A program made the position numbers and the translations under genes. From Octopus vulgaris (taxonomy: Eukaryota), in NCBI GenBank assembly GCA_951406725.2, contig OX597829.1, positions 11,656,001 through 11,720,000 of the forward strand: DNA of 64,000 nt. The letters run 5' to 3'. The stretch's first letter is position 1. Every line of letters starts with the position of its first letter. This document shows, piece by piece, positions 1-64,000 of this stretch. The notes under the pieces are model-generated. The model was not told the origin of the DNA. It worked only from the letters and a program-made list of their open reading frames with translations, and made no database searches.

Positions 1-133
1 CGGCAAAAGAGACTGATAGAATAAGTACTGGGCTTACAAAGAATAAGTTCCGGGGTCGATTTGCTCGACTAAAGGCGGTGCTCCAGCATGGCCGCAGTCA
101 AATGACTGAAACAAGTAAAAGAGTAAAAGAGTA
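1..133 (+). mobile_element. tRNA-derived SINE family 1, 3' end (cut by window edge)
   Basis: ggtgctccagcatggccgcagtcaaatgactgaaacaagtaaaagagtaaaag matches the 3' end of fuller copies at 9668-10016 and 35229-35594. Confidence 0.85.
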
Positions 134-173
134 ACAGTTTTAAACTACTTTTAAAGCAACATCTTTTATTACA

Positions 174-321
174 AAGTCAAAAGTCTGAAGGTGCCATCTT
201 CCAAAAGATCATCATCATCATCATCGTTTAACATTCAACCCATGCTAGCATGGAAAGCGGACGTTAAACGATGATGATGATGATGATCTTTTGGAAGATG
301 GCACCTTCAGACTTTTGACTT
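174..321. repeat. Perfect ~59-bp inverted repeat with a 30-bp spacer that is an RTE 3' terminus
   Basis: 174-232 is the reverse complement of 263-321; the spacer plus (gat)n matches the RTE tail at ~9033-9076. Confidence 0.9.
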
Positions 322-1462
322 AGATGTTACTGTAATTTCTTCTCAACATAAATTCTTCATGCCTGAATTTACACTCTTCAATTCATGTTTAGCTTTTATC
401 TGGAAAAACAAAAAAAAAAGTGCATTAACCATCACTACCACCACCACCAACAACAACAACAACAACAACAGTTCCATTTATTAATCTTTATTTTGTTCTA
501 ACCCAAATCATCTCTGTCTCGAAACAGAACATAATAATTCACTGCTGTTAACCATTCCTGTCAGTAATTCCACAATACTTTTAGTCTCTCTCTCTAAATG
601 GAGCAAAGCTAATCCATCAAATGAGAACAGGTGTGGGGCAGGGGAGTTGTGGGGGAGGAGAGGAGGTAAAGGAGAAAGTTTGTGTACACAACTAGAAATC
701 ATTAACAAATATTGACAGATACACACAAAAAAGAATTTATCTGCTGGCAAGAAGAAAAAAAAACAACAGCAAAAACAAAAACAACAAAACGAACAAGATC
801 AATAACAAAACGTCGCAAAAAAACATCCAACAAAAACTACAAGATAAATCAAAACAAAAAAAAGAAAAACATGGTTAATATTGATAGAAAATGGACAAAA
901 AGAAACAACCAAATAAGGATAACCAAATGAGTCAAGAAGAAATATAATGAAGAGAATGATAGAGAGAGAGAGGGTGAGCTAAAGTGAGAGAGAGAGAGAG
1001 AGGGAGTAAGATAAAGGAAGAGAGAGAGAGAGAGATGACTTTGATTTAATTAATATGAAATAAGTTTACATCTGTGCCAACATAACTGTTTCACATCTTC
1101 ATAGATACCGAGGTGCTCATTTGGAATGAAAAAAACATCAACAACAACAACATGATGACCCAAAAAAATATCGGCAACAACAAATAATAATGATTAAAAA
1201 AAAAAGGCAAACAAACAATGAAACAAAACATAACAACAACAACAATCATCAGTATGACTCCCACCGCTGCCATCTCCGATGCGTGCCATGGCGCCACCGA
1301 CTGCAAACTTCCTCGGTTATTAAGAACCACTTATATTTCATCAACTTACATTTTCTTCGACATCCAATTATCATCACTTACTTCATCTTAAATCATCATT
1401 TAGGATGACATTAGTAGTTTCTCTTTGAAATTAAACCATTCCCATAAATTCAAGAAGACTTT

Positions 1463-1482
1463 TCATCATCACCACCACCACT

Positions 1483-1573
<91 letters not shown>

Positions 1574-1589
1574 CTCATTATCATCATCG

Positions 1590-1646
<57 letters not shown>

Positions 1647-2050
1647 CTAACATCATCAATGTCGTTGTCGTTATTATCATTATTATTGTGGTTGTTGTTG
1701 TTATTTCTGCAGTTTATGTTTGTTACAGTTAGTGTTGTTGTAAATGACGATGATGATGATGACAATGGTGATGATAACGATGATAATGATGATGATCAGG
1801 ATGAGGATGGTGGGGGGAGTGTGCTGTTCTTGTAGTTCTTGTGACCAGAGAAGACTTTTCAATTATCATTATTACTGCAGTTAATGACGTTGTTGTTGCT
1901 GTTGTTGTTGTTGTTGCTGTTGTTGTTGTTGTTGTTGTTCTTCTTCTTCTTCTTCTTCTTCTTCTTCTTCTTCTTTTTCTTCTTAAGGTAGTGGTTGTTG
2001 TTGATGTTATGATTGCTGTTGCTGTTATAATCATCATTGTGGTGGTGGTG
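1463..2050. repeat. Compound trinucleotide microsatellites (CAT)n, (GAT)n, (GTT)n, (CTT)n
   Basis: Directly visible; source of the poly-H/S/D/V/L ORFs. Confidence 0.95.
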
Positions 2051-2284
2051 AAAGAAGACTTTTAGAGATTAACAAACCAATAAATTTGTTTGTAGTTACC
2101 ATGAAATGAAAAAAATAAGCACGTTCAAGATACGTTTGTGTCTATGGTGTCTCTATACGTCATTATGATATTGCTTGGTGGGTAATGCTAAATATAACAA
2201 CAAACAATTCCACCAATGTTAGTGAGATTAGTCAAAACTCTTTATAGTAGTGTCTGTCATCTCTTCTATCATTAACATAACAGC

Positions 2285-3060
2285 TTCTGACCATCAAAAG
2301 CAAACTCAGACATCATAACAACCACTGACCATCAAAGGAGCCTCTGACCATCACAACAACCACTGACCATCAGAGCAACCACTGACCACCAAAGCAATCA
2401 CTGGCCATCAAAAGAAGACTCTGGTCGTCACAACATTCACTGACCATTAAAAAACCTCCAGCCATCAAAATCCTCTGACCATCATAAAATTTCTAAGTAT
2501 CAAAATAACATCAGGTCATTACAACCACTGACCATCAAAAAAACCTTTGACCATCATAACAACCACTGACCATCACAACAACCACTGACCATCACAACAA
2601 ACACTGACCATCACAACAACCACTGACCATCACAACAACCAATGACCATCACAACAAACACTGACCATCACAACAACCACTGACCATCACAACAACCAAT
2701 GACCATCACAACAAACACTGACCATCACAACAACCAATGATCATCAATGGCCACCAAAAGAAAACGCTGGCCTCACAACATCCACTGACCATTGCAGCAA
2801 CCACTGACCATTAAAAAACCGCCAACCATAAAAAAGCCTCTGACCATCAAAAAACTTCTAAGCATCGAAATAACATCAAGTCATTACAACCACTGACCAT
2901 CAAAAAAAGCTTTGACCATCACAACAACCACTGACCTGCTGATAATACAACAACACTTGCAGTGAACACAGGCACATCAACCATCTAAACAACACCCTCT
3001 GACATGCCATTATCAAAACAACCACTGACCTACAATTACAACAACCATTGACAGACCAAT
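2285..3060. repeat. 19-bp minisatellite (accactgaccatcacaaca) with higher-order duplication
   Basis: Near-perfect 19-bp period at 2560-2740; diverged block ~2400-2570 recurs at ~2748-2935. Confidence 0.9.
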
Positions 3061-3303
3061 AACACCATGACAACCACTCGTGTACCATTGCTATACCCTG
3101 AAATACAATTACCATAACAAGAGCTAGTCTACCATTACTACAACATTGCCTACCATTACTACAACAACCACTACCCTACAATTACCACAACAAATTCCTG
3201 ACATACTACTACTACTACTACAACCATTGGCATTTCACTAATACCACAACAACCACCAACATGCCATTACCTCGACAACCAGACATACGGTTACCATAAT
3301 AAT

Positions 3304-3606
3304 TACCCAGGACCATCCAGAAGTACAACGATCGCTACTTTTATTTAATGGTTTAGCAAATCCATATTAAATTCATGAGGTTCATAAGAAACTGTGTTAT
3401 TTATAATTTTGCTATTCACTACTAAACTTGATAAGCTATAGAAAACTATATAGAAAACTTGATAAGCTATATAGACTTCTATAGCTTATCAAGTTTAGTT
3501 GTGAATAGCAAAATCATAAATAACACAGTTATCATGAATTTAATATGGATTTGCTAAACCATTAAATAAAAGTAGCGATCGTTGTACTTTTGGATGGTCC
3601 TTGGTA
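3304..3606. repeat. Fold-back element with ~130-140 bp imperfect arms
   Basis: 3304-3443 is complementary to 3477-3606 with a few mismatches and one indel; the spacer holds a direct duplication aaacttgataagctata. Confidence 0.9.
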
Positions 3607-3754
3607 TGTTTTTTGCTTGTTGGTTTGTTTTTTTCCTAAAATTTATACCACAACAATCACTCTGCAGCTACTAATAATCTACCGTTACCAGAACAACATC
3701 TGACACACCTCTGCCACATTTGTTCCACATCATTATTCTGAAATACCAGGCAGA

Positions 3755-4130
3755 GATCTGGCAGAATTGTTAGCACACTAGGCAAAATGTTTTCATCGGT
3801 CTTTATGCTCTGAATTCAATTTTGCTAAGGTCAACTTTGTATTTCATCCTTTTAGAGGCAATAAAATAAGTACCAGTTGAGCACTAGTGTTGATATAATC
3901 AATTTCCCTATTTCTCAAGATTACTGGCTTTGTGCCTATAGTAGAAAGGATTATTTTGAAATACCTTTCATAGTAATATTCTTTCCACTTGAGTTCAAAT
4001 CCTACCAAGTTCAACTCTGCCTTTCTTCCTTTTGGAATTGATAAAATAAGGAACCAGTCAAGTACTAGGGTAGATTTAATTGACTAGTCCCCTTCTCCTA
4101 AACTGCTGACCATGGGCCAAAATTCGCAAC
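3755..4130 (+). mobile_element. Two degenerate copies of SINE family 2
   Basis: Motif gtcaactttg..tttcatcctttt...ataaaataagtaccag..gcact shared with 29296-29530 and 22236-22732. Confidence 0.7.
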
Positions 4131-5996
4131 AATATTCTTTCCGCTTGTCTTTAGTCATATGCCAGTATCTATAGCAATAAGTTAAACCTCCAAGACTCTT
4201 CCCCAAGAAAGTACTGCGAGCTACTTAAAGATATTGCAAGCTCTTTCTCATTATTGTACCAAAACATTCATTCTGTTTGTGATCCTTCTTTATCACAAGG
4301 TCACCCATTAGCCAGTGTATATTACCTGAATGAAACAGCAAGGATTTATTTTAATCTCAAGAAAGGTTCCACCCTATGCTCTCTCATCAACCACAACCAT
4401 CTTGAGTTATTTTCTGCTGGTTTGGTTATCTCCACAGTAGCTTTCTTCAATTGTCTGGATTCAAAACCAATATTAAGTAAAAAAAAAAGAAATGGCATGT
4501 TAATATCTTTGAGAAACTGCCAGCCAACTCTAGTGAGGAAAGATGCTGCATGCCATTCTTTAACAAGAGCATTGGGACTTTCTTCAGATGATGAGAGATG
4601 TCAAGTCTGACCTCCCAACCATAGTGAGTCCAGTTACTAAGATACTTTTGAGCTCCTGAATAAAACATCCATGCCTGATAAGAGCGACATTACTGTCACT
4701 TCATCCAGACATGCCAAAAACATTTATGATTTTGTTATATACAAGTATTACTAATAAAACAAGACAGGCAACAGCTTTCTATATTTTTCCTAAATTTTTA
4801 ACTTCAAAACATTTGTTTCTTTTTTTTTTTAACTTTTCATACGAAGTGCACAGTAATTTTTTCTCTTTGATCTCCAATCTTAAAACTGGAAAGATTGAAA
4901 ACTATTAGATCAAAGTTTCCCTCTTTCACACAGCAAATCAAATTGCTTCACTTTCATATTCTTAATTGATTTCACTGCTTATACTCACTAATTGCCAACA
5001 CACAGGCTATCAGATCCCACTGATCACTTTACTGATTGATTTTTTTTTCTGCATTAGACAAAGCCAATTGTCTATCATCTACCAGTTTTGAACCATGGCT
5101 GCTACATGACTTCTCTTATTAACACCCAACGAAATGAATGAAAGATGCTGTCAATTCAATTCTAACAGAATTTGAACTCAGAACAGAGATGAATGAAGTA
5201 ATTTTGACATTCATTAGTAATCCAGCCATTAGTAATCCAGCACCAATTACTGGTACAACTCATTTTTGCCAGTTGAGTGGACTGGAGCAATATAAAATAA
5301 ATTATCTTGCCAGTAATGATGTCAATAAATGAAAACAGACACAAAAAGGTATTGTATTATCTTACATGAGTTGTTTAATATTATTATAATATTTTGGAAA
5401 AGATTCACCTTTTCAAATAGATGAAAGAACATAATCAACAAGTTCAGAAAATGTGTTGTTACTGGTAGACCATCCTTTGATGGATTACTGTATTTATACT
5501 TCTGACTGATTAAGATAAGATTACTGTGTTTATACTTGTGGTTGGTTATGATGGAGATCACACGCATACAAGTGTGAAAAAGATCACCAGACAATAACTG
5601 AATTTCGAAGTTAGTCAGTAAAGTGTTTAAGGAATTTCTTTGTTTATGAACAGGTAGGTTGTACTATAACAGGTAGGTTGTACTAAGCAGTTAGGTATAG
5701 TGAAATATCATGAACAATGCAAGCATCGTGTTAGCTGTTATATTATGATCTTGGTGAGTATTTCTGTACTACACCACCACCATCTGGTCAATCATCATCA
5801 ACTACTTGTTATATTCTATGGTATCTTACTAAGTATTATACTATGAAGCTGTATATTATAATTATATCATTGCATATCCCACACCACAGAACCACATGGA
5901 TCTGAAAATGTGAAACATTGTTACTATGAGTTCTGAGATAACCAAAAAGAGTATTCTCCTGACCAAGCTACCAATTCAGCAGTGCCACTTTACCAA

Positions 5997-6114
<118 letters not shown>

Positions 6115-6359
6115 AATGTTTGTGTGGCCCAGTAGTTAGGATGTTTGCTTCATAATCGTAAAGTTTAATTCCCAGACTAGGGAGTTGCATCGTGATGCTT
6201 CCTTTCTCAGTCTCCGAATCCATTCAGCTGAAAATGAAAGCTAACAACAACATCTAGTAGAGGAGAGAGGCTTAACCTTGTGGTAGGCCAGTGCCCAGTC
6301 TAAGGGAAAGGCTTGTATACTCCCAAAGTACTTAACACCTCAGGAAGCTTATGGAGTTT

Positions 6360-6742
6360 AATAGTAGAGAGGAACAGGACAAGAACAGTGGGGGTGGCTA
6401 GAGATGAAGCTTAGGGGAGGATGAGGAAGTGAGAAGGTGAGGAGGATGGAAGAGAAAAAGGGAGTGGAAGATGTACAGTTGAGAAGAGGAGGGAATAGAG
6501 AGGAAGAGAGTGGAAACATGGGAGGTGGGAGATGAGATAGGGAAGGGGCGAAGATAGGGGAAGAGAAAGAGAGGAGGAGAGGGAGTGAAGGATGCAGGGT
6601 AGGGAGGAAGAGGAGGATGCAGGATAGGGAAAGGAGGGGCAGAGGAGGGGCAAAGAGGAGGAGGAGGAGAAGAAGAAGAAGAAGAAGAAGAAGAAGAAGA
6701 AGAAGAAGAAGAAGAACAACAACAACAACAACAACAACAGCA
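6360..6742. repeat. Purine-rich low-complexity tract ending in (GAA)n(CAA)n
   Basis: Directly visible. Confidence 0.85.
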
Positions 6743-7652
6743 ATAAGGAACACCAACCAACCAACCACTTAGTGAACCACAAACTCCCTCCTGAGGACAA
6801 AAAGAAAAAAAAAATTGTCCAAACAAAATAGCAGAAATTATGATAATCTAAATGAAATTTGAAATATTTAAATAATAAAGCTTATGGCTATTTCTCAGAA
6901 TGGCAGGACTAATTTCATATATATACATTTTTCAATATTTGTGTTATAATACAAAAATTGTGCACTAAAAAAAATCAGTATATGAAATTTGAGCAGAGGA
7001 GATTTAAAATAAACCTTCCTTATATACTTACAACATATTGTTTGGTAAATCTATTCAAAATCACTTTTTCTTCTTTTCTTCTTTTTTTTTTTGTCAAAAA
7101 CTTAGCTTAGCTTCAAATAACTCACATGGGATAGTATTTTTTTTTCTTTTAATTTAAAACCTAATGAAGTTGGCTATCAAGTGGCTATTTATTCCTACGA
7201 GAATCTATTATTCTAAATAGCTTTCAGACTATTACCCAAAATCAACAGTAGAAAGGAAGGATAGAATTTCAGTGAAAGATACTTAGATAAGACCACCATT
7301 ACTTGCATCAATAATTCTCCGTCTTGGTATTCTTTCCAACTGTTCCACCCTGTTGAATATACTTTTACACTAAATAATTATTATCAAGTATTGACTGTCA
7401 TTTCTGTGGCTTTTCATGTTTCTTTTTTGGTTTTATTTGCTTTTAGTTTTAAACTTTTATGGAACATATTTCTTTCGTTTTTATTTTTATTTGTTTTTTA
7501 TCTTCTTTTTTTTGTTTATTATTGTTAATAATAATATTATGTATCCGCTGGTCTTCTGGTACTTGAATGGGCGGTTCTATAGAATCAGAAATACTTTCCC
7601 TCATTTCAGCTATTTTTCATCAACAAACAAACAAACAAAACAATCACTCATT

Positions 7653-7713
<61 letters not shown>

Positions 7714-8010
7714 GTTCTCTCTCGTTTTTCTTTACTTTTCTTTTTCTTGCTTTTAATTTTTATCTTTTTTTTTCCGTTTTCCTTCTTTCAGCAATTTGAC
7801 TGTGGTCATTCTGGGGCACTCTTTGAAAGGTCTAGTCAAACAAATTCATCCCTGTACATGTTTTTAAACCGGGTATTTCTTGTTCAATCAGTATTTTTTC
7901 CCAAACCACTAAACTACAGGGACAAACCACCAAATGTTGCTAACCTGATATGAATATCAAACACAAAGATACACACACACACATATATATATAATTATAT
8001 GTGTGTATAT

Positions 8011-9076
8011 GGGTCTCTTGCTCAGAGTGAAAGGTAGATTGTACGATACATGTGTGTGAACTGCCATGCTTCACGGCAGTGAAACATGGGCTGTAACTGC
8101 AGAGGACATGCGTAGGCTTGAAAGAAATGAAGCAAGCATGATCCGCTGGATGTGTAATGTCAGTGTCCATGCACGACAGAGTGTTAAGTGCCCCGAGAGA
8201 AATGTTGGACATAAGAAGCAGTGGACGTGGCATGCAAGAGAGACGTCTGTGCTGGTATGGTCACGTACTATGGATGGATGAGGAGAGAGGTGTGAAGAAG
8301 TGCCACTCTCAAACAGTTGAAGGAATCTGGGGTAGAGGTAGACCCAAGAAGACATGGGACGAGGTGGTCAAGCATGGCCTACATACGTTGAGCCTCACAG
8401 AGGCTATGACGAAAGACCGAGACCCCTGGAGATATGCTGTGACTTTGAAGATTCGACAAACGAAGTGAGTTCATGGCTTGCAGGACGGCCTGCTGCGCTT
8501 GAGGAGACCTATTGTATCAAGTTCATCAACATCAAAATAAAAATCGTATGGATATTGTAGTTGTCATACCCGTGCCGGCGGCACATAGGGCCTCACAGAG
8601 GAAATGATGAAGACCAAGACCCCTGAGATATGTCCCGACAAATGAAGTGCGTTCATGGCTCGCAGGACGGCCTGCTGTGCTAACGTTGGATCGTAGAGTA
8701 ACCCGCTGTTCTTGAGGAGACCTATTGAGTCAAGTACGTTAACACCAACATCAAAATGAAAATCAAATGGAAATTGTAGTTAAGACACCCGTGCCGGTGA
8801 CACGTAAAAGGCACCGCCTGACTGGCGTCCGTGTCGGTGACACGTAAAAGCACCAACCGATCGTGGCCGTTTGCCAGCCTGCTCTGGCCCCTGTGCCGAT
8901 GGCATGTAAAAAATACCCACTACACTCATGGAGTGGTTGGCGTTAGGAAGGGCATCCAGCTGTAGAAACACTGCCAAATCAGACTAGAGCCTGGTGCAGC
9001 CTCCATGGCTTACCAGACTGCGGTCGAACTGTCCAACCCATGCTAGCATGGAAAATGGACGTTAAATAATGATGAT
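8011..9076 (+). mobile_element. RTE-clade LINE, 5'-truncated 3' fragment with frameshifts
   Basis: LHGSETW..., LCWYGHV, GRGRPKKTWDEVV peptides; 3' end ccatgctagcatggaaaatggacgttaaa(tga)n; same family as 41721-44455. Confidence 0.9.
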
Positions 9077-9153
9077 ATATATATATATATATATAATTAT
9101 GAGTATAATTATAATTAGGGTTCAGCAAAAAAAAATATATATATATATATATG

Positions 9154-9185
<32 letters not shown>

Positions 9186-9366
9186 TGTATATTCTTTCTC
9201 TGTTTATTTCCTCATGTTCCTTTCTGTTGAAGAGTGTACGCTCAAAACATAAAAGACTTTCTCATTTTCACAAGTGTGAAATTAATACACCTGCTTGTTG
9301 TTCATACACCTGTCTTCATCTGTAAATTTCAAGTATATGTATGTGTGAGTGCATATATATATATAA

Positions 9367-9608
9367 GTTCAGCAAAATTTAGATTCAGATGAATATGGTA
9401 CTTAAGTCAAAGGCACCAGAATTTTGTATGGTATATAAATCCATATAAATCCATGGGGTGATTATAATCAAAATAAGCAACCAGTATATCCGAGGTAATG
9501 TGGTACAATCATTTCATGCTACTATGTAATACTTACAGTGTTTAATAAAATGAAGTAGCATGAAAAGATTGTACCACATTACCTCGGATATACTTGTTGC
9601 TTATTTTG

Positions 9609-9614
<6 letters not shown>
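9367..9614. mobile_element. Repeat family B copy with inverted 3' segment (Penelope-like architecture)
   Basis: 9463-9523 is complementary to 9554-9614; homologous to 13535-13753. Confidence 0.75.
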
Positions 9615-9667
<53 letters not shown>

Positions 9668-9673
<6 letters not shown>

Positions 9674-10016
9674 TTCTCTTTCTCTTTTACTTGTTTCAGC
9701 CCTTTGACTGCGGCCATGCTGGAGCACCGCCTTTAATCGAGCAAATCGACCCCGGGACTTATTCTTTTGTAAGCCCAGTACTTATTCTATCGGTCTCTTT
9801 TGCCGAACCGCTAAGTAACGGGGACATAGACACACCAGCATCGGTTGTCAAGCAATGCTAGGGGGACAAACACAGACACACAAACACACACACGCATATA
9901 TATATATATACATATATACGACGGGCTTCTTTCAGTTTCCGTCTACCAAATCCAATCACAAGGCTTTGGTCGGCCCGAGGCTATAGTAGAAGACACTTGC
10001 CCAAGGTGCCACGCAT
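9668..10016 (-). mobile_element. tRNA-derived SINE family 1
   Basis: Near-identical to 35229-35594; caccttgggcaagtgtcttc core and gtaaaaga-type tail on the minus strand. Confidence 0.9.
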
Positions 10017-10067
10017 TGGTATATATATATATATAAATTAAGTAAAGATAGTTGTGACCATTATAGC

Positions 10068-10216
10068 CCATTATTTACATTATTTACATTTGACAGATAT
10101 CTGTCCTCATCTTGTTTGTTGTTAACACAACGTTTCGGCTGAAATACCCTCCAGCCTTCATTAGGTGTCTTGGGGAAATTTTGAACCTGGGTTCTCATTC
10201 CTAAGGTATTTTTCGA

Positions 10217-10268
<52 letters not shown>

Positions 10269-10274
10269 TATTAA

Positions 10275-10357
<83 letters not shown>

Positions 10358-10480
10358 TCACTGCCTGGAATCAAACTCGGGATCTTCGGGTTAGTAGCCT
10401 GCACTCTTAACCACTACGCCATATGCCCGTCAAACATAAATAATGTACATAATTCCTCATCTCATAAATATAAAACTATA
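10068..10480 (-). mobile_element. tRNA-headed hammerhead SINE-like element (family A)
   Basis: Minus strand: A/B-box head 10356-10428, (AAT)n, HHR at 10124-10169 (core mutated to CTAATGA); inverted 3' tail at ~10428-10480. Confidence 0.8.
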
Positions 10481-11024
10481 CCAATTTATAGTGTTATTTT
10501 TATCTAATTACTCTTCTGCTCTATAACTCAGAGTGTATTTCTCTTTCTGATTTATATATGATGGGCTTCCACACAGTTTCTGTATAGAAAATTCACTTAT
10601 AAAGCACTAGTCCACCTGGGGCTACAGTAGAAGACACTTACCCAAGGTGCTGTGCAATGTAACTGAACCGCATGGTTACAAACCAAGCCTCTTAACCACA
10701 CAGCCAAAAGAAAAATCCCTAATTCTAACATAAATAGATAAGACACCACAATATATTTCAGAGAAATTAACAGTCTCAATAAAATAATTGTCCCTACGTA
10801 CATGACTGGTACTTATCTATTGCACCTGGCTGTCAGCCTAGGTCGGATTTGAATTCAGAATGCCAAAATGCAAGCGTGACTGTGGTAAGAAGCTTGCTTC
10901 CCAACCACATGGTTCCAGGTTCTGTCTTACTGCATGTCACCTTGAGCAAGTGTCCTCTACTATAGTCACAGGCTGACCAAAGCCTTGTGAGTGGATTTGG
11001 TAGATGGGGATTGAAAGAAGCCTG

Positions 11025-11093
<69 letters not shown>

Positions 11094-11119
11094 TATATGT
11101 ATATGTATATATGTATATG

Positions 11120-11153
<34 letters not shown>

Positions 11154-11162
11154 GATGGATGA

Positions 11163-11201
<39 letters not shown>

Positions 11202-11326
11202 CACACACACTTACACACAAACACACACACATACTTACATACATACATGTATACATACCTACATACATACATACATACATACATATATACACACGCATAC
11301 AAATATATATATATATATATATTATT

Positions 11327-11600
11327 ATGGCTGCCCCCTCGTTATCAAGTATGGCCATTGTACGAAGCTTAACTTTTACTGGTGCTGTGATCGAATGTGA
11401 CTTTTTAGCCCAGCCAAAGATCTACAATGTCTTGTACAGAATTGGCAACTAAAACCTTTACCGGTAATAGCCGGTTATAGTTGTAACTGGGCTTCATGTA
11501 CCTTTGCATGTCGTTTAAGTCCTCCTGCCGAATTACACTCTCTTCCACATGCCCGATGATTAGTATGGTGTATTACACCACGACTATATGTTTAGTCACA
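11327..11600 (-). mobile_element. RTE-type LINE 3' end with C2H2-like zinc fingers
   Basis: Minus strand reads ACGRECNSAGGLKRHAKVH...[20 protein letters not shown]; 3' tail catacttgataacgagggggcagccat shared with 40865-40905. Confidence 0.75.
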
Positions 11601-11664
11601 TACATACATACATGCATACATACATACATACATGCATGTATACATACATACATACATACATACA

Positions 11665-11698
<34 letters not shown>

Positions 11699-11719
11699 CA
11701 TACATACATACATACATAC

Positions 11720-12025
11720 ATGGTGGCTGCCCTCTCGTTATCGAGTATGCCCAGGCATCTCAACTAGCAGGTCTCACTATCCTGGACTATTCTGGGTAAG
11801 ACCCAGAAACATGCATGCCTTCAGGTTGCTAGTCCTAGCTGGTGGGGGTGCCTGCCTCCCCTTCGCAAATATAAGGACGCAGGAAATGTGTCAAAGCCGA
11901 CAGGAAGCGTCGATGCTTCCTAGGGCTAAACAGTGGTGGTGTAATTCCCCTATGGGACTGTCACGTTATGTTGACAGTATACAACACTCTATCGCTCCAC
12001 CACCGCTCATGTCTCTTTGAGACAT
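11720..12025 (-). mobile_element. Short non-autonomous element with the same RTE 3' terminus
   Basis: Ends (minus) catactcgataacgagagggcagccacca followed by (tatg)n. Confidence 0.55.
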
Positions 12026-12045
12026 TTAGAAATTCAATATTTCTA

Positions 12046-12094
<49 letters not shown>

Positions 12095-12095
<1 letters not shown>

Positions 12096-12410
12096 CTTAT
12101 AAACAAAGGCAAAAGAAAAAAATTTCTAATGCCAAATATGCTGAAACTAGACATATCGTCCATAACCATATTATTTATCACTACAAGAAGGCATCTTGAA
12201 GAAAGCCGACAGAAATTTCTAAAAAATTCCCTTATTACCATATCGGACCCGATTTCAGAGTTAATTCATAAGAACCTTCTCTTCGTCTGTGATAAATGCG
12301 GCAAAGAAATAAATGAAATACTTACTTATACCCATGAAAGAAGCAAACACTAAGTCATCCGTACAATTAAGTGCCCCAAATATATCCAAAATAGAAATTC
12401 TCCAGCCCAT
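12095..12410 (-). mobile_element. HHR repeat family C, degenerate copy
   Basis: Reverse-complement homolog of ~14925-15250; HHR at ~12240-12295 with core mutated to CAGACGA. Confidence 0.75.
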
Positions 12411-12419
12411 ATATATGTA

Positions 12420-12465
<46 letters not shown>

Positions 12466-13534
12466 CCTATCTGAACTAGGAGTATCTTGCATACATCGCA
12501 CAACCCGTACGTTTACATATTTTAAATAATAATATTGTGACCATTCCTAAATGTTTCATATTCTAATTCTTTATAACAAAATAAGAATAAATATACCATA
12601 CTAACTTTTAATTCAACATGCATAGATAACTAAAAAAAACTTCATTGCATATTTAGAATTAAACTCTCTCTCTCTCTCTTTTTTTTGATAATCTCCTATA
12701 TTAAATAGTATAAATTCTATGTCCCTAAAGAAACTACTCTGTTCATCTTGATTACCTCACTTCCATTTCTTAATATATCATTAACCCATTATGTCTAACA
12801 GATTCTTTAATTTAATTCATTAATAACAATTCACTATCTACTAAATCTGAGAAATTTACTCTTCTTGATTACTTCTTTTCATAAAAATAAATCACCTTTT
12901 ACTAAACCTAAGAAAATTATTCCTCTTGATTACTCCTATTCCATTTTTTCTAATATATATAATTGACCCCTAATATTTTCACTTTATTACTAAGACTTTT
13001 GTCCGCAGTTATTGAGTATTATGCCTACTCATAATAAATAATAGATTTTTCTCCAAAATTAATAAATATTAGATTTATAATTTCTCCTTTAATCCAATGT
13101 ATCAAAATAATCAACACCTACTAGCTAAGTATAAATCTGATGTATATAAGTATAAAGGAATCTCTGTAATCTCTTTAACTTTTTTAGCTGATCATTATAA
13201 CCATTTGACATTGACCTAGTTTTCTTGATACTAAATCTGTTTGCCAAATAGTAGTAAACAGCTTCTAGGGCATTATACCCCCCCTCTACTTTAATTTCTT
13301 AATGAATAACTTCTGACATTTAATTCACCCCTATTTCTATAAATAGAAAATCTCTTTTGTTTCCTCCCAACCTTCTAGTAGTTCAAAATAACTTAAAGAA
13401 TATTCTTCAGTCATAAGATAAGCTCTACTACCTTAATGTTCTTAAAATTCAAATCAACATCTTTGTCTATATATCTACCTTCTCTATAATGTTATCAATT
13501 AATATGAAAATTATGTATTAATAGAAAACCTCTG

Positions 13535-13752
13535 TAAATGGCTGATGATTGCTCAACATTTTAAAACTGTTGTAATACTTGCAATATTTAATAAAATGAT
13601 GTAGCGTGAAACGATCGTACCAAATTACCGGAGATATTCTTGTTGCTTATTTTGATTATAATCACCCCATGGATTTATATGGATAACACCATACAAAATT
13701 CTAGCGCTTCTAATTTAAGTACCATAGTCATTTGAATCTAAATTTCACTGAA

Positions 13753-13753
<1 letters not shown>
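13535..13753 (+). mobile_element. Repeat family B 3' end
   Basis: Homologous to 9367-9614; contains AATAAA and ends in (TA)n. Confidence 0.65.
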
Positions 13754-13817
<64 letters not shown>

Positions 13818-14258
13818 GTATATTTGGATATAGGGTTATTGTTTTTTATATATTAAGTAATACGTGTATCATGTTTAGTATATTAATATTAATATTAATA
13901 TTAATATTAATATTTTTAAAGTTCCTTGTAACCTCTGACAAGGCTTATGGTTTTTTAATATATAAGTTTTATATTTTTTAAATACTTACAGCCTTAGTAT
14001 GTTGACATCTATAGGCAATGAAAATTAAATTTACTTTTGACCATAGGCTGAAACAGCTATAAGAAGTAATTTTTAGGATTTCATTAATTTATACTAAGAC
14101 TTTTAAAATCTGTATTTGCATTATTATCTTATCTATTGATTTATATAATATTTTTGTATGCTTTTGATGTTCTCATTTGTAAAATGAATAATCCAACATT
14201 ATAACATCCAAAAGTTGATGAACAAACCAAATTTGTTTCTCCATTTTCTTATTTGTAT

Positions 14259-14313
<55 letters not shown>

Positions 14314-14317
<4 letters not shown>

Positions 14318-14620
14318 CGCTATGGCCCAGTGGCTAGGGCAGCAGACTCACGGTCAGTGGATCGCGGTTTCAATTCCTAGACCGGGCATTGTGTGTGTTT
14401 ATTGAGCGAAAACACCTAAAAGCTCAACGAGGCTCCGGCAGGGGTTGGTGGTGACCCCTGTTGTACTCTTTTGCCACAACTTTTTCTCTCACTTTCACTT
14501 CCTGTTTCTTGAGTAACGCTGCGATGGACTGGCGTCCCATCCAGCTGGGGAAACATATACACCACAGAAACCGGGAAACCAGGCCCATGAGCCTAGCTAG
14601 GCTTGAAAAGAGTGACGTTT
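14314..14620 (+). mobile_element. tRNA-derived SINE family 3
   Basis: A box tggcccagtgg, B box ggtttcaattcc, central gcgatggactggcgtcccatccag; related remnants at ~31520-31735 and 59530-59820. Confidence 0.8.
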
Positions 14621-14635
14621 ATCATTTTATATATA

Positions 14636-15250
14636 TTTTTTAGAAATTTCTGTCGACCTTTTTTCGAGTAGCGTGCGTTTTGTGAAAAAAATATATGGTT
14701 AATGGACAATATGTCAAATTTCCGGCATATTTGGCATTAGAATTTTTTTCCTTTGTCCTCATTTATGAATTGTTTATAAATTTAACCTTTAAAGGTATTT
14801 TTTGATATGCTGGCCATTGATAAAATTTTTTTCGAAAGAAATTTTATCCTCATTAGATATAAATTTAAGCGTTCACTTCCGGACTATCTCACTCTGTGAG
14901 AGCCTCAGTTCAAATCGCACATGTCTTGAATGGGCTGGAGTATTTCTATTTTGGATGTGTTTGGGGTACTTAGTTGTGCTCATGACTTAGTGTTTGCTTC
15001 TTCCATGGGTGCGAGTAAGTATCTCATTTATTTCTTCTGCCACATGTATCGCTGACGAAGAGAGGGCTCTTAGTAGCTAACTCTGAAATCGGTCCGATAT
15101 GGTAATAATGGAATTTTTTAGAAATTTCTGTCGACCTTTTTTCGAGTAGCGTGCGTTTTGTGAAAAAATTATATGGTTAATGGACAATATGTCCAATTTT
15201 TCGGCATATTTGGCATTAGAAATTTTTTCCTTTGCCCTCATTTATGAATT
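14636..15250 (+). mobile_element. HHR repeat family C: ~478-bp unit with ~135-bp terminal direct repeat
   Basis: 14641 ff. recurs at 15119 ff.; flanked by TA-rich repeats; contains the HHR at 15046-15100. Confidence 0.8.
15046..15100 (+). ncRNA. Minimal type I hammerhead ribozyme
   Basis: gtatcg-CTGACGA-agag..ctct-GAAA-tcg-GTC-cgatat: stem I gtatcg/cgatat, stem II agag/ctct, GUC cleavage triplet. Confidence 0.75.
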
Positions 15251-15279
15251 ATATATATTATATATATATATATATATAT

Positions 15280-16332
15280 GGGATCTTTTCATTTGTGAAG
15301 CCAGTTTTTTCAAATTTTTCCTACTGAACCAAACAATTTGAAACTTCGTATACTGGTAGAATGTGTCAAAAGTAAACTTAATTGTAAACCAGAATGAAAT
15401 GGTATTCCGTCTTTCGGCTTCATATTATTTACTCCGTCTCGACCACCAATTTGGTGACGTAGTAAACATATGGTATGTAAACAAATGTAAACAAAACAAT
15501 AACGATGAAATTTTTTACTCGGTGTATGTGTATATGTATGAATGTATGTATGTATGAATGTATGTATGTATGTGTGTATGTATCTATGTATGCGTGTGTG
15601 TGTGTGTATGTGTGTGTATGTATGTGTGTGTATGTATGTATGTATGTATGGCCGATTCGGTGTTTAGTTTTTTCAAGTGAATACTCGGTGTATGTGTATC
15701 TGTATGTATGTGTGTGCATGTGTGTGTGTGTGTATGTATCTATGTATGTGTGTGTGTGTGTGTATGTGTGTGTGTGTATGTATGTATGTATGTATGTATG
15801 GCCGATTCAGTGTTTAGTTTTTTCGAGTGAATACTCGGTGTATGTGCATCTGTATGTATGTGTGTGTGTGCATGTATCTATGTATGTATGTGTGTGTATG
15901 TATGTGTGTATGTGTGTGTGTGTATCTATGTGTGTGTGTGTGTGTGTGTCACACATGTATGTATGGCCGATTCAGTGTTTAGTTTTTTCGAGTGAATACT
16001 CGGTGTATGTGTATCTGTATGTATGTGTGTGTGTGTGTGTGTGTATGTATCTATGTATGTTAGCCTCAAATGTGCACAGTTGCCTACGTCACAAAACTGC
16101 TTTGTACGTCACACTAACAGAATGCAGTAACGTATTAAATATGAAAACAAGCAATCTCATTGGTTAAAATTCGCAGTTTTAATCTACGATTAAAGTCATA
16201 AAATAGATTTTCTCAAATAAACTAGTTCCAACCTGTGTCTTGTTTTGAAACACTGTACCAGAATACGAAGTTTCAAATTATTTAGTTAAGTAGAAAGATC
16301 TGGTCTCCTGGCCACACAATTGAAAAGATCCT
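15280..16332. mobile_element. Non-autonomous TIR element (MITE) with internal composite tandem repeats
   Basis: Imperfect ~90-bp TIRs (ggatcttttcatttgtg...tttgaaacttcgtat / atacgaagtttcaaa...cacaattgaaaagatcc), inserted in (TA)n. Confidence 0.8.
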
Positions 16333-16339
16333 ATATATG

Positions 16340-16383
<44 letters not shown>

Positions 16384-16825
16384 CATATGTATACACAGCT
16401 TGTACATATGTGTATGTGTGTATTTGTTAATAAGTGTATCCACATATGTATGTATCAGTGAGACTTTGAGTATGTGTAGGTGAGTGTTTAGATATATAGG
16501 TGTAAATTTTTGTTTGTATGTGTGTGAGCATGTATATGTGAGTATGTGTGTGTACATGCACGTCTATATGTGTGTGTGTGTGGCTGTATATGTGTATATA
16601 CATGGTGTGTGTGTATGTGTGTGCCAGTATATGTATGCCTGGACTGTGCCTGTGATGATTGTAAGAAGAAATATTAGATGTAAGAAACCTATGCGGAGAG
16701 ACTTTCTCCAAAGAGAAAGGTTTGTCCTTCGTTTTATTAAAGTGTTGATTGCATGAGGTTCATTGTGATCAATGTGATATCGTGGAAGACAGACAGATAG
16801 CCAGACTGAAAAAGAAAGAGGAAAA

Positions 16826-16871
<46 letters not shown>

Positions 16872-16929
16872 GAGGAGGGAGGGAAACGGGGATAAAGACA
16901 TAGAAATGTCGATAGAAAATAGACAGACA

Positions 16930-16974
<45 letters not shown>

Positions 16975-17621
16975 TATACATATACATATACATACACACA
17001 TACACACACACACATATATATACATATATGTATACGTATCTATATATATGTATGCATGTGTATGTGTATTCGCACACACGTGTGTGTGTATATATATCGT
17101 CATCATCATTATTGTTTAATGTCTTCCATGCTGGCATATACATACATACACACACACACACACACATACACACACACATATATATATGTGTGTGTGTATG
17201 CATGTATATATATATGTATATATATATATATGGGTAGGTGGCTGTTGTGCCAGAGAGAGCGAGAGGTGGGAAGGTAGAGAAAAGTGTGATGGAGATCTAG
17301 AAACAGGTGGTGGAATGGTAAGTGATAGTGTATAGCACTGAGTTGTGTTTCAGTTCTTGACAGGGAAAATTTCTTTTCCTTTTTCCTTCTTCACCCCCTC
17401 CCCTCCACCTCTTGCCCCACATACATTTTTAAAGAAGTTAGTCTGGAAAACAAAGAAGTGAATTATTCCATTATTTAACTTGATACACCAAATACACTAT
17501 GAATTTCAACTATTTCCAAACAATACATCACTCAACATATATGTTTACATCCCAGCTTCCCAATATGGTTCTTGTAATTTTTGCTATTACTGCTACTATT
17601 ATTATTGTTGTTGTTGTTGCT

Positions 17622-17653
<32 letters not shown>

Positions 17654-18129
17654 TGCTCTTATATTATTGTTTGCCGCTGTTTTTTTTATTTTTTTTGTTG
17701 TCACTATTTTTGTTGCTATGGTGATTGTTATTGATGCTGCTGCTGCTTTTGCTGTTGTTATTGACAGTTAGTTTGTGTTGTTTTTGTTTTAGTTGCTGCT
17801 GCTATTGTCAATGTTGTTGTTGTTGTTTTTAACCCTAGGTTAGCCTATGACTGGATAGACAAACCTATAGTGAATGGCAATCCTATCCTCAACCATTCCA
17901 TCAATTTTAAGGCATAATATAACCTGGACTATAATTTCCCACTGTGCCCCCACCTTTTTTTTTTGCAACCTGTTTTCATGATACAAAGGTGTGGTTTGAG
18001 AAAAATTTGGCTGATATTTCTAGCAGGTCCACTGAGTAACCAAACCATTTGAAGCCTCTCGCATTAGCTTGCACCAAAGTTAGCCTTCAGTTGGAGAAGA
18101 TATCTACAGAAACTGTCTTCTGCCATGAT

Positions 18130-18490
18130 ATTACCATTTCATTCACACATGCATACATCCATAAGTTGCATCACACACACAAACATCCACAAGTTGTCTC
18201 ACACACACGCACATACACACACTCGTACTTACACATCTACAAGCTGTTACTCACACATCTACAAGCTGTTACATACACACATGCATACACATTACGCACA
18301 CCCATCCACAAGCTGTCACACACACACACTCACACATAACACATCCATAAGTTGCCACTCACACATCCACAAGTTGTCCCTCACACACACATACATACTC
18401 ATACACATTCACTCATCCACAAGTTGTCTCTCACACACACACACACATACACACACACGCACATCCGCATACTGTCACACACACACACAG
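18130..18490. repeat. Degenerate minisatellite catccacaagttgtc + (CA)n
   Basis: Motif recurs about 7 times with variable CA spacers. Confidence 0.8.
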
Positions 18491-18654
18491 AAATTCCTCC
18501 CAAACCTGAACTTATTTTAATGAACAGCAATACAATTTGCTCTAATTACAACCAACCACTGCTACTGCTGCTGCTATTACAACTGTTGTGGTTACTACTA
18601 CTACTACTGCTGCTGTTGCTGCTACAACTACAGCCACCAGTACTTTTACCACTG

Positions 18655-18740
<86 letters not shown>

Positions 18741-18741
<1 letters not shown>

Positions 18742-20955
18742 CAATGTACAAAGCATTCACTGCAGTAATATCACAAAGATTGAACAAGCACCTGGACGAA
18801 AACAACCTGTTTCCAGAAGAGCAGAAAGGATGCCGCAAAGGCTCATATGGCTGTAAAGATTAACAAATGATCAATGAAGCCATAACTGAAGACAGCTGCA
18901 GAAAGAAGAAAAGCCTCAGTATGGCCTGGATCGTCTACCAAAAGGCGTTTGATAGCATTCCCCAGACGTGGACCCTCGAAACACTAGCCATTAACAAGGT
19001 AGCACCAACAATTATAAAAAACATAGGACACTCTATGAATAAATGGCAAACAGTCCTACACCTCCAAACAAAAAAGGGTCTTGTCAAAACCAAAGCCATC
19101 CCTATTAGAAGAGGAATATTCCAGGGAGACACGCTCTCTCCACTCCTTTTCTACTTGGCACTGTCACCTCTATCTGATATGCTAAATAGAACTGGATGCG
19201 GATACAAATGTTACGGCAAAACGATCAGCCACCTTTTATATATGGATGACCTAAAACTATACGCTACAAATGACAAACAGCTGGAAACACTACTAAAGAC
19301 AGTTCATGGATTTACCAAAGAAATAGATATGAAATTTGGATTTAAAAAATGCGCCAAAGCAACCCTGAAAAGAGGAAAACTAGTTAAGAGTAGCAACATC
19401 ACACTAGATAAAATCAATGAAATAAGAGAATTAGACCGAAGCCAAACTTACAAATATTTAGGAATCCATGAACTAGATAAGACACAACACACACAAATGA
19501 AAGAGAAAATAAAAAAAAGAATATTATAGACGAGTTAGATCAATACTAAAAACAGAGCTCAATACTACAAACAAGATAATAGGTATTAACACTTTAGCCA
19601 TCCCAGTTATAAGTTACAGCTACAATAACCTTAACTGGACGCTAAATGAACTAACCAAAATAGATAGGAAAACAAGAAAAATAATGACAGGATCTAGGAT
19701 GCATCACCCAAAACCAGACATAGAAAGGCTATATATACAACGTATAGAAGATGGTAGAGGCCTTATAAAGCTGGAAAACTTATTACAAAATAACCACCAT
19801 AGGACTGCAAAAATATCTACTTCAGAAGCAAGGAAAACTGATACAAATAGCGGCAAAACATGAGCAGAACAAAAAATTGTTCTTGGTATTTAAGGAAGCT
19901 GACAAATACAAACAAGAGATCATACCACCTAACAAAAAAGAAGAAGCAGAAGAAGAAGAAGAAGAAGAAGAAGAAGAAGAAGAAGAAGAAGAAGAAGAAG
20001 AAGAAGAAAAAGAAGAAGAAGAAGAAGAAGAAAACACAACAAAAGCTATAAAGCAAATGAAATCAAAACTAAAACTAGAACAGCAACGTATCATGATAAA
20101 ACGATGGCAAGAAAAGCCCCTTTATGGCAAATACTGGACTAAACTAAATGCAAAAGAAATAGACAAAGAAAAATCCCAGCAATGGTTAAGAAGCTCGGGA
20201 CTCAAAGCAGAGACAGAAGGATTTTTAATTGCAGCACAAGACCAAAGCCTCCTCACCAGAAATTACCAAAAACATATAATATAACAAGTAACTGCAGAAT
20301 ATGTGGAGATGGACAAGAAACAATAAATCATATTATCTCCGGCTGCCCAGTCCTGGCTAAGAAGGAATATATTCACAGACACAACAGAGTTGGGACCTAC
20401 ATACACTGGAAGCTATGCCAACATTATGGAATAACAACAGAAAAAAGATGGTATAGGCACACACCAGAAAAGGTCACAGAAAACGAGAAAGCAACCATAC
20501 TCTGGGATATGCCGATACACACAGATAGAGAAATTAAGGCCAACAGACCAGATATAGTTGTCAGAGATCATGAAGAAAAAAATGCTTTCTAATTGATGTA
20601 TCAATACCGGCAGATGACAACGTTTCTCTAAAAGAAATGGAGAAACTTTCAAAATACAAAGACCTGGAAATAGAGGTAACCAGAATGTGGAATCTAAAAA
20701 CAGAAACAATCCCTATCATAGTAGGTGCATTAGGCATGATAAAAAAAATATTCAGACAAATACATAGCAAAAACACCAGGACTTACAAACACATATAACA
20801 TACAGAAAATTGCACTACTAGGCACTGCACACATCCTACGCAGAACACTTTCAATACAGTAACTATAAGAGTATCACAACAAAGCACAGCACCTACCTAA
20901 GGCACACAGAGCTGTGCTCGGTAGTGAAGTGAAAGCACGATATAAAATAAAACTA

Positions 20956-20960
<5 letters not shown>
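18741..20960 (+). mobile_element. R4/Dong-clade non-LTR retrotransposon (RT, CCHC, restriction-like endonuclease), 5'-truncated and frameshifted
   Basis: EQKGCR, QKAFDSIP, GIFQGDTLSPLLF, HLLYMDDLKL, CRICGDGQETINHIISGC, RPDIVV; (AAT)n on both flanks. Confidence 0.92.
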
Positions 20961-21053
<93 letters not shown>

Positions 21054-21189
21054 CGACGACGACGACGACGACGACGATGATGATGGCGATGGTGATGGTG
21101 ATGGTGATGGTGATGGTGGTGGTGATGGTGATGATGATGGTGATGGTGATGGTGATGATGATGATGATGGTAATAATAATAATAATAAT

Positions 21190-21732
21190 AAATGCCCTAA
21201 TGCAGTACCAGACAGTGGCTCTCATGGTTTCTGATAATAACTGATTGGAAGTGTTATCATGTACATTGTTTTATCTTGGTATAAAAGATGGGCTACAGCA
21301 AATATTCTGCTCAATACCACAGATTTGCTTGTCAGTTGTTTGATCTTAACCAGTTGAGCATGTTACTTAGTGGCTGACAATATGTGCATCTCTGATCACA
21401 AGCAGAAGTAGTGAGGGTAGCATCATGTGTTGAGAGGGATTCGTTGGAGTTTGAATAATTCACCTCTGGAAACATGGGTGTTTCGTTCAACATCTTTAAA
21501 CAATCCTTTTGAGCGGGATGGGTTACTCAACCAGAAGAAAATTCTAACTGGGCCCCACCTGCAAGGTCATGCACTGTTTATCTTGATATGAGATCACCAT
21601 GTCGCGCACATACGCTTGTGATGCATGTGCCTGGTGTACCCTTATCAGACGGGTAGTCTTGATGGGTATACTGGGCTTCGTATATTTTACCTCAGTGTCA
21701 CTTTGATGGCATGAACTGCTCTCTCACTCAAT
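21190..21732 (+). mobile_element. ~540-bp dispersed element flanked by (AAT)n on both sides
   Basis: Its 3' ~170 bp recur inverted at ~29780-29942, also ending in (AAT)n. Confidence 0.7.
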
Positions 21733-21744
21733 AATAATAATAAT

Positions 21745-21788
<44 letters not shown>

Positions 21789-21809
21789 TAATAATAATGG
21801 TGATGATTT

Positions 21810-22222
21810 CATTTATTTGCCCCAAGGGCAAATGATGAGGGGAACAATGCAAAGGCAGACATAAAGAGTGTGGATTTATATATAATAATGAAATGATAAA
21901 GGAAAAAGGTAAGTATACACGGTATACACTGAAAAAGAAGAAGGGACATATGCATCGAGGATGATGATAGAGATATGTCCCTCCTGATACAGGAACGCCT
22001 CTAGGAATGATCGAGAAACCTGAGATTTCTCTGAAACACCAAGAACAAGTGCCCTTGCCAATTCCTTGTCTCCGACTCTCAGGCCTACGCTTAGAGAGGT
22101 ACCATCAACTCTTGCCATTTTCGCACCTTTCTCCCACTTTTCAATAAACTCATTCCACGACAGCATTTCTCTCTCCATTCGCAATTTCTTTTTCGAGGGA
22201 AACTTGAAAAAGTCAATGAGAA
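21810..22222 (-). mobile_element. Probable L1/Tx1-like LINE 3' fragment
   Basis: Minus strand LIDFFKFPSKKKLRMEREMLSWNEFIEKW resembles an ORF2 C-terminus; a similar 3' end recurs at ~28660-28740. Confidence 0.45.
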
Positions 22223-22235
22223 ATGATAATAATAA

Positions 22236-22481
22236 TCCTTTCTACTATAGGCCTGAAATTTTGGGGTGAAGGGGATAAGTCGATTACATTGACCCCAGTG
22301 CATAACTGGTACTTATTTCATCAACCCCGAAAGGACAAAAAGCAAAGTCAACCTAGTCGGAATTTGAACTTAGAACATGAAGACAGATAAAATTCACTTA
22401 GCATTTTGCCCAATATGCTAATGATGATGATGACAATAATAATAATAAGAATAATAATAATAATAATGATGATAATAATAA

Positions 22482-22512
<31 letters not shown>

Positions 22513-22732
22513 AATAATCCTTTCTCATTTCTTTACTGCCCACAAAGGGCTACACATGGATTAAGTCAATTAAGTCAACGCCAGTGTGTAACTGGTACTT
22601 ATTTAATTGACCCCAAAAGGATGAAAGACAAAGTCAACCTTGGCGGAATTCGAACTCATAACGTAATGGCAGACAAAATAGCACTAAGCATTTCACCCTG
22701 TGTGCTAATGTTTCTGCTAGCTCGCCGCCTTA
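22236..22732 (-). mobile_element. Two SINE family 2 copies separated by (AAT)n
   Basis: actggtacttattt..gacccc.aaagga..aaa.gcaaagtcaacct motif twice; matches 29296-29530. Confidence 0.8.
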
Positions 22733-23344
22733 TAATGATCCTTTCTACTGAAGGTACGAGGCCTGAAATTTGAGGGGAGGGTGACAAGTCAATTATATCA
22801 ACCACAGTGTTTCATTTAAGACCAGATTTAAACCATGGGTGGGGGAGGCACTTCAAGTTTGGTGGGCCCCTTATACACTAAAATTTAAATCTTAAAAAAT
22901 TACCAAATTTAAATCTCAAAACCCTGAGAATTTAAATAAATGACTGAAAATGTCACTTTTAGGTACACTTTTCATAATTCAAATTTCGTTTTTCACACAT
23001 CCACTTGCAGTATTTGACGTTTCTTTTATTGTGAAAAATACAAAGAAGTGGGGAAGAACAGGTAAGATTTTTTTTTTTCTTAATATGAGTTACAAATGTT
23101 TCAGAATAAGATAACATGAAATAAAATTATGAAAAAGAAAAATATATCATTTCAGTGGTTGTTGTTACAATGGTATGATGAGTATGTTTGTGTGAGGGGA
23201 GAGACAAATATTGAAAAGACATGGATTTTAAAAAATTTTGTTTTAAAAAGGCTTCCCTTCATTGTTTTGCAATGCATGAAAAAAAGGGAAAATGCTGACA
23301 AACTTTGCAAAATTCCAACATATATGGGAAATCTATTCCAAAAG

Positions 23345-23857
23345 AATTCCGTTTCTCCAGCAGATGACAACATATGAGCTCTGGTCTTCTCATAGTTCTT
23401 TGCAATAGCAAGAACTAGTTCTTCTGAAATGCCATATGCTTGTAGGATATTTTGTAACAATGGGTGCTATCAAACCCATTGCTGAAGTCTATGAAGATTA
23501 TAATGGCAGGTAGCTGCCTTGATTTAACTCCTTTGATATGCCTCAGGGCTAAATTTTCCCCAGTCTAAATCCATTTAAATTTGTTCTTAGATGGCTATCA
23601 ATCACCTGTTGAATCCTGTTAAGGATCATTCAGTTGATGACTTTGAGAGAGATATTAGACAGTGGATTTCCTCTGTAGTTAGTTTCATTGCTGAGGTTTC
23701 CTGACTTTGGGATGGATATCAAAATCTCAGACCACTGATCTGGACTTTTTTGGTTCTGCAAGAGTTTATTCGCAAAATCCAATATTATTTCATCCAGATT
23801 GCACGTCTTGATAACTTCAGGGGGAATTTCATCAGGGCCAGCAGCTCTTCCAGTCAA
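23345..23857 (-). mobile_element. RTE LINE remnant, N-terminal RT segment (inverted part)
   Basis: RAAGPDEIPPEVIK, IPKSGNLSNETNYRG, LQAYGISEELV, GETEFF. Confidence 0.8.
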
Positions 23858-24540
23858 TTTTTGGCACTCTGAATTCTTTCAAAACTAGCTGGGGTGTTAT
23901 ATGGAGATACAGTGACGAAGATCTTGATTTCATCATATACCAGCAATAATCATGGGAAGTGCTAGCAGTAACCATCACAGACCTGGACTTCATAGATGAT
24001 ACACCATTCTTATTAAATAGATCACTCATAGCTAATAGATCAAGCTCAACAGCTGCTCAGCAGAGTAGAAGCATCAGCTGTCAAAGTTGGACTGCACACA
24101 AATGTCAAGAAAACTGAATACATGTCCTTCAAACAATCAAGTGACGCTGACCTGTTTGTTTTGAATTGTTCCAAATTGAATGTTGCTGAAGACTTTAGGT
24201 GGTTAGGTGAGCAGTTTGGGAGCAGACATCAAGATTGGGAAGGCACAAGTATGGACAGCCTGTCACAAACTAAAGAAAGTCTGGAACATGAAATTGGCCA
24301 GGCAAATCAAAATGAAGCTGTTCATTGCAACTGTTGAATCAGTGCTGTTAAATGGCAATGAAATATGGACGCTGACAAAGAAATGATCAAATGGGCTAAA
24401 TTGATGCTACACAAGGATGCTACAAATGGCTGTAAATGTGAAATGGCAGCAATATATGACAAAGGAAATGCCTTTACGGAGACCTGCCAAAGGTTAGCGA
24501 GAAGATCACACAGAGAAGGCCTACAACTATCTGATTAATG
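23858..24540 (+). mobile_element. RTE LINE remnant, C-terminal RT segment
   Basis: LAGVLYGDT, ITDLDFIDD, KVGLHTNVKKTEYM, ACHKLKKVW, LFIATVESVLLNGNEIWTLTK. Confidence 0.75.
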
Positions 24541-25084
24541 TGTATGTGATTCTAAGCTGGGAGCATCCAAGTCAGCCTCGTGGAACCCACTTCATGGTTA
24601 TGTAAGCAGAAGAAAACATTGTCACACATCAACAGTGATGATCGACTGAGAAGTGTAGCAGGTAGACTTTGTGGCCATAATAATAAATGATATTCTGAAA
24701 GTCTGTTTTTCCTGTTTCCAGTAAGGTGTCGGGGCACAATAAATAAAATTTACTGCATTTTTTGACTTTGATAAAAAAATATTTTTATAAATGTTCAATA
24801 TCTAACAAAAACTACATCAGTTAAGCAAACGACCTTCTCTAAATGCATCAAAAACCACTAAAACATATTCAGGACACTATTTCAGAAAATTACTTCTGTT
24901 CTTTTTGAGCATATAAAAGACAAATTTAGAGGAGTCAAAATGAGCAAGAAAAGCTATGAATTACATTTGAAAAAAACTTATAGACATCAATATCTAAGTC
25001 AAATGAAAGGGAATCATGGAAAAATGGCATAATATGAAATTGACAAAACTTGACTAAATCAAAAACAATCAACATAAAATATTC

Positions 25085-25385
25085 TACATTATTTTCATTA
25101 TTTACATTAGACAGATATTTGTCCTCATCTTGTTTGTTGTTAACACAATGTTTCAGCTGATATACACTCCAGCCTTCATCAGGTGTTTTGGGAAAATTTC
25201 GAACTTGGGTTCTCAGGTTCGAAATTCTTAGGAATGAAAACCCAGATTCAAAATTTCCCCAAGACACTGGAGGGTATATCAGCCAAAACGTAGTGTTAAC
25301 AACAAACAAGATGAGGACAAATATCCATCAAATGTAAATAATGTAAATACTGTACATAATTCCTCATCTCTTAAATATAGAACAA
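25085..25385. mobile_element. Family A element as head-to-head inverted pair
   Basis: Left arm (minus) has an HHR with intact CTGATGA and GAAAC at 25142-25187; right arm (plus) has the core deleted. Confidence 0.8.
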
Positions 25386-26090
25386 TAAAATATTCTCTAT
25401 AGCTTCTTCACAATCTGCCAGAGTGGTTTTCATATAAACCCTCAAACTTTTCAATTTTTTGGAACTCTCAAAACACACAAGTATTCATACAACTATGAAA
25501 ATATTTTTTTTTCATTTTTCGAATTTTTTTTTTTTTTTTTACAGACTGTCCTAAATTTTGACTTCAGCCACAGCAATAGACTATTAAATATGTTTATGGG
25601 GAGAAAGATATTGAAAAACATCAATACATCAGAGTGACAAAGAAACAAGGAGGGTATCAGGTGGTCGTGAGATGTGCTAAAGATAACAGCTAAATAGCCT
25701 TTAAATCAAACACAAAAACTTTTTCTTTTTACATAGTCATATGAATTCCCATGTGTAGAATACAAATTTGCAAAGCTTTTCTGAAAATTCCAAAAACTAG
25801 AAAAAGTTATATGGGGTACTTAAAGCAGAATTCCACCTGGTTTTCTTTCTGATACATTTATGCTCCATGCAATTAAAGAGAAGAGATTATTGTAATTAGC
25901 CATTACTCATTTTGCTGCAGTTTAGACGTCAGTTTTTGAAAATTGAAAATTATCAAATTAAAAATTGACTTGGAACCCAAGAGAGGAAAGAATTTGGATT
26001 GTTGAACATCCAAAATTGTTTAGATATTTTATTAGCAATCTCAGTTACAACTGGGTCAAAGCTGAGGGAAAATTTCTTGAAAATAAAGTA

Positions 26091-26657
26091 TTGGGTTGTC
26101 CGGAAAGTTCATGCCGATTTATAGTAGCTTACATTTCGACATATTTTAGAACATGGTTGAGTCCATAAAATAGAATTTGACTACACTTCCATTTAGAGCA
26201 CAGTTTAAGCTATCTTTTCATGGAAGAAGGTTTATGTTCTTATAACTTGTGTTAATTCTGTAACCCTTTAAAAAGGAAAATAAGAAAGTTCCTTTTCGTC
26301 ACTTGATGCTTTGGGAACCAGACAAAAAAATTGCTGCAGCTCGACTGGGATGTGTTACCCCAGCCTCCATATTCACCATATATTGCTCCTTTGGATTTCC
26401 ACTTATTCAGGTCTCTGCAGAATAGTCTTAATGGTAAAAATTTCAATTCCTTGAATGATGTAAAAAGATACCTTGATGAATTCTTTGCCATGAAACCACC
26501 TCAATTCTGGGAAGAGGGTATTTTCAAGTTAAAGGAAAGAGGGAGACACATTGTGCAACAAAATGGTTCATGCTTCGTTGATTAAAAATGTAATGGCAAG
26601 TATTTATTGACCTTTTTTAACCTTTAAAAATCGGCACGAACTTCCCGGACAACCTAA
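26091..26657 (+). mobile_element. Internally deleted mariner transposon
   Basis: ~30-bp TIRs ttgggttgtccggaaagttcatgccgattt / aaatcggcacgaacttcccggacaacctaa, TA on both sides; WDVLPQPPYSPYIAPLDFHLFRSL transposase C-terminus. Confidence 0.92.
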
Positions 26658-27954
26658 TACCTGTTACCTGACGGTTTCAAACTGCTTCAACTGCAACAAC
26701 AACGATGGTGGTCGATGTTTACTTCCAAAGATGATGCAAGAGTACAAAATGATGATGCAATACTTGCAATGTAATGTTTTCAGACAAGCAGTGAAAAAAT
26801 AAGGAGAAATTGGCCATAACTATTTTGCCCCACTTTCCTGTAGTTATTTCACGTATTTGACAAAATGATGTAAAATAGTGTAAAAGAAAGAAAGAAAAAG
26901 ATTCGGTTTAATGAATATATGTGAGCAGAAAAGCAATAATTCTAAAGCTGTTAAGAAATGTAATTTTATAATTAAAACTAAATTCAAAATTTTAATTTTA
27001 GAGCATATATACAATACTTACTTGCTCTTTCCTAAAATAAGACCAGTTTTCTATGCTTCACTGAAATAATGAATTTTACAGTGGCAACATTTGTGCTCAG
27101 TCATGTATTGAAGGAAAGAATTTGAACTAGAGATGATAACTTCTATCAATCTCTTTATCTATCTTTATATACGTCCATACTTTCTTTCTCTCTCCCTCTC
27201 ACACACACACACACACACACACACAAATGCATGCACTCACAAACACACAGATGCACATGCACAGGTACATACATATATACATATATGAACGCCATGATAG
27301 ACCGTTAGCTCCTACACACATTTTTTTCTCTCCTTGTTTCTTTTCTGTGTATCTTTCTGTCAAAGAACGTAGGCTTGAAACGTAAAATTCCTGAGCACCA
27401 TACTAAAACATTTATTTGTTTGTACTCCACCTGCCTTCGTCTTTTGTTTATTTTCGTAAACCTTCCCATTACATATATACATACATTTTTTGGAGTCTTT
27501 TGTTGCTTTCTGTCAATGTCCCAAAAGGAACTACAATTAATTCCCATGGAAATTGCGGCTGCTTTTGGAATGGGTAGCAAAGTGTTTTTTTATTGAATGA
27601 ACTGATGTCCCCAATGCAGTTAAAACTGGTTGTTTATCAAAAAGAGGGTTCATTACATTTTTTATAATATATTTGTTCGTTGAAAGAGAGCCTCAGCATG
27701 TAAGATTGCTGAGAGATGGGGGGGGGGCTATATTGAGTGCTACATACCCTTCATTGCAGGATGTTCAGGGTAACTGCCCTCTTTAACCTCCTATAAATCC
27801 AGCCCTGGTTTCACTGGTACTTAATTTATTGACCTTGAAAGGATGAAAGACAAAGTCAACCTTGGTGAAATTTGAATTCAGAACATAGCAACAGTTAAAA
27901 TACTGATAACCATTTCCTCCAACATGCTAGCAATTCTGCTAGCTCGCCGGAACT

Positions 27955-28463
27955 TGACAGAGCAAAAAATTGGTACGACCATAAACCCGAAGGCATTGTC
28001 GAAAATAGAAATGTAAAGATCCTATGGGATTTTATGATTCAGTGCGACCATGATATTTAGAATAGGAAGCCGGTCATAGTCTTAATTGAGAAAGAAAACA
28101 AACTATGCTGGATCATAGACGTAGCATGCCCAGCTGACAATAAGGTATGCAATAAGGAAGAAAGAAAAGTCGAGAGATATGACAGGTTAGCTTGGGAAGT
28201 TAAGCAGTTAGGGTCAATTAAAAAGGTAGCTGTAGTACCAATAATTGTCAGATCCCTAGGAATTGTGAGAAAAAGATCTTGAGAAGTACATGGAACAAAT
28301 AGGGGCTGCAATAAGGGTGGAGCACCTGCAGAAAACAGCACAGCTTGGAACTGCTCGAATATTCCGGAAGGTGCTCGAAAAATAAGAGGTGTTAGCTTAG
28401 TTCACTGGTAGTGAACAGCTGACACTGTAATACATCTCCAGCATTAGAAGCTGTGCAAAGACA
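27955..28463 (+). mobile_element. R4/Dong-type RLE 3' fragment
   Basis: ILWDF, KPVIVLIEKENKLCWIIDVACP, KVERYDRLAWEV; ends in (AAT)n; same family as 56108-56453. Confidence 0.85.
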
Positions 28464-29295
28464 ATAATAATAATAATAATAATAATAATAATTCTTTCTA
28501 CTATAAGCACAAGGCCTAAAGTTTGGTGGGAGGGTTTACATGACCCCTGTGCATAACTGGTACTTAATTTATCGACCCTGAAAGGATGAAAGGCAAAGTT
28601 GACATTGGCAGAATTTCAACTTAGAACCTAGCAATGAGCAAAATACTGGTAAGCATTTCCTTGCCACCAGGGCAAAGGATGAGGGGGACAATACAAAGAC
28701 AGGCACCAATTGTTTGGGTTTACATATAATGAAAGGATAAAATAATTAAAAGTATAAGAAGAAGAATGAGGAGGAGGAGGAGGAGGAAGAAGAAGAAGAA
28801 GAAGGAGAAGAAAAAGAAGAAGAAGAAGAAGAAGAAGAAGAAGAAGATCACTACTAACACCACAAGTGCTACCTCCACCACCCTCACCACCAGTAATACT
28901 ACTACTACTGCTACTACTTCTATTTCTACTATAACCATGACCAATGCAACTACCACTATTAATACAACTACTCTTACTGTTACTCCTACTACCAGCACCA
29001 GCAACAACCTTGTTACTACTGCTACCACTGTTATACTCCCACCACTACAACTGCTACTACTACCCCACCACTACCTATGCTGCTTCTACTGCTACTACTA
29101 CCATTAATACCATTATGACCACCATCACCACCACCACTAACTATTAGCTACTACTACGACGACGACGACCACCACCACTACTGCTACCAGTGCATGTTAT
29201 TTCTCTACTCAAGTTTCATCAATCTGTTCTGAAGGAGACAGATTTTGGACGGCTCAAATATAATTTATAACTGAAATGAGCTTAACTTTTTAAAC

Positions 29296-29530
29296 CTATT
29301 TCTTTACTACCCACAAGGGGCTAAACACAGAAGAAACAAACAAGGACAGACAAACGGATTAAGTTGATTATATCGACCCCAGTGCATAACTGGTACTTAT
29401 TGTATCGACCCCGAAAGGATGAAAAGCAAAGTCGACCTCGGTGGAATTTGAACTTAGAACATAGCAACAGACGAAATACCGCTAAGCATTTCGCCCGGCA
29501 TGCTAACGGTTCTGCCAGCTCGCTGCCTTC
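29296..29530 (-). mobile_element. SINE family 2, best-preserved copy
   Basis: Minus strand ggcagaaccgttagcatgccgggcgaaatgcttagc...gttcaaattccaccgagg...tttcatcctttcggggtcgat; more remnants at ~27810-27948, 28490-28660, 29965-30185. Confidence 0.85.
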
Positions 29531-30835
29531 TGTTTTCTATTACTTTTCTCTGCCGCTTAATATCATCATCGTCATTGTTGTTGTCATCATCATCGTTATC
29601 ATCGTCATCGTCACCATCAGTGCTATCATCGCTGTCAACATAGCCATTACTGTCATCATCATCGTTGTCATCATCGTAATCATCTTTGTCAACATCATGA
29701 TCATCTTTATCAACATCATCATCATCATCATCATCCTTATCATCATCATCATCATCATCATTACCACCATATTATTGTTATTATTATTGAGTGAGAGAGC
29801 AATGCATGACATCAAAGTGACATTTGGGTAAATTCTACGAAGCCCAATATGCCCATCATGACTACCCATCTGATAAGGTTGCACCAAACTCATGCATCAC
29901 AACCATATGTGCACAACATGATGATCTCATATCATGATAACCATTATTATTATCTTTATTCCAATTAGCAATTTAGGTAAAATGCTTGGTAGCACTTAGT
30001 CCATCTTTACATTCTGTGCTCAAATTCTGACATGATTGACTGACCTTGCCTTTCACCTTCCCGGGATGGTTTCAATGAAATAAAAGTACCTGCCAAGTAC
30101 TAGGTGTAGGGGGTGGGGATGTTGTCAATGTAATTGACTTATCCCTCCCCTCAAAAACTGCTGGATCTGTGCCAAAATTTGAAGCTATTATTATTATTGT
30201 TGTTGTTGTTATTATTTTTATTTATTTATTTGTTTGTTTATTGACTTATTTATTGTACATAAATTTTACGAATTAAATCAACCAAATGCATGGTGGGTGC
30301 CAAAGCAAAATAAGCAAGTGCCAAATAAAAGAATCTCCACTCAATAAAATAACCTGCTCTGTGACATTTAAAAGGGCTCAGCTTTTCTTTTCTTTTATCC
30401 TTCCTTTCTTTCTTCCTTTCCTATCTGCTCCCCCATGCTCACCCCACCTTCTTTTTATTCATTTTTTTAATGTCTACACCATTTAAAAAAAAATAACTTT
30501 GACTGAAAATTTATATGAAAACATCCCCCCCACCCTAGTTTTGGAATTAAATACTTCATCAATTAATGATGTCTGTATGGGTCTGGCAATAAGGCGTCAG
30601 ACTCCAATCCCTGTGATTTAAAACTTACCCCCTTTATCCAGCTGATGTTAATTAGTGAGCTTATATTCTTAAGATTTCTTAACTCTTTCATGTTCAAAAT
30701 TTTCACACACAACAACTACATCATTAACAAACAACAACAACCAAAACAACAAAATAAGGCTTATGAGAAAACAACCAATGCATTATATATATATATGTAT
30801 ATATTCATATATATATATGTGTGTGCGTATGTGTG

Positions 30836-30878
<43 letters not shown>

Positions 30879-30891
30879 TAATGTATGTATG

Positions 30892-30922
<31 letters not shown>

Positions 30923-32530
30923 GTACGTATGTATGTACGTATGTATGTATGTATGTATATATATACATCATGATCATCATTGTTGCTGCCATCATTTTTT
31001 TCCATGCTTGCATGAATTGCAACAGGTCTTCTCTAACACAGTGTCTCGCCACTTGTCGCGGTCCCTTGACATCTCCTTCATGGGGATCAGCTCTCTAAGA
31101 TTAGATTTCACTACCTTTTTCCCATGTCTTCTCTCGTTTTCCCCTCCTTACTGTAATTTTCATTCACTTACATCTCCAGGCACTTCTTTACTCAACTGTC
31201 ATCCCCCATATGTATCACATATCCATACCAACCCACCAACCTTTCTTATCCATACTACAGCTCATTCATCTTATACATAGTTCTCTCAGCTCATTTGTGT
31301 TCTGTCATTCCTATATACTGATGCTATACATCCAATGAAGCATACTTGTCTCATTTCTTCCCGGCCTTCACACATCTTATGTAAAGGTACACGTCTTAGA
31401 GCTGCACTCTCAACCATCATATAGTCATCATCATCATCATCATTTAACACGCATTTCCCATGTTGGCATGAGTTTGGCAGGAGCTAAGAAGGAACTGCTC
31501 CAGGTGCCAGAGTCTGTTCAGGTCGCAATTTCAATTCCAGGACTGGGCAGTTTGTTGTGTTCTTGAGCAAAACACCTCATTTTATGTAGCTCCAGTCTGC
31601 TCAGCTACAAATAACAGGATGCCAGTCCACCCTCTATTTGACTGGCATCTTGTTCAGGAGAAATGTTGTGATTCCAGTCATTTATATGCCATGGAAACCA
31701 GATAAACATCTGTATGAGTTTTAGGACTTGAAACTAGTAATATCCATGGAACTGGAATTTCCCACTTGTAATACTCCTCATTTTTTCCGCTTATAATACT
31801 CATATTTTCACATCATGCTTTGTATATAAATGGCATACAATCTGCCTTTCTGTCACTGACTGCCAGCATAAAAAAATAGGCATTAAAATAAATATTCCAT
31901 TACCAATTAAGTAATAAAGTTATAGCTAAAGTCCATCAGCAGCTTCAAATGAGAGTGTTCAAATGATAATCCATAGCAAGGAATAGTGGAAGTTACCAAT
32001 TCCAATTTTGAATAGAGAATCAGTGAGAGCTGAGTAGGAATAATATAGAATAGTGTGAATGGTAGATGCACTAGTTTGTAGATATATACTAGTCTGAATA
32101 ATCTGTATAGCAGGGACTTATACATAGACAGATAGATAAATGGATAAAGGAATAGGAGATGTCAGATTTTTATCCTATGATGACCACCAGCACTGACCAG
32201 GATACTAAACCTATTTTACTCTGATCTTGCCTTCATTTTTGACAAACTGGACTATACTATTTATATTATTTACATTTGACGGATATTTTTACTCATCTTT
32301 AATAGAAATATTAAAATTACTAAGTCTCTCTAAAAGAGAACAACGGCAGCGTTCCCGCAAAATAATAGTTATCGCCATACTAATATGGCATTCTTATAAA
32401 AATAAGAATAAAGCTGTCCGCTTATTAGCTCCATGAGGCCATCGCCTTAAGTTAGCTATTTGATACACAAACTGTATCCATATAACCTTCGAACAAGGGA
32501 GGTCAGTCGCTCCACATTACTTGACCGGCA

Positions 32531-32572
32531 GCTACAGACGCATTTCGGGGTATTGCCCCTTTTCAATGCAGC
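32531..32572 (-). ncRNA. Type I hammerhead, U3-A8 core variant (copy 1, GAAAU)
   Basis: Minus: gctgca-TTGAAAA-gggg caata cccc-GAAAT-gc-GTC-tgtagc. Confidence 0.75.
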
Positions 32573-32893
32573 GTAGCCAGACCAGTAGGTGTCGCTTCTG
32601 ACAATCTCTGTTCGAAGGTTTTATTTACCTAGCTTCGGTGGAATACATCCACTTGTTTTCAATAATAGAAATATTAAAATTACTAAGTCTCTCTAAAAGA
32701 GAACAACGGCAGCGTTCCCGGAAAATAATAGTTATCGCCATACTAATATGGCATTCTTATAAAAATAAGAATAAAGCTGTCCGCTTATTAGCTCCATGAG
32801 ACCATCGCCTTAAGTTAGCTATTTGATACACAAACTGTATCCATATAACCTTCGAACAAGGGAGGTCAGTCGCTCCACATTACTTGACCGGCA

Positions 32894-32935
32894 GCTACAG
32901 ACGCGTTTCGGGGTATTGCCCCTTTTCAATGCAGC
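32894..32935 (-). ncRNA. Type I hammerhead, U3-A8 core variant (copy 2)
   Basis: Minus: gctgca-TTGAAAA-gggg caata cccc-GAAAC-gc-GTC-tgtagc. Confidence 0.82.
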
Positions 32936-33302
32936 ATAGCCAGACCAGTAGGTGTCGCTTCTGACAATCTCTGTTCGAAGGTTTTATTTACCTAGCTTTG
33001 GTGGAATACATCCACTTGTTCGGAGGTTATATGGATACAGTTTGTGTATCAAATAGCTAACTTAAGGCGATGGCCTCATGGAGCTAATAAGCGGACAGCT
33101 TTTTTCTTATTTTTATAAGAATGCCATATTAGTATGGCGATAACTATTATTTTCCGGGAACGCTGTCGTTGTTCTCTTTTAGAGAGACTTAGTAATTTTA
33201 ATATTTCTATTATTGAAAACAAGTGGATGTATTCCACCGAAGCTAGGTAAATAAAATCTTCGAACAGAGATTGTCAGAAGCGACACCTACTGGTCTGGCT
33301 AT

Positions 33303-33344
33303 GCTGCATTGAAAAGGGGCAATACCCCGAAACGCGTCTGTAGC
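33303..33344 (+). ncRNA. Type I hammerhead, U3-A8 core variant (copy 3)
   Basis: gctgca-TTGAAAA-gggg caata cccc-GAAAC-gc-GTC-tgtagc; predicted cleavage after C33338. Confidence 0.82.
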
Positions 33345-33665
33345 TGCCGGTCAAGTAATGTGGAGCGACTGACCTCCCTTGTTCGAAGGTTATATGGATA
33401 CAGTTTGTGTATCAAATAGCTAACTTAAGGCGATGGCCTCATGGAGCTAATAAGCGGACAGCTTTATTCTTATTTTTATAAGAATGCCATATTAGTATGG
33501 CGATAACTATTATTTTCCGGGAACGCTGCCGTTGTTCTCTTTTAGAGAGACTTAGTAATTTTAATATTTCTATTATTGAAAACAAGTGGATGTATTCCAC
33601 CGAAGCTAGGTAAATAAAACCTTCGAACAGAGATTGTCAGAAGCGACACCTACTGGTCTGGCTAC

Positions 33666-33707
33666 GCTGCATTGAAAAGGGGCAATACCCCGAAACGCGT
33701 CTGTAGC
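33666..33707 (+). ncRNA. Type I hammerhead, U3-A8 core variant (copy 4)
   Basis: Same motif as copy 3; predicted cleavage after C33701. Confidence 0.82.
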
Positions 33708-34458
33708 TGCCAGTCAAGTAATGTGGAGCGACTGACCTCCCTTGTTCGAAGGTTATATGGATACAGTTTGTGTATCAAATAGCTAACTTAAGGCGATGGT
33801 CTCATGGAGCTAATAAGCGGACAGCTTTATTCTTATTTTTATAAGAATGCCATATTAGTATGGCGATAACTATTATTTTCCTCATCTTGTTTGTTGTTAA
33901 CACGTTTTGGCTGATATACCCTTCACCCTTCATCAAGTGTCTTGAGGAAATTTTGAACCTGGGTTCTCATTCCTAAGATATCGTTATTATTGTTGTTATT
34001 TTCATTATTATTCAGGTCACTACCTGGAATTGAACTCAGAATCTTGGAATTAGTAGCCCGTGCTCATAACTACTACACCATATGCTGTGCCCATGTAAAT
34101 AATGTAAATAAAGTACATAATTCCTGATCTCCTAAATGTAGAACAGTATGGACTATACTAATTTCCTCAATTGGACTGAACTTGAGACCGCATGATCATA
34201 CAATCACAGCGCAAACTTCACAGCAACACAGCCATTCCTACTCCTGTAATCGATTGCCTTACTTCTTTATCATTACATTTATTATCTATCAGCATATATT
34301 GTTGATCAATATAGCACCCACAAGATCTTCTTTCAAGCACACACCACAGCATTCCAGTGAGGCTTTATCCAGAACATTTAAAGCATACTTAAGAACTACA
34401 GAATACATGAGACCTTTCTGTTTTCCAAAGAAGCTTAAATATAGGCAGTAAGCACATA

Positions 34459-34974
34459 CCGTAAATCCTCGAGTATAATCCGCATTTTTTCCCCAAAATT
34501 TAAAGTTCAAAATCCCTAGTGCGTATTATATACGAGGTTAAAAATGAAAAATACTTTCTAAGTAATGTCCGAGTCTCTATTTGCTGTCCGGCAATGTTTA
34601 TTCAGACGCATTTTGTGATGTCGGGTGTGAACATACCTTAAGCTAAGCCTGAAAGCAATGAAGTCATAAAAGAATCATCCATAACTTGCAGTAAGCAACA
34701 TTTAATAAAATAACAGTATTCAGAACACAGAATAACATGTAACAAAAACAATTTGCAAACATATTTACATTCCCATATAACAGTTAAGAACATCACCATT
34801 ATTGTATTACGCATGCGCCGAAGAATTTGTTCAACTCAGTGGCTTAATTACACATGACTCAAGTTAAAGAAGGGGTGTGTATTATACACAAGGTTTAGGT
34901 TTTTCAGAAGTACAGCCCCCTAAAAATCTCCTGCGTATTATACTCAAGGGTGGACTATATTGGATGATTTATGG
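34459..34974. mobile_element. TA-flanked MITE (Tc1/mariner-pogo type)
   Basis: ta|ccgtaaatcctcgagtataatcc ... ggactatattggatgatttatgg|ta; subterminal gtattata..c.agg motif repeated. Confidence 0.75.
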
Positions 34975-35066
34975 TAGTTAACCTAATGACACTACATTGG
35001 CATTTTAATTGATATCCACTTGTGGCTGTCCTTGTTCTCTGACACAAACTTTCTGTTAAAATTACC

Positions 35067-35652
35067 TTAAACCTTTGGCATTTAAACCAGTCATATCCAG
35101 CCAAAATATTCTACCTGTTTTTTGTTCAAATCAGCTAGATTCCATCTCTCACACCTACCCTACAATGTCATTCAAAAAATATATAATCATATCATCAAAA
35201 TCTTGAAACTACAAAATAATACATTATTACTCTTTTACTCTTTTACTTGTTTCAGTCATTTGACTGCGGCCATGCTGGAGCACCGCCTTTAGTCGAGCAA
35301 ATCAACCCCGGGACTTATTCCTTGTAAGCCCAGTACTTATTATATCGGTCCCTTTTGCCGAACCGCTAAGTGATGTAAACACGCCAGCGTCAGTTGTCAA
35401 GCAATGCTAGGGGACAAACACAGACACACAAATATATATACAACAGGCTTCTTTCAGTTTCCGTCTACCAAATCCACTCACAAGGCATTGGTTGGCCCAG
35501 GGCTATAGCAGAAGACACTTGCCCAAGATGCCACGCAGTGGGATTGAACCCGGAACCATGTGGTTGGTTAGCAAGCTACTTATCACACAGCCACAATTTG
35601 AATAAATAAGCAATTACATTTGATAGAATAATCAGAATGCTTAAAGGCTTAA
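35067..35652. mobile_element. TTAA-flanked (piggyBac-like) MITE interrupted by a SINE
   Basis: Homologous to 36312-36520 and 46063-46289; ttaa..cctttggcatt / aatgcttaaaggc ttaa. Confidence 0.75.
35229..35594 (-). mobile_element. Full-length tRNA-derived SINE family 1
   Basis: Minus strand head gtggctgtgtgataagtagc...gggttcaatccc, tail gtaaaagagtaaaagag; other partial copies at ~10560-10706, 10873-11027, 36020-36305, 41010-41155, 52763-52930, 53098-53298, 61795-61975. Confidence 0.9.
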
Positions 35653-36959
35653 TAATAACAAAGTTATTTTACAAAATACTTCGTTATTTCCAAAATTAGT
35701 TGAAACAAAGACAAAAATATGGTTACAAAAGAGTTGATGAATAGGTAGTGGTGTAAAAAATTTCCAAGATATTTTAGGGATGGAGCTGCAATTTGACAGT
35801 TTCCAAATCTCTGATGTTATAAATCCAGCAGTTAAACTTAACCCAGGGTCAAATTTGATTGAGCAGACTTATGTTTAAATGAAGCCAGGACCATTCATAT
35901 CTAGGGTTGCATACCTAAGAATACATTGTCCAAAATGTCTGTGGTTTCTTAGCAGCGTGGGTTAATATAATTTGAGTGAGGTTTAGCGCTTATTTCTAGA
36001 TGGTCAACTGATCCTGTAGGGTAGTAATTGGGTTCAATCCCACTGTGAGGCACCTTGAGCAAGTGTCTTCTATTATAACATCAGACCAACCAATATCTTT
36101 TTATGGAAACTGTATGAAAGCCCAGGGTGGGGAGGGTCATTTGTCCCCACATCAATTGACAACCAGTACTGGTTTGTTTACATCCCTGAAACTAAGACTA
36201 AATATCAGACTTTAAAATGTGTACTGGTGTTGATTTGATCAACTAAACCCTTCAAAATGATGCCCCAGAATGACCAGAGTCCAATGATTGAAAGAAGTAA
36301 AAAACAGGGTCTAACTCTTTAGCATATAAACTGGCCATATTCTTCCACTTTTATGTTCAAACCAATAAGATCCAGCCTCTCACACCTACCCTACAATTTC
36401 AGTATGAAAATAAACATTCACATCATCAAAATCTCAAAGCTATGAGATGATGTATGATTAATTCAAAATAATTTGAATAAAGAAGAATTGCATTTCACAA
36501 AGTGATCTGAATGTTAAAGAATTGCACATTTTAGTCATAAGCTGAATCACAACCACTCAAAGAAACTCTGTACCCTCACCCCTTGTAACACTGCCTTGAT
36601 ATATGATAAGCCGTCTGAGCTAATAACTTCTCCAAAGTGGGTGTCTTTACTCAGGTTTAGAACCACTCCCCTTAGAATAGGATTTGTTGTTATAATTGTT
36701 TAGCCCACTAATGTGTCCTGACAAAGGCAAATTCTATACTCAAAGACATTCCAACACTGTCTTATTTTCAAGAATAGTAGACCACTGATTATATTTCCAA
36801 TATGTTATATTTTTAAGATAGTGGGTTTTGATTTAGCTGCTATTTCTGTTTCTAATAGGCTGGATCTTGGACGGGTGTATGTGGGTAGGGTGATACAAGC
36901 TACATTTGTTAGTTTGCATAAAAGGAAAACAAAACACAACATCCTATCCAAAAATAAAT

Positions 36960-37540
36960 ATCAAAAAATACCAACTAGATTATGGCTGGGCAATAACAGC
37001 TTACTCAAAGTAGCCACCCTCAGCTTCCACCATGGCCTCAAAATGGCTCTGGAACCTGGCACATGCATACCTCACTGTCCCTGAGAAGATCTTCAAACAC
37101 CCCTTGGTCACCAACTCAGCTTTAGTGCTGCAGACAGAGTGGTTGGTGGCTTTCTCAACCATGCTCCACACATTGTAATGCACGGTATTACAACCGAGGG
37201 AATTAAGAGACAAGAAATTGGGGCTTGTGACTTCATAGAAATTCTCTGGCAACTGCTTCTGACTCTTTCTAAAGGTATATCAGAATCCTTACCTTCATTG
37301 CAGTTGTCCATGTCATATCATACAGTCTTTACAATATTCACAGAGCACTGAACAGCTGTCTTGATGTCTGCGTTTTGATATCCAGCATTAATCATCATGA
37401 TACAGATAACTCTTTTCCAATATTCAGGCAACTTCCAGTTCTGCATGTCAGTTAATTTTTTCTCAAATACAACTTTAATATCTATACTGTCCAATGCCAT
37501 TAAATGTTCACCAATATATCAAGTTGTTTCTGAAAAAAAT
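36960..37540 (-). mobile_element. Tc1/mariner (DD37D/maT-like) transposon remnant
   Basis: HYNVWSMVEKATN...ACARFQSHFEAMVEAEGGYFE; homologous to 63340-64000. Confidence 0.75.
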
Positions 37541-38064
37541 AGGAGACAAACAATTATCAAAATTACCCTGAATACACAGTAAGTGTCTTTTGGAAACTAA
37601 TTTAAAGAAACAGAAATTGTAATAGAAAGTTATCATTATGTTATGTGTGAGTATGATGGAGTTGTAGCAATTCTCAATTTTCTTCAAGTTTATAAACAAA
37701 AGATTAAAATGAAACTATTAGAGGAAGATTAAATTCCTGTGATTGACCTTTGCATTGGTTCAAACTGCAGATCTTAATTGAAATTCTAAGAAAGAGGTTA
37801 AATATTAAGGATGAGTAATTATTCTTGTTCAGATGTCAAATGTTTACAAAACTAAGGTTAGCAATTGTTGTGAATTGGTGAAATGTTTGTATATCTGGAA
37901 ATATAATACAGACACCACACAAAAAATAAATACATGTATTGATTCATGTGTGTGTGTGTGCATATTTATATATATATAATATATACATATATATGTATGT
38001 ATGTATGTATAGTAGTAGGCATCTGTTGGTCTCAAGAGGCCATGGATCAAATATATATACATAC

Positions 38065-38115
<51 letters not shown>

Positions 38116-38156
38116 TGCACACACACAAACACACTCACACCTATATACTTATTTAC

Positions 38157-38194
<38 letters not shown>

Positions 38195-38917
38195 CATACA
38201 AACATTTATACATTTATACATATATATATATGCATATGCACACACATTAACATGTATATACATACAAACGTACACTTAAAATTAGATATACATTTATGCA
38301 CACACACATACACACACAAGGCCATGCCCACTAATTTAACTTTCCTGCAACAGTTTCTTGGTTCTGAACATGAAACAGTCACACAACAAGTGGCAGTTAA
38401 GAAGCAGCAGCAACAGCAGCAGAGAGAGAGAGAGAGAGAGCAGAAGAATGGGGGGGGCTTAGAATATGAGGAAAGGGAGACCTTGAAGAAGGCTAAATGA
38501 AAGTGAGTGCTGATGGTATGTTAAGGAACAGGGAAGCTGAAGCTGGAATATTGTAATAGACAGCAGAGAAGAGTTAGGTTAGAGATAAAGGAATGTGTTT
38601 CACACAAGAATGGTTAATGAAGAATTTGTGTTAGTAAGAAGTGATGGGAAGGTCATAGTTGGACTGAAGTTCATGGATTTGGTGGTCAAAGAAGGGAGAT
38701 TTTTCTGAGAATAGTTTTTCAACATAAGCATTCATTAATCTTCAGGAAGATGTATCTATAGTATGTTCTCTATAGGTTTTCTATGCGATCTTCACTTTCT
38801 CTTTTTAATTTAGAGTAAATTTTAACTGGACTCCTATTTGGTAACAAGGTTATAGATAAAAGTATCTGAGGAAGGTCTTGCAGATTTTTATAGCACCAGA
38901 TATTATGATCATACCTA

Positions 38918-39071
38918 TGTACATTATTTATATTATTTACATTTGACAGATATTTGTCCTCATCATGTTTGCTGTTAACACAACGTTTCGGCTGATATAC
39001 GCTCCAGTTTTCATCAGGTGTCTTGGGGAAATTTCAAACATGTGTTCTCATTCCTAAGGTATTTTTCAATA

Positions 39072-39126
<55 letters not shown>

Positions 39127-39278
39127 CATTATTCAGGTCACTGTCTGGAATCGAACTCAGAATTTTGGGCTTAGTAGCCCACGCTCTTCACCAATACACC
39201 ATATGCCTGTGGGCATATCCGTCAAATGTAAATAATGTACATAATGTACATAATTCCTCAAATCTTAAATATAGAACT
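38918..39278 (-). mobile_element. Family A tRNA-headed HHR element
   Basis: Head with B box GAGTTCGATTCC, (AAT)n, HHR 38977-39022 (CTGATGA..GAAACGTT, stem II damaged), inverted 3' tail ~39215-39278. Confidence 0.82.
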
Positions 39279-39286
39279 GTAATACC

Positions 39287-39382
39287 TATGTATGTATGTA
39301 TGTATGCATGTATGCATGCATGTATGTATGTATGTATATTTGTATGTATGTATGTATGTATGTATGTATGTATGTATGTATG

Positions 39383-39416
<34 letters not shown>

Positions 39417-40345
39417 TGTATGTATGTATGTATGTATGTATGTATGTATGTATGCATGCATGTATGTATGTATGTATATTTGTATGTATGTATGTATGTA
39501 TGTATGTATGTATGTATGTATGTATGTATGTATGTATGTATGTATGTATGTATGTATGTATGTATGTATGTATGTATGTATGTATGTATGTATGTATGTA
39601 TGTATGCATGTATACATGTATGTATGTATGTATGTGTATGGGTATATGCATGTATGTATGTATGTATGTATGTATGTATGTATGTATGTATGTATGTATG
39701 TATGCATGTATGTATGTATGTATGTGTATGGGTATATGCATGTATGTATGTATGTATGTATGTACGTATATATATATATGTACTTATAAATGTCATTATT
39801 CAGTTTTGTTTCAAGATTTCTTGCCAAGAGAGAAAGAACTGGTTTCTAACCTCAATACAAGGTTCCTTCATTGAAATTTCAACATCAACAACACAGTATT
39901 TTTGTTTGTATGCACGTATGTATATGTACAGATTTGTATGTTTTGTTTTATGTATGTATTCTCATGTATGTATGCATGTTTTTATGTATACATGTATGCA
40001 TGTATGTATGTATGCATGCATGCATGCATGTGTGTATTTATATATGTATGTTTGAACATATTTATGCATGTATGTATGTATGCATGCATGAATGTGTGTA
40101 TGTATATGTCTATGTACGTATGCATGTATGTTTGCATGTATGCATGTACGTGTGTGTGTATGTATATATGTATGTATATATGTATATATACATGTATGCA
40201 TGCACATGTGCATGTATGTGCATGTGTATGCATGTATGTATGTATGTGCATATTTATGCATGTATGTATATATTATATTCATGTAGGTATGTATATATAC
40301 ATATGTATGCACCTATATATGTATGCATGTATGTATGTATGTGTA
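39287..40345. repeat. Long (TATG)n microsatellite field containing an RLE-LINE 3' end at 39792-39908
   Basis: Directly visible; the insert matches 50846-50960. Confidence 0.95.
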
Positions 40346-40349
40346 TATG

Positions 40350-40905
40350 TCAGGTCATTTGCTTGGTGAGGAGGGTGTTTATAGGACACCCTGCGGGATG
40401 AAAAACAAAACTCGTCAAAGGGCGGAGGAACTCTTGAGAGTCAACAGCCATCCAATAAATGTCTTAAGGCTGAATCATGACATAGAAATAATCAGACTGA
40501 ATACCCAATCGCACGTTTAAACCATTGGGAGTGAAGGACTCCCAGCCTTTGTTAGGGCATCCTTCTAGGAGAAGGTAACTCAGGTAACTGGGATAACTCC
40601 GACATAAAACCTGTGGCTCAGTGGTTACTGATGATGTTGACTTGTTCTTCTTTTCGGATTATGCCTGTTGTTGCTCAATGAGTGGGATTGACTCAGTGCA
40701 CACCCTTTCCTCACTTTAAAAAAAATCTTCTTGCACAGGCATTGCATGATAACAACATTGTTCATGATTGTTGATGGTGCTGTGAGTCTCAACTGAATGG
40801 CTGGCTGTAGTCTTAAAAAGCATATAAAAGTCACATTCGATCACTGCACCAGTAACATTTGAGCTTCATGCAATGGCCATACTCGATAACGAGGGGGCAG
40901 CCATC
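40350..40905 (+). mobile_element. Bipartite non-autonomous RTE derivative (5'UTR-like part plus 3' end)
   Basis: ggcatccttctaggagaaggtaactc resembles RTE 5'UTRs; last ~85 bp match the 3' end of 11327-11600. Confidence 0.6.
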
Positions 40906-41720
40906 ATGTGTATATTATTTATATTGTATAGTTATATATATTATGTATGGATACATGCGTATGTGTATGCATGTGTATGTATGAATGTATGTATCTATCT
41001 GTGCGTGTGTGTGTGGCTGCATAGTGTGGGTAACAAGTTTGTTTCACAACCACATGGTTTTAGGTTCAGTTCCACAGTATGGCCCATTGGTCAAGCACCT
41101 ACAACCCAGGGGTTGTGAATGGTTTTGGTAAACAAAAACTGAAAGAATCCCATTGCATGTGTATATGTGTTTGTGTATATATGTGTGTATGTGTAGTACA
41201 TGTGTGTGTTTATGTGTGTGTATTTGCATATGTGTGTGTGTATGAGTGTTTGTGTGTGTTTGCATGTATGTGTGCATGTGTGTTTGTGCATGTTTGCATG
41301 TGTGTGTGCGTGTGTCTTTGGGAATATGTGTGCATTTGTATCTTCTTGTCTTGGAATTGGTTTGTAAATAAAATTTTCTTCTCTTCTTTCTTCTTCTTCA
41401 TCATCATCACCACCACCATCATCATGTTCCACTCAAAGATGGCAATTTGACATTTACATACAAATGGAAGACACATGTGAACTTTGTATGGCATTAAAGA
41501 AACAAAAACAAGACTGTAGCCAACTGATTACATCTTTGCTTGTGTTTTATTTTTTTTTTAAATCAGGTACTTAACTATTAAATAAATGAACTACTGATGT
41601 TAATCACTTAGAGGCACCGTACTTAACTACTTTTTCTTGTTGTTGTTGTTGCTTTTGGAATATGCTTATTTTCAATGCTTAGTTGCATATGTATTATACG
41701 TACACACACACAAACACACA

Positions 41721-44455
41721 CATCATCATCATCATCATCATCATCATCATTGTTTAAACGTCCGTTCTCCATGCTAGCATAGGTTGGACGGTTCAACTGG
41801 GTTCTGGGAAGCCAGAAGGCTGCACCAGGCCCAGTCTGATCTGGCAATGTTTCTACGGCTGGATGTCCTTCCTAACGCAAACCACTCCGTGAGTGTAGTG
41901 GGTGCTTTTTACGTGCCACCGGCACGAGGCCAGTCGGGGCGGCGCTGGCATCGGCCATGTTTGGATGGTTCTCTTACCGTCACTGGTATCACAGCTACAA
42001 TTTCCATTGATGTTAATCAATTTCGATTTTGATTTTCACTTGCCTCAACAGGTCTTCACAAGTAGAGTTTTGTGTCCCAAGAATGGAAGGTATGCATAAG
42101 TGGACTGGCTGCATCCCATGTAGAGGCTACGGGTTATGGTCTCACTTGTCCTGCTGGGTCTTCTCACGTACAGCATACTTCCAAAGGTCTCGGTCTCTAG
42201 TCATTTCCTCGGTGAGACATAAAGTTCGAAGGTCATGCTTCACCACCTCGTCCCAGATTTTCCTGGGTCTGCCTCTTCCACAGGTTCCCTCAACCGCTAG
42301 GGTGTGGCACTTTTTCACACAACTATCTTCATCCATTCTTGCCACATGACCATACCGGCGCAAATGTCTCTCTTGCACACCACAACTGATGCTTCTTAGG
42401 TCCAGCTTTTCTCTCAAGGTACTCACACTCTGTCGAGTATGAACACTGACATTACATATCCATCGGAGCATACTGGCTTCATTTCTTGCGGGCTTATGAC
42501 ACACACGTCATACAGTCTGCCTTTTACTCTGAGCAAGAGGCCTTTTCTCACCAGCAGAGGTAAGAGCTCTCTGAACTTTGCCCAAGCTATTCTTACTCTA
42601 GCAGTTACACTTTCAGCACACCCACCCCCGCTACTGACTTGGTTACCTAGGTAACGGAAGCTATCAACTATTTCTAATTTTTCTCCCTGGAATGTGGCAG
42701 AAGTTTGTCTCAGAGCATTTTCAGTGTTTATTGCTCCTGAGCATCTGCCACATACAAAAACTATCTTCCTAGTTAGCCTTCCTTTGACATTGCTGCACCT
42801 CTTATGTGTCCATAGCTTACACTTGGTACATCTTATAGAGTTTCTACCTACACCTTTTCTACAGATCGAGTAGGGCCATCTACCTGTAGGCGTTTGTGAT
42901 TTGTCTACCTTCCTACTTATTAGCACTTTGGTTTTAGCTAGATTGACTCTAAGGCCCTTCGATTCTAATCCTTGCTTCCACACCTGAAACTTCTCCTCCA
43001 GTTCTGATAGTGACTGAGCAATTAGAGCAAGGTCATCAGCATAGAGGAGCTCCCAGAGGCATCGTGTCTTGAATTCCTCTGTTATTGTCTGGAGGACTGA
43101 GGGGGCTGAGGACTGAGCCTTGGTGGACTCCTACCTCTACCCGGAATTCTTCACTGTACTCGTTGCCAACCCTCACCTTACTAGCGGCGTCCCTGTACAT
43201 GGCTCACACAGCTCTCACTAACCATTCATCAATCCCTAGTTTCCTCATTGACCACCAGATAAGGGATTGGGGGACCCTGTCGAAGGCTTTCTCCATGTCA
43301 ACAAAAGCCAGGTACAGGGGCTTATCTTTGGCTAGGTATTTCTCCTGCAGCTGCCTTACCAGGAATATAGCATCAGTGGTACTTTTCCCTGGAACGACCC
43401 CAAACTGCATCTCATCTAAACTAACTCTCTCTCTAATTAGTTGGGCTATGACCCTCTCCGTAACCTTCATTACCTGATCCAACAGCTTGATACCTCTGTA
43501 ATTATTTGTATCTAAAGCGTCACCTTTACCTTTGTAGCAGTTGACTATTATGCTGCTACACCAGTCATTGGGTATGACTCCTTCGTGTATCACCTGATTA
43601 ACTATACGGGTGACTAGGCTATAGCCAACACTACCAGATATTTTGAGCATCTCTGCAGTGATTCCTGATGGGCCTGGGGCTTTGCCTGTCTTCATGCTTC
43701 TAATTGCCTTAACTGTGAATTCGGATAGCTGGTCCCTCTGTTGGGTCGACATTCAGCAGACTCTCTTTATCCCATTCATTTTCTTTATTCAGCAACCTTT
43801 CATAGTGGCGTCTCCAAACCTCTCTCTTTGCAGCCTCATTTAGCACAAGTGAACCATCATCCATGCGAACACATTTCTCTCCTATCACATCACGATTCTG
43901 TCACACACTGTCTTGCAACACGAAACACCTCAAGTCTTTGGTCCTCGCGGTGCAGAACATTGGCAAATTTTTTCCTATCTGCTTCCCCTCTGGCTAAATA
44001 GACCTGTCTCCTAGCTCCCCTTTTGGCAGTCTGATACAATTCCCTGCTATCACCATTCTTCCAGTCCTTCTAAGCCTGCCTCTTTTCTCTAATAGCCCTG
44101 TCTACAACATTGTTCCACCACCACGTTATTTTGGGTCGAGAGGGGACTTTGCACCAGCCACAGATCTGGTCAGTGGCTTTCAGCAGGTTGTCCCTTAGAA
44201 ACGTCCAGTTGTCTTCTACCCCATGTGAAGCTCTATCTCCTTCTTCTTCGTCAAAGGCTTCAAGTAATATGTCCCTAAATCTCTGTCCATTCGCAGGATC
44301 TTTAAGCTTCCAGATCCTTCTTCTCCATGTTAGTCGTCTTCAGGTCATCCTCTTAGTCCTGATCCTAAAGTCACTAACTACCAGTCTATGTTGCGGGGTA
44401 CATTCTTCGCCTGGGAAGGTTTTGGCATTTATAAGCAGCCATCTTTCCCTTTTCC
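41721..44455 (-). mobile_element. RTE-clade LINE, 5'-truncated and frameshifted (end of APE, RT, 3'UTR)
   Basis: [66 protein letters not shown]; (gat)n tail. Confidence 0.93.
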
Positions 44456-44489
44456 TATATATATATATATATGTATGTATGTATATATG

Positions 44490-44588
<99 letters not shown>

Positions 44589-44672
44589 AATATATAATGT
44601 TATATTTCGGAATGGTCATATTGCCAGTGTAGCAAACAAATATATAAATATATATATATGTATATGTATATG

Positions 44673-44722
<50 letters not shown>

Positions 44723-44808
44723 TATATATATATATGTGTGTGTGTGTGTGCGTGTATATATATATATACATACATACATACACATATACACGTATGTATG
44801 TATCTATG

Positions 44809-44842
<34 letters not shown>

Positions 44843-45649
44843 TGTATGTATGAATGTATGTATGTGTATTCTTCTGATTTTCAGTAAAAAGAAAATGTAG
44901 TCCTGATATAATTTTGCTTACTGATGACGAATGCCGCATTCATTCTTTCTAGAACCTAATAATAAAAAAAGTTGCAAGCCTTTACAGTTTTGTAATTCCT
45001 ATCTGTAACTTTAAATGCTTGTAACTTCTTTATTATTAATTTCTAGAAAGAATAAGAAAATTTGAATAAAATTTTTAAAATTTCAATTGGTTGAAATAGG
45101 ACACAGATCATTCACAATTATTTTTAACCAACTTTACGGTATAAGCAAAATTAGCTGATAACAATTCGTGCTTCACGCTAAAATTCCTTTTAGTCTCCAT
45201 AGAAATATATTTTATATATCTAGTTTTAGTTGGTGCAGGCATACATAGTGTAGTGAATGTTAAATACCAGATTGGAAGCAATTGTGTTGTAAGGAAGCGA
45301 TTTTAATCATTTAAGCAAGCAAGGGAAGTAATTCTGGCAGTGTTTAGGTCTTATCAGACTTCCTCAGGGCCAAAATAGAGATGTGAGATTGAGAATCAAT
45401 AAGTAAATGCATAATATTGTACATAAAATAGTTAAATTGGTGATATATTTATGTCTCTCTGATTAATTAACTTTAGTAATTTGTTATTTCACGCTCTGAT
45501 CGCTTATTCTCTTTTCTGAATTGATGCATTCATCTACTATATAACTTAAATATTGTTTGTCATATTGCATCTGCAAAAGTACTTAGGAGTTACCTCCCTT
45601 TACCCTTTATATTTAATTTTATATATGTGGATGGATGGATAAGTTTCAG

Positions 45650-46050
45650 TCGGACTCGAAAGACCATGGCTCTGCTCCTGCAGAATTGTGTATCAGCTGC
45701 AGATGGCGGTGAAACGTTTGCTGTGGCTGTACGGGCCTGCACATGAATGGCAGTCTTGGATACAAAACTACATTTGAAGATGCTACTGAGTCGGTGCTAC
45801 TGAGTTTTCCTTTCTTCGAGAGCACTTTTCTTCGGTGGCAAATTTTAGTTTCGGTTTCTCTTCCTCTCATCTCCAGCATTGGCGATGCTTTAATCTGCAG
45901 AGTGAAAAAACAAATAATGAATTTCGACTCTTATTGGGGCCCCATCAAAGGTGTTTACAGCATTTTATCAATCCCAGAACAATAAGAAGCCAATCTGTTT
46001 ATATAGACATCAAATCCAGTGACTTCAAAGACTTGGGACAATTAATTTGC
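45650..46050 (-). mobile_element. Old RTE-BovB-like 3' remnant
   Basis: Minus strand FCIQDCHSCAGPYSHSKR resembles the RTE C-terminal C..C.SRIGL.SH motif. Confidence 0.5.
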
Positions 46051-46062
46051 ATGCAATAAGTA

Positions 46063-46289
46063 TTAACCCTTTAACATCTAAACTGGTCATATCTGGTCCA
46101 AATATCCTACCTGTTTTATGTTCAATCTGGCCAGATCTGGCCTTTTACATATACCCTAAAATGCTATTCTAAACTAAACAATCACATCATTGAAATCTCA
46201 AAGCCACGAGATAATGTATAATTAATTGAAAACAATGTGAATGAATAAGCATTACATTTGACAGAGAAATATGAGTGCTAAACAGTTAA
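46063..46289. mobile_element. TTAA-flanked MITE
   Basis: ttaa|ccctttaaca ... tgctaaacag|ttaa; homologous to 35067-35652 and 36312-36520. Confidence 0.75.
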
Positions 46290-47898
46290 ACACTATTCAA
46301 CAGCAGTGACCTGTCGTTGGAGATCTCAGTCTCAAAGTATGTTATAATATGTAAACATTCATAGTAGACATATAAACATGGCAAACTTCACTATTTCTCC
46401 ATAGTTTGAAAACATTCTGAGCAGCCTTAATTGGAAAGAGCTAAGAAATTAGCAACGAATTTCAGAGATATTAGCAACACATTTAAGGTAAAATAGCTAT
46501 AATTTGCTGGCAATTTCTGTTACGAAGAACTTTACCATCAACTCTACAGTACATAGACTTCTACTGTTAGACTTGACAAAAAATATATATATATAAATAA
46601 AATGTTATTTAACAATTTGTTCAGTGTTGTGGGGTATTTGGGAATACTAACTATTAACTTTTTGAATCAAATTGAATTGACACCTCAAATATTGATGAGA
46701 TAATTAAGGAGTTTCTACATAACTACTCGGCCTCTTTGGTACCAAAATAAATTTTCTACTGTCTTTGAGGTATGAATCTAATATTTTCAGTTCAAACTAT
46801 CCCGAAGTTGTACCATCATTGAGGGAGCGAACAGAAGGCCAAACTGGTTGGTGATGCCAGACAACAGAAAACTGAGTTGCTAAAATGAAGTTGAGAATTT
46901 TCTGTCCAGAAAAGGATGGAAAATCGACGGCGTGTAAACTTTGACTACTGTTAAGACTGTTCCCAGAGCATAACTCCAGGAATAGTCAGAGGAAGCAAAG
47001 GAAATCACCTCGAATTCGATACCAGCAGCAGCAGTGCGGAGAACCACTATGGTTGAGAAATCAGGTCTTCTTCTCAAAGCAGGACTGGCCAATAGCTACG
47101 AACAATAATACTAATCATCGTCTGCTGAGATTGGAATGAACCGAGACAGAAGCAGGGGCCTATTAAAAGAAACAGCACAATCTAGAGATCCTACTTACAC
47201 AGCAGACTACAAGCATAAACACACATTTAACTATTTAGGCGTTTTCCCTCTACCACAGATTATTTTTCAGACTCAAGAAATCAATTTGATAGAATCACCA
47301 GAATGGATCCTTGTCAAGAGGAAGAGAAAAAAATAAAATAGGAAATAAAAAACGAACAGTTTAGGTGAAGAGAGGAGACTTACAAACCGACAAACAATCA
47401 CACGCTCACTTCACCAAAACCAATACAGCCCAATGCACACCAACAAGAATAACATCTCCAAACCGATCAAACAAAAAGCGACATCAGACGGCCTTAGACA
47501 CAAACAATAAAGATTTAAAACATAGACATCGGCACACAAACATTACTCACAGCCACAACATCTCACTACCATATAACATCTAATACCATATACCATCTAA
47601 TTTTAACTCACGTTAAAATTAGAAAGAAACATAACAGACTGAAAGCAAAATATAGTAAACTAATGGGAGATATCCGAGGAAATATTACTAAAAGTCTTTA
47701 TAAAGAACTTCTTGTAGAAACACACATACACACACACACACACAAATTGCCGAAAAAATAGAGCATCTGTCCTTCCACAGAAGTAGTGAAAGCGGTCTTT
47801 CTCGCATTTCTTCCTCGTGATGAACATAGTCATATCAAAATAAGCAACGCATGTGGAACGGGATTGCCTTGTAACAAAAGTGATTTACTCTGTCGTTG

Positions 47899-48540
47899 TG
47901 TGAGATGTTTTCATTTTGCCTCATTTAGGTTTAAATACCCCAATATCGGCTCCACAAGGCCTTTTCGTTCCAGTGGTCACATGACCTCGTAATTAAATGA
48001 ACCTATTGTTTGTATTGGTCGGCTTCCAGCTGTCCAATCGCGTTGGTGCAACAGTTTATTTTTCCTTACGCGGGAAATTAATCACCAGTTTCTGGGAGTT
48101 CACTACTCCCTATAAATACAGCAGTTCTCGGATGTTCTAGGTCTTTGCCACCTGCCACTGACCACACGCGCAACACGTCTCCAGCAACGATGTATCTGAC
48201 ACCAGCCAGCATTCGTTTTCATCTTCACCAGATTCCTGTCTACATCATTGCTGTATGAAGACCGCAGACCAACGGCTGTCTCTACACACAACCAACAGTA
48301 CGTCAACTATGTCTTCAACATAAACAGTCCAGCCAAACCACGAAGTTCTCTCACACATCTTTGTTGTAACCTGTTATGTTAATTCATGTATGGCAATCAT
48401 TGTATTTTATAACGAAGAATAAAACGTCGCTTGCCAGTTCATTTCATCTCAAGATATATATTCCATCTTCACATTTTTCTCACACCCATCTTCGTTATAG
48501 TCTTGATAAGCAGGACCACCACCGGCTCAATGATCTCACA
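47899..48540 (+). mobile_element. Putative LTR
   Basis: Termini tgtgagat...atctcaca, CCAAT-type boxes, tataaata at 48111, aataaa at ~48418; no TSD seen. Confidence 0.45.
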
Positions 48541-48791
48541 TAACTAAATAGAGATGTGGTGACTATCTGCGAGACGAGAATTTCCCAGACAAGGACCATT
48601 GCGCCTATCTTTGGCTGCTACTAGTTCTACGCTTCGCCAATTCTTCCGGGAATGGGCAGTGGGATTGTATATGTAAATGTGTGTGTGTGTGTGTGTGCGT
48701 GTGCGCGCGCGCGTGTATGTACATACTTGAGTATCTATACAGATATATATTTATATATATACATACACATACATACACGCATGCATACATG

Positions 48792-48841
<50 letters not shown>

Positions 48842-48974
48842 AAGTCTGGGGGTTTAGTTCACAGGTAATCTAAACGATTAGGTACGCTAGGTAAGTGCTG
48901 TAACGGATTACTAGGGCTCCAAGGTTATAGCCGAGTTGGTAGTTATGGTGCCATTGTAGATTTCCCATATAACA

Positions 48975-49186
48975 AATATATAATTGTTAAAGAGGACAAC
49001 AGGCGTTAAAGCAAGGCAAAAATCTCGTATACATTATTGTTATTGAAAAAATTTCAAAGTCTTACAGCTGGGATACCCCGGAAACAGCTGTAAGACTTAG
49101 AATTTTTTCCAATAGTAATAATGTATATGACTTGAGATGTCTTTTTTTGCCTTAACGTTTGTTGTCCTCTTTAATAATTACATATT
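48975..49186. repeat. Fold-back element centred on a half hammerhead
   Basis: Arms 48975-49070 and 49085-49186; centre reads GAAAC-agct-GTA-agac. Confidence 0.8.
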
Positions 49187-50130
49187 AGGTCGTCAAGTAT
49201 GAAATTTGTAGAAAAGAAAAAAGTTTGCTAATGTTTTATAAGGAATAGTTTTATTCATCAAAGTATGCAACCATACTGTCAATACACTTTTGCCATTTCA
49301 GCGGTAGCTTGCCTAGCCCGGAACTGTAAAAACTTGGCAAGCTTGGAAGGCCTGTTTTACAGCATAGTTGGAATTAAATTTTTCCCAATCAAAAAGTTAT
49401 CCAAATTCTGGAAGAAGTGGTAGTCAGTGGGGGTAAGATCAGGTGAGTATGGTGGATGACGGAGAACTTCCAACTCCAACTCCTGTAGTTTTGCCAATGT
49501 CATTTTTGCGACGTGTGGTCTGGCATTGTCTTGCAATATAATAGGAGTGGATCTGTTTGACTAATTTAGGCTGTGTTTTTGTAAGTTTCTGCATCATTTG
49601 GTCCAGTTGGCTGTGATTGATGAGCCGGGTTAAATGAAATCATAATGGCTCACACCTGCGCCAGACCACCAAACACACACCATCAGCTTCTTTTGATGAA
49701 TTTTGCTTTTTGGACTGTGTTTTGGTGGCTCGCCTTTGTCCAGCCGTTGCGCTGAACGTTGTTGTATTAAAAAATGATTCATTTTCGACGAGAAAGTAGC
49801 ATATTGCAGGTTTCCAAATATTACTGTTTCTGATTTTCATTGAGTTTATGCTAACACCAAACAACAACGATAATTCACGGGAACTTTGAGATGGATCTGA
49901 CTCGATGTGGCTTTCAGTTCGTCATTATCTGCTTTTGTTTCTGGTCGACCGCATTGCTCATTTGTGACGTCAAAGTTACCAGAACGAAATTTTGCAAACT
50001 AATTTGATACTCTCTGCTGTGTAATAACATTAGAATGAAATACTCCATTAATATTCCGAGGTGTCTGTGTTACTGTATTTCCAAGAAAGAACTCATATTT
50101 CAAAAGAGTACGAATTTCCGACTTATCCAT
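49187..50130 (-). mobile_element. Degenerate mariner transposase
   Basis: Minus strand LMVCVWW, LQDNARPHVA, HPPYSPDLTPTDYHFF. Confidence 0.85.
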
Positions 50131-50329
50131 ATTTGCGTGAGAGTGTACTTATAATGTATGGTGATGACAAGCATTGTTTTCCTATTTGTTCTCCTATATC
50201 TCACATGTCTTCAAAGAAGACTTGACACAATCCTTAAATCATAGTCTTGGTTTCTGCTGGGTGTGGTTTCCACAAACAAGTTCTCCCTCCTTGTATCGTT
50301 TGCTGAGGAATGCACCGATCATTCATCCG

Positions 50330-50800
50330 AACAAACTATCCACTCCAACGTAAACGGTACTCATACACAATTGCTTCAATATTCGGGATGTTAGCTTCCC
50401 TCGAGATTTCTGCGTCTCGAATTCGCATACACCAGCCAACATCCAGAATGTCTCAGTCTCTGTTGCTCATACAGTTAAAGATATGCAAAATCTCACGGAC
50501 CATATTTCTGCATCTTGCAAGGTATTTTGACACAGTATTAGCCTGGACAAAACTGTTGTAATGTCCCAGCCTACACCAAGAATCTCATATGTGAAACCAT
50601 TTATCTCAGTTGAACGAACAGTACTGAAAATGGTAGACAAGTTTGTCAACCTGAGCAGCACGCACAACCGTTCTTACTCTCCGAATGATGAAATATATTT
50701 AAGGCTTCAGAAGGCAACTGATTCCTTCAAGGCTCTTGAGTCTCGTATCTGGCCCCAATATAGCATCACAAGGTGAAACAAAAGTTGCTGTGTACCGTGT
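50330..50800 (+). mobile_element. RTE-BovB-like RT remnant
   Basis: KTVVMSQP...VDKFVNLSS...DEIYLRLQKATDSFKALESRIW. Confidence 0.7.
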
Positions 50801-50845
50801 GTAAGTGCGTGAAATATGTATTTATATGTGTATGTACTTATGTAT

Positions 50846-51300
50846 GTCATTATTCAGTTTTATTTCAATATTTCTTGCCAATAGAGAAAGGGCTGGTTTT
50901 TAAGCAAGATCCAAGGTTTCTTCATTGGAATTTCAACATCAACAAGAGTGTATTTTTGTTTTTATGTATGTATGTATGTATGCATTTTTACAGTTCCAGT
51001 GTGGATTGGATCTGTAGTCTTCTAATTAGCTTTCTCTTTCCTTGTTTTAAGAAACCTAATTTCTCAAGATTGGTATTTACGCAGTGTTACATATCTCAGG
51101 ACCCCAATAATTACAGGTATAAACCTGCACTTGTAATCTGGATAGAGTAACTGCAGATTTCTCAATAGTTCAGCGTAGGTGTTCTCTTCTTCATTGATCT
51201 TCAGCTTTGTTAACATCCACTGGGCAGCTAATTTCCACAACTGTACACAGTTTCTCTTCTCTATTTCAAATCATTATATCAAGTCTATTGTGCTTACATT
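50846..51300 (-). mobile_element. RLE-type LINE 3' fragment in a (TATG)n context
   Basis: Minus strand KINEEENTYAELLRNLQLLYPDYKCRFIPVIIG, RRLQIQS; same family at 61590-61752 and 39792-39908. Confidence 0.7.
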
Positions 51301-51351
51301 TAATATCAATTCAAATCAGTTCAAGTTATGTATGCATGCTTGTATGTATGC

Positions 51352-51405
<54 letters not shown>

Positions 51406-52970
51406 GTGTGTGTTTGTGTACACACACACACACAAACACACACTCCTTCCGACTGTTTTGGAGTACCTGATACATGGATTTCTATCCCTTAGATTACATT
51501 ACCTCTTAATTCATTTGGAGTCATTTCTGCACCTTTGATTGTGAATCATATCCATACATACATATATATACACGTATACATAGCATATACTTACAACATA
51601 CAGATGAGTGTATCTATATCGTTGCGTTTATACTCGCACACACACACACACCCAATTAGATACCTATACACACTGAAATATGACTTTAAATCAATTCAAG
51701 TTATAATGCTAACAAACTCCAATGGCCCAACAGAGTGTCATCTTGCATCATTCAATCTGAATAACGTTGAATGATGTTAACTATGGCGATTGATAATAAT
51801 GATGTTGATGTTGCTGGCGGTAATGTCTGGGATGCTGTTGTTGTTGTTGTTGTTGTTTGTGGTGGTGGTGGGGTGCATATTTTCTAAGTTATGTTGTAGT
51901 TGTAGAAATCACAAAAATGATATTGACAACGCAAACGACTAGGAAAAAAGAGGAGGATGAGAAAGAAAGTAATGATGACATTAGCAAAAAGAAGTGATGA
52001 TGACCTTGATATTGGTGGTGGTGGTGGTATTTGTGATGATAATGGTGATAATGACGGTCACAGCAACTGTGTCGAAGATGCAGACGGTTATCAGTCTTAG
52101 AAAAAATAGCGACGCTTACGACATCGACGATAATAAAAAACGGCGGCGACGGTAGTGGTGGTGACAATGACGACGAGACGACAAAGATGATGATGATGAC
52201 GATGATGATTTTATTTTAAAACAATAAAGCAATTGTGTATGTATCAAAACCATACACAGCAAAGAGTGAGAGAGAGATGGGGGAGATGACATCTGTTAAA
52301 GATAGAGCATTATAAATAAACCATGGAAACTTTAAAAAAAGACATCACATGATAGAATTTAGAAAGAGATTGTTCCATATTGTTGTGAACATAAAAATGT
52401 AAAAGAAACTTGGGTGGAACCCCACACCCAAAGAATGAAATGTACCTCCTGATTCATGTCTGGATATATTAAGACCTATATCAGTTGTTGTGTTCAGTGA
52501 TATTATTCCGAGTACTCTTTTTTTTTTTTGTCTGGATTTCTGGGAAAAAAAATGTGCGTTTGATAAGAGATTTCTACAACGACAACCACTTGTTTGGCGC
52601 ACTACGTTTCTAATAAGACGAGAATGACAAAGAGAATTTGCATGCGCTGTGTATGTGTGTGTATGTACATGTACGTTTGTATGTACGTTTATATATGTAC
52701 GTGTGCGTATATGTGCGTACACACACACACACACGTACATAAACACACATGCACACACACACACGACGGGCTTCAACACAATTTCCGTCTACTTAGTTCA
52801 CTTACACAAGCCATTTGTTGGCTCGCGAGGGGCGGTGGGTGCATAATGGAAGACATTTGACCAGAGTACCCAGCTGTAGGACGAAGATGGGAAAGCATGT
52901 GGTTGCGGAGCGAAATTCTTAACCACTTAGACTTGTGTGTGAATGCATGTTTGTATGCTTGTGCGTATGT

Positions 52971-53012
<42 letters not shown>

Positions 53013-54219
53013 GTCTGTAATTATTTTTACTGTTTACCTATATATATATATATATATACACGCACACGCACACACACACACATATATGTATGTATGTATC
53101 TGTGTTTGTCCCCTACAATCGATTGACAACCGATGATGGTGTATTTACGTCTCCCGTAACTTAGCGGTTCGGCAGAATAGACCGATAGAATAAGTGTTAA
53201 CCTTACAAACAATAAATCATTGGGTCGATACATCCGACTAAAGGTGGTGCTTCCGCATGGCCGCAGTCAAATGACTGAAACAAATAAAAGAATATAAGAA
53301 AGGGTATGTGTGTGTATATACGCTCGTCGTCGTAATGGAACAATTACTTGTTCGATGGACTGACGGAAGAGAACACTCGACACGATCCCCAGAATTTATA
53401 TTTGTTTGGACAGTTTTACTCAGAATCTTTCGGTTCCGTACGACAAGACTTTTACGCCTCTCAATACGACTGGTTTTCTGAGGAACAGAGTTTGTTTCCA
53501 TTGACTGATTGGTATCATACATCTGTAAATTGATACTGGACGGACTCTCATTGGCTGTCGGCCACTGGTCGCTACTGAAATCGATAGCAATAGGTTGATA
53601 TTAAACGGGAGGAAACTTTAGCACGTTATGCAGAAGTAATCTCCCTTGTTTCAGTCAGATTCTGGTGTAAATATTTCAAGTTATTTCTTATTTCAAGCTA
53701 CTTTCTGATAATATAAAATCGACTTCAGATTGCCGGGAAGATAACCTGAAACCGGTTTCAAATTTTAAGACTTACAACTCCTGATATTTTTATAACATTA
53801 AACACGGATTACATTCAAGATCTTAAGATAATTTTAAAATATGAAAATGAAACAAAAATATTGGATTTTTTAAAACACTTTTCTGTTGCGCTGAAAAATC
53901 GTGTTTGCAATTTCTTTTAGATAATTTTTTTAATGAGAAACTTTTTTCAATAGATATGTAGCAGATGGATGTTTTTTGAACATGAAGATGAATGTAACGA
54001 TAAGAGATTGAATTGAAGAACGATATGCGTTTTAAGTACAAACCGAAATTTATTTATACACTTTAAATTGGTAACGAAATGAATTTAAATACATTAAAAC
54101 ATCACTTTTTATTTAAATATATTAAAATATCCCTTTTTTTTCTTTTAGTTTGGAGCTTGGGTATCTTGAATTTTTTAATTTGTTTATCGTTTTTTTACTT
54201 GCTGGTGGTTACTCAATAT

Positions 54220-54690
54220 ATCGAGTGAGTTTGGTAGCATTTATTTTATTTTCTAGTGCTTTATCGTGATTTGAAAGTTGGTAGGTATTTTTGCCACAAA
54301 CTTTTGCAACAGTGTAAAGACTCGCTGCGTCGTTCCGTAAAATATCCTCCCTTTCTATCCTCTCGAATAAGGTTTTTGAGCAGAACTTGTTTTTGCTCGT
54401 GTTTTCTATCGCATTTGTTTGTTTTTATTTTTGTTTTTCAATGGACTGAGCTGTTCTAATATTGGAGCTAACTCGAGAAATCATACTGTCCTGAATAGCT
54501 GACATAATATCAATTTTTCTGGATTTAGATTGGTCATTTCCAAAACTGTCCCGATCTTTGGCAGTTGGGTTGTACTGTAATTCAACTGGAAGTATGGCTT
54601 GCCTGTTGTAAAAAATTTGAAATGGGGTAAAATGTGTAGAAGAATTTTTGTTGTTCGATACGCAAACAGAACTGATGGTAAGCATTATAA
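54220..54690 (-). mobile_element. Ginger/Gypsy-type integrase C-terminal remnant
   Basis: STHFTPFQIFYNRQAILPVE, NIRTAQ..KQK, DRKH, VLLKNLIREDRKGG, YTVAKVCGKNTYQL, NATKLTRY. Confidence 0.7.
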
Positions 54691-54973
54691 AAATAAGATC
54701 ACGCTGGGTCGTACCGTATATGAGACGTTCGCACGCGATCCCATTCTTAATAATTTATTTACTGACTATATAATACATGCAGCGGCAATACACATAAGTT
54801 TGGAATGACAACAAGATTTCTTTTTAAGATATATACATTATTTATTTTACATATTTTACAATCATGCTTGATGTTGGAAGTTTGTAAGTGTTAGCATGTT
54901 TTTGTGTCTGTGTGTTCGTTAGGCGTAAAAAGGTACTGACCAGTGAAATGACGATGGAATTTGATTCAGTTCA

Positions 54974-55773
54974 TGTTGTTGGTATCGGCCTGGCAACAGG
55001 TAATAACAGATGGCTTAAGGTAGTTCTTAGAAGAAACTAGAACCCAAGAACAGATAATTGATTTACCGTTTATGAGGTACAGCGTAAGAATTCCATATCA
55101 AGATATTGCGTATCGCAGTTGAGATTAATTGAATCACTCGTTGATATGAACATACTTCCAGATATGTTACTGTAGCCGTTTTTTCCGTGGCGAGAATTTC
55201 ACCTAACCGCTATAGCTGAATCTGTAGTCGTCTTGTGTACAAATTAAATCTTCGATGTTTGGCGCTTGGTTTTCGCTGCGTCTTCATCATATGTTCTGCT
55301 TGGTTATTTTTCTCTAGTTATAGATATCCTGTAACCGTTCTTCATGGTGATATTTCACACTAACAGTATAAGAGGTATCTGTAACATCTTGTATTAATGG
55401 TGGTCGCCTGCCTTTCGAACTGGAACTTGGTCGAGTATGCTCTGTGTGGTCAGAGACTTAGCTCTTAAAAGAACTAAAAGCCTAAGACGAGCTCTGTGTG
55501 GTCAGAGGTTCGCCCTGAGAAGGACTGGAAACCTAAGACGAATATTTGTCTGAGAAACCTTCTTTTATAAGCTTCACCAGGCTCCCAGTGAACTTCAGAA
55601 ATGGAAAGCTGTGATTGGCTGCTTGGAACTATGGCGCGAAAATAAGTCGAGACAATTCGCGTCACGTGTCAATCAGTGACGGACTTCGGAGGGACCCTCG
55701 TGTCACATGTCACCCAGTGGTGCGAAACACGTAGAGACTAACGTGTCAACCAATCGAATTAGTGTTTACAACA
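54974..55773 (-). mobile_element. Putative LTR-like element with promoter motifs
   Basis: tgttgt...acaaca termini; minus-strand tataaaag, ccaatc, ttttcgcgcca; internal duplications; no TSD seen. Confidence 0.35.
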
Positions 55774-56028
55774 ATGTTGAACTAGCCGAAGCTGTTTGTA
55801 ATCTCGACCGAGGTTATTCTTAATACTCTTCTCAAACAGTGAAGATAGCAATGAGAGACGATATTGCTACAGCATACAACGTTCCCCAGGGGATTTAATA
55901 AAAGTATGTTTTATAGTGCGATTCTGTCGTTCCACGAGGCTTGATGGTGATAATCATTTATGTCCTGCTGTGTTTTTGTTAGTTTATGTAGTTCTTCGTT
56001 GGTCACTTATCTGAATTTTAAAAAATTT

Positions 56029-56075
<47 letters not shown>

Positions 56076-56077
56076 AT

Positions 56078-56107
<30 letters not shown>

Positions 56108-56108
<1 letters not shown>

Positions 56109-56453
56109 TCTAACGCTGGAGATGTATTACAGTGTCAGATGTTCACCTCTTATTTTTCGAGTACCTTCTAGAGTATTCGAGCGGTTCCAAGCAGTGTTGT
56201 TTTCTGCATGTGCTCCACCCCTATTGCAGCCCCTATTTGTTCCACGTACTTCTGGAAATTTTTGCTCACACTTCCCAGGGCTCCGACAATTATTGGTATT
56301 ACTGCTACCTTTTTCATTGACTGCTTAACTTCCCAAGCTAACCTGTCATATCTCTCGACTTTTCTTTCTTCCTTATGGCATACATTATTGTCAGCTGTTA
56401 TGTCTATGATCCAGCATAGTTTGTTTTCTTTCTCAATTAAGACTATGTCCGGC
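56108..56453 (-). mobile_element. R4/Dong-type RLE 3' fragment
   Basis: KPDIVLIEKENKLCWIIDI...KVERYDRLAWEVKQ...VIPIIVGALG; trinucleotide repeats on both sides. Confidence 0.88.
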
Positions 56454-56467
56454 TTATTATTATTATT

Positions 56468-56589
<122 letters not shown>

Positions 56590-56759
56590 CATTATTATTA
56601 TCATTATTATTATCGTTATTATTATCGTTATTATCATCGTTATTATTATCATTATTATTATCGTTATTATTATCGTTATTATTATCATTATTATTATCGT
56701 TATTATTATCGTTATTATTATCATTATTATTATCGTTGTTGTTGTTGTTGTTGTTGTTG

Positions 56760-58405
56760 TATGTTTGACTTTGCTTTACATTTGTACAAGTTGGCTTCAA
56801 GTCTCAGCCAGATACCTCAAGAGACAAGTTGGAACTTCATGTTGTTGTTATGCCTAGTATGCCATATATTTGGTTTTGTACTTAGTGTTGTATTAATGAA
56901 TGTTTAAAAAAAACATACGAAAAGTATGTTTGTTTTAAAACTTGAGATTACATAGAAAGTATTTTGCCTAGGATATGAGCAGTTCCCATGAGCACTATCT
57001 TTTGAATTTCTGCCATTTTGGGGTTTCCTGGTATCTGAGTTAGGTAGCAATCAGCTCCTTTTGCTATCATTCCCAGGGCACCTATGACAACAGGTATTGT
57101 TTTAGTCTTCAGGTTCCACATTTTGCTGATTTCTATTTCCAGATCTTTATATTTGCTCAGTTTTTGGTAGGTCTTGACAGATACGTTTATATCGATTGGG
57201 ACAGTCATATCAATGAGGAGGCATGTTCTTTGTCTGAAGTCTTTCAGTATCATGTCTGGCCTATTCGCATCTATATTTCTGTCAGTTTGAATGGTGAAGT
57301 TCCAGACGAGTGAGATATGATCATTTTCAAGCACTGGAAATGGTTTGTGTTCCCAACAGTTTTTATCATGGGGCAAGTCCTTGCAAATTACCCGGTGAAT
57401 ATATTGTGCAGCTCTATCATGCCTGTTGAGATACTCTGTAGGCGCTAGAAGACTGCACTTGGAGACAACATGATCAATGGTTTCATTTTGTTGTTGACAT
57501 ACTCGACATGTTGGGCTACTGCTGTTCTTTACTATGTTGGCCTGGTAGTTCCTTGTAGGTAGGCATTGATCTTGAGCTGCTATGATAAACCCTTTTGTTT
57601 CAGATTTTAAGCCAGAGGCCATTAGCCATTGATGGGTCAGGGCTTTGTCAACATCTGCATTATTCGCTCTCATTGAGAGGTTTTTCTTGCCATTTATCAT
57701 TCAGAATTTTGAGAGAGGTATTAAGGCTAAACAAAAAAGGAGTAGTGATAGTGAGTCACCCTGGAAAATGCCACATGAAACTTTTACATCACCAGCATTT
57801 AGAGATTCATTGTCACTGTTCAGAGTTAGTGTGGTTTTCCATGATCTCATACTTACAGTCAAAAAGTTTCGCAGAGTAGGTGCTATCATATACATTTCCA
57901 GGCATTTCCTAATCCAGCTGTGTGGTAGGCTATCAAAAGCCTTTTTATTGTCTATCCAGGCTATTGATAAGTATTTGTGTCGTTTGTGACAATCTTCTAA
58001 GATCATCTTATTGATGAGCAGTTGGTCTTTACAACCGTAGGATCCTTTTTGTTCATTAGGGAATATGCTGCTCTTTGTTAAAAAACAATAGGTATATTCC
58101 GTCAGGACAGATGTTAGTGTTTTATACATAGTTGTTAAGCAGGTTATGGGTCTATAGTTTTTTGGTTCATTTGTTTCTTCACTTTTTGGAAGCAGGAATG
58201 TTAAACCATTAACTAGCCAAGGAGGCATCCTACTAGGGTGTTACAAAACATCATTGTAAAGTTCTGTAAGCAGTTCATGTCTCTCTGAGAATGCATTCAA
58301 CCAGAAGTTAGGAATTTTATCCTTTCCTGAAGACTTCCATTTGCTTGACCTCCTGAGAGCAGATCTTATCTCTTCTACCTTGACACCTTCCCACTTTTGC
58401 TCCTC
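56760..58405 (-). mobile_element. R4/Dong-clade LINE (second family), internally deleted near 57700
   Basis: NYRPITCL, KAFDSLPH, GIFQGDSLS fused to AAQDQ, CRVCQQQNETIDHVVSKC, RPDMIL, KYKDL; the YMDD region is missing; AAT/AAC repeats on both flanks. Confidence 0.9.
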
Positions 58406-58454
<49 letters not shown>

Positions 58455-58469
58455 ATTATTATTATTATC

Positions 58470-58608
58470 ATTATTCAGGTTCCCTGATGAAGGCTGGAGG
58501 GTTTATCAGCCGAAACGTTGTGTTAACAACAAAGATGAGGACAAATATTCGTCAAATGTAAATAATGTAAATAATGTACATAATTTCTCTCTTCTTAAAT
58601 ATAGAACA
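58470..58608 (+). mobile_element. Family A 3' part with intact HHR core
   Basis: CTGATGA-a-ggctg gagggtttat cagcc-GAAACGTT-gtgtt at 58484-58524; 5' strand of stem I lost at the junction. Confidence 0.8.
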
Positions 58609-59529
58609 GGAAAACTTAAAAGGTAGTATTAACAGATATTGACTTAAAATTAGCAAATAGACAGCCAGGCTTGTGGTAGCCGAATAACAGATTAGTTTTC
58701 TTATCAATGTATACATTTTGAAGTTGCAAAACTTGCGTACTTACAGAAGCAAAGGCCGCAACAGAGCACTTTGAGTGAATAAGAAAGGAACTTGTTAAGC
58801 ATGCTTCGAGATTTATTGGGCAGAGCAATTCCTACTACGGAAATTTCCAGATAAAGCAGTATGTAGAGATGAAGATTTTCTTTCCAGTTCTAGGGACTGG
58901 AACAAACTCTACTTGGTAGAAACAGCAGCTGAGTCTCACTCAAATTACACTCAATTATATAATTTAAGGAGCGGACACACTGGATAACAGAATTCACTGC
59001 CTGAAATTAATTCGGCTGAAGTGGTCACGGTGAAACGTTACTTTCTTTCACAAATTTTTACGTTCACCACCTAAAAAATATGGTGCTTCACTCACGATCA
59101 TAATACCATGGTTTCGATTCCCGGACCGGGCGTTGAGCTAGGTTTGTGTAAGAAGAAACAGAACGTCTTGAAGTGTCATTAAACATCAAGCATCTTTTAA
59201 AAATAGTGTGTGCACTTAAATATATATATTTGTACTGTTAAGTAGACATATTTGTCTACTTAACAGCACAGAGGGCAGCTCCGGATAGATTTGCCTTATT
59301 TGAAACCATCATATATTTAATCACTAACCTCTTCCCCTACATAAGGAGCTGAAAGTGCTATGGTAGCACACTTATTGCGAATATATAGAGGTGTGGGTTC
59401 GAGTGCTATACTTACGAAAAACTCACTTTTTTCTGTCGAGGGCTTATATGCCCCAATATCAGACTATTTTCTTTAGTCATTACACAGTGATCGCTTATAA
59501 GCTTTGAGCTCATAAGATATTATTATAAT

Positions 59530-59820
59530 GAAGGCGCATGGCTCAGTGGTTAGAGCATCGGTTCCACAATCATGAGATAGTGAGTTTGAATCCCGGACCG
59601 GACTATGTGTTGTGTTCTTTATTTCTCGTTGCTCCAGTCACTGGTGCCAAGCTGTATCGGCTTTTGATAACATCAGTGGTATGGGTTCAAGGGAGGCTGG
59701 TATGCACGGGCAGCTGCTGATCTTCCATAAAAAAAACTTGTCCGGACTTTGGCCTCGGAGGAGAACTTTCTAGGTGCAATCCCATGGTCATTCATGACCA
59801 AAAGAGGTCTTCATCCTTTA
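59530..59820 (+). mobile_element. tRNA-derived SINE
   Basis: A box tggctcagtgg, B box gagtttgaatccc. Confidence 0.7.
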
Positions 59821-60652
59821 CTTTACCTCTCAAATACACTGTTATTTCCTTTACCGTCACTTTGTTGTAGTCCACTCAGCTGTAAATGGCTAGCTCTGCA
59901 ATGGTCTGGCGTCACATTCAATGGGGACGCTGTGATCCTGGACATTGATATGCCATAGAAACTGGCTTACTGGTTGCTATGAGACCAACGTCTCCAGGCA
60001 ATAATATCCTAGGAATGGTGGTAATGATGGTATAAGTAATATCGTAAACTCAATTTTGGACAAATGTCCTTTCTTCATAACAGTTCATGACAAGGCCAAC
60101 AGTACCAATGAATCTTATACAACATCTGGTTCGTTATCTTGTTTAGTGTGTATTATAAGTTCTTCTAATATGACAAGGATATGTGACCATTATCTTTTGT
60201 GGTTCAGATGAGTGACTATTTGATATATTAGGATCTTTCAAAAAATACCCGATCGTTTTTATTGTAAGAAAATCTGGGCTCTAGTAAATGGTGATTACTC
60301 CATCTTCACGGATGATTGCTAACTCCTTCTTGCTTCCTTGTTGCCAATGGCCTTTCTGACTTTCCATCCATGACCTCTCAGATGACTATTGCAAAGTTTG
60401 AAGCATAAGTGACAGATGAAAGTTCTAACTTACTGTACGCTTCCAACTGGTTATGTCTGCACGCGTTGCTACTCATTCGGTAGATGGAATGACAAATAAG
60501 GTCACTCTAAAGAGAAATTTATACATCATTGGGTTATTGTGATAACTACTTGTGCAATACGAGTACCACTCACTTAGTCTCTGTAATAAGTACCCAGTCA
60601 TAGGCTGAAGTGAGATGACCGGTAATCACGGGAAACCACACGTTTTACATCA

Positions 60653-60654
<2 letters not shown>

Positions 60655-60713
<59 letters not shown>

Positions 60714-61540
60714 ATACACACATACACACATACACACATACATACATACATACATACATACATACATGCATGCATGCATGCATACATACATACATACATA
60801 CATACATACATACATACACACACACATACATACATACATACATACATACATACATACATACATACATACATACATACATACATACATACATACATACATA
60901 CATACATACATACATACATACATACATACATAGCTGAACAAGAAAAGCTATTGCCAAAAAGATTTGCTGAAATGATTCATTATTGATGCCATGTGATGCC
61001 CTTTTATGACTTTTAAGCAGAGCCAAAGTTTTACACATTTTATTACATACTGCACAGCTTTCTCTGCACTCCCTTAACATGTCTTTTCAAACTTCGAACC
61101 AAGAGGCACACCCTTCCACATTTACACATGTTCTGTTGTGAATTGTAATAGCCACATCACTGTTTATCACGAGTCGATTCCGTACATACATGTATGTATG
61201 TATGTATGTATGTATGTATGCATGCATGCATGCATGTATGTATGCATGCATGCATGCATGTATGCATGTATGCATGTATGTATGTATGTATGTATGTATG
61301 TATGTATGTATGTATGTATGTATGTATGTATGTATGTGTGTGTGTGCATGTATGTATGTATGCATGTATGTATGTATGTATGTATGTATGTATGTATGTA
61401 TGTATGTATGTATGTATGTATATGTGTGTGTGTGTGCATGTATGCATGTATGCATGTATGTATGTATGTATGTATGCATGCATGCGTGTATGCGTGTATG
61501 TATGTATGTATGTATGTATGTATGTATGTATGTATGTGTC

Positions 61541-61588
<48 letters not shown>
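60655..61588. repeat. (CT)n, (CATA)n, (TATG)n and (GT)n microsatellites flanking an RTE zinc-finger remnant (60940-61150, minus)
   Basis: Directly visible; CAVCNKMCKTLALLKSHKRASH resembles 11327-11600. Confidence 0.85.
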
Positions 61589-61589
<1 letters not shown>

Positions 61590-63339
61590 AGATTTGTATG
61601 TTTCGCTTTATGTATGTAAATGATAAACTTCCGGAAAGTTTTACAGAATTTTACAGTTCCAGTGAAGGATTGGATCTGTAGTCTTCGAATTAGTTTTCTC
61701 CTTTCTGGTTTTGAAAAGCCTACTTTCTCAAGATTGGTAATTAGGCAGTGTGCGTGTGAGCGTGTGTGTGCGTATGTGTGTGTGTTTGTGTCTGTGTGTA
61801 AACGACGAGCATCCGAACAGTTTCCATTTACTAAATTCATTTTGGTTGGCCTCGGATTTGGTTTTGGTTGGCCTCGGATTATAATGGAAGACACCTGCTC
61901 AAGGTACCATGCAGTCGGACTGAACTCAGAACCATGTGGTTGGGAAGCATGCTTCTTATCATACAACCACGCCTGCATGCTGTTATTAGCATTCATTTTT
62001 AAAATTATTATTTAATTTTGCTAACAAACACCTATTGATTTTTGTTTCTTAAAGATCAAAAACTGAAATGCTATCGTCTTCTTCAGAAGATGCTAGAATA
62101 AATCAAGGGAGGTAACTCTTAAATACTTAGCAGTTATCTTATCCTGCAACGAGAAATAGCTGTGTATGTATGCATCTATGTGCATGTGTGCGTGCGTGTT
62201 GGTATGTCATTTTGTTTATGTGAACCAATCCTATTTTTATGTAGTGATGGGTAACTAATAAACTCATGGTTCATTACTGGTTCCGTTAGCGAGGTCAAGA
62301 GCTGATATTCCTGCAGGTTCAATAGAAGAGAGACACTTTGGACTTTGAAGAAGATGGAGACATTGTAAAAGATTTGCAGACACAGATATCAATGCTACTG
62401 TAGCTGCTCAATCCTCGAAAAGATACAGACTGGATTTCAGATTACACTTTGAATGGTTATCATAATGTAGTACCATACTCCTGCTCTCACATCATGGCAA
62501 CCACCATGCCATGTCTCTGATGTTTGTAAAATTTTCTCCCTTTCTCTCTCAAGACTCAAAGACTCTGACGAAAGTCATAGAGTCTCCCCTAAATGTCTTT
62601 TCTTGAATAATTCATTTTAACAGAGACAGAGAGAATTCTCTGTCTTTACCATAGATATAAAAATACCTTATTTGGTGATAGCAGTACCATTAATGGAACG
62701 TATACGTAGGAATTATTTTTCAGCAGATACGATCATGTTGCACATATTTTATGACACGGAGTGATTTTTTTAAAGACAGGAGTTCAACCACAGCTGTCCA
62801 TCTTTCACAGGGATATTCAACCTAACAAAATTATGATGTCGATGAATCACAAATAAACTTTTGGTTAGGAAAGTGATTTATCGTTGGAGATATTTCTTTT
62901 CCGCAGAATGAGTTGATTTCAGCCCTGCAAACCAACTTACACACACATACACACAACATTTTTACAGTGCTGCCACTGTTTACAAACGAACAACTCAAGC
63001 TGAAGCGGAGGTTTTATATGTACTTGGGTGCTTGGCCTGAATTGTCTGCTATTCACAATCAACCATGTTCAAAAACAAAAAGGAAGGACTTGTTGGATAA
63101 TGTATGCTAAGATATACAAAACAAACAGGATGGTTACAGCTATGATGCTATTGATGGCAGGTCCACTCAGTCAAGGAAGATGTGGGGTTAAGCAACAGCA
63201 ACCGTGGACAATACTACAACCCATCAGTAGCTTCAGGGTTAAATTTGACAATTTGCATAAAAGGAAAAGAAAATACAATACCCCATCCGAAAATATAAGT
63301 ATTTTTAAAAATCAAAAACACATCATCCAGAATATGGCT

Positions 63340-64000
63340 GGAAGATAACAATTTAGTCAGCTTTCCACCATGACTTCAAGAGGGTTAGGATTGGAGTATG
63401 CAGCTCTCAGTGTAACCCAGAGAAGATCTTTAAATACCTCTTGGTCATGGCCACCAGTTGCGCTTGATGTTGCAGGCAGAGTGATTGGTGTCTTTCTCAA
63501 CAGTTCTCCACACATAGTAATCTATAGGATTACAATCGGGAGAATTAGGAAGCCAGAAATTGAGGCTGGTGAGGTCATAGGAAGTCTCTGACAACTTCTT
63601 CTGACTCTTTCTGAAAATATAGCAAAGAATTGAATGCTGCTACCACATATATGACCTTCCCACAGCAACCTGCTTCAGCCAGAGTTTGACGATAGTCTCC
63701 TGTAGCTTCACATAGCCATCTGAATTGAGCCTAAAGCCCTGTTCTACAGTTGTAGAGCAAATCTTGAATTATGGACACAGTCAGAATACCTGCTGCATCC
63801 CTTTCCACAAGTCAGGGCTTCATAGTCTCCATTGCAGTTGTTAATGCTATATCTTATAGCTTTTACAGTGTTCACAGAGCACTAAGCAGGAGTCATGGCA
63901 TTGGCGTTTTGATGCCCAGAGCAAATCATCATGATACAAATAACTCTTTTCTGTTATCCTGGCTCCCATCATATCAACTAACTCTTTCTCAACTACAATT
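63340..64000 (-). mobile_element. Tc1/mariner (DD37D/maT-like) transposon remnant
   Basis: Minus strand FWLPNSPDCNPIDYYVWRTVEKDTN; homologous to 36960-37540. Confidence 0.8.

Follow-up and report, generated by a model that had tools for sequence, protein, structure and literature searches.

A head-to-head array of U3-A8 hammerhead repeats in Octopus vulgaris: a probable recent insertion of a non-LTR retrozyme by a Penelope-like enzyme

What kind of element leaves a non-coding unit in two opposed arms, with a hammerhead ribozyme motif in each unit, and which enzyme writes it into the genome? The question is raised by an array at 32292-33888 of a 64,000-nucleotide stretch of Octopus vulgaris DNA (contig OX597829.1, positions 11,656,001 to 11,720,000; the whole of this stretch is called the window here), which an initial annotation made from the letters had flagged as a candidate retrozyme. 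Taking the evidence together, we consider it likely that the array is a recent insertion of a non-LTR retrozyme that is predicted to be self-cleaving and was written in trans by a Penelope-like reverse transcriptase (RT)-endonuclease.

The array and its insertion site

Tandem Repeats Finder resolved the array into two head-to-head arms of a non-coding repeat with a period of 363 bp and 98% matches, the minus arm holding 2.0 units and the plus arm 2.4. This confirmed, at 32300-33020 and 33015-33881, the layout first proposed (about two minus-strand copies, then about 2.4 on the plus strand), and the near identity of the copies held as well, one arm departing from a reference monomer at 5 positions and the other at 7. 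With units numbered from u1 = 33339, the first base past a predicted cut, the units of each arm of the window copy differ from one another at u99 and u327. The unit is 41% GC and has stops in all six frames, and the array region and its listed surroundings were without an open reading frame (ORF) combining RT and GIY-YIG domains.

The inverted arm (32300-33020, minus strand, 721 bp) runs from u243 to u237, and its 3' end at 32300 corresponds to an end at ~u238 that recurs in the family and that we call the long end. The direct arm (33015-33881, plus strand, 867 bp) runs from u40 to u180 and stops at the family's short end; u175 falls at 33876 and is followed by a few bases common to the target. 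A 6-bp microhomology at 33015-33020 unites the 5'-truncated ends of both arms, and the insertion is bounded by an 8-bp target-site duplication on the plus strand, the left copy at 32292-32299 being identical to the right copy at 33881-33888. Both the duplication and the microhomology at the flip had been overlooked in the first reading. The surrounding DNA is an older high-copy host repeat, in pieces at 32258-32299 and 33881-34111; contigs of two public runs join ~32288 to 33879-33884, the empty form of this repeat, and loose contig ends lie at 32258 in these runs. The whole array is one recent insertion into the older host repeat. The right piece of the host repeat has, at ~33898-33942 of the minus strand, a minimal-hammerhead-like motif that has decayed, and better copies of this motif lie at +58484 and -25182.

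The hammerhead motif and its genomic family

Each unit holds one type I hammerhead. On the plus strand, the first of these, including its distal stem I, spans 33295-33350 (core motif 33303-33344; U3 = 33309, N7 = 33313, A8 = 33314) and has a predicted cut after 33338, and the second spans 33658-33713 (core motif 33666-33707) with a predicted cut after 33701. Between the two predicted cut sites lies a predicted monomer of 363 nt (33339-33701), with no open frame across the unit. On the minus strand, the motif at 32894-32935 is intact, with a predicted cut after 32900, and the one at 32531-32572 has C15.2 changed to U at 32542, which breaks the stem III palindrome and gives a predicted duplex energy of -3.9 kcal/mol versus -7.5 kcal/mol. 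The four hammerheads initially counted are therefore all present, but only three of them are identical.

In the motif, stem I has 6 bp and is followed by an internal loop and a distal stem of 5 bp; stem II has 4 bp, and stem III is short and palindromic. The core positions are those of the canonical type I form: positions 3 and 8 make a Watson-Crick pair, and both GAAA and the NUH site are present. These stem dimensions are those by which the cited section of PMC4209133 defines the canonical metazoan type I form, and the "minimal" type I hammerhead of the initial annotation was not borne out. The minimal Penelope hammerhead, which is described with a helix II of 7-8 bp, a short helix I and an extra base preceding helix II, was ruled out: helix II here has 4 bp, helix I has 6 bp plus a distal stem, and there is no extra base. 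The internal loop and loop 2 of the unit's hammerhead, which would make the loop 1-loop 2 tertiary contact of a canonical type I form, may resemble those of the Schistosoma ribozyme. Cores with U3-A8 occur naturally and have been reported active in vitro (PMC3088659), and the same variant is described in the hammerheads of the Schistosoma Cercyon Penelope-like element (PMC4209133). In the passages cited, these hammerheads share with the octopus motif the core swap, the palindromic stem III and dimer-type folding; the Cercyon variant, however, stands among minimal, mostly single motifs, whereas the octopus unit is of canonical size, conserved and part of a tandem non-coding repeat.

Across subfamilies, 95.9% of cells pair in an alignment of 12 copies (9 distinct), and slid controls pair in 25-50%. 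Double-sided changes occur at 5 of the 19 pairs in these 12 copies (9 distinct), and the covariation score was reached by 0 of 500 shuffles, these counts coming from related sequences and reflecting few, non-independent events. One stem I pair is seen as G-U, A-U and G-C, the first stem II pair as G-C, A-U and G-U, and the stem III palindrome is replaced across subfamilies by another palindrome; N7 may be A, T, C or G, and U3 and A8 are constant. The changes sit where hammerheads allow them, which suggests that the ribozyme is under selection, and the covariation lends comparative support to the functional U3-A8 core that had been proposed. Conservation and covariation of the motif, whose absence from other genomic copies was to have spoken against the proposal, were found in five subfamilies. 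A fold of aligned whole monomers gave a weak signal (5 of 101 pairs double-changed, covariation term -0.31) and was set aside; it covered 4 sequences, of which one was shifted by 3 bases.

For a 540-nt transcript with both plus-strand motifs, the predicted minimum-energy fold is a double hammerhead whose stem III, of 6 bp, is formed by the two palindromes together, as expected for the dimer-type ribozyme first suggested, and single-motif stem I has a predicted probability of 0.04 in this transcript. The RNA of each unit is predicted to self-cleave. The motif was also said to escape a search limited to CUGANGA. In Rfam, with E up to 10, neither the region nor the isolated motif gave a hammerhead match; a C3-G8 control motif, at 15052, was missed as well, so this result does not show that U3-A8 is the reason.

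In the 2.8-Gb, microsatellite-rich host genome, a pattern search gave 833 exact matches to a 28-nt core, compared with 0 for the reversed control, so the hammerhead core is not a chance occurrence. A family-wide core pattern gave 2047 matches (control, 0), and among the first 100 of these, 99 had U3-A8 and 1 had C3-A8. The C3-G8 form of the pattern matched twice, both times without stem II, and no C3-G8 family member was found in the family-wide pattern searches. U3-A8 is, on these matches, fixed in the family; it is thus a difference from the textbook consensus and not a change among copies. Of the earlier claim that C3 and G8 had changed together, the U-A pair is real, but the change exists only relative to that consensus.

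A DNA search, in which 40 of 1652 candidates were scored, yielded 137 matches at 90-100% identity. Five subfamilies are ~81-89% identical to the window unit, and full monomers from three of them measure 362-364 nt. Contigs of 8 public runs with six organism codes cover the unit, although such contigs cannot tell a circle from a tandem, and since the unit is found in them, the family is not an assembly artefact. The tandem joint was listed in 2 of the 4 public runs of a second contig comparison, and contigs of 4 public runs had no listed difference at U3 or A8, with N7 varying. The family is dispersed, young and mobile, and occupies hundreds of genomic places.

Insertion ends and the copied template

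To describe how these copies end, we took the first 100 exact core matches listed, which fall in 61 loci (all contig C1, and C2 to ~110 Mb), and sampled 60 of these loci; the 61st, L024, has short plus long ends. Arms were head-to-head at 42 of the 60 loci and single at 18. The outer ends of the head-to-head loci were ~u175 together with ~u238 in 39 of 42, one end being irregular in the other 3, and none of the 42 had the same 3' end on both sides (p ~4e-12). The two fixed 3' ends are 63 nt apart, and the 5' ends are variable. Single arms had their 3' ends at the long site (10), the short site (7) or elsewhere (1). Canonical 3' ends ran into (TA)n in 93 of 98 cases, compared with 12% of background positions, and target duplications, of 5-13 bp at non-TA sites, were 8 bp in the window and 5-13 bp at four other loci. 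Inner joints of inverted loci overlapped by at least 2 bp in 34 of 42. The window copy follows the same rule, with its long end at 32300 and its short end at 33876-33881. Among 30 fetched loci of subfamily B, 10 of 14 distinct inverted loci were short plus long by eye and none was same-same (L099 and L107 are one locus, and L088 and L102 were counted once). The insertions hold unit sequence only and no LTR-type internal region. Variation in the ribozyme region of the sampled loci was low; because the loci had been picked by an exact core match, we set this aside as evidence.

Penelope elements are described as carrying a truncated copy in inverted orientation, with a tail on only one side and a bias towards microsatellites (PMC8557442, PMC3846280), and as having two internal start sites by which the tail is defined (PMC11167929). 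As far as the cited parts of these papers extend, the inverted pLTR, optional tail and two start sites match the octopus footprint (PMC3846280, PMC8557442, PMC11167929), and endonuclease-positive Penelope-like elements are likewise described with 5' truncation, partial tandems, AT-rich targets and palindromes at inverted joints. The octopus unit differs from the Penelope-like elements so described in that it has no ORF, its tail is 63 nt and not 30-40, and the whole element is the repeat unit. Genome-wide copies and insertion footprints back the initial view of a young non-autonomous element, and its mobilization by a Penelope-like RT finds support in the two 3' ends, the inverted copies and the (TA)n targets. 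We regard it as very likely that a Penelope-type enzyme moved the retrozyme.

In the mechanism that we propose, a multimeric transcript would fold as a double hammerhead and cut after each GUC, and the 363-nt monomer so freed would be circularized by a host ligase. A Penelope protein, probably a dimer, would nick a (TA)n target on each strand; one nick would prime cDNA at ~u175 and the other at ~u238 on the same RNA. Each cDNA would round the circle for a variable length before the two cDNA ends join by microhomology, and where a single arm is retained, a plain 5'-truncated copy would result.

Haplotypes bear on how many RNAs, and of what form, are copied into one insertion. At nine diagnostic sites, units from different loci differ in 44% of comparisons. 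With the two main alleles counted, units within an arm disagreed in 1 of 283 comparisons, and both arms agreed in 40 of 40 informative two-armed loci (195 diagnostic sites), versus 32% after shuffling (maximum 54%); with the other alleles kept, the corresponding figures are 5% and 4%. Rare substitutions covered by at least 2 units were fixed in all units in 16 cases, in a subset in 9 and in one unit in 119; the 16 include 6 loci with fixation across both arms, and rare variants were fixed in up to 6 units. The predicted cut site is crossed by 106 of 135 arms, 86 arms exceed one unit, and the longest single arm measures 2010 bp (from 145 arms, 10 with irregular ends or from the complex locus L134 were omitted). 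These arm statistics fit rolling-circle copying of one monomer. To account for the subset variants and the differences at u99 and u327, one must assume that templates were mixed, that gene conversion acted later or that the same changes recurred, and arms of the same haplotype could also have been copied from two RNAs if one master locus supplied both. Two loci, L067 and L157, look like possible two-RNA chimeras. No RNA-editing signature was found (A>G 16 vs T>C 24, p 0.27). It is probable, in our estimate, that both arms derive from one RNA molecule, and with somewhat less assurance we favor a circular template.

The most serious competitor to the circle keeps the same element and enzyme, but here a homogeneous master array is transcribed into a linear multimer that serves as template without being cut, and the ribozyme only trims transcripts. 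In keeping with it, the predicted cut site shows no significant excess of 5' ends (11 of 135 vs 6.7-8.0 expected, p 0.08-0.17), which cluster instead at u36-54 (27 of 135 vs 7-9, in an interval picked post hoc), also in second and later passes. A linear RNA beginning at u36-54 would explain this cluster, which could mark a transcription start, but a palindrome lies at the same place, and at 3 of the 42 inverted loci the joint links one palindrome to another, a kind of joint also described in Penelope elements (PMC3846280). The 9 variants found in subsets of units, one of which (L127) is in register between arms, also suit a linear multimer, as does the report that uncut RNA was the main substrate of one Penelope protein in vitro (PMC11167929). 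Among frog retrozyme dimers, 8 of 9 were without cleavage in vitro, according to the cited part of that study (10.64898/2026.07.22.740005). Against an uncut multimer stand the many haplotypes, each uniform over all units and both arms. Uniform haplotypes, together with variants fixed in up to 6 units, imply that arrays are repeatedly rebuilt from single units, and copies made from a linear template and truncated at the 5' end could never outgrow the array they came from. On balance, we consider the linear template unlikely.

A candidate enzyme and the place among animal retrozymes

The genome also holds a candidate for the enzyme. A GIY-YIG search, in which 150 of 6136 candidates were scored, returned many copies with a 781-aa open frame, and 16 of 20 fetched loci had the full 781 aa. 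The protein has RT and GIY-YIG domains, with a CX4CX2C motif preceding the endonuclease; this motif points to the Neptune/Nematis type as outlined in the cited section of PMC8557442. The terminal repeat of this family carries a U3-A8 motif with a stem II that is compensated across subfamilies and a weak stem I, and its stem III palindrome is that of retrozyme subfamilies B and D. It has two 3' ends, ~40 nt apart, in (TA)n, and its true inverted copies are short plus long in 3 of 3 cases (L066, L077, L080); L189, which shows the short end on both sides, was excluded because its flanks are themselves inverted duplicates. Beyond a U3-A8 core, a stem III palindrome and, at the long 3' end, a short motif, the unit and the 781-aa family share no sequence: blastn found no similarity between the retrozyme unit and intact 781-aa copies. 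With tblastn, no intact ORF was attached at 60 + 20 retrozyme loci, so homology does not point out the partner. Two loci were considered as direct links and rejected: an 82% match at L049 is a separate subfamily-B copy beside a Penelope end and not homology between the unit and Penelope, and L067 is no proof of co-mobilization, since the 160-bp end of a third repeat separates the two elements. Other Penelope-type families reside in the genome.

The young 781-aa family is, by its sequence features, the best candidate partner, and we put the chance that it is the actual partner at about even. More tentative still, and in our view falling a little short of that, is the full reading in which one Penelope dimer and one circle, primed at u175 and u238 and rolled from both, account for an insertion, with the 781-aa element as partner and the shared rare core reflecting common descent. 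If true, the two-site reading would provide a matched set of enzyme, template and target for a step that retrozyme papers only propose.

The unit might also be the pLTR of an autonomous Penelope element outside our sample, the loci being its truncated ends. The footprint is fully Penelope-like, frog retrozymes are described as homologous to pLTRs (10.64898/2026.07.22.740005, cited part), only the above 150 GIY-YIG candidates were scored, and at L157 a broken Penelope-type ORF adjoins the unit in the same orientation. The arms, however, run into further units and not into an ORF (60, 30 and 20 loci; tblastn on 60 + 20), and five subfamilies keep the 362-364-nt size, which makes this origin improbable. 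A satellite or foldback repeat arising at the DNA level, with the hammerhead as a dead relic, could produce long single arms with private variants by local tandem expansion, as at L113 and L134; given that the copies are dispersed and 5'-truncated, with fixed 3' ends and target duplications, and that changes in the ribozyme are compensatory, we think it very improbable. An assembly artefact, to which the lack of a listed short-read public-run contig spanning the window's inversion joint might point, is a negligible prospect given the clean 8-bp duplication, the differences between the arms, the 39 other loci built in the same way and the presence of the unit in contigs of independent runs.

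Animal non-LTR retrozymes are tandem non-coding units of 150-450 bp (350-390 bp in mussel) with GC below 50% (PMC7229834, 10.64898/2026.07.22.740005). In the cited parts of these studies, they have, like the octopus family, one canonical type I hammerhead per unit, no LTR, PBS or PPT, duplications of more than 4 bp, co-resident Penelope elements and a circle predicted to be highly paired. Every sequence-level feature given there for animal non-LTR retrozymes appears in the octopus family (PMC7229834, 10.64898/2026.07.22.740005). What sets the octopus family apart from the retrozymes in the cited parts is its U3-A8 core and its mostly two-armed, head-to-head insertion into (TA)n with two fixed 3' ends; for the published retrozymes, expression and cleavage have been demonstrated, whereas for the octopus family cleavage is predicted from sequence. 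By its sequence features the family is an animal non-LTR retrozyme, and the element type and the core variant, each taken alone, are already known. In literature searches, which did not extend to Dfam, Repbase or the supplement of PMC7229834, where related elements may be listed, neither this family nor a U3-A8 retrozyme was found described.

In the cited parts of the retrozyme papers, the enzyme that moves animal retrozymes and the copying of a circle are put forward as proposals (PMC7229834, 10.64898/2026.07.22.740005), and the origin of Penelope inverted repeats with a one-sided tail is named as an open question in the cited section of PMC8557442. The octopus family gives countable rules, a short end with a long end and one haplotype per insertion, and because the genome that shows these rules also holds a candidate enzyme that is young and intact, both the retrozyme-enzyme question and the Penelope-inversion question become testable at the bench. 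The value of the family lies in its insertion statistics together with a matched candidate enzyme, by which the proposed life cycle of retrozymes becomes testable.

Surroundings of the window copy

The two-armed retrozyme array of the window is flanked by pieces of an older host repeat (32258-32299 and 33881-34111), and a second retrozyme copy, at locus L022 of the Octopus vulgaris genome, occupies a nearly identical site within the same repeat. The host repeat also belongs to the high-copy elements, and further copies of it lie in the window near 10072, at 25084-25349, and near 38925 and 58485. It carries a minimal-hammerhead-like motif with the C3-G8 core, for which the retrozyme family has U3-A8 instead, and an intact-looking copy of the motif is found at +58484. 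A further C3-G8 motif resembling a hammerhead lies on the plus strand at 15045-15100; it has a GUC site, and its stems I and II measure 7 bp and 4 bp. A similar motif is present at genomic locus L062, and an Rfam search did not match the one at 15045-15100. The window also contains broken reverse-transcriptase frames of LINE-like elements (18864-20284, 42423-43752 and 56948-58240), which, as far as we have seen, bear no relation to the retrozyme array.

Array joints and Penelope composites

At genomic locus L134 (L134:3445-6414), an 8-unit arm is preceded by a partial unit that terminates at the short 3' end. This arrangement looks like a jump onto a second template at that template's start site.

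At two further loci, retrozyme and Penelope-type sequences occur together. The L067 composite (L067:2280-4975) begins with a retrozyme arm that has the long end, followed by a plus arm of 44 bp; next come the 3' end of a third repeat, which targets (TA)n and has 1334 candidates, and then a truncated copy of the 781-aa element. Such a composite reflects nested insertions or else an event involving two RNAs. At L157 (L157:3320-5600), the Penelope-type ORF is broken and belongs to another clade, with about 30% identity to the 781-aa protein; it directly abuts a retrozyme arm at that arm's 5' end and in identical orientation, with 3 bases common to both at the joint.

Upstream ORF of the young Penelope family

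Members of the young Penelope family, the candidate mobilising partner, carry a second reading frame upstream (L064:768-2207 and related loci), which reaches 479 aa at most, overlaps the start of the RT ORF and gave no convincing match in a Pfam search. A second ORF is unusual among Penelope-like elements.
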